A program made the position numbers and the translations under genes. This document shows positions 1-64,000 of a stretch of 64,000 bases of DNA, piece by piece. The stretch spans positions 1 through 64,000 of the forward strand of contig CAWAPJ010000006.1 in the NCBI GenBank assembly GCA_963783885.1. Direction: 5' to 3'. The stretch comes from Waddliaceae bacterium (lineage in GTDB: Bacteria > Chlamydiota > Chlamydiia > Chlamydiales > SLFE01). Position 1 is the first letter of the stretch; every line of letters begins with the position of its first letter. The notes under the pieces were generated by a model. The model saw nothing but the letters and a program-made list of their open reading frames with translations. It was not told where the DNA came from and did no database searches.

Positions 1-2
1 GT

Positions 3-716
3 CATGTGCCTTGCCGCCGCCGCGAGTACGTATTGCTATCCCAGGGGATAGCTCACCAGAAAATCCTGATCATTGACGAGGATATGGTGTTCGTCGGGTC
101 GGCCAATATGACGACGGCATCGCTCCGTTATTGGGGAAATTTGGTCACAGGATTTTGGGACAGGGAGCTGGCCGCGTGGCTCAAAGCCCGCATTCATCAA
201 ATGAAAGCATTCAATAGGATTGATGGAATCAACCATTTTTTCGACGTCGGGGGGCAAAATCTCGATTTTTGGTTTTTGCCGAATCCGGAAGAGGGGCCGG
301 AAAAAATCAAGCAGCTTATCCGATCGGCCAAAAAAACAATTCGAATCGCTATGTTCACATGGACGCGTGAGGACTTCGTCCAAGAGGTAGTGGACGCTTA
401 TCTTCGAGGCGTCGATATCGAAGTGATTATCGACAAGCAGTCCGGCCATGGAGCCGGTAAGAATGTCATCCGAAAACTGACCCGGGGAGGCGTTCCCCTC
501 TATTTTAATCGGGGGGATGAACTCTTGCACTTTAAGATGATGATCATCGATGATCAAATCTTGGTCAATGGATCGGCCAATTGGACAAAATCGGCATTCT
601 TAAGAAACGACGACTGTTTTTTCGTACTGTGGAATTTGACCGATAAGCAAAAAAATATCTTGAGAAATCTTTGGAAAGTCATCATTTCCGAGTCATACAG
701 GGAGGTTAAAGTATGA
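3..716 (+). CDS. Phospholipase D superfamily protein (5' end probably outside window)
   Basis: Two HKD motifs: HQKILIID..GSAN and HFKMMIID..GSAN; frame is open to the window edge. Confidence 0.85.
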   Translation, partial: HVPCRRREYVLLSQGIAHQKILIIDEDMVFVGSANMTTASLRYWGNLVTGFWDRELAAWLKARIHQMKAFNRIDGINHFFDVGGQNLDFWFLPNPEEGPEKIKQLIRSAKKTIRIAMFTWTREDFVQEVVDAYLRGVDIEVIIDKQSGHGAGKNVIRKLTRGGVPLYFNRGDELLHFKMMIIDDQILVNGSANWTKSAFLRNDDCFFVLWNLTDKQKNILRNLWKVIISESYREVKV

Positions 717-1420
717 AGATCGCCATAGTCGGCTTTGGAAAAATGGGCCGCATGATTGAAAAGAGCGCTCTTCAGCGGGGACATGAAATCGTTTCGATCA
801 TTAATAGCGATGAAAAAGCGGAATTGAATGGAGCCGAGGTGTGCATCGATTTTTCCCGTCCCGAAGCGGTTCTCGGCAATGTAAAAAAAGCAGTAGAGGC
901 CGGATCGAATCTTGTGATTGGGACAACAGGATGGGAAAACGACAGACCTAAAATAGAGGCCGTTATCAATGAGGCTCAGATAGGCTGCGTCTATTCTCCC
1001 AACTTTTCTCTTGGCGTGCAGCTTTTTCTCCAAATTGCCCGGCATGCGGCATCCTTAATCGATCGTTGCGATCAATATGACGTGTCAGGGTTTGAAATGC
1101 ACCACCGGGGGAAAGCTGACAGTCCATCCGGAACGGCAAAAGCGATAGCGGAGTGTCTTCTTAATGAATTGAAAAGGAAGGATCGGGCTGTCTATCATCT
1201 TGGAGATAGAGAAGTGAAAGACAATGAGCTGCATTTTTCAAGCTTAAGGTGCGGACAGATACCCGGAACCCATTCTGTGATCTTCGATTCCCTCGCCGAT
1301 TCGATCACCCTCACTCATGAAGCGAAGAACCGCTCGGGTTTTGCTCTCGGCGCCGTTGCCGCCGCCGAGATGATTGTGAATAAAAAAGGTTTTTTCACCT
1401 TTGAAGAACTGCTTAACTAG
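713..1420 (+). CDS. dapB: 4-hydroxy-tetrahydrodipicolinate reductase
   Basis: GFGKMG Rossmann motif, IDFS, VIGTTGW, EMHHRGKADSPSGTA. Confidence 0.95.
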   Translation: MKIAIVGFGKMGRMIEKSALQRGHEIVSIINSDEKAELNGAEVCIDFSRPEAVLGNVKKAVEAGSNLVIGTTGWENDRPKIEAVINEAQIGCVYSPNFSLGVQLFLQIARHAASLIDRCDQYDVSGFEMHHRGKADSPSGTAKAIAECLLNELKRKDRAVYHLGDREVKDNELHFSSLRCGQIPGTHSVIFDSLADSITLTHEAKNRSGFALGAVAAAEMIVNKKGFFTFEELLN

Positions 1421-2121
1421 AAACCGACGCCCAGGCTCATGGAAAATGTCGGCAGCCAATGATTAACTTGCGACAGTCCATAAATATCGTCTGCGATCTT
1501 TTCGTAAAAGAATGCCGGTTGGCTGGCTTGGATCTGCAAAAATGATTTCATCGAATCGGAAATATGGAACTGGTACCCCGCGAGCAGCAAACCGCTGATG
1601 CTTCCGAAATAATCGTGAATGTTTACTTCCTTAATTTCGATGCTGTGACGGTCAGCTCCCCCTCCTGCTCCTAAGTAGAATGTGCTGCGGGATACCGGAC
1701 TTGCATAATAAAGATACGTCAACTGGCCTGCAAAATAATTTTGCATTCCTTTAAGTGTTGTTCGGTTATTTAGACTGTTTTCAGTGTCATCGATTTTCAT
1801 GGCAGTGAATTCTTTGGGCATTTGTCCGCTGACGGCAAAATCAAAACCGTGGTTATAGTTCCTATAACGAAAGCCGAAGCCCATTTTAGGGGTGATTTCA
1901 TTGTCGGCGATGTTTTTTTCGATCCAAGTAGAATAAGCATCGAATTTTGCGTAAATCATCGATCCATTGCCTAAATTATTTTGGCTGAATCCTAATCTTT
2001 GATGTAGGTCGGGACGGGATCCGCCGACTCCATAGGGGTGGCCTTCCGGATCGGCTGCCTGTAAGGATCCTATTAGTGTAAAAGCTGTCATTAAAAAATA
2101 TGTTGCGTATTTCATAATCAA
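1417..2121 (-). CDS. Hypothetical exported protein, probable outer-membrane beta-barrel
   Basis: Signal peptide, aromatic/Gly alternating strands, C-terminal MSLGVGF. Confidence 0.55.
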   Translation of the reverse strand: MIMKYATYFLMTAFTLIGSLQAADPEGHPYGVGGSRPDLHQRLGFSQNNLGNGSMIYAKFDAYSTWIEKNIADNEITPKMGFGFRYRNYNHGFDFAVSGQMPKEFTAMKIDDTENSLNNRTTLKGMQNYFAGQLTYLYYASPVSRSTFYLGAGGGADRHSIEIKEVNIHDYFGSISGLLLAGYQFHISDSMKSFLQIQASQPAFFYEKIADDIYGLSQVNHWLPTFSMSLGVGF

Positions 2122-2191
2122 TTCTCCAAAATTATCATTTCTAAATGTTAAACCAGATTAGCATTACATTCGGATTAAATCAATCCTTTTT

Positions 2192-2346
2192 AAGTAAGTG
2201 TTCGGAAATCTACGCCCCAGGATAACTCGCGGGGGATTTGGTCTGCAACGTTGCCCTGCTTCGGCAACCCTTTGAAGGGGTTAACTGTATCGGGCGCCTT
2301 GCAGACCTTTGCCCGCGCTTCGTTCTCCAGGGTCGAAGGCTTACTT
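2192..2346. repeat. Long imperfect palindrome (155 nt); structured ncRNA or MITE-like element
   Basis: Nested arms AAGTAAG/CTTACTT, CGCGGG/CCCGCG and GGTCTGCAA(2240-2248)/TTGCAGACC(2299-2307). Confidence 0.6.
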
Positions 2347-2892
2347 TTGCAATAAAAATAGACTCGGGGATTGTTTTCTGTTCGGAAAACGATGAAAGCA
2401 CACATTCCAAATTTCCGGCGGCAGCTGCTCCGACCATAGACGGATTTCTTTTTCTTCAATGGCCCCTTCGGCGTGTCCCGGATAGCAGGTGATGCTGACA
2501 GCTCCTCCCGGCTTGATCAATGGCAAGGCGCTTTCCAAGCTGGAAATTGTGGTGCGAACTTTTGTTGTCAGGGTTTTGTCGCCTCGCGGAAGGTAGCCGA
2601 GATTGTAAACAATCAGTTTGACTTCTTTCGCCTCAGGAGGAAAGGTCGAGTGGCACTGCTTGAAATAAGAGATATTTTCAGCGCCGCTTAGCAAAGCTTT
2701 TGTCGTTTCTATGGCTTCTTGTTGAATGTCTATGCACATGATGTGCTTGGGTCTGAGTTTTGAAAGAAATAAAGTATCTTGCCCATTGCCGCACGTGGCG
2801 TCGATAACCAGGTCTTCGGGTGTTGCCAGCCGGGCCCAATAGGCATGAGCCAGATCTATATGTGATTGAAATAGAGGAAATTGCCGTTTCAT
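2341..2892 (-). CDS. SAM-dependent methyltransferase, YtqB/MnmM-like
   Basis: IDATCGNGQDTLFL, YNLGYLPRGDK, CYPGH..G..E motifs. Confidence 0.85.
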   Translation of the reverse strand: MKRQFPLFQSHIDLAHAYWARLATPEDLVIDATCGNGQDTLFLSKLRPKHIMCIDIQQEAIETTKALLSGAENISYFKQCHSTFPPEAKEVKLIVYNLGYLPRGDKTLTTKVRTTISSLESALPLIKPGGAVSITCYPGHAEGAIEEKEIRLWSEQLPPEIWNVCFHRFPNRKQSPSLFLLQK

Positions 2893-2969
2893 ACGTGCGA
2901 GTATACACGATTGTTCTTTAGCTTTTAAGGGGCTTCAGATAAAATATTGAAAAAATTAGGGGACTTCTT

Positions 2970-3704
2970 ATGCGCACGCTGCTTTCCGCTCTATTGCTTT
3001 TTGGGGGAGCTCTCCTTCAAGCCGAATCTCCTTTTTGCTGCAAAGGGCGCATAGATGCCGGACCGGCGTTTTTTCGCGTTATGGTTCAAGAAGACGGAAA
3101 GACCACCCAGACAATCGATCTTTATGGCGGACGCGCCGACGCCACGCTTCTTTTTTTCAATAAATTAGGGCTTTGCTTAAAGCCTTTTGCCGCGGGAGCG
3201 AAAGGCGACGGAACATTTGCGGCTTACGGGATCGGGCTTGGGCATTACACGCCTTTGCAAGACGGGCTCTATGTCATCCCAGTGATCGGTCTTTCCTGGA
3301 CAGACCTTTGCACAAATGTCGATCTGGATGTGCCGACGGGATTTTCTCCTCCTTTTCCCACATCCATTACCTTGAAGGGCATTGATGAAGAATTCGATTC
3401 AGAGAGCCGGTATGTCGGCGTCGAGGTTCTTTATCAGGTCAAATCCAGCATCTGGTTGACTTTTGCCTATCAATATGCTTGGGCCGACAGCGAAACGACC
3501 CTGAAACATCCCGGACTTCCTAATGGCGAGCTCGTTTCCAAAGGGTCGACGGAAGGATCGAATTTTGCAGGGGCCATTGATTACTACTTTTCCGACAACT
3601 GGTCTATAGGATTAGCCGGCGGATTCAATTCCAGCCTGGATGAAGAGCGGTTCGGCATCGAAGGGTGGGGCCTCAAACTGGGAATCGGCTACTGCCTTAA
3701 ATGA
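2970..3704 (+). CDS. Hypothetical exported protein, probable outer-membrane beta-barrel
   Basis: Signal peptide, amphipathic strands, C-terminal GWGLKLGIGY. Confidence 0.55.
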   Translation: MRTLLSALLLFGGALLQAESPFCCKGRIDAGPAFFRVMVQEDGKTTQTIDLYGGRADATLLFFNKLGLCLKPFAAGAKGDGTFAAYGIGLGHYTPLQDGLYVIPVIGLSWTDLCTNVDLDVPTGFSPPFPTSITLKGIDEEFDSESRYVGVEVLYQVKSSIWLTFAYQYAWADSETTLKHPGLPNGELVSKGSTEGSNFAGAIDYYFSDNWSIGLAGGFNSSLDEERFGIEGWGLKLGIGYCLK

Positions 3705-4744
3705 AGAGAGGCGGAAGGCCTTGTGAACAGATCGGATGGCAGGGGGTCGACGCTTGTAATGAAAACCTGCCCGAGGGTGTTGATGTACTCTAAAAATTGG
3801 CGGCGGCGGCTGCTATCCAGGCTGAGGCCGAAGTCGTCGATCAGCAAAAGAGGGGCTTTCCCCGAGCGCTCTTTGAGCATCTGCCAGGAAGCGAGCCGGA
3901 GGGCTTGGACACATGTTTTCTTTTGTCCCTCGCTTGCAAAATGCCTGGCTTCATGGCCGTCGATCAGGATGTCAAGATCATCTCTATGGGGTCCAGCGAG
4001 AGTCGAACCCATTTTTATCTCTTTCGGCCGGTTTGTTTCGAACCGTTTAAGAAAAAAATCCGTAAAGTTGTCGATTTCGGCATAGCCGCGATAGGAGAGC
4101 GACAAGTTTCTTTTGCAGGTGCTCAGCTTCGAGTGGAGAGGAGCTGATTTGCCGGTCATATCTTCGATAAATCTCAGCCGTTTGCTGACCAAATAATCGG
4201 CGGCTTTGGCCATTTCCTGTTCCCAAAGACCTATTGTTTGCAGCTGCTCTGTTCGGAGAAGGAAATTTCTTTGCCGCATCGCTTTGAAATAGCGCGCAAG
4301 GTGATGAAGATAGAGCGCGTCAAATTGAGCGATTTGCATATCGATGAATTTTCGTCTCGACTGAGGGGGGCCTTTGATGAGATCGTCATCGGGAGTAATG
4401 GCGACGACAGGGATCAGGCCAATCAGAGAGGAGAGAGAAGAATAGTAGGAGCTGTTGTGCAGGATTCGTCTTTCGCTGCCATCGAAAGCCAGTGAAATTT
4501 TTTGCTCGACATCCTCGGAGAGAAATGAGGTTTCAATAAAAAATCCTTCTTTTTCCTTTTTGATCAGATCACCAAGTCTCAGAGCGCGAAAGGAGCGTCC
4601 GATGGCGAGAAGGTAAATCGCTTCCAGGATCGTGGTTTTCCCTTGAGCGTTTGGTCCCAGAATGAGATTGATATCGGAGCAAAAATCAAAAAGCACGGCT
4701 TCATAATTGCGAAAATTGCAGAGCTGAAGACGTTTGATTATCAT
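3689..4744 (-). CDS. recF: DNA replication and repair protein RecF
   Basis: NFRNY, GPNAQGKTTILEAI, GPHRDD, SEGQKK, LLLIDD. Confidence 0.97.
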   Translation of the reverse strand: MIIKRLQLCNFRNYEAVLFDFCSDINLILGPNAQGKTTILEAIYLLAIGRSFRALRLGDLIKKEKEGFFIETSFLSEDVEQKISLAFDGSERRILHNSSYYSSLSSLIGLIPVVAITPDDDLIKGPPQSRRKFIDMQIAQFDALYLHHLARYFKAMRQRNFLLRTEQLQTIGLWEQEMAKAADYLVSKRLRFIEDMTGKSAPLHSKLSTCKRNLSLSYRGYAEIDNFTDFFLKRFETNRPKEIKMGSTLAGPHRDDLDILIDGHEARHFASEGQKKTCVQALRLASWQMLKERSGKAPLLLIDDFGLSLDSSRRRQFLEYINTLGQVFITSVDPLPSDLFTRPSASLHLRQ

Positions 4745-5880
4745 ACGGGTTGATCAAGGCGCATAGGCATGATCAGGCAAAGCGAGCGTTCCATGGCCTT
4801 TTTGCTTTGACTATCCTCATCGGTTTCCTCTTCTCTGATAACGACAGGGTTGAAGGCGTCGATGATTCCCATATCGAGAGTTTCCTCTTTCGTATGGCGC
4901 AAAATATCCAGAAAGAAGCCCGGATTGAAAGCAATGTCGAGCTTGTCGCCATTGTAATTGACCGGCATGCTGACATTTCCTTCGCCCACTTCCATAGCAT
5001 TGGCCGAAAGTTTCAGCTCCCCGTTTGAAAAAGTGAACCTCACCGACTGGTTGACGTCCGAGGTGAAGAGGGAGACCTGCCGCAGCAGGGTCATGAGCTC
5101 TTCTCTGTGAAGCGAAAGGTGGGACTCCATCGATTCAGGGATAATTCGGTTGATGTCGGGATAATCGCCGCTTAAAAGTTTCGTGATTAGGATCGATTGG
5201 TTGGCCTCGACGGCGATCTTGTCCTCCATGAGGTAGACTGCGGCATCGCCCTCTTCGCGTAGGTTTTTTACGATTTCATCCACTGCCTTAAGAGGAACGA
5301 TGTACTGGCCTTTCCAGGAAGGATCGAGCGGGATTTTCAGCTGATTGCGCGCGAGGCGCTTGCCGTCGGTGCCCACAAACATGGCCTCGCCGTTTTGAAT
5401 GTGGAGAAATACCCCTGTCAGTACATAGCGGTTGTCTTCCCGGGAAACGGCGAACGAGGTGCGGAACAGCATGTCTTTCAAATCTCTTTGCGGAAGTGTG
5501 AATTGTGTTGTTTCGGAAAGTTCAGGTAGAGAAGGAAAGTCGCTTTTGTTCATTCCGTGGAGCTTAAAACGCGAAGATCCCGCGATCACTTCAGTGATGT
5601 CTTGTTCGTTAGTATGCACTTCGATGTGAGGGGTTGTCAGTTCGCGGATAAGCTGGGCAAAGCGCCTCGCCGGCAGGGTCGTCGACCCTTCTTCTAAGAT
5701 TTTTGCTTCGGTGTAGCAGCGTATGCCTACTGTCAGGTCGGTTGCGGTCAGCACGAGTTCGTCATTGGCGGCTTCAATCAAAAAATTGGAAAGAATCGGT
5801 ATTGTCGGCTTTTGAGCGACAACATTTTGAATCTTGCTTAGAAGCTTGTTGATTTCGGCAAGGGATATGATAAACTTCAT
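4741..5880 (-). CDS. dnaN: DNA polymerase III beta sliding clamp
   Basis: PILSNFLIEA, ATDL, TDGKRL, GDYPD, IMPMRL. Confidence 0.97.
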   Translation of the reverse strand: MKFIISLAEINKLLSKIQNVVAQKPTIPILSNFLIEAANDELVLTATDLTVGIRCYTEAKILEEGSTTLPARRFAQLIRELTTPHIEVHTNEQDITEVIAGSSRFKLHGMNKSDFPSLPELSETTQFTLPQRDLKDMLFRTSFAVSREDNRYVLTGVFLHIQNGEAMFVGTDGKRLARNQLKIPLDPSWKGQYIVPLKAVDEIVKNLREEGDAAVYLMEDKIAVEANQSILITKLLSGDYPDINRIIPESMESHLSLHREELMTLLRQVSLFTSDVNQSVRFTFSNGELKLSANAMEVGEGNVSMPVNYNGDKLDIAFNPGFFLDILRHTKEETLDMGIIDAFNPVVIREEETDEDSQSKKAMERSLCLIMPMRLDQPV

Positions 5881-5909
5881 GGATTTACCTCTGGTTCTTC
5901 AAGCCAATG

Positions 5910-5961
5910 AAGATACTTTAGGTTTGTGTGCTTTGTCAAGAAAATGTTCTTAAGGTATAAT
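5910..5961. promoter_or_regulatory. Overlapping divergent sigma66/70-type promoters for dnaN and smpB
   Basis: Plus strand TTGTCA(5933)-17-TATAAT(5956); minus strand TTGACA(5939)-18-TATCTT. Confidence 0.6.
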
Positions 5962-5971
5962 GAATGCCGTC

Positions 5972-6427
5972 ATGAGTGAGAAAACCAAAGAATTAGTCTC
6001 CAACCGGCGGGCCCGCTTCGATTTCGAGATTCTCGAAACATTCGAGGCCGGGATAGCTCTGGTCGGAACCGAGATCAAATCCCTCCGGGAAAATGGGGGG
6101 AGCCTGCAGGAGGCTTATGTCAAAGTCGAAAATAATGAGCTTTGGCTGGTAGCCTGCAGCATTGCCCCGTACAAGTTCGGCAATATTCATAATCACGAAG
6201 AAAAGCGGATTCGCAAGCTTTTGATGCACAAAAATGAGATCAAGCGGCTGAAAAAGGCGGCGCAGGAAAAGGGGCTCACTATCGTTCCTCTTTCGATTTA
6301 TTTGAAAAACGGCCGCGCAAAACTCAAAATCGCTTTGGCCAAAGGTAAAAAAGCGCATGACAAGCGGGCTGTGATCAAAGAACGGGATGAGAAGAGGCGC
6401 ATTCAGCGCATGATGAAAAATGATTAA
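5972..6427 (+). CDS. smpB: SsrA-binding protein
   Basis: NRRARFDFEILETFEAGIALVGTEIKSLR, RKLLMHK; start set at 5972 because ATG 5960 overlaps the -10 box. Confidence 0.96.
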   Translation: MSEKTKELVSNRRARFDFEILETFEAGIALVGTEIKSLRENGGSLQEAYVKVENNELWLVACSIAPYKFGNIHNHEEKRIRKLLMHKNEIKRLKKAAQEKGLTIVPLSIYLKNGRAKLKIALAKGKKAHDKRAVIKERDEKRRIQRMMKND

Positions 6428-6830
6428 AATTAAAATTTTGTCTGTTGGAAGAACTAAGGAAGAGTGGCTTGAAACCGCGATTGCCGAATTTGAAAAGCGT
6501 TTGAAAGGGCAGATTGAATTTGAGTACAAATGGCTCAAAAACAACGAAAGGCTGATAGCGGAAGCCGAAAAAGAGCCTAACCTGGTCTGTCTCGATCCAG
6601 AAGGAAGGCAGATGGACAGCCGGGGCTTTGCCGCTTTTATAGAACATCAGGGAGCTCGAATCGCCTTTGCTATAGGAGGGTCCGAGGGGCTTCCCGAAAT
6701 TTTGCGGAAAAACTTTCCCTTAGCGAGCTTGTCAAAAATGACCTTCACCCATCAACTCTGCCGCCTTGTCTTAATTGAGCAAATCTACAGAGCTCACACC
6801 CTTATCAAGGGGATCCCTTATCATAAGTGA
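6420..6830 (+). CDS. rlmH: 23S rRNA (pseudouridine1915-N3)-methyltransferase
   Basis: SPOUT motifs FAIGGSEGL, SLSKMTFTHQLCRLVLIEQIYRA, PYHK. Confidence 0.95.
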   Translation: MIKIKILSVGRTKEEWLETAIAEFEKRLKGQIEFEYKWLKNNERLIAEAEKEPNLVCLDPEGRQMDSRGFAAFIEHQGARIAFAIGGSEGLPEILRKNFPLASLSKMTFTHQLCRLVLIEQIYRAHTLIKGIPYHK

Positions 6831-7304
6831 ACGACAGGCTTTGAAATAAAGGAGAGCCCCGTTGATCATGCCGCATCCTATGCTCATATAACAGGCGGCT
6901 CGAAAATCGGCGGGCAGGCCCGATTTCCTCATAAAAAATCCGAGGGTCATCATGCAGGCAATCAAAAGATAGTAGGAAGGGCTGTAAATTCGGAGGATAT
7001 GGGACGGGTTCGGAAGCGAAAGTATGCGGTCCAAGCCCCTTCGAATGGAACGCGAGAGGACGTAGCGGCACTTGAACTTTCCGGTAAGCAGGCAGCCCGC
7101 CACCATCACAAGGGCGGTATTTTCCCGGCTTCCCAAATAGGGGGTGAGGATCTCCAGAAAAGGGTGGGACCACATTTTAAAGGGGGCCGGCAGCGGAATC
7201 GCGGAAACCAGGAGCCGGATGCCGAATTGAAGAAGGAAAATTCCCATCGCCAGCCAGACGATTCCTGAAGCGGCCGCTAATTGATAATGTTTGAGCTTGA
7301 ACAT
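6771..7304 (-). CDS. Hypothetical membrane protein
   Basis: About 4 TM segments; 3' end overlaps rlmH by 60 nt. Confidence 0.6.
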   Translation of the reverse strand: MFKLKHYQLAAASGIVWLAMGIFLLQFGIRLLVSAIPLPAPFKMWSHPFLEILTPYLGSRENTALVMVAGCLLTGKFKCRYVLSRSIRRGLDRILSLPNPSHILRIYSPSYYLLIACMMTLGFFMRKSGLPADFRAACYMSIGCGMINGALLYFKACRSLMIRDPLDKGVSSVDLLN

Positions 7305-7439
7305 GGTATAAGTTTACCTAATTTTTCTTTTATGGGGAAGGTGTCGACAAAAAATCTTTGTTAATTTAGTATTGGGATTCCAACTGGATTATAATTGGCA
7401 GTTGAGGTTGAAAATTCTAAAAAAAAGGTTAGTCAGTCC

Positions 7440-8549
7440 ATGAGCACGACGGTCATTTTTATTCGCTTATTTTTCTTATTAATCAGCTTATTATTTTCCT
7501 CCGCTTACGCTGTTTCTGCCATGCCCGGCGGGTTTTCTCCATTGAGCGTGGGCATCGGTATAGCGATTGGCCTTGTAATTTTCGGTTTTCTGCTGGGACT
7601 GGAGCGTCTTTTGAGAAATTTTGAGCTTCGCGCTTTCAACATTGCCATGATAGGATTGTTTTTTGGATATTTGATGGGGCAGGCCCTGGTTCTGATCCTT
7701 TCTGCTATTTTCACTCTGGGGCAGCTCGAACCGGCTCCGGAACTCTTCTCTTTGCTAAGAGTGATCATCTTTCTTTTCAGCGGCTATCTGGGAATGATGA
7801 TGACCTACCGGGCAGCGGAAGAGCTTCATTTGAGTATTCCGTTCGTTAAATTCCAGGCGGCGACGCAAAAGAAAAAAGACTTTATTGTCGATCAGTCAGC
7901 CCTGCTTGACACCCGCCTGATAGACCTGGCCGCATCGGGCCTCATCGACAACCATCTCGTGGTGCCTCGTTTTCTTCTGAAGGAGTTTTATGTTAACTTG
8001 GAGAGTTTAGACGATTCTCTCAAGGCCAGAGCCCGCAGGGGATTGGAAGTATTGAAAAAACTGGAGGGAATTCAATCTTTAGGGCTTCGCTATGTGGAGA
8101 CCGATTTCCCCGAAATTCAGGACTTAGATCAGAAAGTGACACGCCTTTCCCGGATGCTCAATGCCAACATTATTACAGGCGACCAAAACCGGATCAAGCA
8201 ATCCACCATAGAATCGACAGAAGGGGTACGTTTAGTCAATATCAACTCACTTGCCAACTCGCTGAAGCCTTTGTCGCAATCGGGTGAAACTTTGGAAATT
8301 AAAATCCAAAGATATGGAAAAGAACCGGGACAAGGAGTTGGCTACCTTGAAGACGGGACAATGGTTGTTGTCAATGGAGGAGCCGGCTATATCAACAAAA
8401 CAATCAAAACTCACGTGCTCTCTGTCAAACACACTTCTTCCGGCCGTATGATTTTCTGCAATGCTTTGGAAGGGGAATATGAAGAAGCGGAAGAAGAGGC
8501 AGTCAAATCCAGAAATCCGACTCGAAGTTATTTTGCCCTTGAAAGATAG
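7440..8549 (+). CDS. PIN/TRAM-domain membrane protein (YacL-like)
   Basis: 4 TM segments, PIN-like VDQSALLDTR, TRAM GKEPGQGVGYLEDGTMVVV. Confidence 0.9.
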   Translation: MSTTVIFIRLFFLLISLLFSSAYAVSAMPGGFSPLSVGIGIAIGLVIFGFLLGLERLLRNFELRAFNIAMIGLFFGYLMGQALVLILSAIFTLGQLEPAPELFSLLRVIIFLFSGYLGMMMTYRAAEELHLSIPFVKFQAATQKKKDFIVDQSALLDTRLIDLAASGLIDNHLVVPRFLLKEFYVNLESLDDSLKARARRGLEVLKKLEGIQSLGLRYVETDFPEIQDLDQKVTRLSRMLNANIITGDQNRIKQSTIESTEGVRLVNINSLANSLKPLSQSGETLEIKIQRYGKEPGQGVGYLEDGTMVVVNGGAGYINKTIKTHVLSVKHTSSGRMIFCNALEGEYEEAEEEAVKSRNPTRSYFALER

Positions 8550-8552
8550 AAG

Positions 8553-8921
8553 ATGAAAGGGCTTGGAAATGATATCATTGAGGTGAGACGCATACAAAGA
8601 TTGATTGATCTTTATGGACAGAAATTTCTCGATAAAATTTTCACATCGGAAGAACAGGGCTATTGCTTAAGCTATAAAGAGAGCGGCGCTCGTTTTGCCG
8701 GCAGGTTTGCTGCTAAAGAGGCCGTGGCAAAAGCATTGGGAACAGGATTTCGGGATGAAGTGACTTGGAAAGGCATTGCCATCCTTCCGGGAAAAGACGG
8801 CAGACCCAGCCTCCAGTTGTCAGAGGAAATTAATTCGCGCTTCGGCAATCCACAAATTCTCCTTTCAATCAGCCATTGCAAAGAATACGCGACCGCAGTG
8901 GCGGTCTGGCTGGTATCTTGA
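8553..8921 (+). CDS. acpS: Holo-[acyl-carrier-protein] synthase
   Basis: GLGNDIIE, AGRFAAKEAVAKALGTG, SISHC. Confidence 0.96.
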   Translation: MKGLGNDIIEVRRIQRLIDLYGQKFLDKIFTSEEQGYCLSYKESGARFAGRFAAKEAVAKALGTGFRDEVTWKGIAILPGKDGRPSLQLSEEINSRFGNPQILLSISHCKEYATAVAVWLVS

Positions 8922-8926
8922 TGAGT

Positions 8927-10450
8927 TCAGCTGTCTTTGGCGGTCAAGAGCCTCAGCCGTTTCAAGAACAATCCCATAAGACCTGCAGCAAATAAGGATA
9001 TGATTGAGAGCAAGAGAAAAAACTCCCATATCTGCCACCTTTGATAAAGAATGCCGATAGCCCCGGCAAGATAGCTTCCAACCGCCGAGGCCACGAACCA
9101 GAATCCATACATAAGCCCTTTATATCGAGCCGGAGACACTTTAGAGATGAATGAGAGCCCCATGGGGCTTAAGAACAGTTCGGCGACAGTGATCACAAAG
9201 TAGGCAGAGATCAACCAATAGGGTGTGACACGTTCCGAATTTGTATAGCCGCCGGTGTTTATCTTGGCCATGCCATATGAACCGATAATTAAAATGACGC
9301 AGGCGGCGGCCATGAATAACATGGCAATTGTTATTTTTCCCGGGGTCGAAGGCTCCAGGCCTTTTTCATTTAGCCATCCAAACCCTCCCACGATAAGAGG
9401 AGTTAAAAAAATGATGAACAGGGGGTTGAAAACTTGAAATAATTCCGGGGCAATCAGATTTATATTTGGCAAAGTCAAAACTTTGTATGCGATTAAGGCA
9501 CTGGCAATGACAGCTGCTCCCAAACTTAAAGCTTTAATTTTTTTTCCTGTATTTTTTCTAAGAAGCCCAATAAGGCCCAAAGTGAGTGCGAGCAGCGAAC
9601 ATAAAGAAACCGGGTCGAAAAGCAAAAAGGTTCCTTTGCCAACTTCTTGATAGGTGTAATTTTTGGCAAATAATGTTAGTGTAAAACCATTTTGGTAATA
9701 AACCATCCAAAAGATGCTGACAATTGTCAATATGATGACAAGGGCAATCATCCGTTTTTCTATTTGCTTTCGGGTAAGCATTTCACCTTCATGTTTAGGG
9801 CCTGTTTCCTTGGATCTGTAATCGGTGTTCAAGTAATGTTTTCTAAAGGTTATAAAAATAATCATTGAGATAATCATCCCAGCTGAAGCGAGTCCGAATC
9901 CCGCATTGTATCCTTCCGCTAGTGTTGCATTAAAATAAGTCATCACAAATCTTTTGATCCCGTTTGCTGCATAAGGGGCGAAGAAGGCTCCTATGTTGAT
10001 GCCCATGTAGAATATGTTGAAACCGGCATCTTTAAGCGAACCCTCTTTTTGTGAATAGAGGTTTCCCACCAAAACGGAGATATTGGCCTTGAAAAGACCG
10101 TTGCCGAGAATGACAACGGCCAGCGCCAGATAGAGAAACCAAGGGAGCGTATTGGGGATTGCCATGAGTCCATAACCGAAGGAAAGAATCATGGCTCCCA
10201 TAACAATGGTTTTGCTGTAGCCAAAAATATTGTCGGCTATCCATCCCCCTAAAAGGGGAGTGAAATAGACCCCTGCTAAGAAAATGCCGTAAACGTTGCC
10301 GATCACAGCGTTGCTCCAATGAAAATTTTCACTCAGGTAGAGGACAAAAATGGCCATGACCGTATAGAAGCCGAATCTCTCCCACATTTCGGTAAAAAAC
10401 AGAACATATAAGCCTTTAGGGTGCTGTTTCATCATAGATTTCCTGCCCAA
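8927..10450 (-). CDS. POT/PTR family proton-dependent oligopeptide transporter
   Basis: FFTEMWERFGFY (ExxERF), GNGLFKANIS, FYMGINIG, ELFLSPMGLS. Confidence 0.93.
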   Translation of the reverse strand: MGRKSMMKQHPKGLYVLFFTEMWERFGFYTVMAIFVLYLSENFHWSNAVIGNVYGIFLAGVYFTPLLGGWIADNIFGYSKTIVMGAMILSFGYGLMAIPNTLPWFLYLALAVVILGNGLFKANISVLVGNLYSQKEGSLKDAGFNIFYMGINIGAFFAPYAANGIKRFVMTYFNATLAEGYNAGFGLASAGMIISMIIFITFRKHYLNTDYRSKETGPKHEGEMLTRKQIEKRMIALVIILTIVSIFWMVYYQNGFTLTLFAKNYTYQEVGKGTFLLFDPVSLCSLLALTLGLIGLLRKNTGKKIKALSLGAAVIASALIAYKVLTLPNINLIAPELFQVFNPLFIIFLTPLIVGGFGWLNEKGLEPSTPGKITIAMLFMAAACVILIIGSYGMAKINTGGYTNSERVTPYWLISAYFVITVAELFLSPMGLSFISKVSPARYKGLMYGFWFVASAVGSYLAGAIGILYQRWQIWEFFLLLSIISLFAAGLMGLFLKRLRLLTAKDS

Positions 10451-10472
10451 GTTGTATAAAATGGGTCTACAG

Positions 10473-11927
10473 TCAATATAGCCACCCTGAAAATTTTGAG
10501 TATTGACTTCCGACGGTGGTCAAAGAGTTTTTACAAACGCTTTTCATGCGATAAAATTCCAATAGGTTTTTAAAGTTGTTTGCAAATTGATCGACATCGG
10601 GTTCGCACTCCACGGCCACCCAGGGAATGATTCCTGTTTTCCAGGCAGGAGGCTCAATTTCGTGAAAACGGTAGATACTTTTAATCAGCAATTCTGCTAT
10701 GGAGGGGTCGCCCCGATTCCATGGCTTTGCTTTACAGATCCACCAGAAGATTTCCCCTAGTTTACAATGAAGCTTTTCTGTATTGTTAATTTGCAGAGAT
10801 TCTTCATATAAAGTTTCAACATGATCCATGATAAGTGATGTGAATTTGTAGTGAGTGTGAATGAGAAAATTCAATTTCTTATAATCCTGAAAATCCACTT
10901 CGCCAAAAAACTTTTGTGAAAGAGGAATGATTTTATTACTAATTTTTCCAAAGGTCGAAATCGGGCGCACCTCATTATCAGATTTTTTTGGAAAACTTAG
11001 ATAAGCAGTTATTCCTTTTTCTGCCAGTTGCTCTAACATTGAATTCACTCTATCATAGGGTTTCTCTAATTTGGTAATGAGAACTTTATTTCTAATTTGT
11101 CCATAACACCAAGCATAAGAATGGCCTAATTTTTGGGCGATATGCTTTCTTATTTCTGCGAGTACTGTGAGATTTTGAATAAACGACCACTTTTTTTTTA
11201 TCCCGTCCGCTCCAATCAAAGTGGCTCTATACATAAAGGAACCATATTTTTTTTGACTGCAGCGGTACTCCTTCTCCCATTCGAAGCCTCTAACAACATA
11301 ATTTTCCCATTGACTGACCTCATGGTAGGAAAATTGGCTGTAGAGATTTTTTAAATTGAGCTTTTCGTGAAAAAATAAGAAATGATAAATGTTATCCCGA
11401 ATATCATTTTGACTGGCAGACCTAAGAGATTCAAGATTGAAAGTACACAAGCGAAAAATCTTGTGAGATAGGACATAACCGGCTAAATTGTTTTGAAGTA
11501 ACTCGAAAATTTGATTTTGTGAATATCCCCAATAAACAAACTTCTTAATATTGAATGGCATTGAAAATCCGGAAACAACGCCCTTTTTTTTCAAATTCTT
11601 AGAAATAAGAATGGATTCAAGCATTTCAAAGGAATCAATCGCTTCATTGTTAAGATATCCGGCAATGTCATCATGACAACGTTTCAAATGCTGAAATTTT
11701 TCAAGAGCTGCTTCTGAATTCATATGAATAAATTCCCATTCTTCAACGGAGAATTTTCTTTGCATTATCAGATAAATCTTTTCTATCTTTTCCGGATCTA
11801 TGGGACCTTGTACCCTTTCTGCGAAATCATTGAGTGGACGATTCAAGGAAAGGAACTTCGTGCATAGAGAAAATTTTGAGTGTTGGTTTCCGACCGTGGT
11901 CAAAATATTTTCATTGATGCTGTTCAT
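10473..11927 (-). CDS. AT-rich orphan with AvrB/AvrC-like (Fido-related) C-terminal domain; candidate effector
   Basis: LGEIFWW..KAKPWNRGDPSIAELLIKSI..PPAWKTGIIPW pattern. Confidence 0.55.
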   Translation of the reverse strand: MNSINENILTTVGNQHSKFSLCTKFLSLNRPLNDFAERVQGPIDPEKIEKIYLIMQRKFSVEEWEFIHMNSEAALEKFQHLKRCHDDIAGYLNNEAIDSFEMLESILISKNLKKKGVVSGFSMPFNIKKFVYWGYSQNQIFELLQNNLAGYVLSHKIFRLCTFNLESLRSASQNDIRDNIYHFLFFHEKLNLKNLYSQFSYHEVSQWENYVVRGFEWEKEYRCSQKKYGSFMYRATLIGADGIKKKWSFIQNLTVLAEIRKHIAQKLGHSYAWCYGQIRNKVLITKLEKPYDRVNSMLEQLAEKGITAYLSFPKKSDNEVRPISTFGKISNKIIPLSQKFFGEVDFQDYKKLNFLIHTHYKFTSLIMDHVETLYEESLQINNTEKLHCKLGEIFWWICKAKPWNRGDPSIAELLIKSIYRFHEIEPPAWKTGIIPWVAVECEPDVDQFANNFKNLLEFYRMKSVCKNSLTTVGSQYSKFSGWLY

Positions 11928-11981
11928 GTGATTGAAGTTTTAGCAGGTTATGAAGTTGTTTTCAATTTGATTGACATCGGG
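10489..11981 (+). repeat. 113-bp diverged direct repeat pair (10489-10601 and 11869-11981)
   Basis: GAAAATTTTGAGT..CCGAC.GTGGTCAAA ... TTGAT.GACATCGGG at both sites, offset exactly 1380 bp. Confidence 0.75.
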
Positions 11982-12023
11982 CAATATCTTTGATTTCGTT
12001 GGTAAAAATCAAAGCGGGATCTG

Positions 12024-12833
12024 CTAAATTCCAATAGGATATTCGTAGCGAAGTGTGACTAGATGAGCTTCAGCCGGAAAGTTATAGGCCCAGACCCGAT
12101 AGGAGTACCTTGCGCAAACAGAGCCATATTCCCAAAGGGAGAGATTGATGTGAGCGCCAATGTCGATCGAACGGTGCTGCACAGGTCCGTAGCCGTTAAA
12201 ATTGAGTAAGGTTAAAGGTTGGCCGCCAAGACCGAAAAGACCATCGAGAAAAATCCCTCCCCAATACCGGTCGCAGCAGTTTTTCTCTATTTCGAGATGG
12301 GCAAAGAACCACGCAGAACCTTCATCTGCTGTCCCCAAGCCTCCGAAAGCCCAGGTTCTTGAGCCCCAAGTTAAGCCTGAGGGAAATTCTTTGCCGATAG
12401 AGCCGTGGAAAAGATATTCCCAGCGGGCGTGGTGGAAAGTGCTGATGTCGTTGACATAACGGCGGTTTGTTCTGGAAACGGTAAATCCGGCAACGGCGCT
12501 TATGGGATCAGCTCCCGAAATATCGTCCATGAGTTGGTAGCGGCCCGTCAGGCGGAAATCTTCCCAGTTAAAATGATTGCAGGGTGTGCCGGCAAAGCCT
12601 GTCTCGAGTTCAAGGCTGTAGGGGGCGTAAGCGATGTAGCCGCCTACGTCGAAAAAATATGACAGCGAACAAAAAGGGGTGGAATTGTTTTTTATGCGGA
12701 CTTTGTCGAATTCCTGAACGGAAAAACGGGTTTCCAGAAGAGGCTGAAGATCGTCTCCCAGCCAGGGCCTGATATGAGTCGCTGCCGCCGAAGCAAAAAA
12801 TAGCAGAGAAAATGTAATGATTCGAAAAATCAT
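12024..12833 (-). CDS. Hypothetical exported protein, probable outer-membrane beta-barrel
   Basis: Signal peptide, aromatic-rich strands, ends LRYEYPIGI; translationally coupled to trxB. Confidence 0.6.
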
Positions 12834-13810
12834 GAAATGGCTGCTTTCTTTGGCTCGTCGTCATGGGATTCCTGAGCGGAAAGCCACCTTTCGGCTTCGA
12901 GGGCCGCCATGCACCCTGTTCCCGCGGCAGTTACCGCCTGGCGATAGGTAAAATCCTGGCAGTCGCCCGCGGCAAAAACACCCTCGACATTGGTTCGGGT
13001 TGTTCCGGGAATGACTTTGATGTATCCGTTGTCATGCAGGTCGATCTGACTATCTAAAAAATCTGTATTGGGAAGATGGCCGATGGCGAAAAAGACGCCG
13101 CCGGCGTCGCGCTCTTCCTCATTGCCGGTTTTGACATTTTTTATAGTCACCTTGCGCACCACATTGTCGCCGTCGATTTTTGTGATGACATGATCCCAAA
13201 TAATTGTGACGGCGGGATGGTTCATTGCCCGGCGCCCCATGATTTTCGAGGCTCTGAGTTCATCGCGGCGATGGACGATATACACATGGCTTCCATACTT
13301 GGTTAAAAAAAGCGCTTCTTCGCATGCGGAATCTCCTCCGCCGATCACAAAAAGGGGCTTGTTGCGGAAGATGGGCATCGCGCCGTCGCAAACAGCGCAC
13401 GCAGTCACTCCCTTCTGCCAAAACTCCCCTTCTCCAGCACCCTGAATATCGAGTTTTTTGGCGGTCGCTCCCGTCGCTATGATCAAAGAGTCTGTTTCAA
13501 AACTGGTGTTCTTTCCTTTGACGATAAAGGGGCGTTTCGACAAATCGACAGATTCGACATCTTCGCGGAGCAACTTAGTTCCGAACCGCTCTGCCTGTTT
13601 GGAAAAATGCTCCATTAATTCCGGACCTATGATTCCCTCGGGAAAGCCGGGATAGTTTTCTACATCGGTTGTCGTCATGAGCTGTCCGCCGGCGGGTCCC
13701 GAGAAGAACCCTTCAAAAAGGATCGGATTCAAATTCGCGCGGGCAGCATAAAGGGCGGCGGTATAGCCTGCCGGACCCGAGCCTACAATGACAAGTTTTA
13801 CTTTTTCCAT
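12830..13810 (-). CDS. trxB: Thioredoxin reductase
   Basis: [14 protein letters not shown] redox motif, GGGDSA, VFAAGD. Confidence 0.97.
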
Positions 13811-13962
13811 GAATGATTTACTCCTTGTAGAGCCCCATTCTATCCTACTTTAGAGAAAAATCTCAACTTTTCCTTCTGAAAAAAAAACTGTATAAAAAAG
13901 AGAATAATCTGTATGTTTTAATCTTTGTATATATACATTATATCAATGGAGTTGAGTAACTT

Positions 13963-15423
13963 ATGAACTTTCAAATTATTTTTGCCTTCGCCGGATATTT
14001 TAGCATTCTTCTTGCAATAGGCTTGATTTCTCATAGGCGAACCCAGTCCGAAACCGATTTTATTCTGGGAAACAGATCGCTGAATTTTTGGCTGACGGCT
14101 CTTTCCGCGCATGCGGCGGATATGAGCGCCTGGCTTTTTATGGCAATGCCGGCGGCGATATTCCTCGGAGGAGTATCAGGAAGCTGGATGGCTCTTGGGC
14201 TTTTGACGGGAATGCTGCTTTGCTGGCAGTTTGTGGCGCCGAAATTGCGAGCCGAGACGGAAAAACACGACAGCTACACTCTTTCAACGTTTTTCGAAAA
14301 AAGATTTCACGACAATACAGGAATCATACGGTTGATAACGGCCCTTATGTCGGTTATTTTCCTGTCGTGTTATCTATCCGCCGGATTGATAGCCATGGGG
14401 TATCTTTTCGAGTCGCTTTTCTCCATCAATTATTTTATCGGCATCAGTATTGCTATGGCCGTTGTGGTTGCCTATACGTTTGTCGGAGGATTCGTCGCGG
14501 TTGCCTGGACAGATCTTTTTCAGGGGATTTTTCTTCTGGCTATGGTTCTTATGGTGCCGCTTGTCGCTCTTCTTAGCATTGGCGGTTTTGCGGCAGTTGC
14601 TAAAAATGCCGAAGCCACTCATATTTCGCTGAGTATACTCGATGATTGGTCGCTAGCTTCAATTGCAGGGATTCTTATGGTTGCCCTAGGATGGGGTCTG
14701 GGGTATTTTGGCCAGCCTCATATTATCACGAAATTTATGGGAATCCGCAATGTAGAAGACATTAAAAAAGCCAAATATGTCGGGATGTCCTGGCAGGTTT
14801 TAGCCTTGGGCGGTGCCATTTTTGTCGGACTTGTGGGGATCGGTTATTTTCCCGAAGGATTGAGCAATGGAGAGTTGGTTTTTGTCGATATGGTTAAATC
14901 CCTTTTTCATCCTTTAGTCGGCGGCTTTATTCTATGCGCTGTATTAGCCGCCAATATATCGACTATGGATTCGCAAATTCTTGTCTCGGCATCAGTAATT
15001 ACCGAAGATTTATATAAACGTTTTTATCGCAGAAACGCCTCTTCTTCTGAACTTCTCAAAGTGACAAGGCTCAGTGTTGTGATCGTCGGTGTGGCGTCAT
15101 ATTTTTTAGCCATCAGCAAAAGCGCGACTGTTACAAGTGCGGTGTTCTACGCATGGGGTGGATTGGGGAGTTCTTTCGGTCCGCTTGTGATTACCTCTTT
15201 ATATGCAAAATCGGTTAATCGCTTCGGAGCCATTGCGGGCATTTTGGTGGGGGGAGTTTTGGCGGGAACATGGGACATGATCAACCCTTATGTGACTGAG
15301 TTTTCCATTCCTCCTATGGTGCCGGCATTTTCTCTCAGCATGCTCTCGATCTTTGCCGTTTCAAAAGCGACGCAAAGCAAATTTGAAAGTGTTGATTTTG
15401 AAAAAAGTTCGTCGTCAATTTAA
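13963..15423 (+). CDS. putP: Sodium/proline symporter
   Basis: ALSAHAADMSAWL, WGLGYFGQPHI, STMDSQILV. Confidence 0.9.
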   Translation: MNFQIIFAFAGYFSILLAIGLISHRRTQSETDFILGNRSLNFWLTALSAHAADMSAWLFMAMPAAIFLGGVSGSWMALGLLTGMLLCWQFVAPKLRAETEKHDSYTLSTFFEKRFHDNTGIIRLITALMSVIFLSCYLSAGLIAMGYLFESLFSINYFIGISIAMAVVVAYTFVGGFVAVAWTDLFQGIFLLAMVLMVPLVALLSIGGFAAVAKNAEATHISLSILDDWSLASIAGILMVALGWGLGYFGQPHIITKFMGIRNVEDIKKAKYVGMSWQVLALGGAIFVGLVGIGYFPEGLSNGELVFVDMVKSLFHPLVGGFILCAVLAANISTMDSQILVSASVITEDLYKRFYRRNASSSELLKVTRLSVVIVGVASYFLAISKSATVTSAVFYAWGGLGSSFGPLVITSLYAKSVNRFGAIAGILVGGVLAGTWDMINPYVTEFSIPPMVPAFSLSMLSIFAVSKATQSKFESVDFEKSSSSI

Positions 15424-15517
15424 AATTTAGAATTTATGGTTAAGGGACTCTTAATATAATCTTAACTCATTAAAGTTATCGTTAAGAATTTGTTGTTGTT
15501 ATTAAAAGGAATAATAT

Positions 15518-18500
15518 ATGACTTGTGAAATTAACAATGAAACAAAGAGTTTTACGGACAACCCTATTCAAAGTGAACAAACGAGTTTTTTGGGGAGGGT
15601 AGCTTTGAGTCTATTCAATAATGAACGTGTTCGCAATACAGCAGCAGCATACTTATCGCCTAGTCAGAACAAAGTTGACCAGACTCTTAATAAACTGAAA
15701 TCCCTAGCCTCAAGCGACGACAAGCTGATCCCATTTATTGATGATCTGATCGATTTGATTTCGAAAAAAATTTTAGTGGATTCATCATACAAAGATTATC
15801 TGAAAAATTTTATTGGCAATCTCTTTTACATTCTGGGAAATGAAGCTCTTGAGGAAAGAGATGACGATGCGTTTCCCTGTGCTGAAGATCTGTTGAGTGC
15901 CGTCCTGAGAAAAATCTCTGATAAAATAACAGAAGACATCGATCAACTCAAAAATATGAACGATGAAGACATTGCCCGTCATGCGGATCATGTTGCTGAA
16001 TATTTCTTGAGCAAGGTAAATGAATCCGGCAATAGTGCCCTGATATCGCTGGTTCTTCGCTTCGCAAAGTCATTTCTCAACGAATCCTTTACCAAACCAC
16101 TTTTAGGGTATTATAGATATTATGCCGAGATAGCGAGTGCCGCTGATAATTTAAGGAACAAGACAAGGTTTCAAGAAATCCGGCCTTCCGTAGAAAAACT
16201 CAGCGATTTCTTCAGATTTCACATGGAAAAGCAGCTTGACCACTTACCGACACATTTAGGCATGTTCCTGAACCTGAAAAAAGGGGAAATCCAAAAGATT
16301 TTGCCTGATAAGTCTAGAAATCTACTTTTTAATATCCTGAAAAGGCATGCCTCGGAATTTTATGCCAAAAATCAGAATATTGTTGAGGATATTGAAATCT
16401 TTTTTATGTGTCCTCTGATTGATTTGGACGGCAACCAATCTGTTCAGCAGCAGTCTGCCGATTTTGTTAGACAGTACATACCTATTTTCAGGGATGAAAT
16501 CGGCAAAGCCCAAGTCTCTGTTCGGAAGCTGAGAGAAGCTAAAGCAGGAGGTCTTGACTTGTTAAAAAAGGAGCTTGTCGGTTTCATTCTGCAAGAGCGA
16601 ATTGAATTACTCGAGCAGCGAACCCCCGTGCAACTAGCAAGGCAGCAGTTGAAGCGTCTGAATGAAGAAAACGTTTCTGACCAAGATCTTGTGTTTATGC
16701 TGAAACCTGCTGCTGGCGATAGGGAGGTCGACTGGTCTTGCGACTTCGAGTTTCTTTGCAAAGAAGGGTTGCAAGAAGAAGATCTGTATCATCTTGGACT
16801 GGCCATGATTATGGGCCCCGGCGCCAAAAGAATATTGAATAAAATTGCTAAAGAGCGATTTGCTTCGAATCATATTATTTGCGATTTCATAAAAAAACTG
16901 GGACTCAAGCTTGGAGCTCGTCATTTGGGCAAGTTGGCCCATGATGTGCATTTTTATCAAGAGGATTTGGAGAAAGAGTTGGCTAAGTCGACTCGTTATT
17001 TGAATGAACTGCAGGAGGGAAAAGGGGAAAAACTCATCGAATTGCTGGGGCAGCTTGTACGCGCCGGGCTTCCCGATCCTAAAGAACAAAATCACGAAAA
17101 TCCCGTCTATTACGGCGGCATTGCCCCGATTATGGTTTTGCCCCATCAAGGTGATCATTTGGCCAATGCACTGCTTCGCAATGCTTTTATCATCATGATT
17201 GCAAGAGCGCTTAAATCCGACACAATTTCTGGATCCAATCTGGATGACAAAGTTCAATCCATATTCAATCATTTTTCGGATATTATTGATCACGTATTCG
17301 GTAATTATGAACAATTTCTTAATGCTTCGGAAGAAGATAAAATTTTAATGGTAGAAAAAGAAATTGCGCAATCGATAGTTGTTAACTATTACGCGCTTTT
17401 ATTGAGAGAAAAAGGGTGCTCGGGAAAAGAGTATTATCACAAGGTTTATCAATATTATTCCGAATTTGATATGAGCCGTCAGGCAATAGAATTGCTGACT
17501 ACAGAAGTTTCCTTCATTGAATTGCTTCCTGACTCTACTCGCGATTTTCCGATCTATGATGGAGTAGTTGCCTCTTTGCAGAATATCATCACTCCGTATT
17601 TTGAACCTCTTTACCGAACATATACGAAACTTAGAAGCGAAGCCAGAAAAGTTGTCAGTGATGACAATCAAAAGCAGCTGGAATCGATGGTTTATAATTT
17701 TTCTCTTCGCATTTTGAATGAATATGCCGAAACTCAGCCGGATAGTCTTGCCGGCGTGGGAGAGCTTTTTGGTTATATTTTGGCCAAGGGCGGAATTCGG
17801 GGCGCTGTTGGGAAAATTCAAACTTCAAATAATGTCTTGGGAGAGACGGCTTTTGGTGTAGTAAGAAAATTCGCTGAAAATTTATCCGGTTCAACCGAAT
17901 CGTTTTGGAGTGATCCCTCATTTTTCCCGTCGGTTTTAGCGGATACGTCTTATTTGACGGCCGATTATTTTGAAAATGGTCTCACCGAAGCCGACGACCG
18001 TTTTCGCAATCAAAATCGCTTTCTCGATGATTTGACAAGTCGGATTTTAGAACGCATTTGCCCCGATGGCGCTGCAGGGCTTCCCATAGAAAAAAGTCTT
18101 CAAGATGCTGGATGGCAGAATCTTTATACGGTGTTAAGATCTTTTATCAAGTCGCATCTCGATCAATTTGAAGATAGCAGGCAGAGAAAAATTCTCTTGC
18201 TTAAGCTGCTTAAGGTCGAGGGTGTTTCCCCTGATCTTTCCGATACCCAATTACAGGAGAAGATTGAGCAATATGTTAAGGAATTTATCTCAGGCAAGGT
18301 TTCAGATTATTTTAAAAATGAGATTATAAAACTGTTGCTTTTTCCCTTTATTTGGATATTAACCAAGATTTTAGTGAGCAGAGCGGTTCACGCAACTAGA
18401 AAACTTATCGTAAAAACAGATCAGCCGGAATTTGTTGTTTTCCTAAGAAAACTTTTCTGGGAATTATTTCCTGCAACTCTAGACAGCAAGGAAATTCCAG

Positions 18501-18655
18501 GCGAGGCTGAAGTGACAAAAATTTTTCAAAATAGCGTTTCTCGAATTGCCAAAAAATTGGATGTTCCATTTGCTAATTTCGCGGCCTCGCAAATAACTCT
18601 CGATCTGCTTATTGAGAAGGGTCTGACAATTCAGAAGATAATTCACGCGAGATAA
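15518..18655 (+). CDS. Large hypothetical helical protein (1045 aa); candidate effector
   Basis: Long AT-rich ORF with AAGGA RBS and one hydrophobic segment near the C-terminus; no recognised motif. Confidence 0.7.
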   Translation: MTCEINNETKSFTDNPIQSEQTSFLGRVALSLFNNERVRNTAAAYLSPSQNKVDQTLNKLKSLASSDDKLIPFIDDLIDLISKKILVDSSYKDYLKNFIGNLFYILGNEALEERDDDAFPCAEDLLSAVLRKISDKITEDIDQLKNMNDEDIARHADHVAEYFLSKVNESGNSALISLVLRFAKSFLNESFTKPLLGYYRYYAEIASAADNLRNKTRFQEIRPSVEKLSDFFRFHMEKQLDHLPTHLGMFLNLKKGEIQKILPDKSRNLLFNILKRHASEFYAKNQNIVEDIEIFFMCPLIDLDGNQSVQQQSADFVRQYIPIFRDEIGKAQVSVRKLREAKAGGLDLLKKELVGFILQERIELLEQRTPVQLARQQLKRLNEENVSDQDLVFMLKPAAGDREVDWSCDFEFLCKEGLQEEDLYHLGLAMIMGPGAKRILNKIAKERFASNHIICDFIKKLGLKLGARHLGKLAHDVHFYQEDLEKELAKSTRYLNELQEGKGEKLIELLGQLVRAGLPDPKEQNHENPVYYGGIAPIMVLPHQGDHLANALLRNAFIIMIARALKSDTISGSNLDDKVQSIFNHFSDIIDHVFGNYEQFLNASEEDKILMVEKEIAQSIVVNYYALLLREKGCSGKEYYHKVYQYYSEFDMSRQAIELLTTEVSFIELLPDSTRDFPIYDGVVASLQNIITPYFEPLYRTYTKLRSEARKVVSDDNQKQLESMVYNFSLRILNEYAETQPDSLAGVGELFGYILAKGGIRGAVGKIQTSNNVLGETAFGVVRKFAENLSGSTESFWSDPSFFPSVLADTSYLTADYFENGLTEADDRFRNQNRFLDDLTSRILERICPDGAAGLPIEKSLQDAGWQNLYTVLRSFIKSHLDQFEDSRQRKILLLKLLKVEGVSPDLSDTQLQEKIEQYVKEFISGKVSDYFKNEIIKLLLFPFIWILTKILVSRAVHATRKLIVKTDQPEFVVFLRKLFWELFPATLDSKEIPGEAEVTKIFQNSVSRIAKKLDVPFANFAASQITLDLLIEKGLTIQKIIHAR

Positions 18656-19610
18656 ACCAGAAGGCAAGTTCAGGTTTTTGTTGTCTGAGCTTTTCTGCCC
18701 AGGTTTTTGCCTCGAGGACAGAATCAAACACCATCGCCGCAGTTGCCAGAGCATCGGCCATCGCGCACGTAGGTGCTTTGACGGTAACGCTGGCAATGCT
18801 TCCGGGATGAGCTTTTAAGGGGCTCCGCGTTTCGGGATTGATGACATGGCAATAGGTTTCACCTTCAGCTTCCCAATACTGCAGATAATCGCCGCTGGTT
18901 GCAACCGCCTCATCGGACAAGGGTAGTATTTCAACGGCATTTTCAGGATTGATGTCATCCAGCCGGCTGATCATGATTGTCCAGGGCCGCTCTTCAGGGT
19001 GTTTTCCCGCAGCTCTGATTTCTCCTCCCCATTCAACAAAGAGGTCTTGAAAGCCAAGATTTTGCAGGTTGGCGACGATTAGGTCGATGCAATGACCTTT
19101 TGCGATGCCGCCAAGATCAAGTTTGAGCAAATCGCTGCCTTTTTTAAACTCTTTTCCCACGATTTGAATTTGTTTCCATCCAACGGCTTTTGATGCCTCT
19201 TCGATTTCATCCTTTGGGGGGATTTGTCCTGCCTCCAGATATTTTTTCCACACTAATTGAAGATTGTGGATTGTTGGGTCGAATTTACCCAGGGTCATGG
19301 AAACGGCCTCGTCTGTCATGATTAGAAGCTCTTTCAGCTCTTTAGAGAGGAGGGCGGTTTTATTTTTGGGCATTGTATTTAAATGAGACACTTCCGAATT
19401 CGGATTGAATCGATTAAAAATTTGATCCACTCGGGTGAACGTTTCATCCAGAGTTTGCTGCACCCGTTTTTTTTCTTTTTGACTTAGGTGAGAACCCACA
19501 ATGATATGATAATTCATTGTCATGGCTGTTCCATAAAAATGGGACGTTTTATCTGGGGGATCGGATTGGCAGCCGGTTAACAGGAGAAGGAATAGAAGTA
19601 ATTGTTTCAT
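18609..19610 (-). CDS. apbE: FAD:protein FMN transferase lipoprotein
   Basis: Lipobox LLLLTGC, DLGGIAKG, VATSGDY, HVINP, ADALATA; ATG overlaps the folD stop. Confidence 0.93.
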   Translation of the reverse strand: MKQLLLFLLLLTGCQSDPPDKTSHFYGTAMTMNYHIIVGSHLSQKEKKRVQQTLDETFTRVDQIFNRFNPNSEVSHLNTMPKNKTALLSKELKELLIMTDEAVSMTLGKFDPTIHNLQLVWKKYLEAGQIPPKDEIEEASKAVGWKQIQIVGKEFKKGSDLLKLDLGGIAKGHCIDLIVANLQNLGFQDLFVEWGGEIRAAGKHPEERPWTIMISRLDDINPENAVEILPLSDEAVATSGDYLQYWEAEGETYCHVINPETRSPLKAHPGSIASVTVKAPTCAMADALATAAMVFDSVLEAKTWAEKLRQQKPELAFWFISRELSSELSDPSQ

Positions 19611-20482
19611 TGCGGGTTGGTGTGGAAATAGCTTTTGAGGGTATTTTGCAAAAGCATAGCAATAGTCATGGGGCCGACGCCGCCGGGCACAGGGGTAATG
19701 AGCGAACATTTGTCTTTGACAGCTTCAAAATCGACATCCCCGACAAGCCGCGAGCCGCTTTTTCTTGCCAAATCTTCAATGCGGTTGATGCCGACATCTA
19801 TCACAATCGCGCCTTCTCTTACCATATCGGCCGTTATTTTGTGAGGAATCCCGATAGCGACAACGAGAATGTCTGCCTGCAGCGTAATTTCTTTAAGATT
19901 CGATGTGAAGCGATTAGCGACCGTTACTGTGGCATCAGTCCCTTTTCCCCTTTGCAAAAGCATGGCGGCAAGAGGTTTTCCTACAATATTGCTTCTACCA
20001 ATGATAACAACATGCTTGCCTGCCAGCTTGATGTCCATATGTTCGATCAGAGTTTTGATGCCGAGCGGGGTGCAGGGAAGGAAGCCGTCCTCTTCGCCGA
20101 TCAGCATTTTGCCGACATTGATCGGATGAAACCCGTCAATGTCCTTTTCCGGTGAGATCCACCTTGTCACCCGCTTATCATCAATATGGGAGGGGAGGGG
20201 GAGCTGAACCAGGATGCCGTCGACATTGGTGTTGGCATTTAAAATCTCGATTTCTTTGAGCAGGTCATCTTCAGATATCGACGCCTCAAGGTGCCGTTTT
20301 ATGGATTGGATTCCCACTTCTTCGCAGGCTTTTGTCTTCCGGTTGACATAGATGCGGGAAGGGCCGTGATCTCCGACAAGGATGACAGCCATGCACGGCG
20401 GCCTTCCTTTAGCACTCGAAACCTGCTGTTTGATTCTTTCCTGAACTTCAGCGGCTATGGCTTTTCCGTCAATGATGGTCAT
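19607..20482 (-). CDS. folD: Methylenetetrahydrofolate dehydrogenase/cyclohydrolase
   Basis: GILVQLPLP, KDIDGFHP, GRSNIVGKP, TPVPGGVGPMT. Confidence 0.97.
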   Translation of the reverse strand: MTIIDGKAIAAEVQERIKQQVSSAKGRPPCMAVILVGDHGPSRIYVNRKTKACEEVGIQSIKRHLEASISEDDLLKEIEILNANTNVDGILVQLPLPSHIDDKRVTRWISPEKDIDGFHPINVGKMLIGEEDGFLPCTPLGIKTLIEHMDIKLAGKHVVIIGRSNIVGKPLAAMLLQRGKGTDATVTVANRFTSNLKEITLQADILVVAIGIPHKITADMVREGAIVIDVGINRIEDLARKSGSRLVGDVDFEAVKDKCSLITPVPGGVGPMTIAMLLQNTLKSYFHTNPQ

Positions 20483-20602
20483 AAAAGGATCATAAAGGAT
20501 GCGGAAAAATGAATCAAGGGGGTCTTAACAGAAAATTAACAAAACTTTTATTGATACTTTACATATTAATAATGTATAATAGATGTGTAAATAAAGGGAA
20601 AT

Positions 20603-22093
20603 ATGAGAATTAACGGAAAATTAAATAGTAATTTAGAACTTGGTCTTTCTATGAGCCGGGCGTCTTATGCTATTGAAAGCTCAAACAGAAAGATTGAGAA
20701 CCAAATTGGTTCAGTTGCCATCAGAAATCTGCAATTCCCCATGTTGCAACTTGAGATGGAATCCGAGATTTCCCAGCTTAAGAATGTTTCGAAAAAGTGT
20801 CAAAATCCTTTTGAACGTTTGTTTCGCTCGCTGCTCAATTTGTTTGGAATTGTCACAAACTACCAGAAATTGATGAATGAAATTAATATATTGGAATGTA
20901 ATGCGAATCTCATCGAAAGAGAACACTTGAAGCAATTAGAAAAAGAAAAAACTGGGGCTCTGGACAATATTGAAGCGGCCTTGACTGAGATTTCAGATCA
21001 ATTTACAGCGGTTGAAGAAGAAATACAGAATTTAGATACCCCCGCTGACCTAGCGTTGTACCAAAAGCATCTAAAGTCAATGGAAGAACCGCTAAATGAG
21101 CTTTTTAAAATCTACAGAGGAGATGCTCCGCAGCTTAAGCTCATCAAAGAACTTGCGGATAGATACGACAAAGTCTTAAATGAGTTATCGAAGACAGTAC
21201 CTCCTCAATTGCCCGGAGGCATCCGCAATGGCGGCAATACATGCTACCTCGCTTCTGCGATGCAGGCGATCAACAACGTTCCCGAATATAGGGATTTGTT
21301 TAAGAACCCTCTACAGCAAAGGCCTGGAGAATCTGAGGAATCTTTAGAGGAGAGAAAGCGGATACAAAAAGCGGGATTTACCATATTGCAAAAGATTGAA
21401 CGCCGAAAAGAAGTCTCCAGAGAGGAAATTAATTTATTGAGACAGGCGTGCTATGAACATAAAGAAGATGACATAAGGGTCATCAAGAGTTTGGGTGGCC
21501 AAACCGACTCTATGGAAACCTTGGGGCGCCTTCTTTCTGCCCTTGATTACCAGGAGACTGAGATTCAATTCATCTATGAAGATACTGTCGATGTAAACGG
21601 CTTAGAAATTGTTGACGACGGCAAGGAAAGAGATGTCAGCAAACTGAAAGATGTAAAAAAATATGTACGAAAAGACCCGTTCATATTGTATACTGATCCA
21701 CATAAGGAAAAAAATGTGTCAAAAGTGTCTATGGACACTTTAATACAGGATTTGTGGAAAGTAGAATATGTAGAAGAGAGTCGTCTTTTAAGGAAAAGAA
21801 GTGTCAATCCTGACAATCTTCCCAATGTGTTGCTGGTGAAAGTTGTGTATTCGCGTAAAAAGAAGATGAAAATTACAAACCCTGAAACCGTTCATATTTC
21901 GGGATACAAATATCGGTTGGCCGCTGTCATTGAACATATGCCGGGACACTATGTCGCTCATGTTGTTAAACCGAGCGGCATGTTCACAGCAAATGATTCG
22001 AGGGTCCGTCCCCAATCAAATTCGTTTATTTCCGGAGACGGCTACATCTACGTCATGGATGGAAGCGCTAAGCTGCCAACAACAAATAATTGA
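20603..22093 (+). CDS. USP/UCH (peptidase C19)-like deubiquitinase; candidate secreted effector
   Basis: Cys box GIRNGGNTCYLASAMQ, QTDSME, His box YRLAAVIEHMPGHYVAHV, NDSRV; coiled-coil N-terminal half. Confidence 0.8.
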   Translation: MRINGKLNSNLELGLSMSRASYAIESSNRKIENQIGSVAIRNLQFPMLQLEMESEISQLKNVSKKCQNPFERLFRSLLNLFGIVTNYQKLMNEINILECNANLIEREHLKQLEKEKTGALDNIEAALTEISDQFTAVEEEIQNLDTPADLALYQKHLKSMEEPLNELFKIYRGDAPQLKLIKELADRYDKVLNELSKTVPPQLPGGIRNGGNTCYLASAMQAINNVPEYRDLFKNPLQQRPGESEESLEERKRIQKAGFTILQKIERRKEVSREEINLLRQACYEHKEDDIRVIKSLGGQTDSMETLGRLLSALDYQETEIQFIYEDTVDVNGLEIVDDGKERDVSKLKDVKKYVRKDPFILYTDPHKEKNVSKVSMDTLIQDLWKVEYVEESRLLRKRSVNPDNLPNVLLVKVVYSRKKKMKITNPETVHISGYKYRLAAVIEHMPGHYVAHVVKPSGMFTANDSRVRPQSNSFISGDGYIYVMDGSAKLPTTNN

Positions 22094-22160
22094 AACCGAA
22101 AGACTGTAGAGACACAAAGTACGTAGATTCTTTGTGTCTCTACAGTCTTTCGGTTTCAAT
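22089..22160. repeat. Perfect 31-bp inverted repeat with 10-nt loop (REP-like)
   Basis: ATTGAAACCGAAAGACTGTAGAGACACAAAG at 22089-22119 and its exact complement at 22130-22160. Confidence 0.9.
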
Positions 22161-22257
22161 CACTCTTTACCCTTCGATTACGGACGAACAGGTTGACCTT
22201 AAGTTAAAATTTCGTGTATACCGAATGAAAGCACCTGAATAATTTGGAGGTTCCAGG

Positions 22258-22713
22258 ATGAAAATAAAGTACCTTTTGACCGCTTTCATTGCCCTGATCC
22301 CGGTATTGCTTTCTGCGGAGTTGACTCAGGCTGATTGCAGCGAAGACGTTCTTTTTCGGTTTTTTCCCCAATCGTTCGTTTTACAGGTTTTGGAAAAACA
22401 CAATGTGCCCAAAGAGCAGGCGGCCGATATTGCTGCCAATCTCGCAGATTCCGACCAGCTTGTCGTTCAGCTTATTGAACAAAAGGCTAAGCAAATGAAT
22501 CCCAATCCTTTGGAAGATGAAAACGCAGGGCAGGCTAGAGCCAAGCTTTTTCATGATGCTATAACTGAGACATTCAATAATATTGTCAATAAATATGGGA
22601 TCACCGATACAAGGGAGATATCGATGATGCTCGATGAAATCCAGAAACTCAGGATGGAGAGATTCGAAAAATGCCGAAAAGAAGGTCTCGTCCCAAATTT
22701 ACCCCAACACTGA
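22258..22713 (+). CDS. Hypothetical exported protein (paralog 1)
   Basis: GGAGG RBS, signal peptide, C..FFP..VL..H motif shared with the next ORF. Confidence 0.75.
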   Translation: MKIKYLLTAFIALIPVLLSAELTQADCSEDVLFRFFPQSFVLQVLEKHNVPKEQAADIAANLADSDQLVVQLIEQKAKQMNPNPLEDENAGQARAKLFHDAITETFNNIVNKYGITDTREISMMLDEIQKLRMERFEKCRKEGLVPNLPQH

Positions 22714-23132
22714 TTCTATTCGGCTGTATTTTCTCACTTTGCACTGCTGTGATCTCGGCGCAAGAATCTTGCGCCGAAATGTTTAAATCCAACTTTTTTC
22801 CTCCTAAAATCATCAACAAAGTCCTGCATCAATTTGAGATTCCTCCAGAAAAATGGGCCGGGATCAATCGGGATTTAACTTTGCTGACAAAGCATGTTGA
22901 GGAAAGGGTCCACAGAAAAGCCGAGCGTCTCACTCCCAATCCTTTCAATGAACCTCAGCAGACTGTTGTGATCGGCAAATTATATCATGAGGTTAGGATG
23001 AAAATTTTTCAGGAAGTGATGCGGCAGCATGGGGTTGATGATAATCTGAAAATTTACGATATGTTCGATCAGATTCAATATGAAAAAGCTTCCATAGTTT
23101 GGGATTGTTATCAAAAAGAGAAAAGAGGTTGA
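22671..23132 (+). CDS. Hypothetical exported protein (paralog 2)
   Basis: Signal peptide; FFP, PNP, KL.H, D.IQ..C motifs match the upstream ORF; start uncertain. Confidence 0.7.
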   Translation: MPKRRSRPKFTPTLILFGCIFSLCTAVISAQESCAEMFKSNFFPPKIINKVLHQFEIPPEKWAGINRDLTLLTKHVEERVHRKAERLTPNPFNEPQQTVVIGKLYHEVRMKIFQEVMRQHGVDDNLKIYDMFDQIQYEKASIVWDCYQKEKRG

Positions 23133-23133
23133 T

Positions 23134-23928
23134 ATGTTGGAAGGGATCCTGATTCTTTGGTTTATTTTCACTGCTTGTTCTGTGGCCTTTGTGGCTTATG
23201 ATTTGTTCACAAATACACCGGCTTTAGGGGTGATGAAGGCCGGGTGGATTTTAGTGACCTTGTATACAGGACCGGTGGGGCTGTTTCTTTATCTGATCTC
23301 GTGCAGGCAGCCTTTGCCCGGGTCGCATGATGAATTTATCGCCCCTATGTGGAAACAATCTCTGGGATCGGAAGTCCACTGTTTGGCAGGAGACGCCACA
23401 GGCATTATTATCGCAGCTATTGTGCTTGGTTTCTATTCAATTGCGATGGCCCTTGAAGTTACAATCGAGTACCTGGCGGGTTTTTTATTTGGACTTCTGA
23501 TATTTCAGGCTCTTTTCATGAAAGGAATCATGGGAGGCAATTATATAACTGCTGTTAAAAGTACATTTTATCCCGAATGGCTTTCGATGAATATGATTAT
23601 GACCGGAATGATTCCGGTCATGGTGATCTGGACAGCAATCGAGCCTCTGGCCGCCAATCCGGGCAGTCTCCACTTCTGGGGAAAGATGAGCCTCGCGACG
23701 CTGATCGGGGGAATTTTCTCCTATCCGATGAACTATTGGCTGGTCCTCAAGGGACTCAAGCATGGCATGGTCACGGCTCCCGGGGAGGGAGGCGAGATGA
23801 AAATGGAACATGTAGAAAAGACCGCGGCGCCTCAGGAAGTTTCGATGATGATGTGGATTTCACTCGGTTTTCTAGGGGCCGGATGCCTCATCGCCCTCAT
23901 TGGGTGGTTTGTTCTCGCAAACGGTTAA
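23134..23928 (+). CDS. DUF4396-like membrane protein
   Basis: HCLAGDATG, EWLSMNMIMTGM, SYPMNYWLV.KGLKHGM. Confidence 0.75.
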   Translation: MLEGILILWFIFTACSVAFVAYDLFTNTPALGVMKAGWILVTLYTGPVGLFLYLISCRQPLPGSHDEFIAPMWKQSLGSEVHCLAGDATGIIIAAIVLGFYSIAMALEVTIEYLAGFLFGLLIFQALFMKGIMGGNYITAVKSTFYPEWLSMNMIMTGMIPVMVIWTAIEPLAANPGSLHFWGKMSLATLIGGIFSYPMNYWLVLKGLKHGMVTAPGEGGEMKMEHVEKTAAPQEVSMMMWISLGFLGAGCLIALIGWFVLANG

Positions 23929-25144
23929 AGTAGTCCTTCCTTTTTTTCATTTCCCTTTCAAAACCTCTTTCGACAGGTTCGTAGAATGTCTCTCTTTCCA
24001 TATCATCGGGAAAATAATTTTGACCGGAAAATCCTTGGGAAGTGTCGTGGTCATAGATGTATTCTTTTCCATAACCCTGCTCTTTCATCAGCTTTGTCGG
24101 AGCATTGAGTATGATTTTAGGGGGGCCTAGATGGGTGGATTCAGAGGCGGCTTTACGTGCGCTTTTATAAGCTGTGTATATGGCGTTGCTTTTTGGGGCA
24201 AGAGCCATATAAACAACTGCTTGGGCAAGAGCCAATTCTCCTTCAGGGGATCCAAGCATCTGATAGGAGTCCCTTGCTGAAATGGCCAGTTTTAACGCCT
24301 CGGGATCTGCTAGGCCGATGTCTTCTGTGGCCATGCGGATGATGCGCCTGGCAATAAAGAGGGGATCCTCGCCTCCTTCGAGCATTCTGGAAAACCAATA
24401 AAGCGAGGCGTCGGGGTCGGAGCCGCGGACAGCTTTGTGCAGCGCGGATATCAGATTGTAGTGCTGGTCTCCGGAGCGGTCGAAAAGGGCAGCTTTCTTA
24501 TGCAGAAGTTTATCCAGCAGCTCAGAGTCCAATTTTTCAGCGCCTGCTGTTTGTAGATTTTCTATGAGGTTAAAGAGGTAGCGCCCATCTCCCTGAGAGC
24601 GGTCGACGAGCATTTTTTTGGCTTCCTCGGTGAGGCTAAGAGATTTGATTCGGTCCAGTAATTGTTCTAAAGCCAAAGGGGAGAGGGCATTCATCGGCAA
24701 AACTCTGACCCTGGAGAGGAGGGCGTTATTGAGATAAAAAGAGGGGTTTTCGGTTGTGGCGCCAATTAGGTGTATCGTCCCATTTTCGATAAAAGGGAGG
24801 AAGGCGTCTTGCTGGGCTTTATTGAATCGGTGGATTTCATCGACAAAGAGAAAGACCCCTTGACTGAAAAGAGGATGCGACTGTTGTTCCCGAATGATTT
24901 TTTTGATATCGGCGATTCCGCTGAAGACAGCGCTCATTTTAGCAAATCGCATTGAAAAGGCCTGGGCATACAAGGAGGCAAGAGAGGTTTTGCCGCAACC
25001 GGGAGGCCCCCAGAGAATTAAGGAGACGGGTTTTCCCGAAGCGATGCTTCGTTTGATAAGTCCTGAGGGACCTAAAAGATCATCCTGTCCGACAATGTCA
25101 TCGAGCGACTTTGGCCGCATCTGTTCTGCAAGAGGAATATTCAT
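23897..25144 (-). CDS. rarA: Replication-associated recombination protein A
   Basis: [49 protein letters not shown]. Confidence 0.96.
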
Positions 25145-25147
25145 TTG

Positions 25148-25669
25148 TTAATCCATAAAATAGTCTCGTTTGGCGGCCCGGGGCAAAAAAATGGGTATCA
25201 GGCCAAAGACCGCAAAGCCATAAACAGCGTCAATGAAGGGGAAAACCAGCAAATCGGTGAGCAGCCATTCCTTAGAGAGCGGTAGTCCTTTTTCAAACAG
25301 GGCGTAGAGGGGCAGCAAGAAGATTGTGGAGATCAATGCAAAAAAAAAGGTCATGATCGGAATTGTCGACAGGCTGTCTTCAAAAAAGTTGTTTTTTTGA
25401 GAATAAAGAACCGTAGTCGTCAGGCAATAATTCAATGCGTGGAGTCCCAGATGGTGTTGACCCGAGAGCAAATCGACAATCATTCCGCTAAGCAGCGAGA
25501 GCCAAAGACAAATTGAAAAAGGTTTTTTATAGTAGGTAATGACGATAAAAGGGGCGAAAAATGTCAGCTTCCACGAAGGGAACCACGCGGGAAGAATAAC
25601 AGCTGAGGCAAACGCTGCAAGAAAAGCCAGCAAAAGTCTAAAATTGAGAAATCTAGTGCCTAATTTCAT
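25148..25669 (-). CDS. mreD: MreD-like membrane protein
   Basis: Small multi-TM protein with SGMIVDLLSGQHHLGLHAL motif. Confidence 0.6.
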   Translation of the reverse strand: MKLGTRFLNFRLLLAFLAAFASAVILPAWFPSWKLTFFAPFIVITYYKKPFSICLWLSLLSGMIVDLLSGQHHLGLHALNYCLTTTVLYSQKNNFFEDSLSTIPIMTFFFALISTIFLLPLYALFEKGLPLSKEWLLTDLLVFPFIDAVYGFAVFGLIPIFLPRAAKRDYFMD

Positions 25670-25700
25670 AAATAAGCTGCCTGATATATGAAATTAGGCA

Positions 25701-26426
25701 CTAGTACGCACCGCGAGTGGACAACATAGCAGGAACAGTCCTCAAGATCAAGGTCAGGTCCCATAAAAAGGATTGATAACGAATGTAGTGCATGTCCAGA
25801 CGTATGCGTTTGCAAAAATTTGTCTCGCTTCGCCCTGAAACTTGCCAGGGGCCGGTCAGTCCCGGCCGGATCGTCAGAAAGCGCGCTGCATAGGGGCCCA
25901 CCTTTTTTTTCAGTTCTTCTTCAGTGACCGGACGGGGTCCGACAACGCTCAGATCTCCAATGAAGACATTCCAAAATTGGGGAAGTTCGTCCAAAGAAGT
26001 TTTGCGTAAAAAAGAGCCGATGGGAGTGATTCTCGGGTCTTTTTTAAGTTTGTAATGAGTCTCCCATTCCTTGCGAAGACGGGGATCGGAAGCCAGGAGC
26101 CCGCTGAGTCTTTTTTCTGCGTCAGGGTGCATTGTCCTGAATTTGTAGCATAAAAAACGGCGTCCCCCTCTTCCGATTCTCTCATGCCTGAAAAAGACCG
26201 GCCCTTTGGAAGTGATTTTGACGGCCAGGGCTAAAAGCAGATAAACCGGCAGTCCCAATGTCAGAACTACCGCACTGAAACATATATCAAAAATGCGTTT
26301 AATCGGAATGTGGCGAATGGGGTTGTTCACAATATTGGGAAGGGGAATAACACTCGCTTGATTCATAATTTCCTGGCCTTGCAATATCTGTCTTCCCAGC
26401 ATAGAGGAGACCCTAATTTTTGGCAA
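25701..26426 (-). CDS. Polyprenyl-phosphate sugar phosphotransferase (WbaP/WcaJ-type)
   Basis: KRIFDI, YKFRTM, DPRIT.IG.FLRKTSLDELPQ, GPRP. Confidence 0.92.
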   Translation of the reverse strand: MPKIRVSSMLGRQILQGQEIMNQASVIPLPNIVNNPIRHIPIKRIFDICFSAVVLTLGLPVYLLLALAVKITSKGPVFFRHERIGRGGRRFLCYKFRTMHPDAEKRLSGLLASDPRLRKEWETHYKLKKDPRITPIGSFLRKTSLDELPQFWNVFIGDLSVVGPRPVTEEELKKKVGPYAARFLTIRPGLTGPWQVSGRSETNFCKRIRLDMHYIRYQSFLWDLTLILRTVPAMLSTRGAY

Positions 26427-26428
26427 GC

Positions 26429-26872
26429 TTATTCCCGAACCAACTCGGGTTCCGAGTCCGATCCGCTATCGTCTAATAATTCATACTTGTCTTGTTCCGG
26501 AGGGGCCGGCTTAGGAGTAAAAAATTGATCGCGCATGTGAGGAATCTTTTTTAAATTTTCGAGAAAATTCCAAAGGTCTTTTCTTGTCAGGAAACCATCC
26601 TCTGTTTTTTCTAAATATCTGAGAGAATAGAAAACTCCTTGCGCAATCAAGCTGACTGCGATAGCCACAGCAACTGGAACAGAGGCAACAGTACTCAGCA
26701 AACATGCCGCTGCAATACTTCCGGCCAAGTTAACAACAACTCTTTCTATCTCCAGGTATTTAGGGTACTTTTGAAGGCAGGGGCTTGCCAGGCGCTGGAG
26801 GGCATGCCCCGCCGCAACTGAGGCTTCCCCGATAATTAACGCAGGAAAGAAACCCGATATCTGAACAGTCAT
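26429..26872 (-). CDS. Small hypothetical membrane protein, Inc-like
   Basis: Long bilobed hydrophobic stretch, acidic tail, GAGGAG RBS. Confidence 0.6.
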   Translation of the reverse strand: MTVQISGFFPALIIGEASVAAGHALQRLASPCLQKYPKYLEIERVVVNLAGSIAAACLLSTVASVPVAVAIAVSLIAQGVFYSLRYLEKTEDGFLTRKDLWNFLENLKKIPHMRDQFFTPKPAPPEQDKYELLDDSGSDSEPELVRE

Positions 26873-26989
26873 ATTTTTCTCCTCTTTAAATTTCTCAATA
26901 ACAACAGTTTATTTCATATATTGTATTTGTCAACATTTCAAAAAAAAGGTAAGACTTTTAGAGTAGAGGAAATACTAAAGGAGGTGGGT

Positions 26990-27745
26990 ATGGTGCAGCC
27001 ATTAAGCCCGTCGAAGTTTGGAAACTGGATCCAGTTGCAAAATGTCAAAACATTCAACACAAAAGTGAAAAGCGTTGCCTGCGACCAAATTGTTTCCAAA
27101 CATATCAAGACCGAAGAAGGGGATTTCTGCGATAAGCAGCTTGAACTATATCGTCAGGAGGATCTGAAGGCTCTAGACAGCAGTATTTACTCTTATGTTC
27201 TCTCTACGTTGGAGTACGCCGCTTGGCCTGTTAAGATAATGGCCGAGGTTGTCTATGCCTTGTGCGGTGTATTCGGCCAGGGAGTAAAAATATGCGTCGA
27301 TCTGACCACCCCTCGGGGGACAACAGGAAGAGTGCTTTCAACAGCAGGATGGTTTCTCGGATTTTATTTCAGCCTGACATCGTCAAGTCTTGTCTGTGGA
27401 GCCTTAATTGCTATGACGATGAAAAAGCTGTGCATCTATCGAGGGGATGGCTACTGGACGGAAAAAATCGCATTGGCCGGGGCGCCTCTCATTTTTGGGA
27501 TCCCTTTGCAGGTCATATTTGTAAATGGGTGCGCCGAAGCAGGAGGTTATGCCCTTGTGATTATTCATAATTGTATTTACAAACTAATGGCCGACAATCC
27601 TGAAGAAAAGGAACTGATAGAACAATGGAAAGAAGTTCAGTTGAAAATTAAAGAGAACGGAGAGGAGAAAGCCGAGATTATTGAAGAAGAACTTGATGAA
27701 GATATTTGGGAAATTAACTCCGCCGAAAATGCTGTGATATTATGA
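26990..27745 (+). CDS. Hypothetical membrane protein
   Basis: GGAGGT RBS before ATG 26990; several hydrophobic segments; Glu-rich tail. Confidence 0.65.
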   Translation: MVQPLSPSKFGNWIQLQNVKTFNTKVKSVACDQIVSKHIKTEEGDFCDKQLELYRQEDLKALDSSIYSYVLSTLEYAAWPVKIMAEVVYALCGVFGQGVKICVDLTTPRGTTGRVLSTAGWFLGFYFSLTSSSLVCGALIAMTMKKLCIYRGDGYWTEKIALAGAPLIFGIPLQVIFVNGCAEAGGYALVIIHNCIYKLMADNPEEKELIEQWKEVQLKIKENGEEKAEIIEEELDEDIWEINSAENAVIL

Positions 27746-28673
27746 TTCCGAGCAGGGTGGTGTCTCTGTCAAGTTCGTTTAGGCAGCCCTTGCAGTTGTT
27801 CAAATGATTTTCTAACTCCTGCCTTGCCATATCCAGACCGAGAAGAGAGGGGTATGTTGTTTTGTGATTTTTTTGATCCGAACTGACTTTGGTGCCTCTT
27901 TTCTCTTGGCAGGCAGTCACGTCCAGAATGTCGTCGAGAATTTGGAAGGCGATTCCGAGTTCGGAACCGAATTTTCTTAGCAGCAGGCGCTCTTGTGTTG
28001 TTGCATGGGCGACAATCGCTCCGAATTCAGCGGCGGCGGTGAAGAGGGCACCGGTTTTCAGACGGTGGAGAGAACGGAGCTCCTCAAGATTGGCGTCTTC
28101 ATTTTCCAGACGAATATCCATGACCTGCCCGCCTGCCATGCCTTCGCCTCCAGCGGCTTTTGACAGCAAGCCGATCAGGTCGATTTTTTGGTCCGGGGTC
28201 AGCCGCTGGTCCCGGCTAATCAATTCAAAGGGAAAGGTGAGGAGATAGTCGCCGGTAAGCACGGCGTGACCTTCGTTGTACACTTTATGCAATGCCGGTT
28301 TTCCGCGGCGAAAATCATCGTCGTCCATGCAGGGTAGGTCGTCGTGAATCATCGAGTAGGTATGGATCATCTCAATCGCAGAGGCGGGAAGGAGAGCGGT
28401 CTCAACATCGGCCCCTAAAACATCGGCCACTGTTAGCGTCAGGAGAGGGCGGAGCCTTTTTCCGCCGCAAAGCAATGAATAGCGGGCAGCTTGAAATAAA
28501 TGGTTGTAGGGGACTGCCTTTTCAACAACAAGCTGTTCGAGCTTTCTCTCGATTTTCCCAAGAAAATCTTTAATTTTGTGTCTGCAAAGCAAAGAACGGC
28601 CGTCGGCCGACGCAGAAGTAATCGAATCCTCTTTTTGCCATTTGTTTTGGATCGTACTGGTTTCGTCCATCAA
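27714..28673 (-). CDS. ispA: Polyprenyl (FPP/GGPP) synthase; true start probably near 28590
   Basis: GGKRLRP, HDDLPCMDDDDFRRGKP, KTGALF, FQILDD. Confidence 0.9.
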   Translation of the reverse strand: MMDETSTIQNKWQKEDSITSASADGRSLLCRHKIKDFLGKIERKLEQLVVEKAVPYNHLFQAARYSLLCGGKRLRPLLTLTVADVLGADVETALLPASAIEMIHTYSMIHDDLPCMDDDDFRRGKPALHKVYNEGHAVLTGDYLLTFPFELISRDQRLTPDQKIDLIGLLSKAAGGEGMAGGQVMDIRLENEDANLEELRSLHRLKTGALFTAAAEFGAIVAHATTQERLLLRKFGSELGIAFQILDDILDVTACQEKRGTKVSSDQKNHKTTYPSLLGLDMARQELENHLNNCKGCLNELDRDTTLLGIIISQHFRRS

Positions 28674-29916
28674 AAAAAGCTGTGCCTCTCATTTGTTTTA
28701 ACAGAGTGTTGAAATCTAACAGGCGGAATTGCTTCCATTCTGTCACAAGCGCGATGGCGTCTGCCCCTTTGGCCGCGTCCATTTCATTTTCGCACCAAGT
28801 GATGTTTTGATGATCGGGAATCACCTTCTGGGCACTTTCCGAAGCAATGGGATCGTAAAGCCTCAAAAGGGCCCCTTCTGCAAGAAGCTGCCTAATCAGG
28901 ATAAGTGAGGGAGCATGCCTCATGTCATCGGTTTCCGGCTTAAAGGCAAGGCCCAGCACGGCTACGGTTTTTCCTTCAACCTGTCCAAAGTGGGAGATGA
29001 TTTTTGCCCCCAAAGATTGCCTTTGCCTGTCATTGACTTCTTCGACAGCATTCAAAAGAGGGGTGTCGTACATCTGGTTTTCAGCTTGCTTCCGCAGGGC
29101 TCGCAAATCCTTGGGAAGGCAAGAGCCCCCATAGCCAAGTCCCGGGTAGAGATAGTTGTAGCCGATTCGGGAATCAGAGCCTATCCCGACGCGTACTTGA
29201 CTGATATCGGCGCCGTTCAGCTCGCAAAGTCCCGAAAGTTCATTCATAAACGATATCCTGGCAGCTAGCATGGCATTGGCGGCGTATTTTGTCATCTCGG
29301 CGGAAGCGGGATCCATGAGGTGGATGCGCTGGCGGCTGAGCATAAAAGGAGCGTAAATTTCTTTCATGATGGCCCCCGCTTTTTCCGATTCGGTTCCGAT
29401 TATGATCCTGTCTGGTTTCATAAAATCTTGAATTGCGTTGCCTTCTTTAAGAAATTCGGGATTAGACACAACATCGTAGGGGAGCTTAAGGCCTCGCTCT
29501 TCTAGAACCCGATTGACTAAAGAGTCAATCTCATGGACCGTGCCGACAGGCGAGGTGGACTTGTTCACAAAAATCAGATAGCCTGTCATTTTCATGGCAA
29601 TGCTTCGGATGGCGCTTTTCAAAGAGTTGAGATCAGCCGCCCCAGTCTCCCCGCAAGGGGTGTCGACGGCAAGAAAGCAAACTTTGGCCCTTGGGATGGC
29701 GCTATCGTAACTTGTCGTGAAATTCAGTCTTCCGCACTTGGTGTTTCTTCGGATTATTTCCTCAAGTCCAGGTTCATATATGGGAATGCGCCCTTTCTTG
29801 AGCTCTTTAATTTTTTCTTCATTAATGTCGAGGCAGATGACAGAATGTCCCATTTCTGCGAAACAGGCTCCAGACACAAGACCGACATATCCGCTGCCGA
29901 CAATAAGTAATTCCAT
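28570..29916 (-). CDS. ugd: UDP-glucose 6-dehydrogenase
   Basis: GSGYVG, SNPEFLKEG, GYGGSCLPKD, FKPETDDMR, DGRN. Confidence 0.95.
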   Translation of the reverse strand: MELLIVGSGYVGLVSGACFAEMGHSVICLDINEEKIKELKKGRIPIYEPGLEEIIRRNTKCGRLNFTTSYDSAIPRAKVCFLAVDTPCGETGAADLNSLKSAIRSIAMKMTGYLIFVNKSTSPVGTVHEIDSLVNRVLEERGLKLPYDVVSNPEFLKEGNAIQDFMKPDRIIIGTESEKAGAIMKEIYAPFMLSRQRIHLMDPASAEMTKYAANAMLAARISFMNELSGLCELNGADISQVRVGIGSDSRIGYNYLYPGLGYGGSCLPKDLRALRKQAENQMYDTPLLNAVEEVNDRQRQSLGAKIISHFGQVEGKTVAVLGLAFKPETDDMRHAPSLILIRQLLAEGALLRLYDPIASESAQKVIPDHQNITWCENEMDAAKGADAIALVTEWKQFRLLDFNTLLKQMRGTAFFDGRNQYDPKQMAKRGFDYFCVGRRPFFALQTQN

Positions 29917-29946
29917 AACTTCAAAGGATACAATAAAATTAAAAAT

Positions 29947-30813
29947 CTATAAAGTGGTAATTTTGTTTGTAAAATATTGGGCAAGCTCGGGGTAGGCGCT
30001 ATCGAGATAATTTATAAAAGTTTTGGTGTATTCGGCAATATAGGGGCGGTATGCTAAGGGATTTTTTATTCGTGGGTCTTCTCTAAATTCACCAAAATCA
30101 ATGAAAACCGTGGAGCTTTCCAAAAAGCCGACATTTTCCAGAAAGCGAACGTCGCAGTCGATAATGCCCATTTGGCATCTTTTGACTAGAGTTTCGGCGA
30201 GATTTGCAAGCAGGCTTTTGGCTCTATCTTTCTGTTTTGCTTCCATACAGCTTTCGATGGCTTCTTTGACAAGCTTGGCTTTTTTTTGAAGATAAAATCG
30301 GCTCTCGGCAAGGTTAATTGTTTGCTTTTCACCCCATCGGTTCGTTAAGCTAACCTGAAGATTGGGATGATCGGCCGGTTCAAGATGCATATAAACTACT
30401 CCTGTCATCTCTTTTGTTTTTTGACCGATGGCAAAGCTTTTGCAGAGCTTTTTGACTCTTTCTTCTTTTTTTGTGATTTGAGATTTTCCATAGGAATTAA
30501 AATAGGGGAATGAGGCCAAGGCTTTTTCCCAAAGCGCAGGGCGCATTCTCTTAAGTTTAACGAACTTGAGTACATATTCATCGTCTTCGCTGACAAAGAC
30601 AAAGACCTGAGCTCCTTTTTCAAGATAATAAAACTGTTGTTTTAAAAGATCTTCGATATCAGGTGTTAGTGTGTCGAGGGCGATTTCGTGATCCACTTTA
30701 AAAGCTTTTCCGGAATTGAGATTGAAAGAGTTAAATTCATCAACTATTTCAAAGGCAGCATAAACTGAAAGAAAAAATAATCCTGAAACGCATGCGAATA
30801 TCATTCTTCTCAT
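29947..30813 (-). CDS. Membrane-anchored protein-kinase-like protein
   Basis: N-terminal TM segment, KGAQVFVF..VLKF, DCDVRFLEN, IDFG. Confidence 0.55.
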   Translation of the reverse strand: MRRMIFACVSGLFFLSVYAAFEIVDEFNSFNLNSGKAFKVDHEIALDTLTPDIEDLLKQQFYYLEKGAQVFVFVSEDDEYVLKFVKLKRMRPALWEKALASFPYFNSYGKSQITKKEERVKKLCKSFAIGQKTKEMTGVVYMHLEPADHPNLQVSLTNRWGEKQTINLAESRFYLQKKAKLVKEAIESCMEAKQKDRAKSLLANLAETLVKRCQMGIIDCDVRFLENVGFLESSTVFIDFGEFREDPRIKNPLAYRPYIAEYTKTFINYLDSAYPELAQYFTNKITTL

Positions 30814-30839
30814 AAAATTAGATTTATCAAAAATTAATT

Positions 30840-32939
30840 TTAATATCTCGGTTTTTGTCCACCGAGATTGAAATAGAAGGTGATTCGGTCTTCCCCTTCT
30901 TTTTTCTGGTAGCTGATGCGGGCGTTCCATGATGCCCGCAGGTAGAAAATCAGATCGGTTTCATATTCAAGATAGCTTGGTTCGCTTAGTCTGTTCCATC
31001 CATAGCGGACCATAAAGTTGGCGGCCCAGTTTGGATCCATTCGGGCATAGAGGTGCGCTAAAAAGGTATTGCGTCGGTCGGAGACAAGCGAATCCCTGAG
31101 CTGCTGTTCCGATCTGAAAAAATCGAGAATAAAATTGTTGTACTGGACTTTGCGCCACCAAAAGGAGCTTCTCTGACGGTATTCACAGCTGAAGGCGATG
31201 TATTCATTCACTGTGGCCTCGATTCGGTAATTCAAAAAATTGATTGCGTTTCGCTCATTGTCCCAGGCGGCTGTGAAGACGTGTTTGAGATAGTAGCTTT
31301 GCTGCCAGTCGACATCGAGGTAGACTTTAGGAATGCTGTCGAAAATCGTGTTGGTATTTTGGAAGGCGTAGGCATACAAATCTAAAGAAAGGTAAGGTGA
31401 TATGACATTGCCGGTTGGCTTGATGTAGATGAGATTCCTCATCCCGAATCTAAGAGCGTTTAAGTCAAACCAGCCATCGGAAATATCGAAAATATAGTGT
31501 TGGTCGGGGTTGATTGTGGGATTTGTGAGATATTGATAGAGGATGTAGGGTTCGACGACATGTTTGAGGCAGCTGTAGATGCGGTAAAAATTTGTTTTAG
31601 CCTCTCCACCGAGGCTGAGAAGAGAGAGCCACCTCACATCCTGCTGAGGACTGCTTCCGTAGAGTATGGCGATCGCTTCGGCCTGGGGGGTGATGTAGAG
31701 TTTATTCAGAGCAATGGGACGGTAGAGGCGATGAAAAAACTGGCATCTCCAGGCATGAAAGTCGGTCACGTCTTCTTCATCGCTTGCATATTTAAAATCG
31801 AAATATCCCATTTTAAACTTATTGTCGGTAAGAATTCCTGTGCGGCAGATCGTGAAGGGATGAAAAATTGCTTCAATCGAAGGGAGCTCCTGTTTGATCG
31901 TTTGAAATTCATTGATCCGGACCCGGGTGAAAAAATTGCTCACAACGTACTGCCCTTCCTGACGACGGAAGTTGAGCTGCGTTCTTTGCGCCGCGTCTAT
32001 TCGAAGGCCGTTGTCTTCATAATCCGTGGGCATTTCTTTGTCGCTTAAATAATCGTAAGAAAGATCGATGCTGGTCTGGCCCAAGTCCCACTCGTTATGG
32101 TAAATTCCTTCGAGCCGGTAGCGGGTCTTTTGGGAAGGATCGTCGATCGAAGAGTCGTTTGCTATATAACTGATAGAGTGGAACCAGTGGTCTTTTACTG
32201 GAGAAGTGTAATGGGTTTCGATACCTCCGCCAGGACCTCTTTGAACACGGTAGTCGAACCGTAAAAATGTGGAGAAATCATTCCAGTCGATGATTTCGTA
32301 TTTCATGCCAAAACGAAGCCCCTGCTTGCCTCCCCAGCGCACTCTGTAGCGAAGGGGAGAGTCGAAAATCCAGTCGAGATTGACTTTAAGTTTAGGCAGC
32401 CAAAACAGCGGCCATCTGAAGAAATGAAACTCGACGCCCCAGGCGGTCATGATGCGGTGGCAGGTGATGATATTGTCGCTATAGCGAATCTCCCAGTCCG
32501 GGTCGTCGCTCTCGGATGTCGTGACATAGCCATCAACTATGTGAATCTTTTCTTCGCCTATGAGATAAATTTCCCTGCCTCCGAAGTACCACGGTTCGAT
32601 GGCGCAGCGCCCGTTTGTGATCACCCCCTGCTTACTAATAAAGTCGTATTCAATCCTGTCTCCGACAAAAATATACTGGCCGAACGAGACGATAATGCAT
32701 CCTTCGGCAATCACTAAGGCCTGCGGTTCAAACCGGATTTTTTCCGCCTGGATCCTGATTTTCGGGGCTTTAACGACGCCTCCCTCCTCGGTTGAGAGGA
32801 TGCCTCCGGAATAGGTGGGGTTTTTCAAGTCGACGGTAATTCCCCCTTCGATAAGGCCCTGAAGCAGATCCTCTTTGAGTCCTCCGTTTAAGGCTCCAAG
32901 GAGCAGGGAGAAGATGAGTACCCAAAAGCATTTGATCAC
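30840..32939 (-). CDS. LptD/OstA-like outer-membrane protein
   Basis: Signal peptide, OstA-like N-terminal region (GDRIEYDF..GVITNG), aromatic-rich barrel region. Confidence 0.65.
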   Translation of the reverse strand: MIKCFWVLIFSLLLGALNGGLKEDLLQGLIEGGITVDLKNPTYSGGILSTEEGGVVKAPKIRIQAEKIRFEPQALVIAEGCIIVSFGQYIFVGDRIEYDFISKQGVITNGRCAIEPWYFGGREIYLIGEEKIHIVDGYVTTSESDDPDWEIRYSDNIITCHRIMTAWGVEFHFFRWPLFWLPKLKVNLDWIFDSPLRYRVRWGGKQGLRFGMKYEIIDWNDFSTFLRFDYRVQRGPGGGIETHYTSPVKDHWFHSISYIANDSSIDDPSQKTRYRLEGIYHNEWDLGQTSIDLSYDYLSDKEMPTDYEDNGLRIDAAQRTQLNFRRQEGQYVVSNFFTRVRINEFQTIKQELPSIEAIFHPFTICRTGILTDNKFKMGYFDFKYASDEEDVTDFHAWRCQFFHRLYRPIALNKLYITPQAEAIAILYGSSPQQDVRWLSLLSLGGEAKTNFYRIYSCLKHVVEPYILYQYLTNPTINPDQHYIFDISDGWFDLNALRFGMRNLIYIKPTGNVISPYLSLDLYAYAFQNTNTIFDSIPKVYLDVDWQQSYYLKHVFTAAWDNERNAINFLNYRIEATVNEYIAFSCEYRQRSSFWWRKVQYNNFILDFFRSEQQLRDSLVSDRRNTFLAHLYARMDPNWAANFMVRYGWNRLSEPSYLEYETDLIFYLRASWNARISYQKKEGEDRITFYFNLGGQKPRY

Positions 32940-34627
32940 TGCAGGGCCCTCATGAGAAGGCCCGCAAGGGCATAGCGGTTTTTGTGATTCCCTTTTTCCA
33001 TAGCTTCTAAAAGCATCATCACATCTTTCTCGCCCTGAGACTTTGTGAGCGCTTCCATTGACTCGACGTAAAGCATGGATGATTCATTTGGAGTGAGTTG
33101 GTAGGAGGGCTCATCGAGCCGCATTTCAAGGGGGATCATGGGTCTGAAATTGATCATTTCGATATGGCGCCCTGCCCTGACCCAATCTCTTAAATTTTGT
33201 TCATAGGGTCCCGGTTCATTGAGGCGGAACAAGGCCAGATTGCAATAGTTTCTCACCAAAGGGGCGCCAATTTTTTGTTGATAATTTTTAAGAATTTGAA
33301 TCGCTTCTTTGGAGTGAATATTTTCGAGAAGGCGGACCAAAAGAGGAACCAGGTCGTTTTGCTCGGAGTCGAGGAGGGCCTCGGCAAGCTGCAGAAAATC
33401 ATTTTCTTCAAGGGTCATGGAATCCTGAAGGATTTTAGAGCGGATCGATTTGGAAAGTTCGCTGGCGATACCAGCCTGGCTTTCATCAAGTGTCGCCAAG
33501 GGGATGTACTTCAAAAATATCTGCGCGCGCGATGGCGAGTAGGCTTTTACGATGAGATCATTTGAGCGGTTCATGAGAATATCTTTCAATGCCGTAAGAC
33601 ATCGCCGGTCTCTTAAGCAGAGGAGGGAGTATGCGGCATTGAGCCTGATCTCTTTCTTCGGTGAGAATGTCAGGTTATAGAGAAGATTTTTTGATTCTTT
33701 GATATCTTTGAGCAAATGGACAGCAAAGGGGAAATTGGCTTCCGAAGCCTCAAAAAGTATTTTTCTGTATTCTTTGCGGCCGAGTTGATAGAGGGCATGA
33801 GCCGCGGCGACAGCCACGTGGGGGGAGGTCGATAGAGCCAATTGCTCGAGGCGCGGCGCCGATTTTTCATCCTTAAAATAACCGAGCGCAGAAGCGCATG
33901 CCTCCTGTTGCAAGACATTCGTTTGTTTTGAAAGGCGCCGTATTTGTGGGAGAAAATCATCGCGGCCTTGCTCCCTGGCAGTTAAAATCGCCTCAACTCT
34001 GACCTTCTGGTCGGGGTCGTTCATCAACTGCCTTAAGATGGTGTTGGCCCGGGGGGTCCCTATGCAGGCAAAAATCGCCGGGAAAACGACTTTCACCGAT
34101 GCCGGAAATTTCGCCATCATCGCCTCTGTCTGCGATAGGGCGTGAGGATGTTTCTTTTTCGCCAGGCAAAATGCCGCTTCAAGCTGAATGATGGGGTTCG
34201 GGGTTTTAAACAGGAGCTTGATTGTCTCATCGGCACGATCGCTTTGATATTGGGATAAAAAGTTTAAGCAGACGATTTGGAGTTGGGGGTTATCCGACAA
34301 AAGTCCTGATTCTAAAATTGAAACAGCGTGTTCATTAACGCAGACTCCGGCCCCGAAATAAGAGAGCATCTTAATTTCGGGATCGTCCGAGCGGCAGCCT
34401 TGTTCCAAAATGATTAATGAGAGCTGGTTGAGCAGTTCGAAGTCCTGTTCCCCGGTCATCTGCGTATAACTGCGATAGAGTTCGATAGCTTCGGACACTC
34501 CTCCCAAATGAGCTTTGAAAAGAATGTGGTTTTTGAAATTCGCTGTTTCCGGATCAATCGTGAAAGACGAAAGCGAATGGATAAAAACACTCAAAAATAA
34601 GCCGATGATTAAGCGATAAAGTCCCAT
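32936..34627 (-). CDS. HEAT-repeat protein
   Basis: Repeated L.D....VR..A / QQEACASALG / VAVAAAHAL units. Confidence 0.75.
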   Translation of the reverse strand: MGLYRLIIGLFLSVFIHSLSSFTIDPETANFKNHILFKAHLGGVSEAIELYRSYTQMTGEQDFELLNQLSLIILEQGCRSDDPEIKMLSYFGAGVCVNEHAVSILESGLLSDNPQLQIVCLNFLSQYQSDRADETIKLLFKTPNPIIQLEAAFCLAKKKHPHALSQTEAMMAKFPASVKVVFPAIFACIGTPRANTILRQLMNDPDQKVRVEAILTAREQGRDDFLPQIRRLSKQTNVLQQEACASALGYFKDEKSAPRLEQLALSTSPHVAVAAAHALYQLGRKEYRKILFEASEANFPFAVHLLKDIKESKNLLYNLTFSPKKEIRLNAAYSLLCLRDRRCLTALKDILMNRSNDLIVKAYSPSRAQIFLKYIPLATLDESQAGIASELSKSIRSKILQDSMTLEENDFLQLAEALLDSEQNDLVPLLVRLLENIHSKEAIQILKNYQQKIGAPLVRNYCNLALFRLNEPGPYEQNLRDWVRAGRHIEMINFRPMIPLEMRLDEPSYQLTPNESSMLYVESMEALTKSQGEKDVMMLLEAMEKGNHKNRYALAGLLMRALQ

Positions 34628-35214
34628 AAGTCTATCCCGACCTTTAATAATAGAGCCCTTAATGTGTTTATAGGAAGGCCCATAACATTGTAAAAGCATC
34701 CCCGGATTTCACGTACAATGATGCTTCCTTCCCGTTGGATGGCGTATCCGGCGGCTTTGTCGATAGAGTGGCACCGTTTCTGATAAGCTTTGATTTGGCC
34801 GGGTTCCAACTGATTGAGGCAGACTTTTGTCACCTCAAAATCCGAGAAGACCACTTCGTTTTTCCTTATGCAGATTCCTGTATAGACTTCATGCCACCGG
34901 CCGCATAAAGTCATCAGCATATCAAAAGCTTCCTTTTCATTCTTGGGCTTTCCAAAAATTTTATTTTCAAAAATGACGAGTGTGTCCGCCGTTATGACAA
35001 CTTCTCCACTCTGTATCTCGATACAACAGCTTTTACCCTCGGCTATTTTGCAAACAAACTCACCCGGACGATTCCGGTAGAGGATCGACGCTTCATCGAA
35101 AAGGGATGATTGTTGGACAAAAGGGAGGGTGAAGTAACTTAGAATTTCTCTTCTGCGAGGTGATTGGGAACCTAAAATAACAGGCCCCGGGGCGGGTGAT
35201 AGTTCATTTTGCAT
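34609..35214 (-). CDS. maf: Maf nucleotide pyrophosphatase
   Basis: ILGSQSPRRREIL, ITADTLV, GKP, DKAAGYAIQ, NVMGLP. Confidence 0.95.
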   Translation of the reverse strand: MQNELSPAPGPVILGSQSPRRREILSYFTLPFVQQSSLFDEASILYRNRPGEFVCKIAEGKSCCIEIQSGEVVITADTLVIFENKIFGKPKNEKEAFDMLMTLCGRWHEVYTGICIRKNEVVFSDFEVTKVCLNQLEPGQIKAYQKRCHSIDKAAGYAIQREGSIIVREIRGCFYNVMGLPINTLRALLLKVGIDLWDFIA

Positions 35215-35215
35215 G

Positions 35216-35554
35216 TTAACTAATAAAAACTTGTGGGAAAACGTAGAGTTTCAAGTCTTTTTCGCTTATCGTCGGACAATGATGAATGAGTTGTTTTTTG
35301 AATTTTTCTTCAATATCCCGCAATCGGGATGTCGTCAGGTGCCTGTCTTCGATGTACCTGCCCACATATTCTTTGTCTTTGTAGGGAATGGTTTCCAGTC
35401 CGTTTTCCTGGCTTTGCCAGGCAATTTGCGCCAGCCGCCACTTGTCGCTGGCAAAAAACTCGCGCTTGAGTTCGTTATTAATTAAAAATCCGGCAAACAG
35501 TTTGACTGTGACCCGATTATCAAGAGAGGCCTTCATAATCGGCAATCGTATCAC
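35216..35554 (-). CDS. Hypothetical protein
   Basis: Tightly packed in an operon between neighbours on the same strand. Confidence 0.6.
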   Translation of the reverse strand: MIRLPIMKASLDNRVTVKLFAGFLINNELKREFFASDKWRLAQIAWQSQENGLETIPYKDKEYVGRYIEDRHLTTSRLRDIEEKFKKQLIHHCPTISEKDLKLYVFPQVFIS

Positions 35555-35566
35555 AGTGTGGATTTC

Positions 35567-36889
35567 TTACGCGACCCTTTCTTCGATAATCGGAACGAAA
35601 CCCTCAGGCATCAGCTGCTGAAGGGGGACAAGCTTTCCTTCATACTCGATCTCTTCGTTCGACAGATTCACAATGGCGGTGACAAAACGTTCTAAATCCT
35701 CTTTTTGCGTCGGGTAGAAACGGATCTCGGGCGGGCATTCTTTGTAATACAGCAGCATGTGCTTATAGATAAGCGCCAGCATATTCAGGTCATAAAGGTA
35801 TTCGTTATTGATTCTTCCATGAGTGATCTGCATTAGGATAATCGAGATTTTTTTTAGAATATCCGATTCCGGCCAAAGAAAGGCGATCACTTCTTCACGT
35901 TCAATGCCTTCAAATCTAATAGGGGTGTAGGTTTCAGGCTTTTTTGCCGGTAAAAGATGCAGTAGATGAAGCTTGTAATAAACAGAATAAATAAAGAGTT
36001 TCACGGCGAAGTTGAAGTAAGGAATTTCAAAGTTGCGGTTAGCTTTGAAAGTCCCTTCCGGAAGCGTTCCCCGGTGTATAGACTCTATTTTGATTTCGAA
36101 GAAACCGTCTATCCACTTCCAGATAGTTTCAAGAGGCGGGCCGAATTTCACATGAAGAATGGGCCGCAGCTTTTGTTTGAGATCAGCAGCCGGATGATCG
36201 GGATCCAGATCAAATAATGTTTCGAATGCCGCCACCAGGAAAAGAAAATCTTCAGGCTCATAAATTTTTTCCTTAAAGCGAACTCCCGACCCCAAAAGGT
36301 TTTCGAATTTTTCATAAAAACAGTGTAAGAAATAGCGAATCGATCGAATGATTCTTCGACTCTGATTTGGACCTTCTCCCAATGAGTTTTCCTCGACAGG
36401 AAGATAACTTTTGCTTAGGAGCTTTCCCAAAGCGCCGCTCATTAAGTCGTTGGAAATATTCACGCTTACAATTTGCGATTGATTGACATTCAGGGCTTTT
36501 AGCAAATCAATTGACTCGGGATTAGAGGTTTCCCTTTTGGTTGCAGGGACAAACTTTGTCATGGCATCGAATTGGGGGGGCTGGTCATTGTGATAAAGCG
36601 GTTGATAAGTGGCCGCAAAGTAAAGCAGATAGAGCGCATCCACAAGGAGCTCAGGTATTTCGTCTTCATTGATTTCGGGATGGACGCATATGCAAGTGCC
36701 CCGGTTGATTTCCGGCTTCAGATGAAAGTAGGCTTTCATTTCTTCTTGTTCGGAACTGCCAATAAAATCATCAAATACCGCTGAGGGATAAAAACGGATA
36801 GGTCCCATTCCAATCGGTTTCTTGCTTTGCAAATTTAGATAGGGAAGGCAGGCATACATTTTATAAGGTTTTTTTATATTTTCTTTCAT
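35567..36889 (-). CDS. Hypothetical protein, possible degenerate ApeA/HEPN-like fold
   Basis: GGAGGT RBS; FLFLVAAFETLF ... FFEIKIESIHRG. Confidence 0.6.
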   Translation of the reverse strand: MKENIKKPYKMYACLPYLNLQSKKPIGMGPIRFYPSAVFDDFIGSSEQEEMKAYFHLKPEINRGTCICVHPEINEDEIPELLVDALYLLYFAATYQPLYHNDQPPQFDAMTKFVPATKRETSNPESIDLLKALNVNQSQIVSVNISNDLMSGALGKLLSKSYLPVEENSLGEGPNQSRRIIRSIRYFLHCFYEKFENLLGSGVRFKEKIYEPEDFLFLVAAFETLFDLDPDHPAADLKQKLRPILHVKFGPPLETIWKWIDGFFEIKIESIHRGTLPEGTFKANRNFEIPYFNFAVKLFIYSVYYKLHLLHLLPAKKPETYTPIRFEGIEREEVIAFLWPESDILKKISIILMQITHGRINNEYLYDLNMLALIYKHMLLYYKECPPEIRFYPTQKEDLERFVTAIVNLSNEEIEYEGKLVPLQQLMPEGFVPIIEERVA

Positions 36890-37273
36890 TTAAGACCTCC
36901 GAGGCATAATAATAATTTATTATGCAAGTTCAATGCCAAACTATATAAACAAAATAAATAAGGTTAGAAACCTTTCAAAAGCTTCTTAAACGTCAAAATT
37001 TTGCAGTTTAAGACTTGCAAAATGGAAATTTTTTTTCAATGACGGGTTTTTACAACCATCTGATATTTAGTGACGTGTAAAATTTGCCTAAAAAAATTTT
37101 GCTTTTTTTTAAAAAACTTGTGGATGATTTATCTCTGAACCCTTATTTAGAAAGGGTAAAACCCCTTTCAACATATTGTCAAAGGGATGCAAAAAACACT
37201 TGAACCAAAAGGAAAAGTAAAGAGCTTAAAGAACTCTTGATCAGTTCCAACCAAAAAACATAGGAGTTATGTT

Positions 37274-37498
37274 ATGAAAAAGGCACTAGCATTTTTATCT
37301 TCTTTAGCAGCTTTAGGCGCAGTATCGGTTATGTTGACCGGATGTGGTTGCTGCGATACTTGCGATCCTTGTTGTCCTCCAAGGTGCTGTCCGCAGCCAT
37401 GTGAAAAGCCATGTCCTCCATGTCCTCAGCCATGCTGCCCTAAGCCACGCTGCCCTGAGCCATGCGAGCCTCAGTGCTGCCCAAGACCTTGCTGCTAA
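37274..37498 (+). CDS. omcA: Small cysteine-rich lipoprotein OmcA-like (copy 1)
   Basis: AGGAG RBS, lipobox LTGC, CC/PC repeats; upstream of omcB. Confidence 0.85.
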   Translation: MKKALAFLSSLAALGAVSVMLTGCGCCDTCDPCCPPRCCPQPCEKPCPPCPQPCCPKPRCPEPCEPQCCPRPCC

Positions 37499-37541
37499 GC
37501 TAATTAAGGTTAACGGTGTGATAATTTAGGTTGCACGACTA

Positions 37542-37569
37542 GTCGGCAGGGTGTTTTGACCCTGCCGGC
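37542..37569 (+). other. Intergenic stem-loop in the omcAB locus (processing/stability element)
   Basis: CGGCAGGGT-GTTTTG-ACCCTGCCG, no U tail. Confidence 0.55.
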
Positions 37570-37602
37570 ACTACAAGTAGAGAAGTTCGAGAAGGAGACA
37601 GT

Positions 37603-37896
37603 ATGAAAAAAAACCAGGCAAAGACTGCAGTGACAGTTTTGTCGCTGGCGATAGCGGCCCTTCTTGTGACAGGTTGCGGTTCCCGATTGGACAACTGCTA
37701 TAGGCCTTGCAGCTACTCAAGCTGCAATTCGCCATGCTGCCAGCCTCCGGTCAATTGCTGTCCGAGGCCATGCAATCCATGCGCGACATGCAACAGCTGC
37801 TGCGGACCATGCTGCTGTCCACAACCGAGATACTGCGGATATCAACCATTTGACTATTGTACGCAGGGATGGTATTTATATTTTGACCCTAATTGA
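37603..37896 (+). CDS. Small cysteine-rich lipoprotein OmcA-like (copy 2)
   Basis: AAGGAG RBS, lipobox VTGC, Cys/Pro-rich, aromatic tail. Confidence 0.8.
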   Translation: MKKNQAKTAVTVLSLAIAALLVTGCGSRLDNCYRPCSYSSCNSPCCQPPVNCCPRPCNPCATCNSCCGPCCCPQPRYCGYQPFDYCTQGWYLYFDPN

Positions 37897-38087
37897 CATA
37901 ACCTGGGTGGGGAGGTTCTAAATGGAGGCCGATTCCTTAAGGAGAAGGCAAAAGTGATTGTCGCTTTCTCTCATTACTTTTTGAAAAAAGATTAAAAAGA
38001 GATTAGATAAGGTGACAATCTAGCAGAGAATGCAGAAAGTCATAAGATTTTGTTAAGTAGAAGTGTTAAACCTAAAGGAGACACTAA

Positions 38088-39629
38088 ATGAAGAAACATC
38101 TGGGACTACTAACCTCGTTGATTGCGGTACTTGCCACAGCACTCTGCTTTGCTGGGTGTTCCAATTATCGAGGCGCTGATGCATGCTGTCCCGACGTTTG
38201 CGTCCAAGACAGCTGCAATCCACGTCCGTGTCCTCAGCCATGTGAGCCTTGCCAAGAGCCTTGCGCATATGGCAGCACAGGACAAATAACATGTGATGGA
38301 GTGATCGTCACTGCCACACAGCCAAAGCTTTGTATCTTAGGAGACAACTACGCTTTGGATGTCTGCATTAAAGCGTGCATCGATGTATGCCACGTTGAAG
38401 TTAACGCTATGCTTCCCGAAGGCGTATCGCTGGTTCGCAGCGAACCCCCGGGAGTGAAAGAGTCTGACGGTCTGTTGACATGGACCTTTGATCGCATGAT
38501 GAAAGGGGACTGCCATTCCAGCCGCGTCATTTTGCGTGCCGATGTTGAAGGCAATCTTTGCGTGTGCTTTTGCGTAACTGCGATACCTGTTCAATTCTGT
38601 TCAGTACTTTGCGCCAAGCCTATACTCGAGTGCAGCAAGTGCGGCCCCGAAGAAGTGGCTCCCTGCGATCCCGTGCACTATACAATCACCGTTACCAACA
38701 CAGGATCTTGTCCTGCTGAAGATGTCGTTGTGGTTGACAATGTGCCGGACGGACTTGAGCACAGCAGCGGCCAAAGAAGGCTTACATGGGAGCTTGGAAC
38801 TATCTGCCCATGCGAGTCTAAGTGCATCAACGTTTGCTTCACAGCAACTAAGCGTGGACAAGTGTGCAATACAATCAACGTAACGTCTTGTAATGCCCAC
38901 CCGACAAGCTGCCAGTTCTGCACTAATGTTGTTCTTTGCCAGTCCGAGATTGAAAAAACCGGGCCGAAAGAGAGAAAAATCGGCGAAAGCGCTGATTACA
39001 ACATCACAGTCACTAACACCGGAGACAAGACACTCACTGGCGTTGTTGTCTGCGACCAGGCGCCATCGGCAACTTCAATTGTTGAAGCTCCTGGGGCGGT
39101 TGTCAACGGCAACCAGGCAGTTTGGAGATTTGATGAGTTGAAGCCCGGCGAAAAGCAAAATCTTAGCATCACATTGACAACATGTACTCCAGGTTACTTT
39201 GTGAACCATGTTTATGTGGACAACTGTCAAAGATGCCGCGATTGCGCCGAGTGGGGAACACGCTGGAGAGGAACTCCTGCGCTTAACGGATGCTTTGCAG
39301 ATACAAAAGATCCGATTTGCGTTGGCGACTTCAACAGCTATACTCTGAATGTCACTAACCAAGGTTCTGAGGAAGACACCAACCTTCGCGTTGTTCTGCG
39401 CTTCCCAGCAGAGCTTGTGCCTGTGACAACACACGGAGATTCTCCGGCGACAATTTCTGGACAAACAGTGACTTTCGATCCGATCCCGATTGCTGGATCT
39501 AGAGAGGCATTCCAGTTCAGAGTCGATGCTCAAGCGAAAGAGAGAGGAGACGCTCGAATCAAGGCTGAAATCAGCTCTGATACGATCAGAACTCCGATCA
39601 CACTCGAAGAGAGCACGATCATCAACTAA
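38088..39629 (+). CDS. omcB: Large cysteine-rich outer-membrane complex protein OmcB
   Basis: DUF11-type repeats (YTITVTNTG..DNVPDG), DTKDPICVG, VTNQGS.EDTN, many Cys; lipobox-like FAGC. Confidence 0.9.
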   Translation: MKKHLGLLTSLIAVLATALCFAGCSNYRGADACCPDVCVQDSCNPRPCPQPCEPCQEPCAYGSTGQITCDGVIVTATQPKLCILGDNYALDVCIKACIDVCHVEVNAMLPEGVSLVRSEPPGVKESDGLLTWTFDRMMKGDCHSSRVILRADVEGNLCVCFCVTAIPVQFCSVLCAKPILECSKCGPEEVAPCDPVHYTITVTNTGSCPAEDVVVVDNVPDGLEHSSGQRRLTWELGTICPCESKCINVCFTATKRGQVCNTINVTSCNAHPTSCQFCTNVVLCQSEIEKTGPKERKIGESADYNITVTNTGDKTLTGVVVCDQAPSATSIVEAPGAVVNGNQAVWRFDELKPGEKQNLSITLTTCTPGYFVNHVYVDNCQRCRDCAEWGTRWRGTPALNGCFADTKDPICVGDFNSYTLNVTNQGSEEDTNLRVVLRFPAELVPVTTHGDSPATISGQTVTFDPIPIAGSREAFQFRVDAQAKERGDARIKAEISSDTIRTPITLEESTIIN

Positions 39630-39649
39630 GGCAGCCTGAAAAGTTGTCT

Positions 39650-39681
39650 AAAAAAAGCGGCCATTCGGCCGCTTTTTTTTT
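39650..39681 (+). terminator. Rho-independent, probably bidirectional terminator after omcB
   Basis: A7-GCGGCC-ATTC-GGCCGC-T9. Confidence 0.9.
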
Positions 39682-40377
39682 AGTAAAAAGAGTTGAGGCG
39701 AAAGACTTGCCGGCAAATCCTCCTCTGCCCGCACCTTATTCCCAGCAAGTCTAATTTAGGTTCATCCTGTAAAAGAGGTCCGTAACTCAGTAAGAATCGC
39801 TAAATATTTTGCTTCATCATATGCTTTGCCCGCAGTTAGTATTCTTATCGGGCTAAGAATAACGAACTGGCGGAGTCGCAGGGATGCAAAGAGATGAATA
39901 AAAAATAAGAACAGCCTCTTTAAATCCTGGGTCTTTGAGCCTCCGCATGGCTTTGTTGCACAATTCACCACTGAGATCACCGAGCTCACTGAGAGAATAT
40001 GAGAGATTTGCTTTAAGCTGCTATTAATTCACTTTCAGGCATTCCCAGCCTTGTCATTATGTTTAGTGCTTCGCATTTTGCGCTTGAATCAGCCCTTTGA
40101 GTTTCCAAGGTTCTGCTTCTTAAATCATTTAAATCTGAACATTGCTGTTTCAGCAAGCGATCGATGATGGTATCCTTTCAATTTCTTCCATAACTTTCTC
40201 GCATCATCATCTCCACCTAAACCCGAAATTTCTAGCAAACTGATATTACGTATCTCCCAAGAAGGAGATACATTTTCTCGAAAGGCAGCATTCTGATTGG
40301 GTGGGATAATCGGAATTGAGCCGTGTTTTACATTGGCTGCGTAGCATCGCTCAGTATCATAAGCTCCATCTCCATAG

Positions 40378-41470
40378 ACCCTGATTGCTACCTAATCTTG
40401 TTGTTAAAGTCTTTCGTTGGATTCAGAAGCGTAGACTCGATTTGAAGGCAAGGGTAATCCCTTGCCGATAATCGAGGCTTAGCAGATGAATTCAATGAAA
40501 GATTTTAACGACAATAGTCTCTATGATACTTCCTTAGCCAAAAAGGGGGCATCATGGAAACTTACGCAACAACAGTTTATGTCATCAGCGAAGAAATCCT
40601 TCGAATTTTGGGGATTAAAGACGATCCTCAATCTCAAATGTCCAACGCAGAAGTGATAACTTTTGTTATTTTATCAGCAAAATATTTTTCTTGTAACTAT
40701 AAAATGTCCAGATATTTATGTAAAAGATTACGATTATTCAGAGCTATTTTAAGCAATAGCCGGCTAAATCGCCGAATTCATAAAATTCCTTGGATTTGTT
40801 GGAACGCCATTTTCCGTTTTTTAGCTCTATTTTTTAAGCAAATAAATAAAGATCAGGGTTTTGCTATAGACAGCTTTCCAGTTTCATGTTGTCAGAAAAA
40901 TAGAATCGATAAACGGAAGGTTTTTCTAGAACGAAGGTATTTAGGTTTCGCAGTTTCTAAAAAGCGTTACTTTTGCGGCATAAAAGTTCATAGGATTGTG
41001 ACGAGCGAAGGCAAGCCGGTTGAAGTTCTTTTCAAGCCAGGAGCAGTAAGCGATGTAAAGGTGCTCTGGGAAATGAAACTGGACATTCCACCAGATTCTA
41101 AACTTTATGCAGATGGTGCGTATAATTGCTTTGATTTAGAAGACATCTTGAAAGAAGAACAAATTACATTGCTTGCAAAACGGGGATGTAAAGCAAAGAA
41201 TAGAGTCCGAACACCAACTGAAGAGAGGGAAATTAGCAGCAAGCGACAGATTGTCGAGACGACATTTAGCTGCATAACAAACCTTTTCCCCAGAACTTTT
41301 AAGTTCTGCACTGAACAAGGCTTTTTGATAAAAGTATTCTGTGCAATTCTTGCCTATAGTGTTTTATTTTTATGCAAAGGGGAGCTCAGCTAGAGCTTAC
41401 ACGAGCACACCATCTACTGCCTGTAGCGCCTCGTGTAAGCTCTAGCTAAGGTTTAGGTAGCAATCAGGGT
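40378..41470 (+). mobile_element. IS982-family element, copy 1
   Basis: TIRs ACCCTGATTGCTACCTAA; 5-bp TSD CATAG at 40373-40377 and 41471-41475. Confidence 0.93.
40554..41393 (+). CDS. IS982-family transposase (intact ORF)
   Basis: SRLNRR, AIDSFP, YFCGIKVH, YADGAY, KRQIVETTFS. Confidence 0.9.
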   Translation: METYATTVYVISEEILRILGIKDDPQSQMSNAEVITFVILSAKYFSCNYKMSRYLCKRLRLFRAILSNSRLNRRIHKIPWICWNAIFRFLALFFKQINKDQGFAIDSFPVSCCQKNRIDKRKVFLERRYLGFAVSKKRYFCGIKVHRIVTSEGKPVEVLFKPGAVSDVKVLWEMKLDIPPDSKLYADGAYNCFDLEDILKEEQITLLAKRGCKAKNRVRTPTEEREISSKRQIVETTFSCITNLFPRTFKFCTEQGFLIKVFCAILAYSVLFLCKGELS

Positions 41471-42038
41471 CATAGGTGTGCTTAACAGATTTCGGCATTG
41501 CTTCGAGAAGCTTTGGGTATACTTCACAATCAGCAATTTTATTTTCAGTAAGAATCTCGAAAATGATTTCACTAGAGTCAGGACAAACTGCTAAGTGGAG
41601 TTTTCTCTATGTTCGCCTTTTACTATAACCATGCTGCCTAACCTTCCACTCACCTTCTCCATTTACTTTCAAACCGGTTGAATCGATTATAATATCGGTT
41701 ACATTTTTTTCAGAAAGTTTTTTCAATTCTTGTCCAAGCAATCAGGGTTCAAGGGGAGATAAAAAACCGATCGAATAATGAGCGCGGTGAGAATAGCGTC
41801 ATCAGAATAGAGTTTTGGACAACCCTTTTTTCCTATTTCTTTTGGAGCAGTCCACTTTTTGATAGCATCTTCAGAAAACCAAACAGTTATGTTTCCCCTT
41901 TGAATAAGAGATTTGTTATATTCGTTCCAGTTGCGAATGCGATATTTTGCCTTCATCTTGATTCTTCAATTTGTTACAAAAAAAATTAGAGTATTAGGTA
42001 TTTGTCGGCAAGTTCGTATTCGCCTTTTTGGAGAAAAG

Positions 42039-42446
42039 ATGACCAGTACTCACTCAACTGATGAAGCCAACCAAAAAAGAAATGACCTTCTAACAGGTAA
42101 AATCATAAGTGCTGTGATTGAAGTTCATCGAAGATTAGGTCCAGGCTTGCTTGAATCAACATACGAAACCTGTCTTTGCTACGAATTGAACCTTGCGGGT
42201 TTAAAAGTTAACCGGCAGATACCAGTACCTATTATTTATCGTGATAAAAAGCTAGACTCAGGCTACAGGATCGATATGATAGTGGAAGATAAGGTTATTT
42301 TGGAGATAAAATCTGTGGCTAATCTCTTGCCTGTGCATGAAGCCCAACTTCTATCATATCTTAAGCATAATGGTGGTGGCAGGGGTTTGCTTATCAATTT
42401 CAATGTAAAACTTCTTAAAAATGGGATTAGGCGACTAATCATTTAA
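42039..42446 (+). CDS. GxxExxY protein (PD-(D/E)XK nuclease-like)
   Basis: EVHRRLGPGLLESTYE, YRIDMIVEDKVILEIKSV, AQLLSYLK, GLLINF; GGAG RBS. Confidence 0.92.
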   Translation: MTSTHSTDEANQKRNDLLTGKIISAVIEVHRRLGPGLLESTYETCLCYELNLAGLKVNRQIPVPIIYRDKKLDSGYRIDMIVEDKVILEIKSVANLLPVHEAQLLSYLKHNGGGRGLLINFNVKLLKNGIRRLII

Positions 42447-42663
42447 TTCCTCTCTCATAATCTCTCAGTGAGCTCGGTGATCTCAGTGGTGATTCATGCA
42501 ACAACGCCATGTTGAGTGATCAACTCCTCTACCCACTAAATAAGTTTGAAAAACATATGGTAAATAGGATGCTCACCCCGGAGGGATCAATTTTTCGCCC
42601 CAGTGTGACAATCACAGTGAGAATCTCGGATTTGAATGCCAAACTAGTGTCTGGCCATGCCGG

Positions 42664-43512
42664 TTAGCTTGACGGTATGGTAAAAGTAAACGTCTGGGGT
42701 GCAGGGGGAACTGCAGGATTGCCAAGCCCTTGGCCTACATAATTCAACACTTGAGTATCAAACAAGACCCCGTTCAAATAAGCCCTCATGGTGAATGTGA
42801 CATCGAGTTCAAAACTTCCATCATAGTCAGTCGCCACGACAGTATATTGATCTCCCGCAAAAACATTAGAAATCGTACTGCTTTGCAGGTTAGTGACCGG
42901 AGCTCCAAGCATAAATGATTCAAATACTGTATCATTGGGAAGTCTGATCTCAAAATCTATGTCAGCATTGGTATCAAATATACTAAATTCATAATCAAAT
43001 TCAAAATAAAGGTCTCCTACTGGGTTCTCATGCAGACGCGGACAGTCTTCTGGATTCTTGATTGCAGTACAGACACCTGTTCCAATGATTCCTCCGACAG
43101 CCGCAGCGGGAACAAGCCATTTTTTTAACTGAGGACGAGCATCGTAGCACTCTTCATATTCACTATCCGGCTCGTACCAGCAATAATCGGAATCATAACA
43201 ATCATCATCAGTATATTCTTCGTCTATACCTATATTGACAACTGGAAGGACACCCCGTCCGTTTCTTAGAGGATTAACCCTTTTTGGAGGGGCTTCTGAA
43301 AGGATAGATTCTGAATGGGAAACTTTCTTCTTACTGCGATCGATGATGACAACCTGCGGTTGCTCCTCAGGAATTTCTCTTTCACGGGTTTGTTGTTCTG
43401 TTTCTGCAATGCTGTGATTTTTTGCCTCAGAAGGACACACTCCAACCTGTGACTTTGCAGAAAGCGAGGTCCATAAAAGTAAAAACGGGATTATCCAATT
43501 CATCCGAAACAT
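42664..43512 (-). CDS. Hypothetical exported protein
   Basis: Signal peptide, acidic Cys/Tyr segment, internal hydrophobic segment, beta-rich C-terminal domain. Confidence 0.65.
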   Translation of the reverse strand: MFRMNWIIPFLLLWTSLSAKSQVGVCPSEAKNHSIAETEQQTREREIPEEQPQVVIIDRSKKKVSHSESILSEAPPKRVNPLRNGRGVLPVVNIGIDEEYTDDDCYDSDYCWYEPDSEYEECYDARPQLKKWLVPAAAVGGIIGTGVCTAIKNPEDCPRLHENPVGDLYFEFDYEFSIFDTNADIDFEIRLPNDTVFESFMLGAPVTNLQSSTISNVFAGDQYTVVATDYDGSFELDVTFTMRAYLNGVLFDTQVLNYVGQGLGNPAVPPAPQTFTFTIPSS

Positions 43513-43591
43513 GTTATTGACTCCATTTAGAAATTCAAATTTGCTAACTTATTAAAAAAATCATTTGGAGTCAATAGCATTTTTGACGATA

Positions 43592-44434
43592 TCAAGAGCG
43601 CAGCTTACCTGTCCAAGCCAGCTTGGTGCGGAGGGTGTTGAAATAATCATGACGCTTGAGGGCGACCAGGCGGAATTTCCGCTTAGAAAAACGGATCGTG
43701 AACACTTCGCCTGTTGTCATGGTATGGCAGGACATGCCGTCATTGGAGATTTCGACAGGTTCCAGCTCGCTTAAGTACTGAATTTGAATGTTTTCTTCAG
43801 GGCGAATGACAATGGGGCGGTTGGATATCGTATGTGGGCTGATAGGAGTGATGCAAATGGCAGTGATGCCGGGTTCAATGATAGGTCCGCCTGCGGCAAG
43901 AGAGTAGGCTGTCGAGCCGCAAGGGGTTGCGATGATAATGCCGTCGGCAGAGAACGTATTGAGGTAGTAGCCGTCTACATGGAGCGCCAGATCAACTAAG
44001 CTGGGATTTCGGGCCCGATGCAAGACCATATCGTTGACGGCAAAAAATTTCTCTCCTTTTATCGTTTCGCCTTCAATCATCAAACGCTCTAATATATTGC
44101 ATTCGCCATTGATGAGATCCTGAAGGCTGGGATAGATTTCCGGAACAGGGATATCTGCCAAAAACCCTAAACTGCCCATATTGATTCCAAGAATAGGAGC
44201 TGTCAGTTCGGGATGCTTGTGAAGAACCCGCAAAATCGTGCCATCCCCTCCCAAGGTGATGATATAGTCGATTTGCGCGGAGTCGATTGAAGAGAGTTTG
44301 TCGGCTCCAAGATGTCCGGCCTCTTCGTCTTCGACAACAACTTCAACCCCTTCTTTTATTAGATATTCCCTAATGCCGATGGCAATGCTTTTCGTTTGCC
44401 TCTTTAATATATTCGGGAACATGGCAATGATCAT
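43592..44434 (-). CDS. nadK: NAD kinase
   Basis: LGGDGTIL, GSLGFL, DGIIIATPCGSTAYSLAAGG. Confidence 0.96.
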   Translation of the reverse strand: MIIAMFPNILKRQTKSIAIGIREYLIKEGVEVVVEDEEAGHLGADKLSSIDSAQIDYIITLGGDGTILRVLHKHPELTAPILGINMGSLGFLADIPVPEIYPSLQDLINGECNILERLMIEGETIKGEKFFAVNDMVLHRARNPSLVDLALHVDGYYLNTFSADGIIIATPCGSTAYSLAAGGPIIEPGITAICITPISPHTISNRPIVIRPEENIQIQYLSELEPVEISNDGMSCHTMTTGEVFTIRFSKRKFRLVALKRHDYFNTLRTKLAWTGKLRS

Positions 44435-44438
44435 GGCG

Positions 44439-46328
44439 TCACCTCATTTTAGACATCTTAAAGGAAAACTGCTCAAGGATCTGATCTGTGATCTTTTCGG
44501 GAGTCAGGCTAATTTCGTTAATGATGTCTTTGTAGGCGCCGTGGCCGATAAACCGTTCGGGAATTCCAATATTCAATACTTCGGCGTCGTTATACCCTTG
44601 CTGGATGAGGTAATTGTTTATGATGGATCCCAAACCGCACGAAACTGCGTGCTCTTCAATAGTCACAACTTGATTGTGAGTCAGCATTAATTTTGCAAGC
44701 AGCTCATGATCAAGGGGTTTTACAAACACAGGATCCATCAATGTCGCGTTAATCCCGCTTTTTTGCAAATTCTCCTTCACTTGTTTCGCTGTCTTATTCA
44801 TATGGCCGAGCGCAATAATTAGCAAGCCTCTCCCCTCTTCCAGGATTTCTCCCTTGCCCAATTCTCTATACTTAAGAGGTTCAGCGGGATTATCTGTAGC
44901 CATATTGGGATACCGGATCGCTGTTGGCATGCCATAGCTGAAAGCTGAAGAGAGTAATTCCCTCAATACAAGTCCATTGCGCGGCTGTGTTATGACCATG
45001 TTGGGCATTGCGTTTAGAAAGGATATATCGTAGATTCCGTGGTGGGTGGCTCCGTCGGGGCCTGAAATGCCGCCCCTGTCGAGGGCAAAAACAACAGGAA
45101 GCTCCTGAAGGCAAACATCATGGAAAAGATTGTCCAGCCCTCTTTGAAGAAAAGTAGCATAGATGGAACAGACAACTTTCATCTGATTCCCATAGGCGAG
45201 TCCTCCCGAGAAGGTGACGGCGTGGGCTTCGGCAATACCCACATCGAGACACCGTTTTGGGTATTTTCTCATAAAAGGGTCCAGTGACGATCCAAAGGAC
45301 ATGGCCGGAGTTACGGCCATAATTGACGCATCGCTATCAGCCATTTCCAAAAGATGGTTTCCGAAGATTTTAGGGAATGTGGGCACGCTAGGAGAAGAGG
45401 CGATAAATTTACCGGTCACTTTGTCGAATGGTTTGGCGCCGTGATGAGTTACAGGGCTTCTTAGCGCCTCGGGCATTCCTTCCCCTTTATTTGTGATTAC
45501 ATGGACAAGAACCGGATTGTCTGAGTCGCGAATTCCTTGAAATGTTTCAATAAGCCCTTCAACATCATGACCGTCGACCGGACCGATATAGGAAAGGCCG
45601 AAAAATTCAAGAAGAGCAGCCGAGCTGAAATAATTTTTAAGTGAACGGAGAAATTTCCGTCCCTGCTTTGTCAGATGTTTTCCGAGAGGGGCTTTTTCGA
45701 TCCATTTGTCTATTTTAGAGTGGAGGCGGTGCATTAATGGGTTGCTGATGACACGGCTCAAGATCTTGGTGATATTGCCTACATTTTTTGAAATAGACAT
45801 TCTGTTATCATTTAGGATGATGATGAATTTTTTTCGGTCTCGGCCAAGGTTATTGAGCGCTTCAAGCGACATGCCGCAGGTCAGAGTGGCATCGCCGATG
45901 ATGGGAATCACATAATTGTTTTCATTGCTTAAGTCCCGGGTAGTCGCGACGCCAAGGGCAAGCGACATCGCGGTGCCCGCATGTCCCGCATGGAAGTGGT
46001 CGTGAGGGGACTCTTTGGGATGGCTGAAGCCGCAAAGGCCGCCATACTGGCGTATTGTCTCGAAACGGTCGTTCCGCCCGGTCAAAATTTTGTGGACATA
46101 AGTTTGATGGCTCACATCCCAAATCATTTTATCCAAAGGGGAGTCAAATACATAGTGGAGGGCGACGGAGAGTTCGACAGCCCCGAGATTTGAGGCTAAA
46201 TGCCCGCCTGTGACCGACAGAACGTCGATGATCCGCTCGCGAATCTCTTTGCAGAGGGGGTTTAATTCGGAGATAGCGAGTTTCTTCAGATCATCCGGGG
46301 AGTTGATCCCGGAGAGTTTACCCTTCAT
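44439..46328 (-). CDS. dxs: 1-deoxy-D-xylulose-5-phosphate synthase
   Basis: [41 protein letters not shown]. Confidence 0.97.
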
Positions 46329-46575
46329 AATCTTCAACCTCGGGATTGCCTTCCTCATCCAGCACAAGGTTCCCTTGACGGTTCTTAATCAATGATTCTA
46401 CTTTTTTTTCGGCCGATGACAAGCGCTTGCCGCAAGAGGCAATCAATTGGTTGGCTTCCTCGAAAAGCTTGAGCGAATCATCGAGCGAGATGCTTCCTGA
46501 ATTCATTTTTTCCAGGATATCTTCCAGCCGCTTAATCGATTTTTCAAAGCTGATTTCATCTGGTTTCTTTGTCAT
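46318..46575 (-). CDS. xseB: Exodeoxyribonuclease VII small subunit
   Basis: [28 protein letters not shown]. Confidence 0.92.
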
Positions 46576-47905
46576 AGAACGTATCCTCAACTTCCGCAAG
46601 GGCCTCACCGTCTGAGAGTAACATCCTCACTATCTGATGTTTTCGGAGTGATTTTACTGAAGTTATAACTGATTTGTCTTTTTCATTAAAGACTATACTA
46701 TAACCGCGTTTTAAAAGTTTTTTTGGATCGATAGCGAGAAAAGTCTCTCGAAGGCTCTGCAATTTATTTTTTGACTGGGCAATGAGGTTTTCTTGCGATC
46801 TGATGATCGACTGTTCCAAGGCAAGAATTTTTTGTTTGACATGAAGAATTTGCGTTTTAGGGTTCAGGGCGCTCAGTTCTCTGCCGATGCTTTTGAGCTG
46901 CAACTGTTTTTGTAGAATCAGCTGCCTTGGGGCCCTCTGAAGCTGGCTTTGCAGATCATCGAGTTTCTGCATCCAAACTCCCAATAGGTGGTAGGGGCTT
47001 GAAAAAGCCGGCTGGCGGATAAACCCTTCGATGATGCTTTTGTTTTGATGAATCAGGTGGCGGATCGTCTGTATGATACGCAACTGAAGCTGGTCCAGAT
47101 GTTTTTGCAGCTGGATTTTTTCGCGAGTCACCAGTTCTGCCGCGGCCGAAGGGGTGGGCGCCCTGACATCGGCAACGTACTCGGCAATCGTGTGGTCGGT
47201 CTCATGGCCGACTGCTCCGATAATCGGGATGTCGCTATGAAAAATGGCGCTTGCAAGGGTTTCTTCATTGAAGGCCCATAGATCTTCGATGCTGCCGCCG
47301 CCGCGGCCGACAATGATCACATCGACCAGTTTATGCCGGTTGAACTGCTCGATCGCTTTGGCGATCTCCTCGGCAGCTCCCTCTCCCTGAACCTTAACCG
47401 GGTTTAGCAGAATATGAAGCCCGGCAAACCTCCTGTCCAAAACATTGAGCATATCCCGGATCGCCGCTCCGGTCGGACTGGTCACGATGCCGATTTTTTT
47501 CGGAAGAGGAGGGAGCGGTTTCTTATGTTCTTTGGAAAACCAGCCCCGCCGGTTGATCTCTCTTTTCAGCTCTTCGAGTTTCAGCAGCAGGGCGCCCACT
47601 CCTGCAAGAGACAGATCCCGAACGACTATTTGGTAGTTTCCTCTCGGGGGATAAACATTCAGATCGCCTTTGACGACAACTTGGTCTCCCTCTTTGGGGA
47701 GTGTTTTCAGTTTGGAGGCCTGCCCGGCAAACATCACCGCGCTCACTTGCGAATCAGCATCTTTCAAAGAAAAATAAAGATGTCCTGAAGACTGTCGCTT
47801 AAAGTTGCTCACCTCGCCCTGGACCGCGACATTGCAAAACCTCGGTTCTAAGACATTTTTGATCGCAAAGGTGAGTTCAGAAACCGTCAGAGTATTTTGC
47901 GTCAT
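46556..47905 (-). CDS. xseA: Exodeoxyribonuclease VII large subunit
   Basis: GEVSNF..SSGHLYFSLKD, GRGGGSIEDLW, VGHETD, APTPSAAAE. Confidence 0.96.
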   Translation of the reverse strand: MTQNTLTVSELTFAIKNVLEPRFCNVAVQGEVSNFKRQSSGHLYFSLKDADSQVSAVMFAGQASKLKTLPKEGDQVVVKGDLNVYPPRGNYQIVVRDLSLAGVGALLLKLEELKREINRRGWFSKEHKKPLPPLPKKIGIVTSPTGAAIRDMLNVLDRRFAGLHILLNPVKVQGEGAAEEIAKAIEQFNRHKLVDVIIVGRGGGSIEDLWAFNEETLASAIFHSDIPIIGAVGHETDHTIAEYVADVRAPTPSAAAELVTREKIQLQKHLDQLQLRIIQTIRHLIHQNKSIIEGFIRQPAFSSPYHLLGVWMQKLDDLQSQLQRAPRQLILQKQLQLKSIGRELSALNPKTQILHVKQKILALEQSIIRSQENLIAQSKNKLQSLRETFLAIDPKKLLKRGYSIVFNEKDKSVITSVKSLRKHQIVRMLLSDGEALAEVEDTFYDKETR

Positions 47906-47930
47906 GCGGCCATTGTATATTGGCAATAAA

Positions 47931-48218
47931 TTAGACTAAAGTGGTTTTTTTAGGTTTGCACCATGTTCTGCAGTCATCGATGCGTTTAATGCCGAGCTTT
48001 TCGCCAAGTTGTGATAAGTCGAGTTCTTTGACTGAGATGTTCTTTGAATGAATAATCCTTTGAATTCTCTCGGCAATGATTTTCCGGTCCGGCGCTTCAT
48101 AAAAGTCGGAATAAGGGGGCTGGACGAGCTCTTCGCTGCACCAGGGCGTCCCATGGGCCCAGTGATATGAGGCATTTTGATAGATCGTATCAACTATGGG
48201 AGTTATTGAGGGGTCCAT
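47931..48218 (-). CDS. Small hypothetical protein or gene fragment
   Basis: 95-aa ORF in an intergenic gap; ends shortly after LRR-like VKELDLSQLG. Confidence 0.4.
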   Translation of the reverse strand: MDPSITPIVDTIYQNASYHWAHGTPWCSEELVQPPYSDFYEAPDRKIIAERIQRIIHSKNISVKELDLSQLGEKLGIKRIDDCRTWCKPKKTTLV

Positions 48219-48310
48219 ATTTTTTATTATATAAATATTTGTGAATTTTCTCTTGAATTTTCTTGCCAATTGCACTATTCTATTATTTCTGATTTTATGA
48301 GGAGTATCCC

Positions 48311-49087
48311 ATGGCCAAACGCGATGTGGTGATAGCCGGCAACTGGAAAATGTACAAAACCATTCCCGAAGCGGTGAGCTTTGTGGAGAGGCTGGCTCCT
48401 GCGATCGCCGAAATCCCGGTAAAAGTTTTTTTAGCCGTTCCTTTTACCGCTATAGCGAGCGTTTCGGCTAAAGCCGAAGGGACTCCGATGACCATTGGCG
48501 CGCAAAATATGAATGACGCTTCCGAAGGGGCTTTTACAGGGGAAATTGCGGCTAAAATGCTTGTTGACGCCGGCGCGAAGTTCGTCATTCTCGGTCATTC
48601 CGAAAGGCGGCATATTTTTGGCGAGTCCAATGAATTTATCAACCAGAAGGTGATCAAAGCCCTCGAAAGCGGCCTGCTGCCCATACTATGCGTCGGCGAG
48701 ACTCACGAAGAGAGGGATGCCGGAAAAACCGACGAGGTCGTCAGGCAGCAGCTGACGGAATGCCTGACCGGGGTCAATCCCGATAATGTCGATGGATTGA
48801 TTGTTGCTTATGAGCCCGTATGGGCGATTGGTTCCGGGGAGACGCCGACAGTGGAAGATGCGCAAAAAGAACATAAGTTTGTACGCGAAGTCATCGCCGA
48901 TTTGCTGGGCAAAAAGATTGCCGAAAAGACTGTGATTCAATATGGCGGATCGGTCAAGCCCCACAACGCAAAAGAATTTATGGACCAGCCCGATGTGGAC
49001 GGCCTTCTTGTGGGCGGCGCTTCACTAACAACGGAGTCGTTTGCAGGCATTTTGGAAAATGTGACGGCGACGCAACTAAAAATTTAG
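48311..49087 (+). CDS. tpiA: Triosephosphate isomerase
   Basis: AGNWKM, GHSERR, AYEPVWAIG, YGGSV, GLLVGGAS. Confidence 0.98.
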   Translation: MAKRDVVIAGNWKMYKTIPEAVSFVERLAPAIAEIPVKVFLAVPFTAIASVSAKAEGTPMTIGAQNMNDASEGAFTGEIAAKMLVDAGAKFVILGHSERRHIFGESNEFINQKVIKALESGLLPILCVGETHEERDAGKTDEVVRQQLTECLTGVNPDNVDGLIVAYEPVWAIGSGETPTVEDAQKEHKFVREVIADLLGKKIAEKTVIQYGGSVKPHNAKEFMDQPDVDGLLVGGASLTTESFAGILENVTATQLKI

Positions 49088-49097
49088 GTTAACAGAG

Positions 49098-49388
49098 ATG
49101 ACGTTTTTATTCTTTTTTACAATTTTTATTTTTCTCATCCTTTGTGTGATGCTCTGCGGAGTGATTATGATTCAAGAGGGCAAAGGGGGCGGTCTGGGAG
49201 CTTCTTTTGGCGGAGATGTCAGCGACTCTCTGTTCGGCGCGTCGACTGCCGATGTTCTCAAGCGTTTCACCGGCTGGCTGGCGGCTATTTTTCTGATTGC
49301 CTGCGTGATCCTGTCCCTCTGGACGGAGGTGATGGGGCGGACAAAGACAAGCGCCGCGCCGTACGATGTCGAGTATATCGAAGAATAA
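49098..49388 (+). CDS. secG: Preprotein translocase subunit SecG
   Basis: TM-IQEGKGGGLGASFGG-TM, directly after tpiA. Confidence 0.93.
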   Translation: MTFLFFFTIFIFLILCVMLCGVIMIQEGKGGGLGASFGGDVSDSLFGASTADVLKRFTGWLAAIFLIACVILSLWTEVMGRTKTSAAPYDVEYIEE

Positions 49389-49465
49389 CTTTACCAATCT
49401 TAATATTGTTTCTCTAACCTGTTACTCTTAATGGCTTTTTTTTTGGAGAATAAAGGAGAAGTTTT

Positions 49466-50530
49466 ATGACTGTAGCAATTACTCAGCGATCACCTCAAGC
49501 AGCACGAAATAATGAGACAAACGAAGGAGCGTCTTCGCCGGATTTCCCTGATTCTATCCCAACGAATCAGCATAATTGTGAACTAGACACATCCAGAATT
49601 GCCCGTGAGCTCGGCCTGCCGGATGATGACAATGTCATACCCAGGGTGAGAGCGCTAGCTAAGCACGCGGGTATTGAAGCGGAATCTACTGATGAGTTGG
49701 TCGAAGCTCTCCAAAATATGGCAAAAGAGTCAGAGGGCGAAGAATCGGTTTTTCAGAAAATTTTGCTTGGGAAAGATCTAAAAATTTATAAGAGATTCTT
49801 AGAGGAAAATAATAACATAATGCTCATTCCCTTCTTATGCAGTTTTGTCGACAACGGAATGGATTTAGATCTTTTATCCTGCTTGATAAATTCAACTCTG
49901 AAAGGATTGAAAATTAACGAATTTCATTTCGAAGGAATTTTATCTCAATTGAAAAACCGCGAAGATATCGGAAATAATCCCCATGTCAAGAAATTTATCG
50001 ATCTGATGATTGGCAAACTCGAGTTAATTTGGGAGAGGAACACTTCTTGCTATTATCCGGATCTATTTAAGAGTGTCTTTAAGGTGCGTGAGTTGGTTCA
50101 AAAGGAAGATAAGGATGGAATTGACGAAGCTTTATGCAACCTCTTTCTCAAAGGGGAGAAGGCCGGATATGCCTTGAGCGAACGGGAAATTACGCAACTA
50201 TTAGAAAAGGACTCAATTTCAGAAAAAGTTGCAGAAGTTCTGATTAGCGGTGACGTCAGCTATGAAACAATCAAATCTGTTGGCAAAAAATTTCCCAAAA
50301 ACAAAGAAATTGTCAAAAAGCATAAGGAAATTGCCGATGCGAAACTGAGCAAGGTCATAAAAGTGATCACCGAAATTGCTGTATTCGCTTTTGTCTTTAT
50401 CGGCTGTACGGCACTTGGGGTTTTGTTCCCATCGGTCTCGGTATTTACTGGAGTTGCCGGCATTGCGCTTTTAATGGCTTTCCACTGGTTCCTTTGGAAT
50501 AAAGTTAAAGGAGGACCTACAGCTGTGTAG
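49466..50530 (+). CDS. Hypothetical protein with C-terminal bilobed hydrophobic domain (Inc-like)
   Basis: AAGGAG RBS, Ser/Pro/Asn-rich N-terminus, about 40-aa hydrophobic hairpin at the C-terminus. Confidence 0.65.
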   Translation: MTVAITQRSPQAARNNETNEGASSPDFPDSIPTNQHNCELDTSRIARELGLPDDDNVIPRVRALAKHAGIEAESTDELVEALQNMAKESEGEESVFQKILLGKDLKIYKRFLEENNNIMLIPFLCSFVDNGMDLDLLSCLINSTLKGLKINEFHFEGILSQLKNREDIGNNPHVKKFIDLMIGKLELIWERNTSCYYPDLFKSVFKVRELVQKEDKDGIDEALCNLFLKGEKAGYALSEREITQLLEKDSISEKVAEVLISGDVSYETIKSVGKKFPKNKEIVKKHKEIADAKLSKVIKVITEIAVFAFVFIGCTALGVLFPSVSVFTGVAGIALLMAFHWFLWNKVKGGPTAV

Positions 50531-51100
50531 ATGGGGAGCTGTTCTAGTGTCGATTCCAGTCTTTGCAATCTGCGGCAAAATCTGACATAACTAATATCGC
50601 TAATTTAATAAAATAGACACTATCTGGGATTTTGAGCAAGATATCTGCCGGCGTCCAAGCTGTGCTTCACTTTTATAGCCGGCGTCAAGCCGCCGGCAAG
50701 TTGCTGTCAAAATCGCGTTTTTTGCAAGCCTCTCGATAGATTGATAATTAATACCGTTTTAGTTTCAATGGTTATCAAAAGGGGATATTGGGATGCGTGT
50801 ATTTTTTTTGTATTTATTTTTTATATTGAATATTGTTTCTATACAATCTCAGGAGCTTTTGCTATCAACCAATAAAAGCGGGACACATTTTTTCTTATAT
50901 TCACTTCAATATTTGACTTCCAAGCCAATAAAAAATATTGGGGGGAACGGGTTTGCAAAATTTCATACGAATTTGGATATTTCACCTGATAAGGATCCAA
51001 TTTATCACACCCACATCCCGCAGGATACGATTCACTATTTATCCGGCAACGATCAATTAATTTTTTTGACAAGAAGCCCGATTGAACTTTTCCTCCGAAG

Positions 51101-52245
51101 ACCCTGATTGCTACCTAAACCTTAGCTAGAGCTTACACGAGTGCGCCAGATACAACTGTAGCGTCGACGGCAAGGGTAATCCCTTGCCGAGGCGCTACAG
51201 GCAGTAGATGGTGTGCTCGTGTAAGCTCTAGCTGAGCTCCCCTTTGCATAAAAACGAAACACTATAGGCAAGAATTGCACAGAATACTTTTATCAAAAAG
51301 CCTTGTTCAGTGCAGAACTTAAAAGTTCTTTGGAAAAGGTTTGTTATGCAGCTAAATGTCGTCTCGACAATCTGTCGCTTGCTGCTAATTTCCCTCTCTT
51401 CAATTGGTGTTCGGACTCTATTCTTTGCTTTACATCCCCGTTTTGCAAGCAATGTAATTTGTTCTTCTTTCAAGATGTCTTCTAAATCAAAGCAATTATA
51501 CGCACCATCTGCATAAAGTTTAGAATCTGGTGGAATGTCCAGTTTCATTTCCCAGAGCACCTTTACATCGCTTACTGCTCCTGGCTTGAAAAGAACTTCA
51601 ACCGGCTTGCCTTCGCTCGTCACAATCATATGAACTTTTATGCCGCAAAAGTAACGCTTTTTAGAAGCTGCGAAACCTAAATACCTTCGTTCTAGAAAAA
51701 CCTTCCGTTTATCGATTCAATTTTTCTGACAACATGAAACTGGAAAGCTGTCTATAGCAAAACCCTGATCTTTATTTATTTGCTTAAAAAATAGAGCTAA
51801 AAAACGGAAAATGGCGTTCCAACAAATCCAAGGAATTTTATGAATTCGGCGATTTAGCCGGCTATTGCTTAAAATAGCTCTGAATAATCGTAATCTTTTA
51901 CATAAATATCTGGACATTTTATAGTTACAAGAAAAATATTTTGCTGATAAAATAGCAAAAGTTATCACTTCTGCGTTGGACATTTGAGATTGAGGATCGT
52001 CTTTAATCCCCAAAATTCGAAGGATTTCTTCGCTGATGACATAAACTGTTGTTGCGTAAGTTTCCATGATGCCCCCTTTTTTTGGCTAAGGAAGTATCAT
52101 AGAGACTATTGTCGTTAAAATCTTTCATTGAATTCATCTGCTAAGCCTCGATTATCGGCAAGGGATTACCCTTGCCTTCAAATCGAGTCTACGCATCTGA
52201 ATCCAACGAAAGACTTTAACAACAAGTTTAGGTAGCAATCAGGGT
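51101..52245 (-). mobile_element. IS982-family element, copy 2
   Basis: Same TIRs as copy 1; TSD CGAAG at 51096-51100 and 52246-52250. Confidence 0.93.
51228..52067 (-). pseudogene. IS982 transposase with an in-frame nonsense codon
   Basis: AGA in copy 1 is TGA here (51717-51719); otherwise nearly identical. Confidence 0.9.
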
Positions 52246-52769
52246 CGAAGGTTTGGGTTTCCTCAAACAAAATTTCTGTTAGAAATTATTGCCTTTGATC
52301 TTCCTTTTGATTCATCAATAATTCTAACAGATCCCAAAACAGGGGATCCAATTAAGATTCAGCATGCCCTCAATATCATCAATCAGATTATAACTTCTTT
52401 TAAGATTTATCATGATTTACAAATTCAAAACAAAATCATTTTGTTCTATGAAGATTTAGTTTCCGAACCTGCAAAAATAATGGAAAAGGTGCTTTCTTTC
52501 ATCAATGAGGATAGTCATCGATTACAAGAATATTCGGAAAATATTGATGCTATTCGACACAATGCCTATATCGCCTATACCGAACAATGGGATCGGGATC
52601 CCTCCACCATCGCCCGTTCAGATGGCTTCAATCCTTTGTATTATCAAGAACTGCAGACTGAAAACGAAGTCAATGAAATTAAAAAACTGGTCGGGCTTGT
52701 CTTTCCTCAAGACTGCGGGGAATACTTAGAACGGTTTTTGAAATAGATCTATTTAGCGCCTTGAAAGTG

Positions 52770-53300
52770 TTAACGAAATTCTTTTTTGATTCGGCGGAGG
52801 TCGGCTTCGATTTCCTTGCGGTGCTTCTTGTCTGTCCGGTCGATCATGAGGACGCCGTTAATGTGGTCGTTCTCGTGCATGCAGCAGCGGGCCTGGAGGC
52901 CGGAGAACTCTTTTGTGAAACGGTTGCCTTCGAGATCGGTCGCTTCCACCGTAATGCGGTAGGGTCTGACGACGGGAACATAGAGCTTCGGGATCGAAAG
53001 GCACCCTTCCCCGCTTTCCCAGGATTCGGCGCTGGGCTCCGAGAGAATAGGGTTGATAAAAACATAGAGAGGCCCCTCGTCAAACTGGTCGGGGTCGTCT
53101 TGAGAAGGGACAGGGACTTTAGTGATAAACAGCCTGAGGTCTTTTCCTACTTGCGGGGCCGCGAGGCCGATGCCGTTTTGAGCTTCCAGGGTTTCGGCCA
53201 TATCGCTCACGAGACGGCGGATTTCGTCGTTGATCTCTTCGACTTCCCGGCATTTTTTCCTAAGTATCGGATTGCCGTAATAGGCTAGTGGCAATTTCAT
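52770..53300 (-). CDS. def: Peptide deformylase
   Basis: GIGLAAPQVG, EGCLS, HENDHING. Confidence 0.96.
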   Translation of the reverse strand: MKLPLAYYGNPILRKKCREVEEINDEIRRLVSDMAETLEAQNGIGLAAPQVGKDLRLFITKVPVPSQDDPDQFDEGPLYVFINPILSEPSAESWESGEGCLSIPKLYVPVVRPYRITVEATDLEGNRFTKEFSGLQARCCMHENDHINGVLMIDRTDKKHRKEIEADLRRIKKEFR

Positions 53301-53326
53301 GCCTCTTATTATACACTGCTTGGTAG

Positions 53327-55630
53327 ATGAAGACAATATTGGAACAGCGATGCGCTCTTTGCGGCCTTAAGGCTTCAGCGGCGCTTTATTTAGAAGAGGG
53401 GCTTCCGTTCTGCTGCCCGGGGTGCCGGGCTGTCTACAGGATTCTTGAGGCTCAAAAGAGCCTGAGCGGCTACGATGAGCACCCCGTTTTTCGAGAGGCG
53501 GTCAAATCGGGGCTGATCTCCAATCCCGAGCTGCTCGAGAAGATGAGGGAAAAATCCCGCGAAATAGAGGGGCTGGAAACACAGAAGCTGCATCTGGAAA
53601 TTGAAAATATGTGGTGCCCCTCGTGTGCCGAGGTCATCAAGCTGGTCTTGGAACAGCTGAAAGGGGTTAAAAATTGCCTTGTCGACTATTGCACCGATTT
53701 GGCTTCGATCGAGTGGGCTCCCAGGTTTATTTCCGAGGATCGGATCATTGCGGCTATCAGCTCTCTCGGTTACCGTCCTCAGAGGCTGGAGGATGTTCGG
53801 GAAAAACCTTGCCATTCCGGCTTATGGCTTAAGTTTATCATTGCGGCATTTTGTGCCCTCAATGTCATGATGTTTTCCTATCCGGTTTATGCCAGTTATT
53901 TTTTTCCCGATGAGGCGGGACTAGCGGAGATGTTTTCGTGGCTCTCGCTTGCAGCTTCGATTCCGGCTCTCGGTTTTTGCGGCTATCCTATTTATCTCCG
54001 TTTTTGGAATGGGCTCAAGGCGGGCATTATCGGTATGGAAGCTCTCATTTCCCTGAGCGTTTTTTCGGCTTTTGGGTTTTCGGTGTATGAGCTTCTGATG
54101 GGATCGAAGCATATCTATTTTGATACGGCCACAGTTATCGTGACATTTGTTTTGCTTGGGAAAATCATCGAGTCCAAAGCGAAATTTTCGGCAAAGGAAT
54201 CGCTAATGCGTCTGACGCGGGCTTTGCCCAGAAGAGGACGGAAACAGGATTTGGGTTTTGTGCCGTTAAAAGATATTCAGGCAGGCGACATCTTGATCGC
54301 CCATGCGGGTGAAAAAATTGTTTTGGACGGCGTCGTCGTGGAAGGGGAGGGGGGAGCCGATGAGTCTTTGATGACTGGCGAGGTGGTTCCGGCGGCCAAA
54401 TCCATAGGGGACAAGGTTGTCAGCGGCTCGCTGCTTTTGAGGGGGTCGATTGCCTATCGAGTTGCCGCAACCCTCGAGCAGTCGACGCTTAAGGAAATGA
54501 TTTCCCTGATTGAAACAGAGCTCGAGCATAAGGTGCCCTATACGCGATCGGCAGATATGGCGGCCAAAAGGTTTGTGCCCGCCGTTTTGATGATCGCTCT
54601 TGCTATTGTCTTTTTCGACCCGCTAAGGGCGCTTTCGGTTTTGGTGATAGCCTGTCCCTGCGCATTGGGGATCGCGGCTCCTCTTGTTGAATCCCGGTTG
54701 ATGCACTCTCTGTTATCTTTGGGGGCGGTGATTCGGAATCGGGGCGTATTGTCAGTGCTTGGCAAGGAGACGGCCTATGTTTTTGATAAAACGGGTACGG
54801 TGACAGAAGGAAAGTTTCGTGTGCTTTCAGGGTTGGAGCATTTTTCAGAAACGGAGAGAGCGGTTTTAAAGTCGATGTCCCTTCGTTCGGCCCATCCGAT
54901 ATCGGTTGCCATTTCGAATGCGATTCATGAAAAGCCCGTTTTTCTCCAGTCTTTTGAAGACGTCCAGGGCTTCGGGCTTAAAGCGTCTTATCAGAATGTC
55001 CAATACCGTCTCGGCTGCCCATCTTTTTTCAATGGACCGTGCCCTAAAAGCAACGAGGATGGAGTGATCACGACAGTGCTGTTTGCAAGAGAGGGCAGAA
55101 AGCCTGAAGCCATCTTTCTTGGTGATCACATCAGGCCGGAAATTAAAGAAATTATTTGTTTCCTTCCTATAAGTTATCTTGTTTCGGGCGATGGAGAGGC
55201 CACAGTCGCGAAAGTTGCAAAAATATGCGGATTTGACGGTTTTGCCGCCGAATCACAGCCTTTGCAAAAACGAGATTTTATCGATCGTCTCCGAAAACAG
55301 GGTGAGATTGTTTGTTTTGTGGGGGACGGCCTCAATGACGCCCCCGCTATTGCTGTGGCTAATGTGGGAATCTCGGTGATGACGGCGGCCGATATGTCGA
55401 TTCAGGCGTCGGATATACTGCTGACAACTGACAATCTTTCCGTTTTGACGGCTTTAAGAGTTCTTGGAAGCAAGGGGCGCCGCCTGATTAGGCAGAATCT
55501 ATTTTGGGCTTTCGGATACAACGCCGTCGGTATCGGATTGGCCCTTTTTGGCTATCTCACTCCGATCTATGCCGCATTTGCCATGGTGGCGAGCAGCGTC
55601 ATCGTCATCCTAAACTCGCAAAGAATATAA
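53327..55630 (+). CDS. Heavy-metal P1B-type ATPase (FixI/CcoI-like)
   Basis: CALCG..FCCPGC, MWCPSC, CPC, DKTGT, HP, GDGLNDAP. Confidence 0.92.
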   Translation: MKTILEQRCALCGLKASAALYLEEGLPFCCPGCRAVYRILEAQKSLSGYDEHPVFREAVKSGLISNPELLEKMREKSREIEGLETQKLHLEIENMWCPSCAEVIKLVLEQLKGVKNCLVDYCTDLASIEWAPRFISEDRIIAAISSLGYRPQRLEDVREKPCHSGLWLKFIIAAFCALNVMMFSYPVYASYFFPDEAGLAEMFSWLSLAASIPALGFCGYPIYLRFWNGLKAGIIGMEALISLSVFSAFGFSVYELLMGSKHIYFDTATVIVTFVLLGKIIESKAKFSAKESLMRLTRALPRRGRKQDLGFVPLKDIQAGDILIAHAGEKIVLDGVVVEGEGGADESLMTGEVVPAAKSIGDKVVSGSLLLRGSIAYRVAATLEQSTLKEMISLIETELEHKVPYTRSADMAAKRFVPAVLMIALAIVFFDPLRALSVLVIACPCALGIAAPLVESRLMHSLLSLGAVIRNRGVLSVLGKETAYVFDKTGTVTEGKFRVLSGLEHFSETERAVLKSMSLRSAHPISVAISNAIHEKPVFLQSFEDVQGFGLKASYQNVQYRLGCPSFFNGPCPKSNEDGVITTVLFAREGRKPEAIFLGDHIRPEIKEIICFLPISYLVSGDGEATVAKVAKICGFDGFAAESQPLQKRDFIDRLRKQGEIVCFVGDGLNDAPAIAVANVGISVMTAADMSIQASDILLTTDNLSVLTALRVLGSKGRRLIRQNLFWAFGYNAVGIGLALFGYLTPIYAAFAMVASSVIVILNSQRI

Positions 55631-55711
55631 TAAATTTTTTATAAGTTAATCTTAATTTTTTATTAATGTTTGTTTGCTATTTTTGTTTCTTAAACAACAC
55701 AAGGAGATATT

Positions 55712-56071
55712 ATGGCAAATACAATTACTAATCAAAATTATACTTCAAACCCTATATATCAAGAAAAGCAAAGGAACTCCGAGGCACAGTCTATTCCGGT
55801 TAATGCCAAAATAGGCAGCAAAAACTGTAAAGTTGACAAGATCATGCGTGGAATCGGGCATGCTTTGCTGGGCACTGCTTTGCTGGCATCAGTGATTGCG
55901 GTCAATGCTTTTGCAGGAGCAGGTATAGGTTTGGCCATCGCTGTTTTTTGGCCTACTGTTTTCGTGGCACCGATATTAATAGGGGTTACTGCACTTGTAA
56001 CAATGCCGGCAACTATTAAAGCTGTTGATCAATTCGCCAAAGCTATTGAAAATTTTGCTGAAGCAGTATAG
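55712..56071 (+). CDS. Inc-like membrane protein (paralog 1)
   Basis: Bilobed hydrophobic domain of about 55 aa; AAGGAG RBS. Confidence 0.7.
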   Translation: MANTITNQNYTSNPIYQEKQRNSEAQSIPVNAKIGSKNCKVDKIMRGIGHALLGTALLASVIAVNAFAGAGIGLAIAVFWPTVFVAPILIGVTALVTMPATIKAVDQFAKAIENFAEAV

Positions 56072-56146
56072 TTTTATTTTGAGATTTCGGGTACAATTTA
56101 GTCGGTATCTGATTGGCCCTCTTCGGCTGTTACACTCTGTTCTATG

Positions 56147-56352
56147 ACCCTGATTGCTACTTTAACGACAAGTTTAGGTAGCAATCTAGTACCCTATCAA
56201 CTTTGTATTGATAAGTGAGACGATGAGATTTTTGTGACTGCCGAAGCGTGGAGATCGAAGGAAACTTAGTCAAGTTTCCGAGATCGAACGCAATGGCAGT
56301 TGCGAAAAGGTCGAGTCTCACTTATCAATACAAAGTTGATAGGGTACTAGGT
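56147..56352. mobile_element. Internally deleted mini-IS982 containing a nested MITE
   Basis: ACCCTGATTGCTAC joined to TTTAACGACAAGTTTAGGTAGCAAT; flanking CTATG duplication at 56142-56146 and 56353-56357. Confidence 0.75.
56186..56350. mobile_element. 165-bp hairpin MITE bounded by CTAG
   Basis: Perfect 36-bp inverted repeats CTAGTACCCTATCAACTTTGTATTGATAAGTGAGAC; interior is also self-complementary. Confidence 0.85.
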
Positions 56353-56498
56353 CTATGGCGCATTTGCGATGATTTCAGCAGAGTGACCATTATTCTAAAC
56401 TCGGAAATATTATAATATTTTTTCTATAATTCATTCTTGATTTTTTTGTAATATCTGTTTATTATCGTCTTTTTTATCAAAAAAATGAAGGAGATATT

Positions 56499-56840
56499 AT
56501 GAGTATAAATTTTAATAATAACCAATCGTATGTTGAGAACCAAGAGAATTGGACGAGACCGATGATTCGGGTAAATATAGAAATAAATGGTAAATGCCGT
56601 AAAGTTAACAAGATCGTGCACGGAATTGGACACGCTATGTTGGGCGTCGCTTTGCTAACATCGGCCATTGCGGTAGATGTTATGGTGAGCTTGGGCGTGG
56701 CTTTGACTATTGCAGTTTTCTGGCCTGCAGTTTTCATCTCACCGGTATTTATGGGGGCTTGTTTGATTGTAACATTGCCGGCAGGTTTTAAAACTGGAGA
56801 ACAATTCGCAAAAGCTTTTATTGATTTTTCTGAAATATAA
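56499..56840 (+). CDS. Inc-like membrane protein (paralog 2)
   Basis: KV.KI..GIGHA.LG.ALL.S..AV..AVFWP.VF shared with paralog 1. Confidence 0.7.
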   Translation: MSINFNNNQSYVENQENWTRPMIRVNIEINGKCRKVNKIVHGIGHAMLGVALLTSAIAVDVMVSLGVALTIAVFWPAVFISPVFMGACLIVTLPAGFKTGEQFAKAFIDFSEI

Positions 56841-56925
56841 TCATTTTTTCTGCCGGATTTGTCGAAAAAATAACGTGATGGTAGATTCTCTTAAAGAGAC
56901 AATTTGACACTTTGAGGATTTCAGA

Positions 56926-57198
56926 ATGTATGATGCCATCATTATTGGAACGGGACAATCGGGGCCTTCGCTTGCCAGCCGGTTGACATAGGTGGGCAGG
57001 TAAGTCGCGATTATTGAGCGTAAGCGTTTTGGCGGCACTTGCATCATAATAGATGCACGCCTACAAAGCTTTGTCGCCAATGCAAAAGCAGCCCATACGA
57101 TGCGGAATGCCGGGACTTACGGCATCGATCAGCTGCAGACCACCCAGCCTCACATCTTTGCGATGGGTGACTGCAATGGAAGAAGGATTGGAATCAAT
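56926..57198 (+). pseudogene. Pyridine nucleotide-disulfide oxidoreductase remnant
   Basis: MYDAIIIGTGQSGP..*..*VAIIERKRFGGTC..TTQPHIFAMGDCNG; two stops and a large internal deletion. Confidence 0.75.
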
Positions 57199-58278
57199 TT
57201 AAGCGATCTTTCTCTCGGCTTCGCGGGGAGGCCGGAGTTCTTCTGTTTTTTCATGAGTCCATTCGAGAATGACTTTGCCGCTGTTTCCGCTGAGCATGGC
57301 ATCGAATCCCTTTTGAAAGTCTTCCGCGGCGAATCTGTGCGTGATCACAGGGGTGATATCCATGCCGCTTTGAAGCATTTTGGTCATCTGAAACCATGTA
57401 TTGAAGATTTCGCGGCCAAAGATCCCTTTGATTGTCAGCATTTTGAAAATCACAAGGTCCCAGTCAATATGGGTATCGTAAGGGAGAAGGCCGAGGAGGC
57501 CGATGTTGCCGCCGGGTTTGAGAGTTTCCAGGGCGTCTTTTAAGGCTTGGGGACTGCCCGACATTTCCAGGGCAACGGAGAAGCCGTCTTTGACACCAAG
57601 CTTTCCAAGCGATTTTTTTAAGCTCTCATTCGAGACGTTCAGGATGCTTGTCGCTCCGGCTTGCTTGGCCAGGCCGAGGCGGTAGTCGTTGACATCGGTG
57701 ACGATGATGTGCTTGGCGCCTGCCTGTTTGGCTATCGCCGCGCTCATGATGCCGATGGGCCCGGCTCCGGTAATCAGGATGTCTTCGCCGAGAAGATTGA
57801 AGGATAGGGCAGTGTGGACAGCGTTGCCGAGAGGGTCGAAAACAGCGGCGACTTCATCGGGTATTCCATTCGGGATTTTAAAGACATTGGCCGCTTTTAA
57901 GGGGAAATAGTCGGCAAAACAGCCGTGGGTGTGGATGCCGATCACCTTTGTTTTTGGGCAGAGGTGTCTTTTTCCTGTCTGGCAGTTTTTACAGATGCCG
58001 CAGGTAATATGACCTTCGCCGCTCACTTTTTCTCCAATGGAAAGATTGTTGACATTTTTTCCGATCTGGGCAATGCGGCCCATAAATTCATGGCCGATCA
58101 CAAGGGGAACAGGTATTGTTTTCTCTGCCCAGCGGTCCCATTTGTAAATGTGGACGTCGGTTCCGCATATTGCCGTTTTGATCGGCTGGATGAGTACCTC
58201 GTCGTCTTTGATTTCGGGCTTGGGGACTTCTTCAAGCCAGATTCCGGGTTTCGCTTCACGTTTGACAAGGGCTTTCAT
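57199..58278 (-). CDS. tdh: L-threonine 3-dehydrogenase
   Basis: [41 protein letters not shown]. Confidence 0.96.
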
Positions 58279-59464
58279 GAATCACTCCGAGTTCTTTACC
58301 GACAGCCTTGAAGGCTTCAATGGCTTTGTCTAAATCTTCTTGAGAATGGGCGGCAGACATTTGCGTACGGATTCTGGCCTGCCCTTTCGGGACGACAGGA
58401 TAGAAGAATCCGATGACGTAGACGCCGTGGTCTAGCATGCGGGCGGCAAACTCCTGGGCGAGTTTGGCGTCTCCCAGCATGATGGGAATAATGGGATGTC
58501 TTCCGGGTACAAGGTCGAATCCTGCCGCTTCCATTTTTTTTCGGAAGTATTGGCTGCCCGCATGCAGTTTTTTTCTCAGTTCATCACTTGTGGTGAGGAG
58601 GTCCAGAACGGTTAAGGAAGCGGCGGTTATCGAGGGGGCAACAGCATTTGAGAACAGGTAGGGTCTTGAGCGCTGCCTAAGCATTTCGATCACTTCCTTT
58701 CTTCCCGATGTGTATCCTCCCGTCGCTCCTCCTAAAGCTTTGCCGAGAGTTCCGGTTATGATGTCCACCCGTCCCATCACGCCGCACTCTTCGTGGGTTC
58801 CTTTGCCGTTTTCTCCCATGAATCCGACGGCGTGGCAATCGTCGACCATGACCAGGGCGTTGTATTTGTCGGCCAGATCGCAAATTGCCGGGAGGTTGGC
58901 AATGATGCCGTCCATGGAAAAGACGCCGTCTGTCGCGATGATGCGGAAACGGCAATCCTGGGCTTCTTTAAGCTTTTCCTCTAGGTCTTTCATATCGCTA
59001 TTGGCATAGCGGAAGCGTTTGGCTTTAGAGAGCCTGATCCCGTCAATGATGCTGGCGTGGTTGAGCTCGTCGCTGATGATCGCGTCTTCGGGTCCAAGAA
59101 GAGTTTCAAAAAGCCCTCCGTTAGCATCAAAACATGAGGCGTAAAGTATGGAACTTTCCGTTCCGAGAAATTCGGAGAGCTTTTTTTCAAGCTTGTGATG
59201 GATGGTCTGTGTGCCGCAGATGAAGCGGACAGATGAGAGGCCGAAGCCGAATTCGTCAAAACTTTTTTTTGCAGAAGCGATGATTTCGGGGTTGTCGGCA
59301 AGTCCCAGGTAGTTATTCGAGCAGAAATTCAGCACTTCTTTTCCTGAAGAGAGCTTGATATGGGAGCTTTGGGGGGAAGCGATTTCCCTCTCGTCTTTAT
59401 AGAGCCCCTGCTCTTTGATTTCCGATACCTGTCCGGCAAGATATTCTAAAAATTTATTATCCAT
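58256..59464 (-). CDS. kbl: 2-amino-3-ketobutyrate CoA ligase
   Basis: [40 protein letters not shown]. Confidence 0.96.
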
Positions 59465-59538
59465 GAATCTTCTCCTTCATTCAATTAAAGACTAAAAATT
59501 GAAAAAATACAAGGTTAAAAAGTGAAAAATCATGTATA

Positions 59539-60570
59539 ATGCTATTCATTATGATGGTGTTAGGTATCGAAACAACTTGCGATGAAACTGCCTCTGCCGT
59601 TGTCAGGGAAGGGCGGGAAATCTTGTCGAATATCGTGTCGTCGCAAGTCGATTTACAAAAACAGTTTGGGGGAGTGGTTCCCGAGCTGGCCTGCAGAAGG
59701 CATATCGAAGTCTTGCAGCCTGTCATCGATCAGGCCCTTGCCGAAGCTGGGGTCGCTTTTGATGATATCGGACTGATCGCCGTAGCCAAAGGCCCGGGGC
59801 TGATCGGCCCTTTAATGATCGGCATTAACGCGGCGAAGGCTCTCTCGTGGGCGACAGGCATCCCGTTTATCGGTGTGAATCATATTGAAGCTCATCTTTA
59901 TGCAGCTTTGATGTCGCACGGCCACGCTGTGGCGTTTCCTTGCTTGGGCGCAGTCTTGTCTGGCGGGCATACATCTCTTCTTTACATGGAAGGGATAGGC
60001 AGATACCGCTTGATCGGACAAACTGTCGATGATGCCATCGGGGAGGCCTTTGATAAGGCGGCAAAGATTTTGGGGCTTCCCTATCCGGGCGGGCCCGAGA
60101 TTGAAAAAATCGCAAAAAAAGGCGATCCAAAACGCTTTATCTTAAAATCCGGGCGGGTGAAAAACCGCCCGTTCGACTTTTCTTTCAGCGGCCTGAAGAC
60201 AGCGGTTCTTTACGCCGCAAAAGGACCCAAGTCCAACTATCACTCTCCCCTTGTAATTAGCAAAGGAGACATACCCCATATCGCGGCCTCTTTTCAGGAA
60301 GCCGCCCTTTCGGATGTCGTCTGTAAAGCGTTAAAAGCTGCTGATGCTTATCAATGCGAATCCCTTGTTTTTGGCGGGGGCGTCACTTGCAACCGGAGGC
60401 TTCGGGAAATGTTTGCGGAAAAAGATCCGAGGCGTCATTATTATTTTCCATCGGAGGGTTTAAGTTTGGACAATGCCGCGATGATTGCCGGTCTGGGCTT
60501 TGAAAAATATGCGCTTGCCGCAGGCGGCGACTCCCTCGACCTTGAAGCGAAAACATCACTGGTATTATGA
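59539..60570 (+). CDS. tsaD: tRNA threonylcarbamoyladenosine synthesis protein TsaD
   Basis: LGIETTCDET, GGVVPELA, HIEAH, SGGHT, DDAIGEAFDK, DNAAMIA; start may be 59551 or 59554. Confidence 0.96.
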   Translation: MLFIMMVLGIETTCDETASAVVREGREILSNIVSSQVDLQKQFGGVVPELACRRHIEVLQPVIDQALAEAGVAFDDIGLIAVAKGPGLIGPLMIGINAAKALSWATGIPFIGVNHIEAHLYAALMSHGHAVAFPCLGAVLSGGHTSLLYMEGIGRYRLIGQTVDDAIGEAFDKAAKILGLPYPGGPEIEKIAKKGDPKRFILKSGRVKNRPFDFSFSGLKTAVLYAAKGPKSNYHSPLVISKGDIPHIAASFQEAALSDVVCKALKAADAYQCESLVFGGGVTCNRRLREMFAEKDPRRHYYFPSEGLSLDNAAMIAGLGFEKYALAAGGDSLDLEAKTSLVL

Positions 60571-61439
60571 CGACTTTTTCCACGAAAATCGATCTGGCCC
60601 TTGCGGACAAGCTCCTTAAAGACTTAAAAGAGCAGGGTTTCGAAATCTCAAAGCCTCAGTACACCCTATTCAGCGGGAAAAAACCCGGCGTTGTCTGCAC
60701 CCTCTATCAATCGGGAAAGCTGACAGTTCAAGGGAAGAATAAAGACGAATTTATCGAATTTTATCTAGAGCCTTATATCATTCAGGATTTTTCCCTGCCG
60801 GACGAAACGCCGAGAATCGGAAGCGACGAGGCGGGAAAAGGGGATTTTTTCGGGCCGCTTTGCATCGCTGCTGTTTATGCCGATGAAAAGCAAATCCGCA
60901 AGCTTAAGGATATTGGCGTCCGCGACTCAAAAAAAATGACCGATCCGGCTATTATCAAAATGGCAAGAGAGATCGAAAAACATTTCGCCCACCACATCGT
61001 GGTGATCAACCCGGCCAAGTACAACGAGCTTTACAGAAGTTTTGCCAACCTCAACAATCTGCTTGCTTGGGGACACGCGACCGCAATCGTCAATCTTGTC
61101 GACAAGACGGGTTGCGAAAGGGTGATTGTCGATCAATTTGCCGCCGAGTTTGTAATGCAGAGGGCGGTTGAAAAAAAACACCCCAAAATCGAGCTCATTC
61201 AGCGGCATAGGGGCGAAGAGGATCTGGTGGTCGCCGCCGGGGCCATTTTAGCGAGAAAAACCTTTGTCACCGGAATTGAAAAGCTTGGCAGCCACTATAA
61301 AACGGTCTTTCCGAAAGGGGGCGGCAGCAGGACGATACAAGCCGGCAAGGATTTTGTCAAAACCTACGGTCCTGAAGAGCTTGAAAAAGTTTGCAAGTTG
61401 CATTTTAAAAATCGGGATGCCATCTTAAATTCAAGATGA
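60567..61439 (+). CDS. rnhC: Ribonuclease HIII
   Basis: TBP-like N-domain (LYQSGKLTVQG), IGSDEAGKGDFFGP, DSKK, KLHF. Confidence 0.93.
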   Translation: MTTFSTKIDLALADKLLKDLKEQGFEISKPQYTLFSGKKPGVVCTLYQSGKLTVQGKNKDEFIEFYLEPYIIQDFSLPDETPRIGSDEAGKGDFFGPLCIAAVYADEKQIRKLKDIGVRDSKKMTDPAIIKMAREIEKHFAHHIVVINPAKYNELYRSFANLNNLLAWGHATAIVNLVDKTGCERVIVDQFAAEFVMQRAVEKKHPKIELIQRHRGEEDLVVAAGAILARKTFVTGIEKLGSHYKTVFPKGGGSRTIQAGKDFVKTYGPEELEKVCKLHFKNRDAILNSR

Positions 61440-61870
61440 GAATTGGGATATTCATACTAATGGGCGTTGTCTTTTTCCTGGGCGTTATGCTCTTGTCGAC
61501 AAACCTGCTCCAAGTAATTTTGGTTGAAGAACCCGATCAATTGATCGACCCGGACGATGTGAGCGGATCGGCCGTCCTTTATAGAGGCGTTCCTTATACT
61601 CTGGGCTTTGGCCAGCAAAACCTGATTGTCGCGATGTTAAACGGCATGCAGGAGATCGATAAGCCCGATGGATTTGACAAAAGCGGCAAACTGCCCTTTG
61701 ACGAGCTGATTCTTTATCGCTTCGACACTCCGGATGACCATATTGCCGGCAAAGAGATGGAGGAGGGAAGAATCATTCTTTCATTCAAGACCGATTCCCA
61801 CACTCGATACCTCTCCGATACGAGCAAGGGGCATTTTCTAAAGGTTTTGAAACAAGCGTACCGACCGTGA
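61436..61870 (+). CDS. Hypothetical membrane-anchored protein
   Basis: N-terminal TM segment; translationally coupled to rnhC and recN. Confidence 0.65.
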   Translation: MRIGIFILMGVVFFLGVMLLSTNLLQVILVEEPDQLIDPDDVSGSAVLYRGVPYTLGFGQQNLIVAMLNGMQEIDKPDGFDKSGKLPFDELILYRFDTPDDHIAGKEMEEGRIILSFKTDSHTRYLSDTSKGHFLKVLKQAYRP

Positions 61871-63489
61871 TTAAAGTTCTGCGAATATTCGATCTCATTT
61901 TGGTGGAAAATGCCGACATCTCCTTTAAGGGGGGATTCAACGTCCTTTCCGGAGAGACTGGGGCGGGAAAATCGGCCATTATGGCCGCCATATCGCTGGC
62001 TCTCGGCTTTCGCGCCGATTCAGGCTATTTGAGAAAGGGAAAAGAGAAGGGCGCGGTGGAAGCTGTCTTCGACTGCCCGGAAGACCCGTCGTTTTTCGAG
62101 CTGATGAAGCAAAGCGGCATCGCCTTTGAACCCCGAGAAGAACTCATTGTTCGAAGAGAAATCGCCTCTTCAGGAAAATCCAGAGCTTATGTCAATAATC
62201 AGCTGGCGACCGCATCGCTTCTCAAAAAGATAGGGATTTGCCTCGTCAAGTTTGTCGGCCAGCATGCCGGTCAAGAATTGCAGTCTGTGGAATTTCATCG
62301 CGACGCCTTAGACCGCTTCGGCAATTGCTCGGCGGTTAAGTTTGCCTCTTCTTATCAACAGCTTGGTCTTTTAAAACAAAAACTCAAGAGGCTGACTGAA
62401 TCTGAAGCCGAGAGGATGAGAGAGCTTGAAACCCTCCGAAGGCAGCTGGAGGAGATCGATGAAATTGATCCTAAGCCATCCGAAGACGAGGAGCTGTTTC
62501 AAGAATATCAATTGTTGACAAACAGCGAAGAATTCGAGGGAAAATGCCGGGAAATTATCCGGGCCCTTGATGGCGAGCAAGCGGTTATCGAAAGTTTGAA
62601 CCGTCTAAAAAAACCATTTGAGCAGCTGCTTGAAATCGATCCGTCAATGGAAGAGACCTACAGATTATTTGAACAGTCAATCGTTGAGCTTCAAGAAATT
62701 TCCAGCGAACTCACCCGTGCTGAAGGACATTTAGAATACAATCCAGACCGGCTGGCAAAAGTTAGTGAAAGACTGGCGGCGATTCATCAGCTCAAAAAGA
62801 AATACGGACCCTCTCTCGAAGATATACATAGCTATAAAAAACAACTGGAACAGAAGCTTGAAGAATTGGATACAGCCGATTGGCAAATCCAAAATCTCGA
62901 AAAAGAGGTTATTAAACAGGAAACGGAATGTTCCCGTCTCGCTTCCGAGCTGACCAGCCAAAGGAAAGAAGCCGCAAAATCCATGGAAAAATCTCTCCAG
63001 CAGCACTTAAGGTCGCTGAATATGCCCAAAGTGGAGTTTCGGATAGGGATCACAAAACAGCAGCGAACACAGTTCGGGGATGACCGCGTTGAATTTTTCT
63101 TTCGCCCCAATGTCGGCGAGAAAGAGATTCCCGTCACCGACTCCGCAAGCGGCGGGGAACTCTCGCGCATTATGCTCTCTCTTCAGGTGCTGCTTGCGGG
63201 AAAAGACCGCGCGGCTGCCATCATCTTTGACGAAATCGACGCTAATATTGGAGGCCGAACAGCTAAAGCTGTCGGAGAAAAGCTCAAAGAAATCGGCAAA
63301 TCCCACCAAGTCATCTGCATCACCCATTTCCCTCAGGTGGCCGAATATGCGACCCATCACTTGCAAATTTCCAAAGAAGAGATCGAAGGAAGAACTCTGA
63401 CAATTGTCCAGAGCTTAGACTGCCGCTCTCGAGTCGCTGAGCTTGAGAGGATGAGAGGCGGTTCACTTCATCAAGCGCAGACTGTTTAG
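61867..63489 (+). CDS. recN: DNA repair protein RecN
   Basis: SGETGAGKS, GQH, ASGGELSRIML, FDEIDANIGG, ITHFPQVA. Confidence 0.96.
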   Translation: MIKVLRIFDLILVENADISFKGGFNVLSGETGAGKSAIMAAISLALGFRADSGYLRKGKEKGAVEAVFDCPEDPSFFELMKQSGIAFEPREELIVRREIASSGKSRAYVNNQLATASLLKKIGICLVKFVGQHAGQELQSVEFHRDALDRFGNCSAVKFASSYQQLGLLKQKLKRLTESEAERMRELETLRRQLEEIDEIDPKPSEDEELFQEYQLLTNSEEFEGKCREIIRALDGEQAVIESLNRLKKPFEQLLEIDPSMEETYRLFEQSIVELQEISSELTRAEGHLEYNPDRLAKVSERLAAIHQLKKKYGPSLEDIHSYKKQLEQKLEELDTADWQIQNLEKEVIKQETECSRLASELTSQRKEAAKSMEKSLQQHLRSLNMPKVEFRIGITKQQRTQFGDDRVEFFFRPNVGEKEIPVTDSASGGELSRIMLSLQVLLAGKDRAAAIIFDEIDANIGGRTAKAVGEKLKEIGKSHQVICITHFPQVAEYATHHLQISKEEIEGRTLTIVQSLDCRSRVAELERMRGGSLHQAQTV

Positions 63490-64000
63490 AACAACGAGAA
63501 TCGTCACGCCGACATCGGCGAAGATGGCCAAGGCCAGCTGACTGAGGCCGGCAAGAGCCAGAACCACAAAGACGCATTTAACCAGAACCGCCCAAAAGGT
63601 ATTGAAGTGGATAATGGATGTGGTGCGCCGTCCCAGCTGGATAATTTTCGGGATGAGGCCGATACGGTCGTTCAAAAGGACAATCGAAGCTGATTCAATC
63701 GCGGTGTCACTTCCCAAAGAACTCATCGTGATGCCGACGCTGGCAAGGGCTAGGGCAGGCGCGTCGTTGACGCCGTCGCCGACCATACCTACAACTTGAT
63801 ATTTATTCAAAAGATTTTTGATTTCCGCGGCCTTATCCTGAGGCAGAAGCTCGGCGCGAATTTCATTTATGCCCAATGAGCTTCCGACAGTTTGCGCAGA
63901 CAGGTTCTGGTCGCCTGTCAGCAGGGCCGATTTGACATTCATGTTTTGCAGATCTTGTATTAACTGTGCCGATTCCTCCCGAATTTCGTCTGCCAGGGCA
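63463..64000 (-). CDS. Heavy-metal P1B-type ATPase (ZntA/CadA-like), 3' part only
   Basis: LTGD, AELLPQDK, GDGVNDAPALA, FADVG..VVLNSLRL; continues beyond the window. Confidence 0.9.
   Translation of the reverse strand, partial: ALADEIREESAQLIQDLQNMNVKSALLTGDQNLSAQTVGSSLGINEIRAELLPQDKAAEIKNLLNKYQVVGMVGDGVNDAPALALASVGITMSSLGSDTAIESASIVLLNDRIGLIPKIIQLGRRTTSIIHFNTFWAVLVKCVFVVLALAGLSQLALAIFADVGVTILVVLNSLRLMK

Follow-up and report, generated by a model that had tools for sequence, protein, structure and literature searches.

A decayed IS903-group insertion sequence with a GxxExxY nuclease gene and composite ends in a Waddliaceae bacterium

Why an element with IS903-type ends should have inverted repeats of 58 bp, and why a GxxExxY gene should lie between them, is the question raised by positions 39949 to 42508 of a 64-kb stretch of Waddliaceae bacterium DNA (contig CAWAPJ010000006.1, positions 1 to 64,000; here called the window). 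According to our analysis, which is based on sequence comparison, the region is a dead insertion sequence of the IS903 group (IS5 family) with a GxxExxY nuclease as its second gene. We favor, with a probability of roughly 0.6, a fusion between an IS903-group element and a GxxExxY cassette, the arms of the latter being the candidate target of the nuclease.

Read inward from 39949 and 42508, the two repeats are identical at 53 of 58 positions, exactly as first counted, with 14/18 identities over the first 18 and 36/40 over the first 40 positions; a repeat search lengthens them to 66 nt at 89% (39941-40006 / 42451-42516). The outer 18 nt, with their GGCTTTGTTG-type start, had been likened to an IS903 end and are indeed an IS903-group terminus, matching the ISVa2 repeat at 16 of 18 positions, while the two ends agree with each other at 14 of 18. 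The inner part was described as three heptamers at a 9-bp period, and the 25-mer CACTGAG-AT-CACCGAG-CT-CACTGAG has exactly two copies in the 64-kb window, one per repeat (none expected from 100 shuffles); the two-unit heptamer pattern is likewise confined to the repeats (4 matches in the window versus 0.04 expected). Each end is composite: the outer 18 nt form a usual IS903-type terminus for the DDE transposase, and the inner 40 nt form an arm consisting of a short TTCAC-like boundary followed by a CRCNGAG-type heptamer repeated three times at the 9-bp period. Rfam searches gave no family at the gathering score, only sub-threshold matches to generic hairpins, and promoter and terminator scans stayed at background level.

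The expectation that IS903-group repeats measure about 18 bp agrees with the 17 to 19 bp found in three relatives of this group, which are 1.05 to 1.08 kb long and have no passenger. With ISVa2 and ISSod12 the window element shares the NF033579-type DDE transposase and, in the case of ISVa2, the terminal 18 nt; those elements, however, are 1054 to 1058 bp long and have one gene, whereas ours, at about 1.55 kb before decay (about 1547 bp when restored), has two genes and 58-bp composite repeats. IS903-group elements characteristically produce a 9-bp target-site duplication. None is present at the flanks of this element, where CCTCCGCAT and ATGTTGAGT are found instead, which could be explained by recombination between copies or by decay.

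Coordinates of the features at the element (positions are those of the window)
Feature	Position	Strand	Remarks
8 nt beyond left end	39941..39948	.	inverted relative to 42509-42516, 6/8
Left IS903-group terminal inverted repeat, 18 nt	39949..39966	+	16/18 identical to ISVa2 repeat
Left GxxExxY-type arm	39967..40006	+	AC, three heptamers (39969-39993, 9-bp period), 13-nt conserved inner segment
Stop codon of transposase pseudogene C-terminal part	40013-40015	-	
C-terminal transposase pseudogene pieces	40016..40377	-	approximately residues 189-314 of P0127, an intact relative; frameshift within 40107-40129
5-bp duplication CATAG around nested IS982 element	40373-40377 and 41471-41475		
Nested IS982-family insertion sequence, 1093 bp	40378..41470	+	19-bp perfect terminal repeats
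Intact IS982-family transposase, 279 aa	40554..41393	+	NF033520, 147.9 bits versus cut-off 130
Middle transposase pseudogene piece	41471..41741	-	about residues 101-195; in-frame stop 41607-41609
Solo IS982-type end remnant	41737..41748	.	at the gap left by the loss of about 31 transposase codons (residues 70-100)
N-terminal transposase pseudogene piece	41750..41956	-	residues 1-69, 92.8% identical to P0127
Divergent spacer, 82 nt	41957..42038	.	no arm inside
GxxExxY gene, 135 aa	42039..42446	+	PD-(D/E)XK fold; G36, E39, Y42, D79, E89, K91 intact
Right GxxExxY-type arm	42451..42490	-	heptamer array 42464-42488
Right IS903-group terminal inverted repeat, 18 nt	42491..42508	-	

The two genes diverge from starts at 41956 and 42039, and each stops close to a repeat as the original prediction stated (4-6 bp): 6 nt separate the end of the transposase frame (40013) from the left repeat, and 4 nt the end of the GxxExxY gene from the right one. 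That the transposase has decayed is evident from four disruptions, namely, a nested IS982-family element, the loss of 31 codons, a stop within the frame and a frameshift, because of which this copy is immobile; the nested element (40378-41470) had, however, been overlooked. It is active, and a second copy at 51101-52245 is 98.8% identical, the 5-bp duplications being CATAG and CGAAG. The transposase pieces match NF033579 at 6.2e-16 and 1.2e-09, below its cut-off since they are only fragments, while the intact relatives P0127 and P0137, which are 83 to 93% identical to the window pieces, score 280 to 287 bits against a cut-off of 140. IS5 fragments on a Protochlamydia naegleriophila plasmid (59% identity) were also considered and rejected; they have neither arrays nor GxxExxY. 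The original prediction had set the intact passenger against the decayed transposase. Both states are seen, but the contrast carries little weight, because four disruptions per 945 nt predict about 1.7 in 408 nt, so that an undamaged gene would be expected with a probability of about 0.18.

The passenger is a clear member of its family (TIGR04256, 145.9 bits versus a cut-off of 35; PF13366, 3.9e-41), which comprises 20,485 PF13366 cluster representatives at E <= 0.001. G36, E39, Y42 and D79 do not vary across 93 sequences, E89 and K91 are nearly invariant, and the window protein has all six. D...ExK residues are typical of metal-dependent DNases. Pfam and NCBIfam returned matches to PD-(D/E)XK or GxxExxY only, and a sequence search of the PDB returned nothing below E = 0.63. 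The structure model reached a pLDDT of 92 (53.9 from a shallow alignment), and Foldseek gave generic PD-(D/E)XK matches, none at E <= 0.001. Neither PADLOC nor the phage collection yielded a match. According to the survey naming the family (PMC3424549), the function of GxxExxY proteins is unknown.

The periodic motif had been regarded as a subterminal feature of the insertion sequence. We reassign it to the GxxExxY cassette, since it borders GxxExxY genes that stand alone, with no transposase. Inverted CRCNGAG-type heptamer arrays with the 9-bp period directly flank such genes in Bacteroides (L123) and Gemmatirosa (L124), and looser or variant versions occur at Bernardetia and Sphingomonas GxxExxY loci; L122 and L125 have looser ones. 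At eight plasmid loci CRCNGAG-NN-CRCNGAG has 11 matches in 42.8 kb versus 0.0013 expected, and nine of them lie no more than 200 nt from a GxxExxY gene, inverted, at L123 and L124. A parachlamydial homolog (L090, Parachlamydiales, 70% identity) has an arm 3' of its GxxExxY gene and no IS903 terminus. In translation, arrays appear at protein termini in 10 of 150 family representatives and in none of 240 controls. Sequence comparison links the periodic motif to GxxExxY genes of other phyla. Not every member of the family has the arrays: L126 has none, L128 a single heptamer on either side, and the repeats at L127 and L129 are of another, direct kind. A degenerate three-heptamer scan of genome contigs gave at least 121 loci, with 95 of 127 merged arrays being mostly coding repeats in high-GC genomes; coding arrays were judged by an arm-prefix criterion, the stop-free-frame criterion being too crude in high-GC DNA. 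Identical arrays are present in different phyla, and among the loci listed a GxxExxY gene was found at 1 of 28 arm-like arrays (L090), with 82 of 240 flanking ORFs scanned.

At two sites the arm-gene-arm arrangement is an inserted unit: filled and empty versions of the Sphingomonas fabD|fabG and the Bacteroidales radA|FAD-protein sites differ by exactly arm-gene-arm. The radA site of Phocaeicola, which holds an unrelated DUF1847 gene and no arms, was discarded. Hairpin doublets of the same arms also occur, without a gene, in the intergenic DNA of several phyla; one in Bacteroides, 2.36 kb from a GxxExxY gene, has the same heptamer variant. A further one (L109) is a 150-bp gene-less hairpin with both arms, located between two housekeeping genes, whose arm is identical to the window repeat at 50 of 58 positions and which has a degenerate IS903-like outer segment. 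In retaining both arms and this segment L109 resembles a MITE, unlike most of the gene-less doublets found, which have no IS903-type terminus.

The doublets fold strongly (z -5.7 to -13), as would be expected if the arms acted in RNA, pairing in read-through transcripts to be cut by a host RNase or by GxxExxY and so insulating host operons, with the arms of the insertion sequence as inherited baggage. The free cassettes are co-oriented with their neighbors with almost no spacer, an arm abuts the ATG in L125, and of the three positions at which the L123 arms differ, two would form G-U pairs in RNA, all of which fits such a role. We nevertheless deem it unlikely, since pairing alone needs no heptamer conserved across phyla with free spacers, and the conserved D...ExK points to DNA.

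We instead consider that the arms are probably the target of the nuclease. The GxxExxY PD-(D/E)XK protein would recognize them as nucleic acid, presumably acting as a dimer on both inverted arms. Since the ends are composite and the arms lie inside them, the whole insertion sequence lies between two inward-pointing arms, like the gene of a free arm-gene-arm cassette. Less in keeping with this reading, no arm lies between the transposase start and GxxExxY, and one of the two is at the far end. In this lineage the module would move together with the transposase, which it may assist. Passenger-bearing insertion sequences are a recognized general category, and the window element shares with them a non-transposase gene inside the terminal repeats; it differs in that the passenger brings its own arms, now part of both ends.

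The original prediction of a two-gene mobile unit holds in part: the present copy cannot move, but the unit is probably not unique. Among the best 120 GxxExxY homologs (66-97% identity) and the best 120 transposase homologs (62-93%), 18 transposase/GxxExxY pairs have a longest contig of exactly equal size and a common source, versus 3.45 expected (120 offsets; mean 3.45, SD 1.75, maximum 8). Reading co-residence from these equal sizes, we conclude that the two-gene unit probably recurs. The intact transposase has 314 aa, and 93 of the 120 best transposase homologs have 305 to 325 aa; the 13 pairs with a full-length transposase are on contigs of 1499 to 1923 nt, the size range of the restored element, and the contig of the P0005/P0137 pair has 1556 nt versus about 1547 nt computed. 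The translation of the 5' spacer in the window also reappears in homologs P0011, P0021 and P0016, whose ORFs are extended by it at the N-terminus. None of the loci listed by the degenerate scan encodes an IS903-type transposase. A complex prediction for transposase P0137 and GxxExxY P0005, both entered as alignments, scored 0.00, which is no answer and tells nothing either way about binding.

Co-divergence of the paired genes is weak (Mantel r = 0.148, reached or exceeded in 373 of 5000 permutations), as it would be if a cassette had simply inserted into an IS903-group element, its arms being leftover ends and neither partner helping the other. Free cassettes did insert at many unrelated intergenic sites, and the intact GxxExxY ORF in the window is not significant. 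A simple insertion, however, would leave both arms beside the gene, whereas here one is at the opposite end of the insertion sequence. Both arms also sit directly inside the IS903-type termini, the L109 hairpin retains both, and the unit seems to have lasted, both of its genes intact, down to protein identities of about 68%. We therefore regard passive carriage as rather doubtful.

A closer partnership is known from Tn7, in which TnsA cuts one strand and the DDE transposase the other. By analogy, GxxExxY, placed by the subterminal arrays, would cut the strand left by the IS903-type transposase and turn partly replicative into cut-and-paste transposition. The arrangement invites comparison with the TnsA/TnsB precedent: as in Tn7 (PMC9308760), a restriction-enzyme-fold nuclease gene adjoins that of a DDE transposase, and the shared ends hold repeated subterminal sites. 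Yet GxxExxY matches TnsA neither by sequence nor in any clear way by fold, no TnsA structure being among the Foldseek matches listed, and the family is widespread without a transposase, most GxxExxY genes having arms and no transposase. We consider this division of labor very improbable.

Beyond this locus, GxxExxY genes and their periodic arms might represent an undescribed, phylum-spanning class of nuclease-based mobile cassettes, with the hairpin doublets as non-autonomous offspring and one lineage fused with an IS903-group transposase, the nuclease acting on the subterminal arrays; we put this forward as a tentative view, less likely than not. A parallel is the REPIN-RAYT system (PMC3116915 and PMC3337134), where a single gene likewise lies between inverted short repeats and gene-less inverted doublets are intergenic. 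Both arrangements are seen within single records of Bacteroides (L123) and Gemmatirosa (L124). RAYT is a tyrosine HUH transposase, however, whereas GxxExxY is a PD-(D/E)XK nuclease; it differs further in having as its repeat a heptamer array with a 9-bp period, and in belonging to a family found in many phyla.

In the literature on GxxExxY and on IS903 passenger genes we found no description of such an element or cassette. The flanking arrays provide a concrete candidate substrate for a very large protein family, and the filled and empty sites show arm-gene-arm behaving as a unit that can be inserted. The fusion with an IS903-group element would account for the unusually long composite terminal repeat and, Tn7 being the first, would give a second example in which a restriction-fold nuclease and a DDE transposase travel together. 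Should the arms be the sites of the nuclease, thousands of short intergenic hairpins with the same heptamer would gain an origin.

According to our analysis, the IS903-group (IS5 family) element listed in the table below has composite ends, in which an IS903 terminus is joined to a 40-nt inner arm of three CRCNGAG-type heptamers at a 9-bp period that goes with the GxxExxY gene; the arms bound a cassette around this gene, and the heptamers are conserved while their 2-nt spacers vary. We put the probability of this descriptive reading at about 0.9. An alignment of the two ends starting at 39949 and 42508 has identities at 14/18, 36/40, and 53/58 positions, and a repeat search lengthens the match to 66 nt (89%). 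Each end holds one copy of the 25-mer CACTGAG-AT-CACCGAG-CT-CACTGAG; these two are its only occurrences in the window, where chance predicts none, and the two-unit heptamer pattern is confined to the element ends within the 64 kb. The long periodic repeats of the original prediction are borne out, as are their positions. Of the five mismatches between the ends, four fall within the outer 18 nt and a single one within the inner 40 nt (hypergeometric p ~0.03). These outer 18 nt match the ISVa2 repeat at 16/18 positions and are a genuine IS903-group end. The three plasmid relatives ISVa2, ISSod12, and a Leisingera element (1054 bp, 1058 bp, and ~1078 bp; transposase N-terminus 50 to 59% identical) lack a second gene and have repeats of 17 to 19 bp, so that the predicted usual length of about 18 bp for IS903-group repeats holds for these relatives. 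One arm stands at the transposase-distal end of the element, and none between the two genes. No 9-bp duplication was found at the element ends; the 8 nt beyond each end, where a 9-bp direct duplication would lie, are mutually inverted at 6/8 positions.

As predicted, the two genes are divergent and stop 6 nt (transposase, left) and 4 nt (GxxExxY, right) from the repeats. The transposase has indeed decayed; what the prediction missed is that it is also interrupted by a nested IS982-family element with an intact transposase (279 aa; 147.9 bits versus a cut-off of 130). This IS982-family element is active and multicopy in the genome, as judged from a second, near-identical copy and short end remnants. 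Against P0127, an intact 314-aa relative, four pieces of the outer transposase survive, namely, residues 1 to 69 (92.8% identity), 101 to 195 (83%), 189 to 279 (88%), and 277 to 314 (89.5%); residues 70 to 100 are absent, and a solo IS982-type end remnant marks the site of their loss. Excising the nested element and filling the deletion would give a restored unit of ~1547 bp. Further copies of the element or further GxxExxY genes were not found within the 64-kb window. The Chlamydia outer-membrane-protein domain of the neighboring ORF points to a probable Chlamydia-like host.

Coordinates of the element, its genes, and neighboring features in the window
Feature	Position	Description
IS903-group element	39949-42508	58-bp inverted-repeat ends
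Sequences flanking the element	39941-39948; 42509-42516	8 nt each
GxxExxY gene	42039-42446	135 aa
Transposase frame		82-nt gap to the GxxExxY gene
Transposase in-frame stop	41607-41609
Transposase frameshift	within 40107-40129
Nested IS982-family element	40378-41470	1093 bp; 19-bp perfect repeats; 5-bp duplication CATAG
Inverted repeat	41385-41450	21 nt (95%), 24-nt loop; just within the right end of the nested IS982-family element, overlapping its transposase gene end
IS982-type end remnant (solo)	41737-41748	at transposase deletion
Second IS982-family copy	51101-52245	98.8% identical; 5-bp duplication CGAAG; ~46 extra nt near one end
IS982-type end remnant	56159-56186
Neighboring ORF	38088-39629	513 aa; cysteine-rich, lipoprotein-like; DUF11 repeats and Chlamydia outer-membrane-protein-6 domain

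The arms are also found around GxxExxY genes that have no transposase. The DNA-level evidence on such free cassettes comprises eight plasmid records, retrieved by tblastn and again by a second query, and the Parachlamydiales locus L090, where an arm of this kind lies downstream of a GxxExxY gene with 70% identity and the IS903 terminus is absent. In close cases with an annotation, housekeeping genes border GxxExxY tightly on both sides, all in one orientation: ade and manC in Bernardetia, radA and an FAD-dependent protein gene in Bacteroides, and fabD and fabG in Sphingomonas. Upstream of its gene, the Bacteroides locus (L123) carries three CACAGAG-type heptamers at a 9-bp period, and downstream it carries the reverse complement of these, with both arms ending in TTCAC...GTGAA; in Gemmatirosa (L124), a full CGCAGAG hairpin doublet stands on either side of the gene; in Bernardetia (L122), CACAGAG units stand inverted on either side with the middle unit degenerate; and Sphingomonas (L125) has CGCGAAG-type arms on either side, the downstream one within the annotated ORF tail. 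The four more distant plasmid members depart from this pattern: arrays are absent from L126, L128 has a single inverted heptamer on each side, and the repeats of L127 and L129 are direct ones of another kind. Over the eight loci (42.8 kb), CRCNGAG-NN-CRCNGAG occurs 11 times versus 0.0013 expected, with nine occurrences within 200 nt of the gene.

Two comparisons of filled and empty sites define arm-gene-arm as the unit. Sphingomonas parapaucimobilis carries it where S. paeninsulae has only 29 nt between fabD and fabG, and B. finegoldii carries TTCAC-arm, gene, and arm-GTGAA where Parabacteroides has 13 nt between radA and the next gene. The corresponding radA/FAD-dependent-protein junction of Phocaeicola massiliensis (L136, 1034-1708) holds an unrelated DUF1847 gene and no arms. 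Terminal period-3 peptide repeats, which are translated arrays, are found in 10 of the 150 best family representatives (one has TEGTEDTE at its start and LSVSSVLSV at its end) and in 0/120 transposases and 0/120 close homologs used as controls. The periodic motif belongs to GxxExxY.

Arms also occur without the gene. A genome scan with the degenerate heptamer pattern returned at least 121 loci. Among the matches listed, 32 of 127 merged arrays (28 loci) have an arm-like prefix, AC or GC after A/T-rich sequence, and these come from Chlamydiota, Verrucomicrobiota, Chloroflexota, Planctomycetota, Gemmatimonadota, and others; an inverted partner is present within 250 nt for 17 of the 32, versus 8 of the 95 other arrays. 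The flanking ORFs scanned against Pfam (82/240) are ordinary genes, with GxxExxY at L090 only. Four doublets, i.e., two inverted arms without a gene, fold as long hairpins (z −5.7 to −13), and the Bacteroides GxxExxY gene has, at a distance of 2.36 kb, a gene-less doublet with heptamers of the class found in its own arms. At L109 (Verrucomicrobiae), hemF and a flavoprotein gene flank a hairpin of 150 bp, whose arm is identical to the left repeat of the window at 50/58 positions, the inner 13-nt segment included, and whose outer part resembles a degenerate IS903 end. Among the matches listed, one 25-mer array is identical, spacers included, in six loci of five genomes from Chloroflexota and Chlamydiota with unrelated flanks (L080, L084, L085, L100, L111, and L117), and this sequence identity argues for a common origin or horizontal spread. 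Separately, a 2828-nt Verrucomicrobia contig (L016/L017) bears at both ends, inverted, an identical stretch of >70 nt with a CACTGAG array and its partner, flanking a PHO4 phosphate transporter gene; the arrangement is a composite element or else an artefact of assembly.

The two-gene IS903-type/GxxExxY unit probably recurs, as judged from matched contig sizes rather than contig sequence. Among the best 120 GxxExxY homologs (66 to 97% identity), the longest contig is no more than 2500 nt in 95 cases; the transposase N-terminal piece used as a query retrieved intact proteins of ~314 aa with up to 93% identity, and 93 of its best 120 homologs measure 305 to 325 aa, likewise on short contigs. Between these two sets, 18 pairs share the same source and have longest contigs of exactly equal length, versus a mean of 3.45 (SD, 1.75; maximum, 8) over 120 control offsets, in favor of the predicted two-gene mobile unit, although co-divergence of the paired genes is weak (Mantel r = 0.148; 373/5000 permutations as high or higher). 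All 13 pairs whose transposase is full length are on contigs of 1499 to 1923 nt. On the smallest two contigs of the matched set, of 940 and 1306 nt, the transposase partners are truncated (135 and 138 aa); these sizes fit the geometry of a two-gene unit. Translation of the 82-nt spacer is reproduced in three GxxExxY homologs with longer predicted N-termini. Around residues 65 to 70, P0002 and P0003 (94 to 95% identity), the two closest homologs on long NCBI contigs, carry small internal deletions, and in one of the two the invariant D79 is replaced by Y; both may be copies undergoing decay.

GxxExxY proteins form a very large family, with 20,485 representatives at E ≤ 0.001. Across 93 aligned sequences, there is no variation at G36, E39, Y42, and D79 and almost none at E89 and K91; the window protein has all six. 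The structure model built from this alignment (pLDDT 92) has generic PD-(D/E)XK neighbors in Foldseek (lambda exonuclease, archaeal Hjc resolvase, a Cas4, and a splicing endonuclease), none at E ≤ 0.001, and we found no solved structure matching GxxExxY by sequence. Tandem fusions with two GxxExxY stretches (~200 to 295 aa), including P0241 to P0257, make up 26 of the 150 best representatives, which fits a protein acting as a dimer. We consider it an even call that the arms are the target of GxxExxY, in which case a dimer would engage two inverted arms. Since both arms lie just inside the transposase sites in the IS, the nuclease could synapse or cut the transposase's own ends; a TnsA-like role is, in our view, improbable.

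In the portions of the literature retrieved by full-text search for GxxExxY and PDDEXK_3 (including PMC8934634 and PMC3424549), we found nothing on function or flanking repeats, and titles and abstract openings retrieved for IS903 and "passenger gene" describe no such case. Among the closest analogies are REPIN-RAYT systems and TnsA/TnsB of Tn7. As an IS, the element varies a known type; the GxxExxY cassette with its arms may be a candidate new kind of element.
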